Assembly (NCBI RefSeq): GCF_022045235.1
Contig: NW_027266265.1
Location: 18,724,001-18,788,000 of the forward strand
Origin: Haliotis cracherodii
Lineage: Eukaryota
Direction: 5' to 3'
Length of the DNA: 64,000 bases
Below, one piece after another: positions 1-64,000 of the stretch (position 1 is its first letter; every line of letters begins with the position of its first letter). The notes under the pieces were generated by a model. That model saw nothing but the letters and a program-made list of their open reading frames with translations, was not told the DNA's origin and did not search any database. The translations under genes and the position numbers were made by a program.

Positions 1-2519
1 TGAGAATATTGGAGGCAAGAACATGCTATAATGCATTGTGGGATAGATCCAGCCAGGAAGTGACTATACACATTGACATACTTTGTCGCCGGGAATGACA
101 CGTGTTTGCTGCAGACAGATACAGACGTGTTGAAGGTCAACTACATAAGTAACGGTTAATCACGAACTTCACGCAGAGAGGGATTGTCGTTACTGTTATC
201 AGGTTATGTTATATAAAGTCACAGTAACCTAATATAGATATTATCTCTCTTTTGACAAAAACCAACATGTCACTGGTTTTTCATCTATCTGCCAAAATGC
301 AGCAAGAGGGACGCCCACGGCGGCTGTGTCTGCTGAAATGCATTCAGCACCACTCGCCCCTGTCCGGAACTGCAGTTGAATATACTGACACGGAGGTTTA
401 AGGAAGTGTTTGTATACGTCGTATAATTGTGTACTTGAGCTCAGCTAATAAACTGTTAACATCTTATTATGTTACCTTACATTAACATACTATGGAGCGG
501 GCAATTATTTTCCAAGAAGCCTGATCATGTATCCCGCGGAGAATTCAATCGGAACACACCTTACGTAACTTGCTTATCATTGATCTGAAATGAACCGATG
601 CTTATCCGAATGCAGTTGGTAACGGAAAGTAACTGTCAAAAAGGATAAGTCAAAGCGTTGTATTCGGTGAAATTACGGACATATATTCCGGATCGGTTTG
701 AATGAATGTCAGTGAGATAAATTCGTTGTCAACCGATCCCTCGGGGTATATGGTGTGGTGTACCCTGTGTCTGTGCCTGGCGGCTCTGGGTACAGCGGCT
801 CACACACAGGGCAAATACACCATACACCCGTGAGATCGGTTGACAAATTATAATGTCAGTCATTTACCAACATATTCTAAGATGAAGGCGGCAGTGTTGG
901 TATTTAGCTGGATAAACACACCGGGCAAGGACGTCAACGACTTTGCAAAAGTACAGGTAGTCCGTCAGATCACTTGACTACTGTTCAATCTCTCTTTTGA
1001 AGATGTCGGCACTCCTGGTGACTCGGCCTTGATCACCCAATAGGAACACCAGACCTTACATATCGACATTGAACTGAAAGGAGGTCATAGATTTTTTGGA
1101 TGTTGCATCACATTTGTCTGTTGATGCAGGTTTACATATTATGAACGTGCTATCCACCTTACACACTGGTTTCGTTAAATGTGGTTTAATGTTACGAAAA
1201 AGCATTGCCTTCTTTACATCCTGCTCAGACACAATGATACACCATCAATACCTCAGGAGCAATTGTTTCATGGAGAATTAGAAAATCCAGCAAGGACAGC
1301 ACATACATTACGGCAGTGAGGCATGAACGTGGGATACTGGTCATCAGTGACTCGCAGACAGTCTGACGTCTTTCAACTGTTGATTCCAGCATTACCCATC
1401 AGGGCGGTAGGGTAGCACAGGGGTCACACCGTGCACTCGTGACGCCGACAGCCCGGGATCTATTCCTACATGGATACAATGTATGACACATTTTTGTGTC
1501 TTTTTGTGTCCATACGATCAGCGGAATGTGCATTTGTTTCTGAACACTGGGCCCTTAACCCATATCCTCTCTTCACACGAAGTAGAAAATTTGCAGTTGC
1601 CCATGGAATGGCAGTCAATTTTATTTCTCACCAATGTTGCATTATGATCTATCAAAAGCTACTGGTATCCAGAAATCTGACAACAATTCTGACAAACGTT
1701 TCTGTATACGTACTGTTCACAATGGCTTCAGTTTCAACAAAAAGCAGATGTTACACATACACATGCATGCTGTCGAGAACCTAATGTTAATCTTGCAACT
1801 TTGTAAATACATTCATTTATTGCTCTCAGTGATAGCTTACTCTCTGAGTGTAGAGTCAATCAAGCTCAAGCAACGGTTAGTCGTGTTGCCTACGTCACCA
1901 CCGCTCCAGTGGGTAGTCTTGTGGCCCTTTCGATAAACATCTGCAATTTGAGTGATAAAGATCTAGAGTACTTTAGTCCGTGTGTATTACCTAGAGGCGT
2001 AAAAGACTTGACTGGACAGTTGATTAGGTCAAGGTGCGGCACAGTGGTCAAGATAACGACTGATTCTCGCACAGCTATCATTGGTCAGTGGGTACCACGG
2101 GCTGCTAATCAACTACATTATATCTTGCCAACGTGTCAAGTTTCTAGATAATAGAGTTCGACCTTGCGATGATCATTGAATATTAAAAACTAACGATATG
2201 TGGCCTCAAAGAAACCTTCCAGCCATTTTTCCACATGTGTTGTCGTTTGGGGTTTTATAGTTTTTTTCAAATATTGGTATAGCTTCTTTGATAGGCATTT
2301 AGAAGTTGGAGTACTAAGTAAGGATAAGAATTTATAGAATGAACAACTTCTTTATTACAATTAAAAGCGACGTTTCGGTGTAGGTTCTAACACCTGATCA
2401 CTTGCTTGAACAATGTCTAATGAGAGATGTTATGTTTTATGTATTATTTGTCTGTATTTTCACTACAATCACAGAGAATAAATTACAGATAAATGTGTGG
2501 ATTTGAAAATACAAACTTT

Positions 2520-2935
2520 ATTGAAAGAGTACATTGAAAGTTTCTGAAAAAGAAATTGCAGCTGGTTTTCGTTACTCAATGCCAAATGTCATGGTTTACG
2601 GTTTGTTTGGAAGAGAACGACCGCATATTAAAATGTATAAACGGACTATCATAGTTTGGCATAATTTGGCAATCTTAATGCAGCGAGGTGTCTATCCCAA
2701 ATTTGTGTATTTTTTTCAATCTATTTATGAATATGTCAAGGCCAGTGTCAAATCCATGGCGTCTTTTCGGGGGAATTTAATTGTACTCGTGGTTTAAGAC
2801 AAGGTTGCGTTTTAAGCCCAATGTTGTTTTTTTATGTTTATCGATGAACTGGCAAGGGATATAGATTATCATGTTCACATGGAATACAACTTCATCCTGA
2901 TCCTGATCAAGCAGGACTCACTTACTCTATTCGCG
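2520..2935 (+). mobile_element. LINE (CR1/L2-like) ORF2 fragments
   Basis: RT motif RGLRQGCVLSPMLF...FIDEL...GIQLHPD at 2788-2900; PNVMVYGLFGR C-terminal motif at ~2580. Confidence 0.75.
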
Positions 2936-5900
2936 AACACCTGGTGTCGTCACTGATTCTCAGCGATCCATTCAAATAATGTTCACAGCTATTTTGCCTT
3001 TTACGCCTAACGGAATCTGTTTCGTAGGAACATCGAGAGTGGTTATGCTCTTGCGTCGATGTTTTTCATTACATTGTTAAGATATATATTCACATGGCAA
3101 AATGGGACAAGTTTCTCTCTCCCCTAATTCTTCTTTACACAGTGACCAACTTCTTTGAGAGGTGGGTTTCACAGACGGTCTACCCCAGCGTTCTAACCTG
3201 CCAAATTGTCAAATTTAGGAGATAAACATACCGTGTTTTGTAATTTCAGGTAGTCAAACTGTTGATTAGACACCTCTTGTTTTAATGTAGACCCGAACGT
3301 TTTGTGGTTGGTGTAGATTTTACCTAATTGTATGTATTCTGAAATTGATTCCATCATATTTGACATGTTGTCCGAGTGCTTGAGTGTTGTGTAGGAGTGA
3401 GTGACAACAACATCTGATATTGTTACAGTATCAGAGTATACAATTCTAATGGATATCGACAGCCACTGTTGTTTGCATCGTGTATTCATACGCAATATGT
3501 TGTATGAAAAGGCATATCAATTTTGAGGTATCTCAAGCTCACTCGGGTCGCTCATATGTAGGTACGGCCACATCACGAAACTTCGATATTCTGCGAGAAT
3601 CACAGTCATTTGCTGTCACAGACAATCACTACAATTGTCAATGGACTTATGCTTATTGTACATGGTGTGTATGAGAAGTAGCTGCATAGACTTAAACATA
3701 CACACAGATAGGGACTTAAATACATTTTAGTTTCACATATATTCATCACAGCATACAAAAAGCATATTTAAGAGTTCAAGGAATCGGTTCATTTTTATAT
3801 ACATTTTGGTAGTATACTGAAATATATTGTTGTCGTATGTGGTTATAATATGGGCATACCATCTTCTATGGATTTTATATCACACAACTTTCATATCCGC
3901 AACTGTCTGTTGTTTCAATAGAAATTGTTTTAGAACATATGTACTTTACGGTTTTTTAATACAATGACAACTACATCAATTTGTTATTGAAGATGAATGA
4001 AAGGGGGTGTATGTGTTATTGTTAACGCCATAATCAGCAATGTTGTAGCCATACCTTGCAAGTTTAAATAATCGAGTCTGGACTCGGCGAACCATTGAAA
4101 GCAGATCAGACACGTCACGAAGTCACGCCATCTGGTCCATTTTCCAACATAAATAGCACACTGGGGACCAATTCCATTCAGGCATCGTCCTGAGTTTGAA
4201 TGTAAGGAAACATATATACGTATATGTTTGTGTACATAATTTAATTTCAAAGGACAGATAATTTGACACAGTGTCTATCGTGCAGTTAAAGGTTGGTTTA
4301 GTAGGAAGAAGGCAATGCCCTTTAATCAGATGCTTAATTCCTGGCATATTTCTACATGGGGCTAAACCGTTCTTGTCTTTATGATGAGACAGTTTCCGAC
4401 TAATGCAGTCATCTTCACCATGTTCCAAAGATAATGCAACGTATCTGTGTTTGATGTCAGCGTCACCTGCAAAGTCAAGGGCCGCTGGCTTATACATGTA
4501 TTCACACTCATGTCGACGCAACCTTTCTGTGCCTCCGTGAATAAAGTGGGTGACCGGTGTTGGCTTACAACGTGAAGTTTAAAGGGACACTATCTTAGTT
4601 GAGGTTTCCGTTTTTCTTTTCTCTGAATTGCATTTCATATGAACAACAACATTAAATATCACGTATAGTGCTCTCTATTAAGATGTGGTTATTGGCGCCA
4701 GAGGCGCTATCGTCGTGCCAATTGACAGTTTAGTGGTTAACTGTATCTGATCAATCAAATGTGTTTGTGTATTCAGTCAAGAAGTTGTTTGTTGTTTTAC
4801 ACCGCAGTCAGCGACATTCCTGCTGTATCGCTACGGCCTGTAAATATCGAGGTGGCTGGGGACGGCCAAACAGTGGGCAATGGCATGGTCAGCAAGTCAC
4901 GAAGGCTGACCACCGATCCTCATTTGAGTTGGCTTACGACAAGCATAGTACGGGGCATGCAATCCGACCTGGGATACCTACAGGAATAATGATTTCCCCA
5001 ATAACGACGAGACATTGCCATATTTCCGCAGGTCCTTAAGTAAGACTAGAACTAGAACTGGAAACCCGGCAAGAAAGTTAACTGACTATGAAAATCCAGT
5101 TTCCACCCTTTTGCGGAACTAGGCTCGAGTTTCTGGGACCGATCGTAGCGCCACCAATGGCTATTATGTCCCTTCTATGTCCCTCCTACTGACCGATCAG
5201 ATTCCACCTCTCATATCACTTGAAATTGCTTCAAACGAAATGGCGGCGCACAGTCAAGAATACCTGATCATAATCAACATCTGTATTGAAATATAACGGT
5301 TCTTACTTCACATCAAATCTCGTGAGGACCTGGATTGAAAACATGAAAAGATTTAGAAAATATCTGTTGACGTCGAGTTGGCGGAATACATGCTTTGCAA
5401 ATCAAGGAATCGACCGAAATCTGCACCGGATGTTAACCCCCTTGACCCGGGAAGATGAACGAAGTGGATCAAATATGAATTGTGCTCCACGACATATTGT
5501 CCTACAACAAAATCTGTCTGTAATCGGAGTCTAGCTAAAACAGATTTTCGTTGGAAGTTGCACCTTACATTTCTGCAGTGAATCTGTTATCTGCTGTAAC
5601 AAATTCGCAAGGAGTGGCGATTAACGTTATCTGTATATAAACAAACAAGTTAGGACGAATCTGTGTGATGTCTGGTGTTATATAAAGAAGTTTTGTTGCA
5701 GTTAATATATCACTATATATCACTATAACACTTTGCACGTGGAATTTAAATTTGAATTTGTGCTACGCCAATTACAAGTCCACCGGCCTGTCAGTGGGTT
5801 GTCATTTGGAGGGTGTTTAGTTTCAATCTGAGGCACCTCTCGCTAGGGAACATAGTCTCAAGTCATGAAAGGAGGCAAGTCCTACTCAGACAAACATTGT

Positions 5901-7149
5901 TCCCATGCACCACTGTGAAGTGTGTCCTCCTAAAACACCCTGAACAAACACAAATATATCCCTTTTTCGAGAAGAATCAATTCCTCCCGACATTATGTGT
6001 GCACCCCCTGTGATCGCGTACATAGTTTATAGTTGCACATGTTTACTTTGCGCACTGAAGATAACAAACGATATAAATTGGATATGCACGTTGTATACCC
6101 ATTTCATTTAACGGAGCTTTTTGTAGCTGTGTATAATGCTCTCGGCAAGTCTTTCAGAATAGAATTGGTTGTAATAAAATCACAGCGGAACATGTGCTGG
6201 TTTTAAGGATGAAGAAATACCTCTTCATGTCACCTTTTCAATCGGGGGCTAAGGCGCTGCAATTCGCTGTGCAGAGTTGCGTCCCTTAGGCGTGTCAGAA
6301 CTCTATGACAGTGGGTCTGAATCACTGTTGACCATCACAATGTTTTCTAGGTTTAAACACCATACCCGTGCTGATGGGTAAACGTCTGAGACCTGCATCA
6401 CTTCGGGCTTTCTTCCCACATTAAGCAGACACGCCGTGATATAACTGGAATACTGTGCAGCCGAAATTATTGATAAACGGCGATAACGAGAGATATATTC
6501 AAACAGCCATATTTCGAAATGGAGATGTGATACAAATAAATGATTATGTCAAATGTTGGATTGACATATACTGCCGTCGAAGATTACAAATAAACAAAAA
6601 GTGACCATCATTCTCCACAAAATCTCTGATCTCTGGGAGTATTGTTAGATATTCCTGTTATTGTAGATCTTGTTTGTTGTTTAAGTCCCACTCAGCAATA
6701 ATCCAGCTATATGACAGCGATCTGTAAATAACTGAATCTGAGTGCGGCGTTAACCAAAAAACTGGACTCATCTTGGAACGGTATACTTTCCTAGCCTTCT
6801 ATACCTCAGATGCTGTCTGTCGACCGCCATCATATAGCTGGAATATTGCTGAGTGCGGCGTTAAACAACAAGCAAACAAACAAACTACCCACAATAAGCC
6901 AGGCGTACCTTGCGGTAACGTGGAAGCAAACTTGGGCGTAGAGCAGTACGTCGGGGCCGGTCATTGTGTTCCCTCAACTGGTTGGGCACGTTTCTGCCAG
7001 GACTGGTCTCAGCCCAGGAGCTTTATATGAAGCACAGTTACTTGATTACGTTTGTATACCTTGATTCGATACTTTCAAATAAGACAAACAATCCCTAACA
7101 AAGGCATGATCACCACAGGTCGCGGTTACAATATCCCCTCATTCGTTGA

Positions 7150-7370
7150 TGACCCGTGAAGCTCCGAGTTGGAATAGGCCTTGAGCAATCCATGTTTGTC
7201 ATTAGAGGCGACAATGGTTATCTTAATAGGCGACTAACAGGATCGGGTGATCGCTGACTTGGGTGATGCATGTCATTGTATCCCACTTGCATAGATCGAT
7301 GCTCTTGATGTCAATCAGACCGCTGTTATATAGCTGGATTATTGCTGAGTGCGACGTTAAAAAGGAAACA
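7150..7370 (+). mobile_element. Retroposon family A, diverged
   Basis: gacccgtgaagctcc head through gctgagtgcgacgttaaa tail. Confidence 0.8.
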
Positions 7371-7460
7371 CATCATTCGTTCATATGTTATTTCAGGTCT
7401 CCGATGGGCGATCAATCACAAATATATGTTTATAATTTTACACATCATCATCTCAACCAC

Positions 7461-7588
7461 CGTCATGACGAAGACCCGGGTTTGAATCCCGACATGAGTA
7501 CAATGTGTGAAGCCCATTTCTGGTGTCCCCCGCCGTGATATTGCTGGAATATTGCTAAATGCGGCGTAAACCCAAACTCACTCACTCA
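7461..7588 (+). mobile_element. tRNA-derived SINE family B, 5'-truncated
   Basis: B-box-like ggtttgaatccc, (ctca)n tail, TSD tcaaccac; related pieces at 1403-1485, 34625-34720, 43169-43255 and 45336-45467. Confidence 0.8.
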
Positions 7589-8526
7589 TATCAACCACAC
7601 ACTCTAGTTACGCACTCATTATTTCATCCAAAGTGGACCACAATCATGGGTTTGGGCTGTCCTTATGAAACCTAGCCGATTTATTGTTTCTATAACGTGA
7701 CCGCACATATACATATACGTACCGACCGACTCCTTTGACTGATACCAGGATTCCCTTTAAAGGAGACATTACGGTAGTGAAGATCCAGGCGACTTTATTT
7801 CATGGTCTTCTTTTCCTTTTAACATACAAACTCATTCCTATCTCCTGTATGTAATCATGAAATTATCATAATTAGGTTGGTTGTAAATAACATATAAAAC
7901 TCGAGATTAATTTAGCAGACTAACACCTGTTGTTCGGTCGCCGCAATGTAATGGGGCAATTGCGTGTGGAGTGTGTTCAGATAACGGCATGTTTACTTGT
8001 AACTTCGCGAAGCTCGCGGCCTTATTAGATACAAGCTGCACACAATTATACAACAATCACATTGTTCCTTAGAACTCAGATAAGATAGCTCTAGGCACGA
8101 TTTAACACGTCAAGTTGTGTTTGGTGCATCAGTTGACATAGCTAGAAATGACTGTCTTGTAAAGTCAAGCGTGTAGTCAGCTTAAATGACCATCATATTT
8201 CCGGATTCATGTGAAACAAGGGGGGTGACATACATGTAGATAAATTTACTGAATGAAACCTCCCCCAAAGGACGCTAACTGTTTGCAGCGTCTACCTATA
8301 GTTAACGTCGCATTAGTGTCACCAGGATAAGACAATATACATACACGTAGCACCAACACGGGTCGCAATTTGTTTCTATGTCATGGATGGTCTAGTGGTC
8401 TAGGGTTGTGTCCCTTTGACATGCCAGGATCTCATGATCAAACGATCAAATCCCAGATTGGCCCTGATAATGGCTTTTGGTTTGTCGGTACCATAACCGT
8501 CACTGTATATGGTTCAGGTCTAAGTT

Positions 8527-8748
8527 CCGTGAAGATCCGGGTTAGAATTAGTCTTCAGCAACCCATGCTTGTCTGAAGTGACTAACGGGATCGGGTGGTT
8601 AGAGTAGCTGGCTTGGTTGATGTATAGCTTCGTATCCCAATTGCGGAGATCGGTGCTTATGATGTCTATAACTGGATTATTTTCAGACCGTCGTCAGATA
8701 GCTGGAATATGGCTGAGTGCATTAAACAACAACAAAAAACAAACAAAA
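8527..8748 (+). mobile_element. Retroposon family A
   Basis: ccgtgaagatccgggttagaat head through (caa)n tail. Confidence 0.85.
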
Positions 8749-9644
8749 TTCCCGTCAACATTAAGCTACTCATCCCGTTAAACTGAAATGCGGCGTTAAA
8801 CCCAACTTACACCCTGACTCACTTCCTGTGACACGCAGGGCTTGGTGTATGGGGCTCTGTTGGTACTTACCTCCCTTTGAACTGGCCAGGTCTGATCCTT
8901 GTGAAAAACTGGCGATAAAATAGGCCAATGTTAACAGATTAGTGCGTTAACACTGTTAAAATGCTGCCCAACAATGACATTCCAGTTTGGGCAATTCCCA
9001 ATGTTCATTTGGCTCTTGCCTCGGAATCTGAGTGAAAAAATCAAGAAACAAACGATATTGCCCATATAACACCATACTCGTGCTGGTAGATTTCGCCACT
9101 TTGGGCTTTCTTTCCACACCGAGGTGACACTCCATGAGTACGCAGAAATACTGTTAAAGTGGGCCTTAAAGCAAACTAATTCGTTCATTATTGTCAAAAC
9201 TAAAGCTTCAAGCGAACAGTATACTGCCGCAAATATCCAGGTTGTTTGAACAGAGATAAACCCTAAAAACCAGTAGTCTATTCGCTTTAACAAAACTCAT
9301 ATCTACATTATCAGTTCAAGAAATATTAGGGCGACAGCCGAATATGCGCTAGAACAGTGTCAAGACGACAGTGACAATGGTCGCACAGTAATTATGTAAC
9401 CGGGGCACTATCTACAGGTCAGACGTGTCAACAATGTATGACATTACTGGATATGTCTCGTGACCATAAGTCAGGTCAGACACAGTCGGCGCGCCAGTAT
9501 ATTATGCCACTGACAAGGACAGTATAAATAATGACTGCTTTACTGCTATAACGAGTTCCTGATCGATCTATGATTATACATGTTGTTATGTAATGTAATG
9601 ATGGTCAGATGATCTTTGATTCACAGAGAGCGGCGCGATAGTAC

Positions 9645-10815
9645 TGAGAGTGACGTCAGATGTACGGAGAGTGACGTCAGATGTTCAGAGAGTGACCCAA
9701 GATGTACAGAGAGAGTCAGATGTACAGAGAGTAACGCCAGATGTACAGAGAGTGAGTCAGATGTACAGAGAGTGAGTCATGTTCAGAGAGTGACGTCAGA
9801 TGTACAGTGAGTCAGATGTACAGAGAGTGACGCCAAATGTACAGAGGGTGACGTCAGATGTACAGAGGGTGACGTCATATGTACAGAGTGACGTCAGATG
9901 TACAGAGAATGACGTCAGATGTACAGATAGTGACGTCAGATGTACAGAGAGTGAGTCAGATGTACAGAGAGTGACGTCAGATGTACAGAGGGTGACGTCA
10001 GATTTACAGAGTGACGTCAGGTGTACATAGAGTGAGTCAGATGTACAGAGGGTGACGTCAGATGTTCAGAGAGTGAGTCACATGTACAGAGATCTCGAGT
10101 GAGTCAGATGTACAGATGGTGACGTCAGATGTACAGAGTAAGTCAGATGTACAGAGTGAGTCAGATGTACAGAGTGACGTCAGATGTACAGAGTGACGTC
10201 AGGTGTACATAGAGTGAGTCAGATGTACAGAGAGTGACGCCATATGCACAGTGAGTCAGATGTACAGAGAGTGAGTCAGATGTACAAAGAATGACGTCAG
10301 ATATACAGAGTGAGTCAAATGTACAGAGTGACGTCGGATGTACAGAGAGTGAGTCAGACGTACAGAGCGTGAGTACAGATGTTGAGAGGGTGACCTCAGA
10401 TGTTCATAGAGTGACGTCAGATGTTCAGAGGGTGACACCAGATGTAGAGAGAGTGAGTCAGATGTACAGAGAGTGAGTCAGATGTACAAAGAATGACGTC
10501 AGATGTACAGAGAACGAGTCAGATGTTCAGAGAGTGACGTCAGATGTACAGAGGGTGACGTCAGATGTACAGAGGGTGACGTCAGATGTACAGAGGGTGA
10601 CGTCAGAAGCACAGAGAGTGAGTCAGATGTACAGAGAGTGAGTCAGATGTTCAGAGAGTGACGTCAGATGTACAGTGAGTCAGATGTACAGAGAGTGACG
10701 CCAGATGTACAGAGGGTGACGTCAGATGTACAGACTGACGTCAGATGTTCAGAGAGTGACGTCAGATGTACAGAGTGAGTCAGATGTACAGAGAGTGAGT
10801 CAGATGTACAGAGAT
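9645..10815. repeat. Minisatellite, ~17-21 bp units (gatgtacagagagTGACGTCA / TGAGTCA)
   Basis: Direct reading; about 55-60 units. Confidence 0.97.
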
Positions 10816-10816
10816 G

Positions 10817-10936
10817 CTCGATGATTGATGCTCATGGTGTCAGTCACTTGACTGTCTGGTCCAGACTGGATTATTTACAGATCGCCGTCATATAGCTGGA
10901 ATAGTGCTGAATGCGTCGTTAAACAACAATCAAACA
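10817..10936 (+). mobile_element. Retroposon family A, 3' half abutting the minisatellite
   Basis: gtctggtccagactggattatttacagatcgccgtcatatagctggaat...aaacaacaa. Confidence 0.8.
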
Positions 10937-11551
10937 GAGGTGGTTATTGTGATTTGAAACCTCTGATTCGACCATCCTCTCCCGGTCCCCGACCACGGTA
11001 CATCGTCGCCCGGTCCCCAACCTCAGTTCTTCATCACCAGACCCCAACCTTTCTCAACAGCTAATCATCACATGTTGCGTGATTATCATTATTTTATTTA
11101 TGTAAATTAGTTATATTGTTATTGAAATGAGTTAATACAAATAAAAGTTGGATGACATTTATATTGAACTAAGTATCTACTGCTTTTGATATTACAGAAA
11201 ATAATGTTAACAATGTGAAACTATTCAATTCAAGCATGAACAGTTGAACAAAAGTTGAGGTGGTGTTTAAGTGTTATTATGATAGTTACGTGAAACCGCA
11301 TTTTACCCCTTGGAGTTCCGGGTTACAGGTGGTTCCTGATACCCTGAGGCTGTCCGTATTTTGGTCATTTTTCTCCCGCCCGCGATGAACTTTCGTTCCG
11401 ACGTGCAAAATAAAAGGTTTTCTGATCTCAATTAATGGGATAACACAAGGACCGGACACCTCGGAGTCAGTATCCTGTGTCTGAGAGGGGTATTCATTTT
11501 AAACTGCGGCATGGTATCTCAGGGTGCTAGCACCATAAAATCGGCATTCGT

Positions 11552-11565
11552 CGCGCGCGCGCGCA

Positions 11566-11637
<72 letters not shown>

Positions 11638-11662
11638 TGCACGCACGCACACGTGCATGCAC
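11552..11662. repeat. Compound microsatellite (CG)n(CACG)n(CA)n inside a family D SINE
   Basis: Direct reading. Confidence 0.97.
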
Positions 11663-13020
11663 GTCGCTTTTGAAGCGCAATAATGTTGAAGGCGACGTTA
11701 AGTCCCATTTTACCTCACCTTGATTACCTCATGGCCCAAGCCAGCGTGCATGGGTTAAGCTTCGGTAGGGTTTTGTTTTCTTTGGCTGGAGCTTGGGTCT
11801 AGATTGGCATTCTTATATAAGAAGTCATGTTTTCACTTTGTCGTGAGTTCGAGGTTGGGATCAATAAGGAGTAGTCCCTTCTGAAACTGAACACCATCTG
11901 GCGCATCGAGCTTTCCAATCCAGGTCCAATTTTAACAAAAGGTAAACCATATATAGACAACAGTGGTCTCATCGCCCTCGTCGTCCGTTGTCCGTTGGTG
12001 TTCCCACATTTCGGCGTCCATCGCAGCTTGTCCCTCGACAGCACAGGTATGTGAGGGGTGCACTGTCAGGGACCACTTTGCCATGTGGGGTGCTTCTGGC
12101 AGAGGGAGGCACGCCTACCTACCACACCACTTCCTTGTACGTATGGCAATGTCTCTAAGGGCGGGTAGCGACCAGGTACGGCAAGAAGGGGTTTTGTTTC
12201 CTTTTTCGCTTCCTTCACCCCATGGACCTCCTTAAACCACAGGTAGGTAAATATTCTATTTCAAATTTCAATGTTGATTATGTTTATTCCCGGTTCAACT
12301 TTATGAAAGAGGTTTTTACGAAGCCCAATTTGGACATGTCGTGATGCTTTTCTCTTTGAAAATTCATGATGAAGACATGTTGGAACTAGACACATGTATA
12401 ATGTGCCGCATGTTTTAGCATTGTTACCACATCGCATTCATTAAAGCTGATAGAACGTCGTATGAATATCTTGAAATTTTAAATGTGCATATTGAATTTT
12501 CAAGAAAAAAGAAACTGATATGGACACAATGGGCTTCCGTAGGTTTGTGTTAAATGATTGAAAATTCTTTCCTCATAGACAACATTTTTTTAAAGTACGG
12601 AACTCGGATGTGTTTGACCTTATCGTGGTGTAGGAGTCCAGTCGAGGAGGAGGAATGACTTCCGCCCGTATTCTCCCTCAAAAAGTTATATATGCATCCA
12701 TTGCCGCTCAATCCTTTTTACTAGATATATATTTGAGGGGATATTGGTGGAAGTCTTACCAGTGTTCCGATTATGTGAATGGTGTTTTAAGTTACTTTTT
12801 GTCTCATTAGTGTTATTGTTAAAACAGCTGGATGTATGACCATGACGGCCATCATCTACACTGTGTATTTGATAAGCATAACACTTTTAGCACGTCATCC
12901 GTGTGAGTGAGTGAGTGAGTTAATATTTAACGTCACATCGGCAGTATTGCAGCCATATCGTGACGAACATCATCCGTGAAAAGCATATCAGTTGTAACAT
13001 GTTTAAATACCCTATACAAT

Positions 13021-13333
13021 AAGGTGTGGTCAAATGGGGTTTAACGTCGCGTCCAAGATTATTGCACTTCTATAGCGACGTGTGTGTCGAGCTGCTTGTA
13101 CTAGTCTGGACTGATGCCGATTGTATAGTGCTAGACACCATGCCGCAGTTTAAGATGAATACCCCACTTAGACACAGTATACCGTGTCAGAGCAAACCAG
13201 GTCTTGCCGAGCGCCACGCAGGGTAACAATAAGTACCATATTTTAACGTCTTTTGGTATGACGCGGCCAGGGGATCGAACCCCAGAGCTACCGCTTTCCG
13301 GGCGGATACTCTACCATTAGACCACGGAGGCGG
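13021..13333 (-). mobile_element. tRNA-derived SINE family D
   Basis: Head gtggtctaatggtagag...gggttcgatcccctggccgcgtcataccaaaagacg; relatives at 11433-11722 and 55620-55810. Confidence 0.8.
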
Positions 13334-13499
13334 TTCCATACAGTTAAGTAATGAACGTGCGTAGACACTCGTACAATTATTCATATTGTTGTGTGTAAGG
13401 CTATTTCATTTGACAGTCATACTTTACTTCTGTGTAGCATTTGGTGATTTAATCTGTTATGTTTAATTATTTAAAGATTCGATTCTTCTCACTGGTACA

Positions 13500-13745
13500 G
13501 ACCCGTGAAGATCAGGGGTAGAATAGGTCTACAGCAACCCATGCCTGCCATAAAAGATGACTATGCTTGTGGTAGGAGTGGCGGTCTGGCTCGATGACTT
13601 GGTTGATGCATGTCATTGATCCCAATTACGTGGATCGATACTCATGTCTATCACTGGATTGTCTAGTACACACCTGTTCATTAACAGACCGCCGTCGTAC
13701 AGCTGGAATATTGCTGAGTGTGGCGTTAAACAACAAACAAACAAA
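13500..13745 (+). mobile_element. Short retroposon family A (structured head, no tRNA), full length
   Basis: Starts GACCCGTGAAGATC, ends (caaa)n; TSD tctca(c/t)tggtaca at 13487-13499 and 13746-13758. Confidence 0.9.
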
Positions 13746-14089
13746 TCTCATTGGTACAATGTGTTAGTCCCCAAGTCCCTCCAATAAAGACCCCAAAAAA
13801 CCCAGCCCATTTCCACTCTCTCACAATCTGTATTTCAACATTGTTCATATCTTTGTTATTTAATACATTTATGTGATCAATTTCTTATATCAATCAATCT
13901 TTATTACTCAATACTCGGAAGGCCATAGGCCTATCGTACATGTATACAAATTAGCTTGGGGTACACTTATACAATAGAATATACATCAATAACCATGGTA
14001 ACTGTTAATAACATCAAGTCGTTGAGTAAGTGCATGCTTTCTAAGATTTGTGGTATTGAAAATGTCTTCATTAGTAAGTTAAATTTATA

Positions 14090-14320
14090 CAAATGAGGAT
14101 CCTTGAAAAAAGATTCATTAATGAATTGGTTTCTAATGTCAGCATAAAATCTTTGAATGACATTTGGAGGTGATACACATAGTGAAGAAAATTAAAATAT
14201 CTCCCATAAGTAAAAAGTGATATTTATCCTCTATATAATTAAATGTACACAGTTGACAGATTCTGTCTTCTTTCAGTTTCGTATATATAGTATACAAGGT
14301 GTTATATGTCACTAAAGGTG
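14090..14320 (-). mobile_element. LINE C-terminal fragment
   Basis: EDRICQLCTFNYIEDKYHFLL motif. Confidence 0.65.
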
Positions 14321-14909
14321 AAGACACTTCTCTACTCAGAAACTAAACACACCTTTAACCTTCTTCCACAAACTAGACTTGAACAAGATGTGAACGGAGC
14401 AGCGAGGCACAACATACGGAGGCACTAGAGGTTGCAAGACAACTTTTCACAGGTAGTTCTTTAGCATGAACACAAAGACTGTGCCACATATAACTGTATT
14501 CTATGCAATGTGGCACTTTGTCATACCTATTTGTGTATGGTGTAATTATCATATTAAACAACGTCCACAAAGTTGGGGATAGACAATTTCTTTCTTTTAC
14601 AACAGTTTGAAGCATAATTTTTTTTTTTAAGAATTTTTGTTACAATTTCTTTTGTTAGATAAAATCCAAAACTATTCCAACTTCACATAAACCTATCAAA
14701 CTGAAGTTTTCAAAATCTCTCATCGAGATGGCTACGATTCTTAATTTTTCAAAATGGCTGCTACAATTGACAATAAAAGTCCCCACAGCAGAGGATGAAC
14801 AACCATGACTCTCAAACTACTTGGTTTATATATGTCAGTGTGAGGATGGGTGATTTCAAGAACAGTCCAGATACACTACACTGATATTATATAGCTTTGT
14901 TGCATATCA

Positions 14910-14955
14910 CATATAAAAAAACACAGACGACAAGCATATTTTGATCAATTTTATT
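14910..14955 (-). terminator. Putative distal polyadenylation signal of DENND11
   Basis: Minus-strand AATAAA (plus tttatt 14950-14955) followed by a GU/U-rich tract (tgcttgtcgtctgtgtttttttat). Confidence 0.4.
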
Positions 14956-17574
14956 TTTGAGATAAAACTCACAAGTTGATAAAGATGTCTGCATAATGAG
15001 TCGAGCATGACATTAACAGTTTCCATCAGATACATGTAACATGAATGCATACACAGGGACATCCTTGCAGTGTGCATCAACAGGCAGTATTCAATACAAT
15101 ACTCACTGCAAGAAGTGTTATGAAATGTTTATTTTCATAATCATACTGAAGTAAAGAATCCGACCTCTATTAACCAATCATGACTAGTTTTGTTGACTGA
15201 CTACATGCTAAATGAAAGATCAACTAAAATATACATAGCATAATAAATACATTTGTTGATATGCCCTCGACATAGTCTGTATGATTGCTCATCTCAGGTC
15301 AAACTTTTGGAAGCAAAAAAAACAACATTTGACTTAATATCATCCTGTCTGGTATATAAGTACATATAAATCAACTAAGGGTGATGTAGTGATTGACAGA
15401 TGTAGATAGTCGTCACTCACCTATCAGTTGTATATTTCGAATGTTTGTCTGTATAGATTAGACATGTGACACTGACAGGGATCACTGCTTGAATTCCATC
15501 TACATGGGTGGGTGACTGGGTATCGGAGTAACATCAGGGGGGTGGGATAGGGAAATAAGAAAGGGGGAGAAGAGAGACAGGATTGGTATGGTGTTTTAAT
15601 GCCATGGACATTTTGATTGATCAAATTGTCGGCAGGCCCGATCAACTGTTCTTGAAGACTTCATTGACAGATGGCTGATATTGTCCCTTCTTAAATAGAA
15701 ACAGGGATTAATTTGTAAAATGTATTTGTAAACTAAATGTTTGATCTGTACACTAATGTTTTATCTACCATTTTGATAAAACACAGTGTGTTTTGTTACA
15801 TTGAACTGGTAATGTTGTGGCAATGACGGATCAGTATAACATCATGGTCAGCAACACGTGTCAGGATTTCGTCACATGGAAACTGTTCCTCTCCACAGTA
15901 TAATAAATAAAACATATATACAATGATATTTATACAAAATAAACACAAATCTTATTACAACATGAATTCATGAGAAGTAGAGGGAAATATCAACAGGTTT
16001 ACCAGATAATATCATGTTACCATGGCTACCATCAACACCAATGACAGTTGTTCAAAATCTGTTTTAAAAGACAAACCATAATCTTAGACATAAAAAAATA
16101 AAAACCTCTTAGAATTTTTTTGCTTGAAAATTCACTTGTATTAATACCAACAAATGTTTCAATAATAAACAATTAACATGTCAAAATGCAGCAGATTGAT
16201 AAACTCCAAAATACCAGGACAACAGTTCTGGGAGCAAGCTACACAGATTCATATGAGCGAGATAAGTAAAAAAAGTAACATAGTTTTTAAGTTTAATATC
16301 AAACGTAAATTGAATGTTAGCCGGAATTTTTTTTGTTCTCAGTACAAATATAATTGTGTTTAACAAGTATCAATGAGTTGAAATATCAATTATTACATAT
16401 TTAACTTTGACAACAAAAAAACTTTGAAAAGAAGACAAGGGATTATGTGGTCCATTGATCAGAATTTTTGAAGCTGACAACCCTCATTACATGTTTAATG
16501 TTGCGTTGGCTGTGATGAACAAGCCTAACACCACTGTGATGTACTAGAGACTCACACTGTCACTCTCTACTTTCATGACCCCAGTCGAAGATACGGACAT
16601 CAAAGGGGCATAACTCTGATAAATACATGTATAGAACACTATTTACAACAGTTTAATTAATTCCAAAACTTGAACCAAACATTTGGGTTTATTCAAAGGA
16701 ATGACCAGTTCATGATTAAACACGTTTTTAAGAGTGTTAAAAATTATATTTGAGAGGAGAGACAAACTGGGATTAAATGAAGCAAATTTACACTTACCTT
16801 TTTCCAGGTCCTATTTCCCCACTAGGTTAATACTACTTCATAAAATATATTAAACATGTTAATATTGATATGACCTGAAACTTCAGTTCTGAAAAGTGAT
16901 AAATTGTTACTAAGTCACCAGAAAATTATTTTTCAGACTAAAGATCCAGGCTTTGGAGGCTGAATGACGAGCACATCAAACACAACATGAAGACTGACAT
17001 TGCTAGAACCAGTAGGGTCGGACTACAAGAGGCTTAAGGTACACACAAGAAACTGTTGATGAAAGCAAATCAATGATGTAAAGGTGAACTGTACAATTGA
17101 TCATGTTGATACTGTGAACAAAAAAGAGGTATGCGGTACATGTGTATTATAAATCTCAAATAAATTTATACATATCAACACACACATCTCATACTGACCC
17201 CAAGCAAAGTTGTTTTGTCTTGTTATGCAAGAGTTATAGGGTAGGCGCAAATCTTCCAAGAAAGGTAAAACAAGAAAATGATTCCAACTATGCTTATTGT
17301 AGACGATCTTGGTATGGCAGAAAATCTGTATGAGAAACTGGTATCTCTCTGTATTGTCTGATAAGCAAGGAATAAGGAGCGCTGAGCTAACCAAAGGGAT
17401 GTTTAGACACAGATGCTAATACCAAGATATGTTCATTGTGTTTGAGACTGTACTTGAAGCACCCAACATATATACACCAACTTGGTCATCCCATCACAAC
17501 AACAAATAACAGGCTGTGTGGTGACATCAACACATCGTCACAGTCATCACCAACAGTTTGGGCAAATGTAACTG

Positions 17575-17860
17575 TGATCAAAGGAGCATATGGACAATGG
17601 AAACACTACTCATTATTATAAGTATATGGATTTTACTTACAAAACAAACCACTTCTCAAGACAGACCTGTCTTGATCAAAGGAGCATATGGACAATGGAA
17701 ACACTACTCATTATTATAAGTATATGGATTTTACTTACAAAACAAACCACTTCTCAAGACAGACCTGTCTTGATCAAAGGAGCATATGGACAATGGAAAC
17801 ACTACTCATTATTATAAGTATATGGATTTTACTTACAAAACAAACCACTTCTCAAGACAG
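17575..17860. repeat. 98-bp tandem repeat, ~2.9 identical copies
   Basis: Units start at 17575, 17673 and 17771. Confidence 0.97.
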
Positions 17861-20800
17861 CTTGATGCATATTGAAGACCCACCTCAAGCATTTTTCTCT
17901 TCCAAAAATGCTGTACATGTCTTAGGGGGAATGAAAATATGGAGATATTTCAGTTTGCATAAAAGAACTGAACCGCAGGCAGTGTTTGAAATAATTTAAA
18001 AACCCAACAAGACATTCAGGCAGGTGACCCAAAATTGTTGCCACTGTACATTTCAGACTCTAAGCATCTCTTCCATTTTGTGTTTGCTCAGAGTCAACCT
18101 TAAAATAATGTACATTTACATAAAAAATTCAACTAAAACTAATGAAATAATAATTAAATTCACATGCCAAGACCTTTATTTCTTTGTTTATTAAAAATAC
18201 ATAGAACTTAACATGAGAAAGTTGAGCAATGTCGAACCACAACATCATGTGGCTTTATCCTTCCAAAACAAAGGTCAAAACAGCTGTTATGTGACAAGGG
18301 GGAAAACTCCATCAATTAAGAGATAACAAAACAAAATATGCTGGAGTTACGAAATATTTCTTTGTTCTTCAAAGGAACCCAGCAGCTGATTCAGTAGTTT
18401 ACAATACATAAACTGATCCACTTTGATGACAAGTAGTCCTTCTTTTACCGGAACAGTGTATTCAAGGGGTACATTTACTCGCAAAATCTTTATTAGAAAA
18501 AGACGCCAAGTGTAAAGGAACTTTTCAGTTGTCCTATATCCTTATTTACTATATATCAGAATAGTTTGCTGATAACTTTCATTTTAATGACATGAAGAAA
18601 AATACCGGTAACAAACAATTACTTTCTTGTGACACTTAATAGATTTTCCCCATTTTTTATTTGACACTTAAATACATTTGTTTTCCATTTGTCATTTGAC
18701 AATTACAGTTTTAGTCCATTTTCATTTGACACTAAATAGATTTGTCCATGTTTTCATTTGCCACAATGTATATTTAATGTGATGAACAAGCTTGTCAAAG
18801 TGTTTATGCCTGCGGGACTCGGGCATCAGAGAATAGTAGGTTTCCCCTGGTACACACATTTAGACATTGGTGAAAACCATTTCTGGCAGCAACCGTTAGA
18901 AAAGACAAAGCATGATTCAGCAGCATTAGATGGAAGGTTGCTGGAGACAAAAATGATTTTTCAAAATATCAATGTCCCTCAGTTTTGAAATTAACGTGAC
19001 AGAAATTGACATGTACATGCATCACTGTCACAGCTTGTGGAATGTTATTTATCTACAGGTGAGAGTATATGTACATGATAAATACAGATATTGCACATGA
19101 AACAGGCATCACTACCTAAATGACTCACAGCTCACAAGATAACAAACCATTTCATACTCAAGTCACTCCATATCAGAAAAGCTTAAAGTAGCTACAAAAG
19201 TTGCCCTCTGCCCTCATCTCCATTATGCAATAACACGATGGATCATATCTTGAAAGGACTATCTGGCCCTGATAGCTGATTAGCTAACTTCCTAAAATAC
19301 ATCTTCCTGCTCTAATAAACATACATGCAAACTAGCATTTAACTTCTACTTTTCAAGAATCATTCTCGACTTTTCAAAAGACCAAGCTGCCAAAAGTGCC
19401 TCAGCTCACCTTGGAAATGAAATTCTGGGCAACATGTGTCCCCTACCCAGATACATATTTATTACCTGACCTCAGCTAAATGGTCCTTTGACCTGAGATA
19501 TCCAATACCTGACCCATCAGGTAAAAGGTTAATTGCCCTGTAAGTACTGCCAGCCCTCTGAAGATCTACACCAGGTAATTCACAAGTGACTGACTGTGAA
19601 TCACTGTTTCAGCAAAATAACACAGCCTTTCAACACTGCAGCCTCACAGTGTAGACTCAAACAGTTTGCCCCACTGCAAAAAATTAACTTACAAACTCAA
19701 CCCAACTGGCCTTTTGACAGATTTTACCCATTACCCATTTGATTATAGTAACAAAGTTAACTAGCCCCACACCAAGTATCTTAACTATCAAAACAAATTT
19801 GTCATAGGAATGTTTACACTATGTTTCACCATTACCGGTGAATCCACTGGGGTGCTTTGCAGGGTGACGGCTTCTGTTCTTAATATCCTTTTGAAATGAG
19901 TCAAATGACCCGTATTATCATGGGACTTGAAGCAATGTGGAGAACAGATACAGCAAGGCTATGGCACCCTTTGTGATGTACACTGAGGGTCCACTGACCA
20001 CTCCTGTTTTCCTCTCACTTGAACCAGGCCAGAGCTTGATTGGTTTAACCATATGTATTCCTCATGGCGGGGGGAGGAACGTAATATATACACACCAATG
20101 AAGTATTAATACTGCACACACAGTTGGCTAGGTTCAGGACTGGTGTTCACATGGACCAGCCAGAAGAGGGTTTGACTGAAATGTGACCTCTGGACACAGA
20201 CAAAACAGTATGATTTTGTAAGTTGTCAAACAAAAATGCTTTTGCAGAAACACCATGGTTCATTCATTGCTACAATTCCCAGCAACTGCAGGATAACTCT
20301 AGTATGAAACAGTCTGCACTATATCAGCTGTTTGTTGAAGAATTGTGAACACATCACATGTCATGCTAGACACAAATACCTGCTACAACTGCTTTGTCCG
20401 TGACAACATTGTCACGATGCAGTCATGTTTGGTTCTCTACTGGAATACATGATATGTGAAACTGACTGTCTTTATAAGACAAAATGTGGACACATTGTTT
20501 AAAGCTAATGAAAGTAGCGGGAGGTATTTGCCATCATTAACAAGTGTAGCAACTTGGAGAAACATCGACAAACCTGGACTTCTTCACAACATATGATTGA
20601 AAGATATGCATGGTGTATTACTTTCAAAGCGATCATATCAAGAAACAAGAATTCAAAATAATTATTTTGACATATCATTATACTTTTCAAGAATTTTGTT
20701 AAAAACATCATACCATGAAAGTTGTTTTGTTACATGTACCATATCACGAAGGATGTTTAGTTTTGTTATGTTACCCATGTTTAGGGAATGATAAAATGTT

Positions 20801-21254
20801 TATGTTCACCCCAAAATAATTTTGTATAATGTAGCATAGGCGCCCATGTTGCATTATGTATAACAGCTCTATGAATCCTCACTGCTTTTCCTTTTCAGTT
20901 GTACAAATTACTCTCACTGAAAGTTCACCTTTTTGTCTTTAAATGAAAGACTACACATACAGACTGGCTGCACGCTTCAAACATTTCTACGAGTATCATG
21001 AAATATTTCACTCAATTGTTTTATGAATCATCCATATTCTGATGACCGCTCTGAAAATAGAATTCCCGCATAGAGGCTAACATTTGATCTGTATAATCTT
21101 CATTAGGGCCATACTGTGTTTAAAACAGGCCCCTAATATGCATAAATAGCATAATCAAATATTTAAATTCCTTTCAAAAAGTGGCAGCACCTTATTACAT
21201 CATGGCTGAAAGAAATGTAACTCTAGCATAGGGAGGGTGTGTTGTGGAGACCCA

Positions 21255-21453
21255 CTATTTCGGACAGCATGGGTTATCGACCATTAACACAACATCTATC
21301 CCATAATGCTCCACCAGCTCCATGAGGAACGTGCGGTCACCGACAGGGTCAAGGCCCATGCTTTTCATGTGGTCAGAGGTCAACTGGCGATCTTGTGAAC
21401 ATGAGATGTCCAGAAGGGTTTGGAAGAGCCTGTCGTTGAGCTCTGTGAAGAAA
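21255..21453 (-). CDS. DENND11: DENND11 exon 9, last coding exon ([14 protein letters not shown]...DNPCCPK*)
   Basis: Acceptor ttttacag; TAG stop at 21255-21257. Confidence 0.95.
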
Positions 21454-24400
21454 CTGTAAAAAAACAAAAGATACCGTAAGTCCGAGGGAGCACACTCCAC
21501 CACAAGCACCCAGGGATAGATTGGTAGCTGTCTGCAAGCCTGAGGGCTAGAAGCAGGGCTTGTTGGAGTGTCCTTCTACATGACCACTACATATTTCTAT
21601 TGATGCATAAGGCAGGGCTAGACTTAAGGAATTTGATTTAACTTGCACCATGTGCATGTTGACATGAAAACAAGATTGCACCACAAGAAACAACATTGCA
21701 CCACAAGAAACAGGGTTGCACCACAAGAAACAGGGTTGCACCACAAGAAACAAGGTTGCACCACAAGAAACAAGGTTGCACCATGGTCCCATAAATGTAT
21801 CCCCCAAAATAAAATCTGGGATGTCTGACTTTGTCATCATTTATAGTACAGTTACTAGTTACAGTACTCAAGTGGCAATGTCATCTATGGCATAATGCAT
21901 AATTATCATTAGTAGGATAATCTAAATATCATGACATGATATGAAAGGCAACTTCAGGGATAGATGAGGCTACAGTACAGTACATGATCTCCAAGTACCC
22001 CCAGATTAATGACGTCAAATTACACATACCACAGGAATTAGTGTTGTGGTATGGTAAATAAAGCTTAGATGTAATGAGTGTTCAAAGATAGATTTTGTGG
22101 TTTAGTCAAGATACAAATTTTTCAATAATAGGTTGGACTTGTGTATGTTATATATAGCTAAATCAAGCCCTGCAAGGTTAATACATTTGCAAAAATCTTG
22201 AATGAATTTATAAGATCTGCTTTAGGAATAAACTTCACCGTTGAGTCTAAGACCAACTACATTGAGCAATATTTTTATCATCATTTTACCCTGTTGTGTC
22301 AAACCCTGTTGTGTCCAACTCAGTCTGGTCCCAGCAAACTCTCAAATTAACCTGGATGTGCTGAATTCTGGTTGTTTTTAACATAATTTATACTCCCAAG
22401 AGTCCAAATATAAGTAAAATTTACCCTGATAAATCAACTCAATTTCAAAAACAAACTGAGCTCAAGTTAGAATTTCTATTGAACATAATATCGTGAAACA
22501 TGAAAGACACGAAGCATAACATGCGTGATGTTCTCGCTTGCTGTTGTGTGAAGGCTCTGTCACACAGTAAGAAGGTCAAGTCAGGTGTGTCAAACTTCGG
22601 ATAAGACAATATTTCTCTGCTCCCCATCAGTTTGTGACAATGGAGTTCAACTGTATTCAATATGATGTGATAAATTACATTGTCAAAGGAATATCCTATG
22701 GTTAGTGTTATGTTCAAGGCTACAGACATGGAGAGTTTTTACAGTGTACACTTACTTTGAGAAGAACTCCTCTTCATCAATCACCTGCTCACCTGCCTCT
22801 TGTAGGGAGAATATGTAGGAGGATCTGTAGCACATGCAGAACTATAGAGGGAGCCACGACATACACGATATGTCTTACATCAATAGGTACATGGAAGGAC
22901 CAAACATCAAAATGTACCAGTTCCTCAAGGTTTGAATAGCTGCACACTGATGACTTACCACTTTTGTGAAACCGGGATTTGAACCCATGATCACAGGTTT
23001 CTGGCACAACCAAGGGATGCAACTCTGCACAGTCAATTGTGGAGCCTTAGTTGTGACCCTTCTCTACAGAGTGGAATGTGTGTGTCAAGGATATGTTCAC
23101 ATACAACTAAGGACTGACTTGTTTATCAAGTACAGGGTTGATAATGAAGTGTTGTAGTTCTGGCCGACCTGCACTTTACCCTCTCTAAGTGTGCCCACCT
23201 CTACAGCTGAACCATGAAGATCCAGGGTAGAATAGGTCTTCAGCAACACGTTCTTGCCGTAAAAGGCGACTAAGCTTGTTGTAAGAGGTGACTAACGGGA
23301 TCGGATGGTCAGGCTCGCTGATTTGGTTGATGCATGTCATTGCATCCCAATTGCGTGGATCGATGTTCATGATGACAATCACTGGATTGTCTGGTCCATA
23401 CTCGATTATTTACAGACTGCCGTCATATAGCTGGAATATTGCTGAGTGTGGCGGTAAACAATAACAACCAAACAAACAAAAGCCTCTACAGCTGGCTTCC
23501 ACTGATTCTTCCTGAAAAAAGATCATCTTGGCTCCACACATGTAGCTTCTATCACATCAGAGGATGTTTCCACTTTTGTTACAAGTAAAACAATTATTGA
23601 TATTTCCATTGGGCCTCTCATGTAAAAAGGTTATCCTCTATCACTGTCTTTGACATTTCGTTTGAGACTGAAGGCATGTAGGATCCAAACACATTACATT
23701 TGAAAATACACATGAACATTTCTGACACAATGCCTGAGGTAACAAAATATCAAATACCGTCTTCGACGTAATAAGCGCCCAGGATGCTCTCAAAATTAGA
23801 AATAGAGGGCTCTTATTAGAATATTATTTTGGTGAAAAAGTTGAAAGATAAATTTTGTTGTTTATGCTGACAGCCTGAAATGTTTATGTACGACAGATAT
23901 ATTTTTCTAGAATTTAATTGCCAATAATTAAGGGTGCATATGACACACGAGTGCGTATTGTACGTGAATAAATAAGGTCTTGTGAACATTGATCAATCGG
24001 AAGGTGTGCTAATTGGGATTGTTCACTAGCCAATATATTAGCAAATGTTGCCGTGGGCGCTTGTTAGAGCGGGGCGCTTAATACGTCGAATACGGTAAAC
24101 AGAGTTTTTACATTTGTCATCATTAACAAACTTGTATCTGTTTCAACAATGCTTACCTTTGATTGTTGAGTTTGGCATATTTTTCCCTGTCAGCATCGCT
24201 GATCTTAAGTAGGTCTTTGAGTGCCGGTGTGTGTGCCCTGACCAGCTGGTTGTCTATGTACACATCATATAGATGGGTCTTGCTCTCAAATATCTTCTCT
24301 GTAGTGCCTGCACAATTGTGAACTATTGTTATTAACTATTGCTATTAACTCAAATATACTGTTTCACAATGCATAGTTACCTTCAACAGACAGGGGTGGG

Positions 24401-27400
24401 TTTGCTTTATCTTACTATATCAGTTCAGAGAGAATAAACCACTCAGAGCACAGTTGTATCATACAATAAAACACTGCCCATCATTGTTTATTCTCCTTGC
24501 ACTGTTTTATTGAATGATAAACAATGACCAAACTTTGTTATTTCTTACATGAGATATCAATATTATTTACAACCACTTTGTAAAACTAACAAGCTTTTAA
24601 AGTAATTAAATACAATCTGATCTCGGCAATGTCAGACAAGTCCATTTTATGAAAAGGCGGGTTTCATTTACCAGTAAAAAGAGGAAAGGTGCTAAGTGGA
24701 TAATTTCCGGCCATTATTTGTACCTTTTCTCTCATCATAGCTTGCTTACTGTTGGATGCTACCATTCAGCCAATGTGTTTATCTAAGGTTAACAACTCGC
24801 TGCCCTCTCAAAAATAGCACTATTCAACTGATGAAGTCATCAAGTTGTGAGCATTTGTTAAAATCTCCAGAAATTAGGTCATTATAGAAGAGTTTTATCG
24901 TGAAATATAAGATAGCAATGAACAGTGATGAACATCGATGTAGCTGGGCAACACAGATAAACCTGATGAACCTGAAACCTGGCCAAATGATCGCATCCAA
25001 AAGTGGGAGAAAAGGTACAGGTTATCAATGCGAGATTGCGAAAATATGCGGGAAATACACGCCTCTGCATAAAATGGACTTGTCCAACTTTGATGAGGCC
25101 AGATTCTATTGAGGGAGTCATCATTATTTAAATACAAGTAAATAGTTTTAAAGCTTTACATTTCATCACCGTTCCCAAAGAGGCTGTACATGATGTTGGT
25201 ATCTCATATAAGAAATAAACGACTCGTGGTCATTGTTTATCTTACAACAAATCACTACCGGGGGAATAAAACACTTAGGGCTGTGCCCCTCATGGTTTAT
25301 TACTCCTGCAGTGTTTTATTGTACGATAAAAAACTACCACGAGTCGTTTATTTCTTAAATAAAGCAACTTGTTCTTCATTGTTCTTTGTGATTTATCATG
25401 TTGGTATCTTATATAGTACAATTTACACACTCTATACACATTAAACCATCACACACTAATGCTAAATACTCAAGTTACATGTTACAGTGCATACTAGCAG
25501 AGTGTTTCTCTGCTTGTCTGGACAATACACTGTGTCACTGTGTGACTTATACTCGGGGAACAGTGGTACATACTTACATGCTATATATGTCATTTCATTC
25601 TCCAAAGCCTCGATGTCAGCTACATTGACATAGAAGTGGGGCCGGATGTCATGCCGCGTAAGGCCTTGTATATTGTGGTTACCAAGGCAACAAGCACAGT
25701 ACACTGAAACAGTTCATTTGATATCTAAGACATAACCCAAATCAACATTATACAAGTAATTACTTTTGACAAGATCAACTATGCCAAAACCAGGACCTGT
25801 GGAACTGGCCCCCGAGGAGTTCTGACTGGACAGAGGTCGCAGACTGCTGAATGGGTTGGGTCCTCGGGTCCTTCTTTTTGCATAATTTACTTCATCAAGA
25901 GTAATTATTTGTTTTATTATACTGAAATTCACTTTAAAGTTTAGGAATCCTTTAAACCATCTTCTGTTTCATTACAGTAACTTGGCGTCTGTTACTAGAA
26001 TTTCATTGTTCACAGCTATCTTGTTTTCTAGCAGACAAGTCAATACTCATCGCGTGACAGGTCAATACTGATCATGAGACGAGTCAATATTCGAGGTCAG
26101 TGTCAGTCACATGGTTTGGGGGGTCAACATTTAAATCTATGGTTTTGTTACGTGGTACGGATTAACCAATAGCATTGCAAAATTCGTAATAGAAGCATAA
26201 CAGCATAAAATGTATTTCTTCACCTGTTCAGTGTTATATTTCATAAGACAGAACATAACCTGTCACAGGACATGACATCATAACTACATATGTTATGTGT
26301 GTGTGTGACATAATGAGTTATGATTAATTCAGTGACCTGTGTCAGAGTAGGTTCCCAGCACTCTTATGGTCGTAAGGGACATCGTGACTGTACTTGGTGG
26401 TCAGGTATGGTAATTTGGAAGGTTATCATACCGCGACGGGTGGCACACTGCTCATGTCAACTACTGATTTGTCCTGGAATTACTTACAAGAATAATTCTG
26501 ACTCTGGCTTTAAACAACAAACGGAAATACAAAATTATTGCACGTGCCCTGTGGTTCCAACATAAGATCCCTGGAGCTAATGCTGGCCACAATAGTGTTG
26601 GTTGGTTTGTTGTTTACCGCCACACTCAGCAATATTCCAGCTATATGATGGCGGTCTGTAAATAATCAAGTCTGGACATGACAATCCAGTGATTGATATC
26701 ATGAGCATCGATCCACACAATTGGGATCAATGACATGCATCAACCAAGTCAGTGAGTCTGACCACCCGATCCCGTTAGTTGCCGCTTACAACAAGCATAG
26801 TCGACATTTACAGTATGCATGGGTTGCTGAAGACCTATTCCACCCCGGATCTTCACGGGGCCCACAATAGTGTACTACAATGGCATTGCGTACATAAAAT
26901 GGTGATGCTCAGTGTTCAGGGTCTAGTGCTCTGTTTTGTTTGGTCTGGTTTCAATTATTTACAAGCTCTCACCTCTGTAACACACGACCCCGATGGGAGG
27001 AGGAGAGAAGAAGAGGATGCGCTTCTGGAGTAGGGCGAACTTCCACAGTGTGTAGATTTGTTCCCCGAAGAACTTGATGAACTGGGAGAAACAGCCAGCT
27101 GGGTGGGTGATCTGGAAGGGAGGAGACAGAGACTGAGACTATTTTTCAAGTCACTGAGAATCACTGAAAGGAATAATGTTTCCCTTACCTTTTAGCTGAG
27201 AATTAAAATTGGTTCAAGGGAGGCAACTCATTTCAAAATACAAATTTCAATTCTCAGACTCAAGAAAATGTATATGGGGCAAGGTGGCCATTAGAAAGAC
27301 AATGCTGAGAGAGACTGACAGATACAGATGGTAAGATGTGCAAAGTTGAGTCCCGAAGGTGACAGAAACCTATTAACAAAACTTCCAATGATTATTATGA

Positions 27401-30400
27401 TTATGATTCTCCTGGAGTTATTAGTCATAAATGTCGAAGACCTTCATCACGACCTCCAATATTAGCTCATACACTCTGATATAACAAAAATGCAGCTCAA
27501 ATTGACTTAAAACCCAAATGACTCACTCATGTGTGGAGTGCCAAATTCTGCTACTGTAACAGAATCTACAATGGAACCAGTAGTGGATACAATCCTGGAC
27601 ATACTGGGCACTGGATCACCAGTATTGTTTGTATATTTGTTTATCATTGCACTCAGCAATATTCCTGCTATATGATGGCGGTCTGTAAATAATCGAGTAT
27701 GGACCAGACAATCCAGTGATTGACATCATGAACATTGATCTACGCAATTGGGATTCGATTCAACCATGTCAGCGAGTCTGACCACCTGATGCCGTTAGTC
27801 TCTTATGACAAGCATAGTCGCCTCTTACAACAAGCATGGGTTGCTGAAGACCTCTACCCAGATCTTCATGGGTCAGATCAGCAGTAGCTGACACTTGTCT
27901 TCAGCTTGGGGCGGTCACAATGTGGGATCCTGCTGAAGGCCTGGGACAAGTTTAAAAAAAGAAAGATCCCAACAATAAGAATGTTGTGAGTCTTTGTCAA
28001 ACCATGGGAATAATGACTACCATAGTGCAAGGATCACAATGTGAAACATAAGCTATCAATCACTGGTTGATCTTGTGAGGATATCATTATTCCAAGGCTC
28101 ATCATAGAGATGCGATACCCCCTGCCTCATGCAGCCTCACCTTCATCTCTGGCAGCAGCTCTTTGCTGGGTGTGGAAGGTGTGGACGCAGGGCTGGGAAT
28201 CTTCAGCGCCTCCGCTGACCCACCTATCGGTAACACCCCCTTCTTGTCATCAAAGAATGCTATCAACTGTGTGTACACCCCGGGCACCTCCAGCTGATGT
28301 CTGAAAACATGCAGACCTCTTACTGTCTGATCTCAACAAAATATACTAGTATATGTTTCAGTCATGATTGGAAAACATCAAAAATGTAACGGTTAAAAAG
28401 TTATAGATGCAACACAATTGTCCATGGCAACAAATCAATAATAAATATCAATTTAGTTAAGATCGATGCCATATTACACTATCAATAGACAATGAAACTA
28501 CACACTGTCAATGTCAATCATTAATTAAACTAGTACCTATTCAGTTTGATAAAGTACACCTTGCTTGAAGCCAAAGATGGGTATCTATTCCAAAATGTTA
28601 AAAAACTGGCGTCATACAACTATTGGAGGTACCTCTCAAGAAATCTTTGCAACATGAGTAAACGTGCCTTCGGTAATTACCACTGGTCATGATACCACTG
28701 GTCATGATACCAATGCAAACCAAGAAAAACTCAAGAAACGATATAGAGCAAAATCTAGTTTGCCTTCAATTGAGAATTAGAAGTCCACAACTCACAATTT
28801 CATTTGAGATCATATGCATCATTTTCCATGCCTCAGTTGTAGAAGAATGACACAATATTTTCACATTCAAATCAAAGACCACTGTTTATCGGTTATTATT
28901 TACCTGACTTGGGTCTCCAGGAACTGCACGTGTTTGTAGAGGGAGGATGTCAACCTATTGACCACTGTTTATCGGTTATTATTTACCTGACTTGGGTCTC
29001 CAGGAACTGCATGTGTTTGTAGAGGGAGGTATAGGATGTAGACAGGATCCCCACTGACTTCATCCGTGCCCCTCGCTCGATCTCACTCTCCACCTTCATG
29101 TTCTCAAAACAAGCCAGGCCATACAGGTTCTCCTTCCGGAAGTAACTGTACAACAAAACACTGACTGCAGTTCTGGTGCCCGTGTGATGCAAGTGAAACT
29201 GAGTAACACTAGCAAGCAAACTGGAGAAAAATGCATGATTTCGTGCCAAATTGACATACAGTCGAACCCTGTGTCTTGAACTACTGGGAACCATAGAAAC
29301 AGTTATTCTTATCTGGGATTTGACACATCCGGTCTTCTCTTCTGACCCAGCTATCAGACATCAAGCAAACATTCTACATTTACATTTACATCATATATAT
29401 GGAAAGAATGACAAGCAGAAGCAATTGTCATATCTACATTTATGCATCTGTATGCATTTTATTCATATCACAGGATTATCATGATATCATATGACAATAA
29501 CAATAGTAAATAAATACACACATTTATCAACGACTTATCAGGGTAAGTTTTAATTGGTATTAACACCTGGGGCTATAAATTGAATTTGTCACAACCAGGA
29601 TCTTGACACATCCAAGTTTGAGACAACAGGGTTCGCCAGCGTTTGAAATTACAGCTCACGTAAGAATTACCTTTCATCTGACCAATCAAAGCGTCGCTTA
29701 GCAGATCATGAAAGTGGCAGTCGAAATGTGTATTCTAATCATGCAACCTCAAAAACGTTAACACGGGGCATTCCAAACAACTGATTCAAAATTACCGTCT
29801 GTCACTCGCTTAACCATATATTTGATATTCCAGAATGTCCCTTTGTTCAGTTTTCAAAATTTTAATCGAGTACTGTGTCAACATATTTTTCAAACTTAGT
29901 CTCAAGTGGAATCATTAGTTTTGTGTGTGTTTTAAGTCTTTTATTAACAAGTTTATGTCATTTTGTTCAAATTTAAGGCTGTTCAAGCTATATTGGTGAT
30001 CTTCAAGGACATTAAAAATCAAGGCTTTTCAAGAATGACCTTATAATTCAAGGCCTTTTTAGAGACTGTAGGAACTTTGCAGGATACTGATGCAAGGGGA
30101 TGGGACATATTACTGTACATTACCATCAGGGGTATGGGTCCTCAATGAGATTGGGTGTGTGTAGTGTTGCAAAAATACTTGTTGTAGTTGTGAAAATAGT
30201 CTTAAATGGTTTATGGTATCACTTATTAACATGATTAAGGATACGATATTCAGTTGTGGTTTTCATCTCTTAATAATTTGAGAAAGAAAGTAAGCATGAC
30301 AAAAGCTTACAGTTTGCAGACTTGGTATGTCATGTCTTTAATACACAAGAAATGAGTAAAACAACATGATACAATGCCTGAGAAAAAACTTGCACTTTAG

Positions 30401-33400
30401 TTACTCACACAAAATCCTTGTCCAGAGTGTGGGAACCACTAGCCATGGCCTTGAACTCCACACCATCAAGGTCAGTTTCTTCTGGTAAACACCATTCCAC
30501 AAGGTTACCTGAGGACAGAGCCAGTCATGTTACAAACAAGCTAATACACCTTTCTGACACGCCAGTTAACAATGGTTCATTACAGCTAACTTATCTACAA
30601 ACCATAAAAATAGCTGCTTAGCCTTTCTAACACATAAAATCAACTTTTTGACATTTTCGCAGTTGTTCAATTGTCTATATTAATCATGAGGAATACACCT
30701 TATATTCTATGAGTATGAAAATATTATCTATCAATATCATATTAGTGATGGGTGGGTGAGTTGGGTTTAATGCCGCTTTTAACAGTATTCCAGTTATATT
30801 GCAGCGTGACCACCTATGGAGGTGTCTCGATCCTCTCATAGTAAAAGATCTCATATCAGGTATTTTCTAATATTTGTTTTTGAAATGTCCTTTTGAAATA
30901 TACAAAGCTTTCTTGGCAGACATGTATGAGGGCTGGTCAAAAAGTTCTTAGCCTGACTTTCAACTATGGGCCATAACAAAGTGAACTAGTCAATGTAGTA
31001 CACTGTTTGAGCAGTTCATTGCAAGTGTATTTGGTCTGTTGAGACAGTTTGTATATTGGTGATAGCCAGTTGAACGTGATAGGGGTCTAAATAGACACAG
31101 AAATGGAAAAGAACGAATACTGAGCAGTCATCAAGTTTTTGTACTTTATAGAAAAGTACTCCCCAAGAAATTCATGACCCCATGTCACAAGCGCATGGGG
31201 ATAAATGCCCCAGCTATTCCACTGTTCCAGCTATGTTCAAGGCTGGGAGGACAAGCCGTGATGATGACCCAAGGCCTGAAGTCCCTCAACTTCAATTAAT
31301 GAAAATTCAATCAAGGAGATAAATTTATACCATCAGATAGCGATATTACCATTGCTGAACTTGGATCCACTGAAACTGTTATTCATGAACATTTACAGAT
31401 GAATAAGATATCTGCTTGCTGGGTACCACAGTTACTAAATTCTGATCTTAAGGGAAAAAAAGAACTGACATTGCTAGAGAATGTGGGTTTCGAAAAGCTC
31501 CATACCCGCCAAACCTGGCACCAAGTGATTTCCACTTGTTTCCTTAACTAAAAGAACACCTTCATGGAAAGCGCTATGACGACAATGATGACCTCAAAGA
31601 TGCCGTTAATGGGGTTTTCAGGGTGGCTTCAGAAAGCCTTTTTCTGACTGGAATTGGATGACTAGCTTCACTATCAATATGAGAAGAGTATTGAAAAGCA
31701 GGGAGATTATGTTGAAAAATAAAATTAAAAACTTTCACTAATGTCTTTTTTGTTTGTTAGGCTTAGAACTTCACGACCACCCATCGTATTCTACTACAAG
31801 TCAAACTCCATATACATGTACATATTTGAACCTGACCAAATCTGATGTACTGGAACTAAAACTTGCAATGTTACTGAAAGATGTTGAATGTATGGTGATA
31901 CTAGTGATTGATTAAATACGGCGAAAACATTTTCTCAGCTGTCATATCCACCCTCTTGTTTTCACTCTTAACATGATTCAACCAATATCAAATATTCTGA
32001 AAGATAAAATTTACATATTGTCAACTCATCATGATGTATCAGCAAGCTGTTACAGTTCCATGAAACTTGTATGTTAATCAGTATTTATATCAGTTCTAAA
32101 TATTGAACTATAAACAACTGAACACACACCTGTTACCATCGGAACTCAGCAGATTTGTATCTCTAACACTTTAACCAATCATAATCAATTATCAAGCACT
32201 TCTACATGTTGCAGAGAAGCAAATTATGCTCTTTGTATACAAAAAGTTGATTTCTACAAATATTTGACATTTGACTATTTTCACCGCTATTTTGCATTTT
32301 ACCATGTTTACACCAAAGGCAATTGAATCTGTTTCGGCAGATAATTGAAACTTGCTATTCTCTGATGTTGCCATATTATATTTTAATTAAATTATGTTAA
32401 CTTTATCATAAGCTTGTCTTGCCCAAGAAGTGAACTATTCAGATTACACTTTAATTGATAGACACCGAGGACTTGCAGAAGAGCTGTTTGATCCTCCATC
32501 TTCTAGGAATTAACTAAATGATTGTATGATTGTCCAAATGGTTACAATGATCATTACGGATAAAGAATGAGGGGGAGTTGGCCTGTTTTGTGGAAAGAGA
32601 GTAATGTAATAAGTTTTTGAAAGGCATTTAAAAGTGATACATATAAGGAAGAGAATCTATGGATGTCAACTTTTTTATTATGAGGAACACAACATTTCGG
32701 AGTATATGATGAAGGAGTAAGCATATAATAAAGAAGTTGACATCCATAAATTCTCTTCCTATGTAATAAGCTGCTCAGAAAAAAACATAGGCAATCTACA
32801 AAATTCTAATCTAATCTGCTTGTTGTAATCTCCAGTTCAGCATCTACTGGGTACACAGGTTCAAAGTCAAGCATACCAGTGAACAGTCATGCAGTTTTCC
32901 TTCCACAATATTTGGAAATGTCACCGTCTTTTCTCCTACATACACCGTCTCCTTCAAGTAGTTCAAGTATAGGAACGCTGAACTTAGTATAAGGGACATA
33001 TCAGATTATGCCACATACATGACAGACTGTTAACTGAGGAAGGAATCTGCCAAAAGTACTCATCAGTACTGTAACTTTTGGCTTGACTCTAATTGCTGAA
33101 GAGATGTCCATTACACTTTTATATTGGATTCCAAAGCTCTATAAATATCTGTTCAATGAGAGATTGCTGGGTCCAGTAAATGTACTACCAAATTCCTGCC
33201 TCAGAGATTAACCATAATCCTCAATTCAATCAAGGAAGGACTTTCTTAATATTCACAGAAAGTATTTGAGACAATTGGAAATCATACCAGTTGTGGATTG
33301 TCAGAAAACCCAAAAGATTTGTTCAAGTTTTTAATCTCATAAAAGAATCAAGTTCAAATTTGTCAAACATTTGATTTTTCAACCTTGTACACCACAATCT

Positions 33401-36400
33401 CACACGACAAACTTAAGGAAGATCTTTATTCCTTGATCTATCACTCAGGTTCCATGAACCATATACTGAGAAGTTGGAACAGTCTTAAGTTCAGTGTTCT
33501 CTTTCCTCAGAGCAACACCGTAAACCATATGTTATTACTTTATAACTCAAAGGAATCAGCTACTGAGTTTACATCTCAACTTTGCTGTTAAGTTAACCAT
33601 AAAATATGGTATATGTAGGTCATTTTGTATTAACATTTTGTTAAAATTTGGGCTGATTGGATGTAGCTTGCAATCATGGTGTCTATCCATTAATTGGGTT
33701 TGCATATTAAAACTTAACTTAACATTAAAACTTAAATTACACTTACATTTACATTGTAAATAAGCAGCAAACTTTGACACATTCCTGAGTTAGCCCCTGG
33801 TCAGTTGTAGGACACTTTCTTACATCTGATAACAGTGGCCTTCTTTAAACCACTGTTGCAATGGTAACATGTTCTTCATCATCACAATGAAACAAATTGT
33901 ATGCCAGCAACTGCAGCAGAAATGATTGTTGATTACATGAACCACCCTCAGCTATTAAACACCTATAATTCCCTGCAGGAAGGCAACAGACACATGTAGG
34001 CTGCAGTCTGACATCAATCAATAGTCCCTCTGTCAGCAGCAACACACCACACACACAGAACAACACTCTCGTATTGATCTGCCAATAGACATGCTGTTTG
34101 ACGGTGTTCCCTTCTGCCAGTCTCAATAAGTATGTCCATGTGATTTATGTACAGTAACTGGTATCAATTGTCATGACTAGACTTGTTAAATACACAGTTC
34201 TACACAACAGCTGACAAGCATAGAAGATGGGTTAGAAGTCAGTCATAAACATCAGCCATGCTGATATTACAGTTTCATTTTACATACCACAGTAAATATG
34301 CTATAATGCAATGAATAATTTAAGTTATTGGCAAATTACTTGCATGAAAACAAAACATAATATTTTTTACATTTGTCATCATATTTTTCTGACCCTCTGT
34401 GAATGTTCATTCTTTCAGGCTCTCCCATAAGGCAAACGAAAATGTCCAGGTAGATTATCACATAATGGACACACTACCCCAATCATACACTTTTCTTCCA
34501 CTACATTTGTTCATAATTCTCACAATGATTGTTTCAGAATCATCTCACTGCACCTGTCTGTGATTTTGCTGCCTTGATTTTTTTCCAATAAATCCATATA
34601 AGTTTGGACTGTGTTGACATGGTGTGAGTGTGAGTATGGTTATACACTGCTTTCAGCAATACATGTATTCCAGCAATACCACGGCGCGTGGCACCAGAAG
34701 TGGGCTTCACACACTGTCATGTTGTGAATAACGAGAATAGCATCCTCTCCCAAACAAGTTAAGATTGGAACACAAACTTACATAAAGACAAGTTAAGATT
34801 GGAACACAAACTTACATAAAGTCAAGTTAAGATTGGAACACAAACTTACATAAAGACAAGTTAAGATTGGAACACAAACTTACATAAAGTCAAGTTAAGA
34901 TTGGAACACAAACTTACATAAAGTCAAGTTAAGATTGGAACACAAACTTACATAAAGACAAGTTAAGATTGGAACACAAACTTACATAAAGACAAGTTAA
35001 GATTGGAACACAAACTTACATAAAGTCAAGTTAAGATTGGAACACAAACTTACATAAAGTCAAGTTAAGATTGGAACACAAACTTACATAAAGTCAAGTT
35101 AAGATTGGAACACAAACTTACATAAAGACAAGTTAAGATTGGAACACAAACTTACATAAAGACAAGTTAAGATTGGAACACAAACTTACATAAAGACAAG
35201 TTAAGATTGGAACACAAACTTACATCAAGTCAAGTTAAGATTGGAACACAAATTTACATCAAGTCAAGTTAAGATTGGAACACAAACTTACATAAAGACA
35301 AGTTAAGATTGGAACACAAACTTACATAAAGACAAGTTAAGATTGGAACACAAACTTACATAAAGTCGAGTTAAGATAGGAAATTAAACAAGTATGGAAT
35401 TTGACTAATTATCATATATCATTCTCAATCAATACTGGTATGTTGTTTGTTGTTTAACGCCAGAATCAACAATATTCCAGCTATATGACAGCAGTCTGTA
35501 ATTAATCAAGTCTGAACCAGACAATCCAGTGATTGACATCTTGACCAACGATCCATGCAATTGGGATATGATGACATACATCAACCAAGTCAGCAAGTCT
35601 GACTACCCCCATTTGTTGCCTCTTACGACAAGCATAGTCACCTCTAAGGGAAAGCATGTGTTGTTTAACACCTATGCTAAGCCAGGTCTTCACACTGAAT
35701 GGAAATAATGCAATTACACACGCTTCATCTGCTGATAAATACTGCCTGTCTGTATGTGGGTGATGTTCCCTGACGTCACATAGCCACATCAATGTTACAA
35801 TGACATGACAACCTTGCACACAGCTACATTCTCATCAACAAGGAGTCCTATACATATATTGTAGTCCTATATATAGATTGTTATATCATATATACTTTGC
35901 CATTGTTGGAATAAGAAGTATCAAATGTTTTTCATTAAGTCAGTAAAAAACAGAAAAAAATTATGTTAGGTTTGAAACTTGAAACCTAAAGAAGCCGTGG
36001 CAGTCAACAATGGTGATCAGGAAAGTGATATCCTCAGAGATAGTATGATCTAACACAATGAACCTATATCCTGATGAGATGGGGGTGAGGTAGCCTAGTA
36101 GTTAAAGCATTCGCTTGTCATGCCGAAGACCCGGGTTCTATTCCCCACATGGGTACCTATGATTGTAGGTTCGAATCCTGGTTTGCCCCAATTATGTTTC
36201 TAGGTTTGTCAGCACCATACCCATGCTCATGGGTTTCGCCGAAGTGGTAAACGTCTGAGACCTACATCACTTCGGGCTTTCCTCCCACATTAATCTGACA
36301 TGCTGTGATATAACCATAATACTGTTAAAAGCGGCGTTTAACCCAACTCACTCACTGAATCTTGGGTGTATATTCACTTGTACATTCTGTTGTTTTTCTT

Positions 36401-39400
36401 GTTGTATAACAGCACTTAGTTTCAACAGTAATACAAAATATAGACAGTGGCCTGGGGCAGACAATCCAGTGATTGATATAAGGAGCAGCGATCCACGCCG
36501 TCAGGGTATGTTGACACAACCAAGTCAGCATTTAGTTTCCTCTTACAATCAGCATAGGTCGCTGGGCTTCAAGTTTGACCAAGAATCCCCACAGTGCATG
36601 TGTATACTGAGTCGATTACTGACAAACAAATACATAACATTACCATGATTACTTGTGGACAGTCATTTTAAAACTTGTTATAATATATTTCACAGAACAT
36701 GTGAGTACTATGCAGAGTATGACGAAGAACAGAAGATGCTTACATCCGATAATATTGGAAAAGTTCTATTACTGCTTCGGAACATTGGAACAAACTACCA
36801 TATTTGGTGACACTGCGGTGAATTCGTAGACACAACCAACTCAAAGACACAACTTACAGTAAACTCATAGACAAACCAAGAGTGAATTTGTGGACACATT
36901 TTTTAGATGTTGTAAATGAATGAATATTGATGTGCATTTCATTGACCCAAACAACAGGGTTTTTTTCACAAGAAGGCATATGAGTGGCTGCATCACTTCC
37001 AAAAGGAAGGACACATTTTCACTGGTTGAGTGTTTTCTTTTTTGAATAAAGTGTTAAATAATAAATTTGATAAGTATTAGTATTTTGTTTGCAGGATCCT
37101 TTGTAAATAAATTAATGATCAGGTAAGTATATTCGTGGCGAGTAGGACAAGAGGATCATTGGGTAAAGTGGTGAGTGAAGTACAGGAAGTAGGGGATTGC
37201 CGTACTATTGTTTGGTCATACAAGGTTCAGAAGGATCCTTTGTAAATATAGAGAATCTCACCCGAGTGTCTTTTGATATCAAATATATCAGCGAGTGTTG
37301 ATATATTTGATATCAAAAGACACGAGGGTGAGATTTTATTTATCATCCAACATCATTCTTTCAACTTTTTCAATTTGTAGACAGTAATTAGCAGTGTCTT
37401 CAGTGTAAAAAGTACTGCAAACAGCTTCAGTAGCAGAGCCATTAGTGATGTCATTTGATTGTGACGTCATGGTAACCAGTGATGTCACAATGGTCTGCAA
37501 AGCATTGTGATGTAATTTCATTGCAGCGATATCTACAGTGTAGGTATCGCAAAAGCGATATCTACAGTGTAGACATCGCTTGATCTCATCCAAGCGATAT
37601 CTCCTGTGGGAGCCAGTTTTGGATGATAAAATACTATAAATAAATAATTGGGTAAATAAATCCAAGCAGAGAAGGACAAAAGGATAACAGTAATATTTAT
37701 TGTTATTCAAAATTTAAGATGCGAAAGAAATTTGCCACATAAAAATTAAAAATGTATATGTAATAGATACATGTATATTTATTTAAGTCTATTTCCCAAT
37801 TTTATTCTTTTGTTTCAGAGTTCACCCTGAATTTTGTCAATGAGTTGGGAGTGCCTCAGTTTCTCCATGGCTACAAATTAGTCTGTTTACAAATTCACCT
37901 GTAGCCAATAGGTTGGGGACTAACCATATCTCCTTGCGGCTCCCTATAACTGATTTTGATATAGACTTGTTGTGACACAGAGCTACAGACTGTTCCATTG
38001 TGTTTTCCTGATAGATTCTGAATTCAGAACACACCGCACAAACAACCCTGCCATAATGTACATGAATCATTATCCTAAGAAAACTGCAACACGATTTGCT
38101 TCCCAAAACACATGCCTTCAAATATGTGTACTTAAAGTTTTCATCATGCAACTTTCTATGTACTTATTGGGCTGGAATCATCAAGAGGGTACACATTTTG
38201 GGCCATCCTCGCTAAGTACAATGGCGGATAGAAAATCTCTACAAGTAAATATAGTGTTGCACAATCTAAAATATAAGTAGTTGAATTTGAAGGCAAGTGT
38301 CTTACGAAGTGAAAGATGTAGCATCTGTCATTAGATCATGACACATGCATTTTGCTAAAGCTTTTAAAAAGCAAGCAAATTTGGATCAGGGATCTGTTAG
38401 AAAATCACTATGGAACAGACAGCAGCTCTTTGTAGAGACAAGTCAATATCAAAATTGTTTATACAGAGCAGCAAAGAGATAAGGTTACTGCAGCTGTTTG
38501 GGGATAACCATAGAACAGGAATATAAGAAGATGTTTTAGTCAGTACATCTAAAATCCCAATCAGCAGTGATCAGTGCACATTATACATCATAGCAAGAAC
38601 CAATTTCTGACTTCAAGCCGACAGTGCATTTGTTTTATGATCCTTTTACCCTGTCATTCGTGGATTAATCTCCACTTAAAACCAACAATTCTTTTGAGAA
38701 AAAGCGAGCACCTTTAGAATACAGTACCACAACTTCTCGTGAGGATGATCTCTGTCGTAGGTCACGTGTCTTAAAGACAAGCAACCAGTTTTAGTGAGAA
38801 TCCGTTGCACAAGAACTTGCTACCTTCGGATCATTAGCAGGACAGATAATCGACTTAGCTACATCCACACTGTGAAACTAAAAGCAAATTTACCTAGTCA
38901 TGCCTACGATGTTACGGGACTGAATGAAAAGGGTTGAATAGGTTGAATGGCAAGGTGTCTTTAGTCTACTGATGCTTAATAGTGATCCCAATGTCATTTG
39001 GCACACTTGTCCCTTTCCATAATCTACAAGATACTGAATGGTGTGGAATGAACTGATGTGGCGCTAATGAAAACGGTTCCAGGTGCAGATGTTGAACTTG
39101 CGGGTGCTCATGAATGACATTGTAATAATTTGTCAGATGACTTTGTGACAGAAAAGTGTGGTAGGGAACACTAGTGGTAAGGATAATGTGGATCATAGTA
39201 AGGAAAAAAGAGGAATAAGCATGGGTAGTGACACCACAAGGATGAGTCTGCTCTTGAATCATTACTGAATATAACATCACGGGTGAAAATGGTTTCTATG
39301 AATGTTCCAGGACAGTTTCCTGTAGACAAAATATTCAACACTAAACCATTTCATTGTGCTTTCTTGATGTCTTTGTGACTAACACCGGTGACATTTGGAT

Positions 39401-51000: not shown

Positions 51001-51825
51001 CCATATTTCACAAGGACAATTTCGTTAATCGTCAGATCATCTCAAAACAGAAAGAAGATATCCCAGCTGTTTTACGTTAAATATTGTCATCAATTTCAAT
51101 TTCTTAGTAAGACATGATTCATGCTTTTCTTAGGGTCGCTGAATTTGTAAAACTCAATTTGTAAGATAACAGATAGGCCAGTTAATCAAACCCAGGACGT
51201 TGCTTTAGCTTCGAGTGGCATTGTGCCTCATAGAGCAATTTGTGACTCACGAATACCTTCGAATTCCGTCAGAAAATATGCTAAACGGAAGTAATGTAAT
51301 TTATATAGCGAGAGCTTGTCACCTCGCTGACATTTGCCACAGGGCCAGGGTCAGAGTAGAACTGACTTGAAACAAGAAACTGAAATATCGTCAGCCCTGA
51401 ATTGGAAATGAGATCGAACTGAGTTTTATAGAATTGAGTGCCTTCTATTCCCTTTTCCGTTTTTCTGGTATCTGAAAGCGAACCACACAATACGGGGACT
51501 GTGTTGTTAACATTGTATAAAAACAATGTTTCTGTCATGGTCACCATAAGCCACAAATACTCTCGGAGCGTTGGTAAGCTGTGATTAAAACCATTTTGTG
51601 GCGTCATCTAAGTCGCTGGGGTATTAAGCCTTTGCGAAAAGAGCATCTTGATGGAAATCTCAGTGTTACTTGAGTGCCACAATCCGAAGGATAGCCTCGT
51701 TACATTTGTCAAAAATGTGAAAAAATTGTTCTCGCTCATGCCGGTAGTTGCTGTGTTGTAAATGGGGGGCCCTGGTTTAAAGTAATTAAGTCGTCCACAT
51801 AATTACTTCCACAAAGAAGGTGTTA

Positions 51826-51989
51826 NNNNNNNNNNNNNNNNNNNNNNNNNNNNNNNNNNNNNNNNNNNNNNNNNNNNNNNNNNNNNNNNNNNNNNNNNNN
51901 NNNNNNNNNNNNNNNNNNNNNNNNNNNNNNNNNNNNNNNNNNNNNNNNNNNNNNNNNNNNNNNNNNNNNNNNNNNNNNNNNNNNNNNNN
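51826..51989. other. Assembly gap (164 N)
   Basis: Run of N. Confidence 1.
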
Positions 51990-52409
51990 CGCCGCGATTT
52001 GCTATGCCAGACATCTAAGATAAGATCGCCACGATTATGTTTCTAGTTTTGTCAGCAGGCATGCAGTGATATAACTGGAATACAGTTAAAAGCGACGTTA
52101 AACCTAACTCGCACACTCACTCCACAAATAGATGAAGGATTCGACAGCTGCCCTCAGTATAGTCAGAGAGAGGACTGTATGTCCAAAGTAAATATGTATG
52201 CAAATTTATAAATGTACGTAGTATATATATACAATTTTCTTATCTGTATGCAAGTACACTGTTTAAGCAATGTGACTATAGTCCATACGATTGGATTATG
52301 CTATGATGGCTCTACATACACCGTTGTTTATATGCTTACTGTGCAGGCAATTAGACTGTTTATTTGAGTGAATGTGGTATTGATCTGTTTATAAAATATA
52401 ATAGAATAG

Positions 52410-52459
52410 ATTAAAATTAAAATTTAAAATTAAAATTAAAATTAAAATTAAAATTAAAA
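52410..52459. repeat. (TTAAAA)n simple repeat
   Basis: Direct reading. Confidence 0.9.
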
Positions 52460-52668
52460 AGATAACATTCGTTGTGTACCCCTCTGACAAGTGTAAATTG
52501 GCACGGATCCCATGGCCGAAAGCCGATCTAGACTACCAGTTGTCGGTCTTTCATGACGGAGTGGGTTAGATCGCTGACTATGTGTGCTGGCGATTAGGGG
52601 CCTCACTTTGTCAGTGTGGGTTCGAATCCCAAACTCAACCCAAAAGTACCAGAACCCGTACTTTACTA

Positions 52669-52954
52669 AGTGAGTGAGTGAGTTGGGTTTAACTCCTCTT
52701 TTAACAGTATTCCAGTTATATCGCAGCGTGTCAAATTAATGTGGGAGGAAAGCCCGAAGTGATGCAGGGATATCTCAGACGTTTAACACTTCGTTGAAAC
52801 CCACGAGCACGGGTACGGTGCTGACAAACCTAGAAACATAATCCGGGCGAAATCGAATTCGAACCCACAATCATAGGTTTCTGGCGTGACCAAGGGACGC
52901 CACTATGCACAGCGAATCGCGGTGCCTCAGACGACTTGGCCACCCGTTACCCCG
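52669..52954 (-). mobile_element. tRNA-derived SINE family C, full length
   Basis: A box TGGCCAAGTCG, B box GGTTCGAATTC, body tcgggctttcctcccaca, (ctca)n tail; other copies at 6245-6455, 22970-23056, 53430-54130 and 55441-55570. Confidence 0.8.
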
Positions 52955-53535
52955 AAAGCAGTTTGATGGACATACTATTGTTACAATTTATTTCACATCC
53001 AAAATGCCCTAAAAGAAAATATACACTTTTTAATGATAAGTTCAGTGTAAAAATTTCACACTGGCGTAAAATAATTTTCCAAAGGTTATTTGTAATACTT
53101 AAACTGGGCTAATAAAAAGTGTGTTTATGAAAATAGACATGCACTCTTCCATACCCTTGTCTTGAAAAAAGAAACTTATTGCTCCCCCAACAAGTATTCT
53201 TGTTTAAAGGATATCATTTTCAGATCCAACATATTATAGATAAATAGTTAATTTGCACAAAAATCATTCTTAATAAGAATGGGACGGACAGGAATTTTGA
53301 CAATAACCCATATATCATTTTCATTGCTGTCTACATTGTAGGTATGTGTGTTATTTCAAAGAACCGAAAATGAATTATTTACATCTTCAAATTGTTGGTG
53401 GGGAAGTGTGTGTCTTTAATGCCTTTAAAGTGAGTGAGTCAAGTGTTTTCATGTTTCAATTTTTTATCAGTTCGTGTGGAAGGAAAGCCCGAAGTGACGC
53501 AAGTCTTAGACGTGTATCTCTTTTGGTAAAAGCCA

Positions 53536-54031
53536 ATCTCCCTGAGGCAAGGGAGTTAACTGACTTTAAAAGTCCAGTTTCCAACCTTGCCGAACAAGGC
53601 TGAAACTTCTGGGCTCGATTGTAGCGCCACCAGTGGCTATTACGAGTTATGTCCCCGCTACTGACCAATCGATCAGATTCTACCTATCATATCTCTTGCA
53701 CTTGCTTCAAACAAAATGGCGGCGCCTTGCTGATACGATTGCATCGATAATATAGCTCTTTATTGTACAAAAACGGGTTTTACCTCGCGAAGTGAATCAA
53801 ATTACTATAGCACCTTTTAAAAAACAAGAAAAGATCTTGCAATCGAACGAATTCGACACTTCGTTTGCCATGTTGTTTATGAACCGGCTGTCGATTTCGT
53901 TACGGGATTTTGATTGGACTTTGCATAGCTTCGTTCGTCCAGCCAAAATATAACTCACTAATTGCAGCCTCGTTCGGCAAGGGTGGAAACTGGACTTTTA
54001 GAGTCAGTTAACTCTCTTGCCTCTGGAAGAT
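53536..54031. mobile_element. MITE with ~65 bp TIRs nested in a family C SINE
   Basis: gaggcaagggagttaactgactttaaaagtccagtttccaaccttgccgaacaaggctg with inverted copy at 53964-54023; partial copy at ~5070-5330. Confidence 0.88.
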
Positions 54032-54390
54032 GGTGAAACCCATGAGAACGGGTATGGTGCTGACACACGTAACCAGAGTGAACGGCAATTCGAAACCACG
54101 ATACTAGGTTTCTGCAATACACAAGGGATATCGATACTATTGTATTGTCTAAAATATGCTGTCGCCAGTCACAGCTTCTCTATGTGCTAGGCGAACACAA
54201 CCCCCAATGGAGTTAAGCATTGTTTAATTGCCGATTCTAATGGTAATCCAGGATAAGTTGAATCAACTCATAAAACGCGTTTGAGACAAGCAGACGGTGC
54301 ACAGGAGTTGGGCAAACATATTCGGTTGGTTACAGGAAGAGAGGGTGCACGTATGTTGTTCACATGCTGATCACAATTGACTACGCACCC

Positions 54391-54650
54391 TTGGTTTGTT
54401 GTTTAACGCCGCACTCAGCAATATTCCAGCTATATGCCGGCGGTCTGTAAATAATCGAGTCTGGACCAGACAATCCAGTGGTTGACATCATGAACATCGA
54501 TCCACGCAATTGGGATACGATGACATGCATCGACCAAGTCAGCGAGTCTGACCACCCGATCCCCTTAGCCGCCTCTTACGACAAGATAGCCGCCTTTTTC
54601 GGCAAGCATGGGTTGTTGGAGACCTATTCTACCCGGGATCTTCACGGTCC
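54391..54650 (-). mobile_element. Retroposon family A, low-divergence copy
   Basis: Homologous over its full length with CpGs retained. Confidence 0.9.
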
Positions 54651-56574
54651 TGTGTAAGAAGTCGACACCGGAATTCTCAGCCGAGACACGCGTATATCCA
54701 TCGTACTACTTGTCGCGGACCACCCACAATCCCATTCTTCACAATGGTACGCGCCAGTGTGAGGACTTCATACAAAGTCTTACGGGGTTAATTGTCAGGA
54801 CACAACTCAAATCATCTAGGCTTACCAGTAAGATACAATTACTCCACTGTTCAATGCCATGTTATATGTGCTTTGTAATGTTGATCTGGCTGCCCTGTTG
54901 TTTTTGATCACAGTTATATGTAATCGTTTGAATTCTCTCGGACAGTAATTTGAAAGGAATATAATTGAATGTTTCGTATTACTCGCAACGATCTATAACT
55001 TCATTATATTTTCGTAAGCATAGCGTTTGACTGCTGCTCGTGGTCCTCGAGATTCCAGATTCAATTTGAAACCCCTCGTGTCCCCACGAGCACGTGCAGA
55101 TCGTGCTCACATGGCATTGCTGGCAAGATGTCACGCGACACTGGGGAAGCTGTCACAATTAAATGGTAGACATATCAGTATCATGGGATCAGATCTCTGA
55201 GTGCTTAATGAGGAACAGGATTACTACTGTCGATGCCATTACAAACGGCATCAGTTTACATGCAGTACGTTAAGGTACCGTAGAAGTGTGATTAACATCA
55301 TATAATACTGAAGATTAAATGACCATTTTCGCTTACTATTTCCTACCTGACCATGAGAAGTTGTATGTTATCATATTAACGTGATAGTAAGTTTCCATTT
55401 CAAGCATCAGTATCAGATATTATTTTGTTTCGAAGACACCGCTATTCCAGTTATATCACGTCGTGTCAGTTTGATGTGGGATGAAAGCCCGAAGTGAAGC
55501 AGGTCTTAGACGTTTACTACTTAAGTGACAATTAGGGTATGGTGCTGACAAACCTGGAAACATAATCGGAACTGAGAGTTGTCTCAATGAACTGGGTCGT
55601 CAGACTCGATGCAGAACGGAAGGTCGGCGAATGATCCCTGGCCGCGTCACACCAAAATACGTCAAAAGATGGGACTTGTTCTTAAAGGGGATAAACAAGG
55701 ACTGGTCAGCTCGGAGTCAGCATACTGTGTCTGATTATCCATGTTAAACTGAGGCACGGTATCTCATTTGGTTAACACCTTATAAAACATTAATCCGGAC
55801 TAGCACACACTCACACTAACACTCATCAGCACCCTCTACCTTATAAAAAAATACATCTTATCAAAACGTAAAACGTGTCCTCATTTGGGATTGAATTTGA
55901 AAATGTTAACTTGAGAACTGAAGATATGTATGCTACATTGATGTCAGGTTTCGTACAGCCATAAGCTGTTTTTATGTTTATTACTACCATTTATTTGATT
56001 AAAATTCGAAGCCTCCTTCAAGGAGTATGAGATGTAAACCGATCGAACCATTGCTGTAAAAGCAATTCAGATAAAACATGCACAGATGACACTGCCACGC
56101 AGTTTCTGTCTTTATAAGATACTATATTCAGTGATGCTCGAGCTGAGCGTGTCTACTTCTTGTAAGGTGATAGGCTATATAAAGAGAAACTTGAAGAAGA
56201 GAGATCACTAGGCGATCATTATTCACTATATCAATATGGCGATAAGACACTGTACCATTTCGAAGTCCTTCTTCCATTACTGATGTAACATGATGCTTTA
56301 AGATGAAAAGTTATTTATGGCTTTATAGCCAAATGCTAAAATATGAAACATATTGAAGGGAAGTAGTGTTGTAATGTGCATGTATGCAGACCATGTTATT
56401 TCAATGCGATAAGAGAAAAGTGGAATGGTACCGAATCGGTGTAAAATTTGATACCTCAGTGTAGTGACGAAACACGTCGTTCAAGAACGTTGCCTAATTC
56501 AGCTAAAAGGCAACCAAACAAATGATTACATGGGAAGTGTGCTTGATATCTAGAATCAGATACGGGTGAAGATT

Positions 56575-56790
56575 TTGTTTATACTTTAACGCCGCACTCA
56601 GCAATATTCCAGCTATATGCCGGCGGTCTGTAAATAATCCATCATGAAAAGACAATCCAGTGATTGACATCCTGAGAATAGATAGGCAATTAAGATACGA
56701 TGACATGCATCGAATAAGTCAGCGAGTCACCCGATCCCGTTAGTCGCCTCTTACGACAAGCACGAGAATGGGTGTCTGAAGACCACGAAG
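56575..56790 (-). mobile_element. Retroposon family A, diverged
   Basis: Shared tail and gtcgtaagaggcgactaacggg motif. Confidence 0.8.
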
Positions 56791-58119
56791 GTTGCTGCCA
56801 TATGACACGTACGGTGTTAACAATAAGAAAATTAACATATAAATAACCCCTAACACCTCAGATACATCAATGGACTTAGAGAAAAATGTCTGACAGGGCA
56901 ACATTATGATATTACAACAATCTGAGACGTGTGCATTAACCATTACTAACGTGTAGAAAACAACATTTTTACATTCTAGTTTTGATCGTGCTTAATCGTG
57001 ATTTAAAAAGTATTGGTATTTCTACAGCGGCGGATGCATTGTTACAGCCCTTAATGTAAAAATGGCTCTTAATAATATATATATATATTTACTTTAAGGG
57101 TTGAAGTGATAGATAATATTTATTTTACATTAAGGGTTATCACTAAGAAATAATACTTATCGAAAACTTAATGAAACTTCGCAGATTTATTTGATCGTTA
57201 CTTTTCTAGATGTACAAATGACTGATCACTTTTGGATTCCCTCTCTACAACGACCTGCTGGTTGTTAGATGCAGGATTCATAAAATGGTTTATGGCCCCT
57301 AACCCTTTCAACCGATTTTTATCAAACCTACTGTTTTACAAAGGTTATTTTTCGATACTCTGCAAGGTAACTTCGTGACGATCCTAATACCGTAACGACA
57401 GAAAGGAGGACTCAAACCAAGCAGATCAGACTAAGTTGTAGATGGTGGTGGGTTGTTAGAATGGTCCATTAACAGAGTTTTGGGCATGAAATAGTGGACA
57501 TTTTGTTGCAGTATTACAGATATGACAGTTAAGCATACACCAGAATCATTTGCTATTACAAACGACAGGAATGTCAATGCAATGATGTTTGTTTAAAAAA
57601 ACGGTAGGTTTCCCAAGTACAGTGCCGAGTCAAATATAGCCACTTAAAGTTTATAGTTTTCGGATATAAAGTCTATACCTTTCCTATAGCAGGTTAGCAT
57701 ATCCTGAAGTAAGACCATTGTTGATTGAAAACAGCGAAAAAGAACATTAGGCATACGGCCTGTAGAGTATTTTATGTCAGTTAGGAACCGATCAGTCGAT
57801 ATTCTTTGGGAGCTGACATAAGCTCACCACGGAACTTCGTACAAGGTGAGCTGTAAATGCTATCTTTCGAAATATGTTATGAATAAATCGTATTGGATTG
57901 TGAAAAGATTTCGCATGACGGATGACGCACGCCGCACAAAGACTGATTAACATAATTGCATATAATCAAAGTTGGAGAATATGTGTTCTTACAGCATTGG
58001 CGTAAAACAAGTACTTTTCTGTATTCATATTGATAATAGGGTCTTGCGATGGCAGTAGTGTATTTAACTTCAGAATATTTGGAAAAAGAACATTCTTTGC
58101 CTTAGATGGCTATTACATA

Positions 58120-58400
58120 GAAGCATTAACAAAAAGTGACATTCATTTTCGATATGGTTTAGGTTACAAACTTTACATTTTCTAAATTCACGAGGAATAT
58201 TGAAATGTCGTCCACATTAGATTAAATTGTGAGAAATGAGCCGAAAACGAGTCAATGTGATCCCGAATTTATTTTCAGGTATACTACTCAAATAGTTCTC
58301 ACATGAAATGGATGTTTTAAACTGTGCATAGTAAGCCATTTCGAGGCTTTCGCATAGATCACTATGCCAAACATGAAAAAAAGTGTTAACCGCTGACGTA
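58120..58400 (-). mobile_element. CR1/L2-type LINE ORF2 C-terminal fragment
   Basis: ENYLS..ITLTRFRLISHNL..GRHFNIPREFRKCKVCNLNHIENE zinc-knuckle-like tail. Confidence 0.75.
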
Positions 58401-58439
58401 ACATATGGAGTGTCTGCGACGTGTTCTGACATTGACGTC

Positions 58440-58860
58440 GATCGAGTTCATCCCAGAGCTGTTCGACCTGGGTTCATGTAGCGATTTGCTGTCAAATTTC
58501 CCTGAACCACAAACAAGTCAGATCTCCTGCTGTAGGATATGCCCGCCACCGAAATTGTCGAATTCACGTACACAATGTAGGGCAAAACGCACATTTCGAC
58601 GACGATAAACAGCTTGTCTTCCATCTCGTCGGTAGCTGGCATGTCCTAAATAACGTGCCTGCCATTCTTATAATTGCCCATCTTGTTCTCAGATCTGAGC
58701 AAAGTCAATTTCTCACGCTATATTATATTTCTTATAATTGCAAAATACGAGCAAAAACATTAGAAAAAACCGTGAAAATAGCAAAACGTGTCCTATATTT
58801 CCAATCAAACTTTGTTAATAAGTATATTTTACATAAAGGGGCGATATGTACTATATTAAC
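58440..58860 (-). mobile_element. Tc1-like transposase fragment (DDE region)
   Basis: RRNVRFALHCVREFDNFGG and AGISYSRRSDLFVVQGNLTANRY. Confidence 0.7.
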
Positions 58861-59471
58861 CCCTAATGTGAAAAAAATAAATATTTTTTACATTAAGGGT
58901 TGCGGGTTTTTACTCTTTATGTATTTTTTTACATTAAGAGTTAACACATAATCCTTAATGTAATTGTTTTTACATTAAGAGTAATTTTTACATTAAGGAT
59001 TGTAACAATGCATCCCTGCGCAGACAGATGAAGGAAACACCCCACATCCGACAGTTTCAGATAGTAAATATGAAGTTAGATTGCGGATCCGGAATTTCGG
59101 GTATGTATCTTTCCGTGGGGATATGAGACGGAATAAGTCCCTGATATGCCGTGGTGTTAGCGTTGGAGCCAACTACGGATGATCGGATGGTAAGAACGTT
59201 ATTATTCCTGTCAGCCACTCTTTTGAACAGGCGTTATTATTGACATGCTGCCATCATACAGCTGGAATAATGCCCACTGCATGTAGCGTAAAACAGGATT
59301 CAGTCAGACTTGACAGTGTACAGGTCTTCACGTCTTCCAACCGACAAACTTAACATTTCATTGGATTGAGTATTCACGTCCCAACTGTCTAAGTGTCATA
59401 GATTATCCTGAATATATGATCTATATTCCCATCGTCCAACTCGGTCACGAGGAGGGAGCACTGACTGTGTG

Positions 59472-60790
59472 GATGTAACACCAACTCTGTCACAAGGACC
59501 TAACACAAGGCATGTCGATGTAACAACAACTCCACACATGGACCTAACACAAGGCATGTTGATGTAACAACAACTCCACACATGGACCTAACACAAGGCA
59601 TGTCGATGTAACAACAACTCCACACATGGACCTAACACAAGGCATGTCGATGTAACAACAACTCTGTCACATGGACCTAACACAAGGCATGTCGATGTAA
59701 CAACAACTCCACACATGGACCTAACACAAGGCATGTCGATGTAACAACAACTCCACACATGGACCTAACACAAGGCATGTTGATGTAACAACAACTCCAC
59801 ACATGGACCTAACACAAGGCATGTTGATGTAACAACAACTCCACACATGGACCTAACACAAGGCATGTCGATGTAACAACAACTCCAAACATTGAACTAA
59901 CACAAGGCATGTCGATGTAACAACAACTCCACACATGGACCTAGCACAAGGCATGTCGATGTAACACCAACTCTGTCACAAGGACCTAACACAAGGCATG
60001 TTGATGTAACATCAACTCTGTCACAAGGACCTAACACAAGGCATGTTGATGTAACATCAACTCTGTCACAAGGACCTAACACAAGGCATGCCAATGTAAC
60101 AACAACTCCACACATGGACCTAACACAAGGCATGTCGATGTAACACCAACTCTGTCACATGGACCTAACACAAGGCATGTCGATGTAACACCATCTCTGT
60201 CACATGGACCTAACACAAGGCATGTCGATGTAATACCAACTCTGTCACATGGACCTAACACAAGGCATGTTGATGTAACATCAACTCTGTCACAAGGACC
60301 TAACACAAGGCATGTTGATGTAACAACAACTCCACACATGGACCTAACACAAGGCATGTTGATGTAACACTATCTCTGTCACATGGACCTAACACAAGGC
60401 ATGTTGATGTAACACTATCTCTGTCACATGGACCTAACACAAGGCATGTTGATGTAACACTATCTCTGTCACATGGACCTAACACAAGGCATGTTGATGT
60501 AACACTATCTCTGTCACAAGGACCTAACACAAGGCATGTCGATGTAACACCAACTCTGTCACATGGACCTGACACAAGGCATGTTGATGTAACACCAACT
60601 CTGTCACATGGACCTAACACAAGGCATCTTGATGTAACACCAACTCTGTCACATGGTCCTACCACAAGGCATGTCGATGTAACAACTCCACACATGGACC
60701 TAACACAAGGCATGTTGATGTAACACCATCTCTGTCACATGGAACTAACACAAGGCATGTTGATGTAACACCAACTCTGTCACATGGACC
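59472..60790. repeat. 44/45-bp minisatellite, ~30 copies, two unit variants
   Basis: ggacctaacacaaggcatgt(c/t)gatgtaaca followed by acaactccacacat or ccaactctgtcaca(t/a). Confidence 0.97.
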
Positions 60791-61028
60791 TTACCCATAA
60801 AAAAGTAAATGCCACCTTTCTCCCAGAGATTTGGTGTCTGCATGTTGCCAATTCCAAGCCAAAGACAGATAACTTTTCCGCAGATACACATAATTACTTT
60901 AAGTGAAAGTTCAGTAAAACCCAGTTACGATTACATTTGGGAACTGGACACGTGCCCTCAAAGGAAAGGATGTTTTTATTGTTATTCATTCAGTGAAATG
61001 TTTGTGACTTCTAGCCGAATACTTTCTG

Positions 61029-61519
61029 TGTTCAGTAGTTGAAACGAACGGCATGCCCACGAAGAGAGTATGTTTATTTGTTAGTGTTTGGACCATGGGA
61101 CCTTAAAGTAATCACAGCCGGTAGGAACCGGTTTTTGAATATATAAATACGCTAGAAGGGTCAATCGCCTATGGTTGTGTTACATGCATTAAGAAGATGG
61201 ACACTTCCTGTGGAAGTCTAATTTGGCGTGTCGATCATGACTATGCACGCGTGCAGCACGTGAGTCTCTGCTGACCCAGTAGATACCAAGGATGTTTGAT
61301 TTGCTCATAGACTGGACTGCGGCTTGCTGTCGGATGACCAGCTCGTGATTCTGCATCTTACCGCTAGGTTATGCTCATGGTAACTGACATGTACAATTCT
61401 TCACGCTGTAGGTAAATAAACACATGTTACGCTACCCCGCTGACTCTGACAGTGATTGAAACGTATGGCAAGTGGCTGCAAATGAAAATACTGGTGTGTG
61501 TGTACCGGCCTCCGGAACA
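61029..61519 (+). mobile_element. Candidate solo LTR
   Basis: TGTTC...GAACA termini, flanks tttctg/tctctg, TATA-like at ~61141 and AATAAA at ~61415. Confidence 0.35.
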
Positions 61520-62792
61520 TCTCTGCTAATATTGATAAGCCTAAGACAGACAGACGTCTTGTGGAGGCGGGTATTTAGAATTAATGCGGGGTATGTATAG
61601 GGCAAACAGTGAATTTAATGGTTTGGTATATCAGGATACCAAAGGATATCATCCAAATTTCACTTTTAGAATATACACGTACCCTTAAAGACCTTTCGTC
61701 AATCAGTTCACACATCCTGTTACATGATGCAAACATAACACAATAGGAAATTAGTGTTAGAACTCTGCAAGTAAGTAAAAACCTGGAGTCCAAAAAAGGG
61801 TAATACTGCAAAAAACTACAACCCAAGAAGACCTAATTATATTTTTTGTGCGTAAGCCAGAACCCTGAACATGTTAGAACAAATCTGAAGATAACCTGCT
61901 GTTCAACTGGTATCTGTTTACGACCAAATGAATTTATCAACGGCGAGGATGGTGATAAATCTTTCTCCGTATGATTTGTCTCAAAGACTGAACGAATATG
62001 TTTTCTTGTTAATATTAAATACCTATAAGAACGTATCATCCTAAACTTGTATACTTGTATAGATTACTCGTCGTTGATTGCAACTGGTAGTTTTTGTTTT
62101 GCCCCCCACCCCCCCCCCCCCCCAAAGGTATACCCCACATAGTGGACAGATTATCGATGCGATAAATCAATCCGATACATTTGTTATCTCGAATCGATAA
62201 ATATGCAAATGAGGTCATCTAGCAGAAACTACTTTCAATAAGCTCCATATATCGATTACTTGCCTATTTGCTGGGAAAAATATTGCCCAACGTCCCAGAA
62301 ACTGATTAGATAGAGCTTTCCCGATGTGTCCGGTGGAAATGTGTAATTTCTACCATATTATGGGAAATAATTTCACTATCAATCATTCGTGATATCAGGT
62401 GTTCGCGACAAGGCGGTCGTGCAAAATTGTACCCTATTTTGTCCAGGAATTTAAATTAATAATAATACCGTTTGTATATACTTTTCCTCAAATTAATTAT
62501 TTCTTTATGTTGAAGTGAGCAATTAAAATTCTTTGTCCTCTTATATTTGGATTTCATTGACATACTGGTGAACAATTTTTAGTATATTTTACTGAAAATA
62601 ATAAGTTTGAAACGTCCTTTGCACTAATTATTGCTATGTGCTGGAGAATTGAGTACTAAATTACTACCTATTGACTTTTAAATGTTGACATTTGCAATGC
62701 ACTTTTTTCTCTCAATAATGTACTTGGTAAAAATATGCTTTATTAAGAAGCGGAGTTGATATATTTAAATGTAATTTAATTTAAAACCAGAT

Positions 62793-62960
62793 ACAGTAAA
62801 ATACGTTTTTAACGAACACGCTTATAACGAACTGAGGGATATTACGCACTTAATTTTTTTTCGGCCATTTGCTGTAAAGATGTATATATGCTTATAACGA
62901 ACTACGGTTATAACGAACTAAAATTAGTGGTTCATTTGAGTTCTTTATAACCGTAGTTTA
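62793..62960. mobile_element. pogo-like MITE remnant
   Basis: tacagtaaaa start with repeated ttataacgaact motifs. Confidence 0.5.
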
Positions 62961-63139
62961 TTAATTATTTTTCTGCAAGAGTATTCTGCAAGAAGGACGT
63001 TGTCTTTTAGCAAAAATGTAGGCCTCCTCGTGAGCACCAATCTCAATTCCTGACTGGTCTGTTTTCTGTATGCATATAAATCGGAGTTTCTGGTCGTATT
63101 GGCAAAATCAAAACACGGAAATTTGACCAAGAAGCCTAA

Positions 63140-63340
63140 CGTAATGTTCAGGTATATGATTTGATGATCTGATGATCTGAAATCGTTAAATAATTGTTTA
63201 AAGCGAATTCCTTGCCTCTAATTTACCCACCTGAACTAGACATTTAAGAGACCAGTGAAACCGCCTCGACTGTTCCACTTTTTGATCTATGCTTAAAGAT
63301 TCACAGTGCCAAAACAACCTTCCACAAGGTTGCATGACAA
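63140..63340 (+). mobile_element. Penelope-like RT fragment
   Basis: Frameshifted FRY..DDL and IYPPELDI*ETSETASTVPLFDLCLKI. Confidence 0.6.
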
Positions 63341-64000
63341 TAAGAATGAGGCACCAGGGTTACGTCATTCAAGGCCTTAGTCAGGCCTTCAATTCATGTG
63401 TAGATACTTACTGAGGACATTTCCAAATTTGACTCATCAGCAGTGCCCATTGCAATTCCCTATTTTGCATGTACCATATGTTCCCGTGTTTGATCAAGTG
63501 AACACTTGAATTTACTGTGCATGTGTTTGTGATGGATGCCATAAGCGAAGCACCTGGCATCATCACTATTTGATAGTGTTTCATAAACACATACTTATGA
63601 TATAGTCCAAATATTCACTAGATCTAAGTAGATATTCGTTCGATTACGGAAATTGTCTTGTCGCCCAGAAAAATAAATGAAGTAACCACAGTATTTCCCT
63701 TTTGCCACAAGCATCATTTCATGATAGTGTGGAAAGACAGTGTACAAACATGATAATTTCTTAATGATTTATAAGTTTAAAAAACAAATAAAAATCAGGT
63801 TTTTCCAAATGCGTTTCAACCCAAACTTTCACTCAGCTAAACACTGAATGAGTCATGCCACATGTTGAGCAGGGGTGGTTTAAGGCTGGCGTCAAGGTTA
63901 CTGTCAACTACATGTAGTAAAACATCACATCTGATTGTGTCACGATGAGTAATGAGAAGAGCTGTTTTCGAATTGTTGCTGTTTCAGCCTTTCGCTGGGG

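Follow-up and report, generated by a model that had tools for sequence, protein, structure and literature searches.

The window analysed in this work is the whole stretch of 64,000 nt of the Haliotis cracherodii contig NW_027266265.1 (positions 18,724,001 to 18,788,000, forward strand). It contains a repeat family of approximately 260 bp, recovered as 22 BLAST pieces, self included. The copy at 23210 is old and decayed, stem S1 being broken and the last hairpin having both its CpGs mutated, and is organized as follows:

23198..23209, + strand: 5' target site duplication (TSD), of which the final G is also the G1 where the element begins
23209..23482, + strand: decayed SINE copy matching the LP type, with head, body, LINE-like tail and (CAAA/CCAA)n, delimited by BLAST and TSD
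23211..23214, + strand: 5' strand of S1, predicted pseudoknot 1 (CCCG in the family, mutated here), followed by a one-nucleotide loop, U23215
23216..23222, + strand: 5' strand of S2, a predicted 7-bp stem
23223..23226, + strand: 3' strand of S1 (CGGG in the family, mutated here)
23228..23234, + strand: loop of pseudoknot 1, near-invariant YAGAAUA
23235..23241, + strand: 3' strand of S2
23242..23250, + strand: 5' strand of P3 and P3 loop, with a predicted pairing of the loop to 23296-23299 (pseudoknot 2)
23251..23272, + strand: degenerate duplicate of the P3 3' strand and P4 hairpin (duplicate counted in 32 of 42 heads)
23273..23277, + strand: 3' strand of P3 and conserved U linker
23278..23295, + strand: invariant P4 hairpin GUCG-UAAGAGG-CGAC and YAA, both CpGs decayed here
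23296..23299, + strand: 3' strand of predicted pseudoknot 2
23300..23416, + strand: SINE body, with no assigned origin and weak A/B-box-like words
23417..23482, + strand: 3' stem-loop tail, homologous to the tails of I/Nimb-type LINEs, and terminal repeat
23483..23494, + strand: 3' TSD, 12 bp

The other copies delimited in the window are:

7150..7361, + strand: old copy, no TSD found
8524..8750, + strand: old single-hairpin copy, no TSD found
13500..13745, + strand: copy starting at G1, TSD of 13 bp with one mismatch
26598..26860, - strand: copy, TSD of 12 bp
27625..27874, - strand: copy, TSD of 11 bp with one mismatch
35442..35692, - strand: copy, no TSD found
54391..54648, - strand: well-preserved copy, no TSD found
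56575..56793, - strand: copy without the 5' part of the head, no TSD found

TSDs were found in four of the nine window copies examined, and none was found for those at 7150, 8527, 35442, 54391 and 56575. A preliminary description of this DNA had recognized the family, and both the family and its listed copies are real, but the copy at 56575 lacks the 5' part of the head and two others, at 35442 and 36458, had been missed. The TSDs of 12-13 bp that it claimed for at least three copies were found at 13500, 23210 and 26599, with one of 11 bp at 27625, and its (CAAA)n tail was recovered as a (CAAA/CCAA)n repeat at the 3' end. The tail is identical to those of I/Nimb-type LINEs at 30 of 43 and 40 of 54 positions.

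A genome-wide search gave 7559 candidates for this SINE in 1.18 Gb. In a sample of 60 stretches of 10 kb, chosen at round coordinates, 147 copies or fragments were counted, about ten short matches in the sample being a tRNA-headed SINE with the same tail. The 3' end was reached in 113 copies, 41 of which begin inside the first 20 nt; by extrapolation, the genome holds roughly 80,000 full-length copies.

The absence of a tRNA head, noted previously from the sequence, agrees with searches of the SINE by Rfam and ARAGORN, neither of which found a tRNA. The boxes of type 2 promoters have an established position relative to the transcription start; the A-box-like word at position 98 (one mismatch) and the B-box-like word at position 149 are both weak and lie in the body, 3' of the head, so that they could not place the start at G1. 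A truncated tRNA-headed SINE, an explanation that would have overturned the preliminary description, was ruled out by TSDs ending at G1, the lack of a tRNA match and the presence of only weak box-like words in the body. The SINE is a retroposon of target-primed reverse transcription (TPRT) without a tRNA head.

Excerpts of Matetovici et al. 2016 (PMC4758252) describe LP ('LINE promoter') SINEs in Haliotis, Ostrea, Saccostrea and Littorina. Their head of about 70 bp, a presumed promoter, is common to Nimb-17_LMi, I-3_DR and RTE-9_CPB, and Hdi_LP measures 255 bp. Like the LP-SINEs, the window SINE presents a non-tRNA head in common with LINE 5' UTRs, directly flanking TSDs, a short tandem repeat at the 3' end and a length of about 255 bp. 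By head words, TSDs, tail repeat and length it matches the LP-SINE type, and it may correspond to Hdi_LP itself. The scallop 'Nimb-17 homology' block in the same excerpts carries, compared by eye, the same AGAAT and TCGTAAGAGGCGACTAA words and also a 7-bp stem of different sequence. LP-SINEs are not mentioned in the excerpts of PMC11481361.

The 5' end of the family was mapped on 80 full-length copies, 36 of which have a TSD of 10 bp or longer. Exactly before G1 is where the TSD ends in 27 of the 36, the element starting with GACCCGT; in six the TSD overlaps the first letters, and three carry one to four extra letters, none of them G. A start at the same G is compatible with 33 of the 36, and the 5' end is sharp. 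The TSD length peaks at 12-13 bp, as given for Nimb-2_DR in excerpts of PMC4245944. In a second, unrelated SINE family (L031), 9 of 17 TSD-bounded copies begin exactly 7 nt before S2, so that both families start 7 nt before this stem and have a G at +1. The head of the L031 family contains T6 and this family is therefore not a Pol III transcript. No untemplated G was found among five 5' junctions with extra letters. Three miRNA-seq runs under the species label of a genome with the element contained few reads, mostly antisense and of about 30 nt (9, 107 and 14 for the SINE; 0, 97 and 0 for the LINE head).

The first ~75 nt of the SINE are a conserved RNA module with two predicted pseudoknots in series. 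In permutation tests on 19 motifs from 17 loci, the 7-bp stem S2, directly 3' of YAGAAUA, formed 121 of 133 pairs, against a mean of 99 and no more than 111 under permutation. P3, located 3' of S2, formed 51 of 57 (permutation mean 33). S1, the 5' strand of which pairs with the first letters of the S2 loop, gave p = 1e-4, and 0.003 for the viral copies alone. Pseudoknot 1 is of the H type, with S1 of 4-5 bp, one U, S2 of 7 bp and the loop YAGAAUA. Pseudoknot 2 joins the P3 loop to the strand that follows P4 and YAA (p = 0.01; 0.002 with two 5'-truncated loci added; 0.024 for viral copies alone), and is weak or absent in L241, L242 and L153.

On a MAFFT alignment of 13 sequences, not fitted to the structure, S1, S2, P3 and P4 are paired in 93.1% of 232 cells, with double changes in 11 of 18 pairs; the 12 retroelement rows alone are paired in 90.1%. 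None of 500 shuffles matched the fold score and slid controls reached at most 47.5%, in a statistic whose shuffles ignore relatedness and whose structure was chosen on the same sequences. The comparisons run between families, so CpG decay of the copies does not drive the covariation. Covariation supports S1, S2 and P3, and more weakly pseudoknot 2. The stem of P4 never covaries and about 25 nucleotides are invariant. Folded without pseudoknots, the SINE head does not surpass its shuffles (z -0.16). As a guess, UAGAA and UAAGA may form a double T-loop.

A structured, pseudoknotted head had been proposed from the window alone, and this idea survives, by other pairs than those then drawn. The stem GAAGATC/GGTCTTC is S2, and the one or two GTCG-TAAGAGG-CGAC hairpins were confirmed in 42 heads (10 single, 32 double). 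On the other hand, the pairing CCCGT/ACGGG, formerly P1, and the pseudoknot between the loop G-run and AACCC fail in the permutation tests (p = 0.85 and 0.21, respectively); on the MAFFT alignment these earlier pairs reach 55.8% of paired cells, with a double change in one of eight pairs.

No Rfam family matched the module at the gathering threshold, at E up to 1 or at E up to 5, including the hammerhead, twister, pistol, hatchet and hairpin ribozymes, and there was no match to the Rfam xrRNA classes 1-3. This agrees with the earlier opinion that the fold suits neither HDV, hammerhead, twister nor pistol. The nested double pseudoknot of HDV-like ribozymes (P1, P1.1, L3, catalytic C) is absent, the pseudoknots of the module being serial. 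The pistol ribozyme has a pseudoknot with a 7-nt A-rich loop, which resembles YAGAAUA, but the order of the stems differs and no Rfam pistol match appeared at E up to 1-5. The s2m is a short sequence-conserved RNA element common to unrelated RNA viruses and animal genomes; it differs from the module in being a stem-loop of other sequence and not a retroposon head.

The module is also found in LINEs. A metagenome scan gave at least 120 stretches with it; among the matches listed, 113 are one other SINE family and seven are others. In one stretch (L090) the module lies ~440 nt upstream of a CCHC-type ORF1. This ORF1, as query, gave 3167 candidates in the present genome, 150 of which were scored, and the module was located ~550-600 nt upstream of ORF1 in 30 of 30 ORF1-selected loci (29 by pattern and L182 by eye). 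The module-bearing LINEs measure ~6.2 kb and have a TSD of 10-15 bp; ORF1 carries CCHC knuckles, with no Pfam match, and ORF2 encodes APE-RT-RNase H. They are assigned to the I/Nimb group, Nimb and the other I-group clades being taken together, and are the likely partner type of the SINE. No LINE ending in (CAAA)n, as the exact partner would, was recovered, and the elements that carry the module include some with Nimb-type and some with (GAT)n tails. The preliminary suggestions that the head was inherited from a LINE 5' UTR, and that similar motifs exist in other invertebrate LINE leaders, are in accordance with these data: the module occurs in I/Nimb-type LINE leaders and is shared across invertebrates.

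Of the elements at the 30 ORF1-selected loci, 29 begin 57 nt upstream of the module, at an HDV-like fold, and the remaining one is truncated inside this fold. A pattern for the LINE-type module gave 549 matches; of 30 module-selected loci, a set that shares at least one locus (L360) with the ORF1-selected set, the upstream fold is complete in 29 and without its first letters in one. No LINE starting at the module was seen in either set (0/30 and 0/30). The upstream fold presents G+1, a 7-bp P1, P3/L3 TCCTCGT, P1.1 CC/GG and a CTAA linker, following the pattern P1-P2-P3-L3-P1.1-J4/2 from a G+1 next to the TSD, and TSDs end within 1 nt of this G+1 in 15 of 20 elements examined. Against RF02682 it scored 27.5-29 bits, under the gathering threshold of 44, and the module itself had no RF02682 match. 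The LINE 5' end is marked by this HDV-like fold, a putative ribozyme separate from the module.

Excerpts of PMC5786205 report HDV-like ribozymes, including Pr77/L1TcRz, at the head of R1, R2, R4 and RTE elements, and also of Ingi and LOA elements, and these six clades exclude Nimb/I. The 57-nt LINE head resembles such ribozymes, but the module does not, and the SINE lacks the 57-nt fold. Among 11 LINEs, identity is 98% in the ribozyme-like fold, 92% in the module and 78% in the middle of the UTR, with 52% and 81% amino acid identity in ORF1 and ORF2, respectively; the high identity of the head may come from selection or from head swapping. A module-bearing LINE of a second genome (G001) showed no visible upstream HDV-like fold and no TSD, and its start was not fixed.

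Strict pattern scans of viral contigs and of genome contigs found nothing. Other scans of viral contigs revealed the full fold in eight of them (L240-L245, L255 and L257). L241 and L244 are near-identical and encode a Peptidase_A21 capsid; L242 encodes RdRP_3 and a nodavirus-type capsid; L243 encodes RdRP_3 and an S-domain coat and has tandem module copies; L245 encodes RdRP_3; L257 encodes RdRP_4; and L240, with tandem copies, has no Pfam match. L255 is a DNA virus contig of 212 kb, with the module in an intergenic position. In the seven small contigs the module follows the last ORF and is read through from it: the first copy begins 6-124 nt past the final stop codon, and 17-122 nt separate the end of a copy from that of the contig. 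Viral copies do not keep the +1 position. With a covariance model built from retroelements alone, full viral copies scored 34-69 bits and chance matches to the core word at most 28; four viral scores rose by 13-16 bits once the pairs of the model were corrected.

Most matches of the looser viral scans were due to chance and lay largely in coding sequence, with L255 and L257 as the only new true copies; no variant with an altered P4 stem passed. Other viral matches fail the structure and were treated as chance. Among eight genome-contig matches, four (L233, L235, L236 and L238) look like eukaryotic retroelement DNA in assemblies and the other four look like chance.

The fold of the module is much more certain than any function. 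We lean slightly towards considering it a new functional RNA class, which would be either the first xrRNA carried by retrotransposons or a self-cleaving ribozyme of a new kind and would move as a unit among LINEs, SINEs, several groups of RNA viruses and a large DNA virus, in which case the SINE would have neither a Pol III promoter nor a transcription start of its own. As for its action, we tentatively propose, at a little under even chances, that the module is an xrRNA-like roadblock to 5'-to-3' exoribonucleases, which would set the SINE 5' end. The SINE RNA would arise from host Pol II read-through; Xrn1/Xrn2 would trim it to the base of pseudoknot 1, leaving 1-2 unpaired nucleotides; and the I/Nimb ORF2p would bind the tail stem-loop and copy the trimmed RNA. 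In LINEs the upstream HDV-like ribozyme would make the end, with the module as an inner barrier, and in viruses the module would leave a protected 3'-UTR fragment. The exonuclease block would fit the three settings on account of the fixed distance to the fold in SINEs, the 5'-OH end expected in LINEs and the 3'-UTR placement in viruses. Xrn1 does not attack 5'-OH ends, and the retention of the upstream HDV-like fold in LINEs is compatible with a block that depends on a 5'-phosphate and not with efficient cleavage at the 5' edge.

As a rule, xrRNAs are found in the 3' UTRs of viruses, close to the stop codon and at times in tandem. Excerpts of PMC12397905 and PMC10520033 place xrRNAs in viral 3' UTRs, and known xrRNAs (flavivirus classes 1/2; class 3, PMC12397905; coremin xrRNA-C, PMC10520033 and PMC10321173, all in excerpt) are, like the module, compact, pseudoknotted and portable. 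Their topology and sequence differ, however, and the coremin rule of a first hairpin with a YGAD/YGNNAD loop at the 5' edge is not followed by the module, in which P4 has the loop UAAGAGG and is ~50 nt away from the SINE start. According to excerpts of PMC11331408, retrotransposon templates are more efficient with a stable fold at the 5' end. Against the exonuclease block, Xrn1 is not stalled by H pseudoknots of the frameshift type (PMC10321173, in excerpt); no known xrRNA class is matched; about 25 invariant nucleotides and a non-covarying P4 would suit a catalytic core or a protein site equally; module-trimmed LINE copies, some of which might be expected, were not seen; and one copy lies between genes of the 212-kb DNA virus contig.

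It is doubtful, although still a substantial alternative, that the module represents an undescribed class of self-cleaving ribozymes, with its cut just 5' of G1 and with LINE and viral copies slow, conditional or repurposed. SINE ends are as sharp as the HDV-defined LINE ends (27/36 against 9/15 exact), G occupies +1 in both SINE families, and many invariant junction nucleotides lie in a compact predicted double pseudoknot. The self-cleaving interpretation of the preliminary description is weakened by the LINEs, which have a separate HDV-like fold 57 nt upstream and never start at the module, so that efficient self-cleavage is unlikely there. If it cleaved efficiently at its 5' edge, the module would remove that fold from LINE copies and cut viral genomes. 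The module is conserved at 92% among LINEs whose ORF1 are 52% identical. Ribozymes are known in UTRs of linear RNA viruses, but in excerpts of PMC13725137 they precede ORFs, while the module follows the last one; moreover, viral copies do not conserve +1 and no Rfam ribozyme matches.

About as improbable is a CITE/IRES-like element binding a host translation factor or the ribosome, by which uncapped LINE and viral RNAs would be translated and the SINE RNA brought to ribosomes making ORF2p, in the way that SRP9/14 brings Alu RNA to ribosomes. Such a role would suit its location, both in a 5' UTR downstream of a ribozyme fold expected to leave a 5'-OH and in the 3' UTRs of tombus-like viral genomes, and sequence invariance would suit a conserved host partner; however, the sharp SINE start 7 nt before S2 is not explained by this alone, SINEs have no ORF, and tandem viral copies are more typical of xrRNAs.

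The proposal for LP-SINEs, an internal Pol II promoter acting as DNA with its start at G1, seems distinctly unlikely to us. It appears as a presumption in excerpts of PMC4758252, with Pr77 only as an analogy; Pr77 does combine promoter and RNA fold in one element, and +1 is a purine. Nevertheless, compensatory base-pair changes are superfluous for a DNA promoter, LINE copies start 57 nt upstream of the module, and the five junctions with extra letters lack the extra-G cap signature. RNA viruses have no DNA stage, so a DNA promoter, which the preliminary description had also considered, cannot explain the copies in their 3' UTRs. Least probable, and by our estimate very much so, is a site for LINE ORF1p/ORF2p in RNP assembly or 5' joining, with the SINE start set by the stopping or joining of the protein: the module has been captured repeatedly by non-autonomous elements that differ in their tails (also in excerpts of PMC4758252), but it occurs in viruses without LINE protein and on Nimb-type and (GAT)n tails alike, and LINE cDNA extends past it.

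The preliminary description had suggested that the head might be an undescribed catalytic or promoter RNA. The module has no Rfam family, but the LP-SINE type and its conserved head are already in print, as excerpts of PMC4758252 show; these excerpts contain no RNA structure, viral copies or upstream ribozyme. A search of the open literature on the motif, LP-SINEs and xrRNAs in retrotransposons found no description of the fold, of viral copies or of an HDV-like fold ahead of the module on I/Nimb-type LINEs, and no xrRNA from a retrotransposon. This last fold, putative as it is, would extend the list of ribozyme-headed clades in the excerpts of PMC5786205. If the exonuclease block is true, it would add a new class of xrRNA (or, under the alternative, of ribozyme) and a compact 5'-protecting module for RNA-templated gene insertion, and two fields would be linked by a fold that retrotransposon leaders have in common with viral 3' UTRs. 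It would also account for the defined 5' end of LP-SINEs in the absence of a small-RNA promoter, a question pending since 2016.

The I/Nimb-type LINEs start, at their 5′ end, with a predicted compact HDV-like ribozyme fold of 57 nt, as in the H. cracherodii LINE locus L188 (positions 720–776). This fold is near-identical between LINE families, even where ORF1 identity is as low as ~52%. The list of ribozyme-headed LINEs published in PMC5786205 does not include the I/Nimb clade. A pattern representing the LINE-type module gave 549 matches in the H. cracherodii genome (G000).

Young full-length LINEs, nested one inside another, form dense clusters in this genome (C2:20.9–21.75 Mb, C23:35.4–35.9 Mb, and C6:4.2–4.7 Mb); the cluster on C2 holds at least about 66 heads within 0.85 Mb among the matches listed. 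These are possibly piRNA clusters. Antisense small RNAs of ~30 nt with fixed starts were found against the SINE body (L025:1670–1700) and the LINE module (L188:783–812), and are piRNA-like.

An intact two-ORF LINE of the I/Nimb type carries the module on scaffold G001:C4 of a bacterial gill-symbiont assembly (locus L495/L238), representing either host contamination or an insertion; a search for a TSD around this element found none. In a 212-kb DNA virus contig (L255), the module is intergenic (2979–3053), near the gene for NAD-dependent DNA ligase, and a metagenome contig (L034:1370–1515) presents a tandem pair, both diverged.

The features of the window and related loci are as follows:
7504 (+), plus two minus-strand matches; L295, L298, and L319: tRNA-headed SINE with the shared tail
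10640–10820: short tandem repeat array, immediately preceding a 5′-truncated SINE copy
23440–23460; second SINE family (L031), e.g., L033: coremin-spacer-like tail
40695–40768 (+): tRNA-Asn gene

The 3′ tail of the SINEs and LINEs, a hairpin followed by GACGTTAAAC, resembles the spacer of the coremin xrRNA given in PMC10520033. It fails the loop rule and has no second hairpin downstream, and the likeness may be due to chance. The same tail, with an (ACTC)n terminus, is present in the tRNA-headed SINE, which has clear A and B boxes. At loci L053 and L098, a short element carries the module together with a (GAT)n tail, which differs from the Nimb-type tails: the head occurs with more than one kind of tail.
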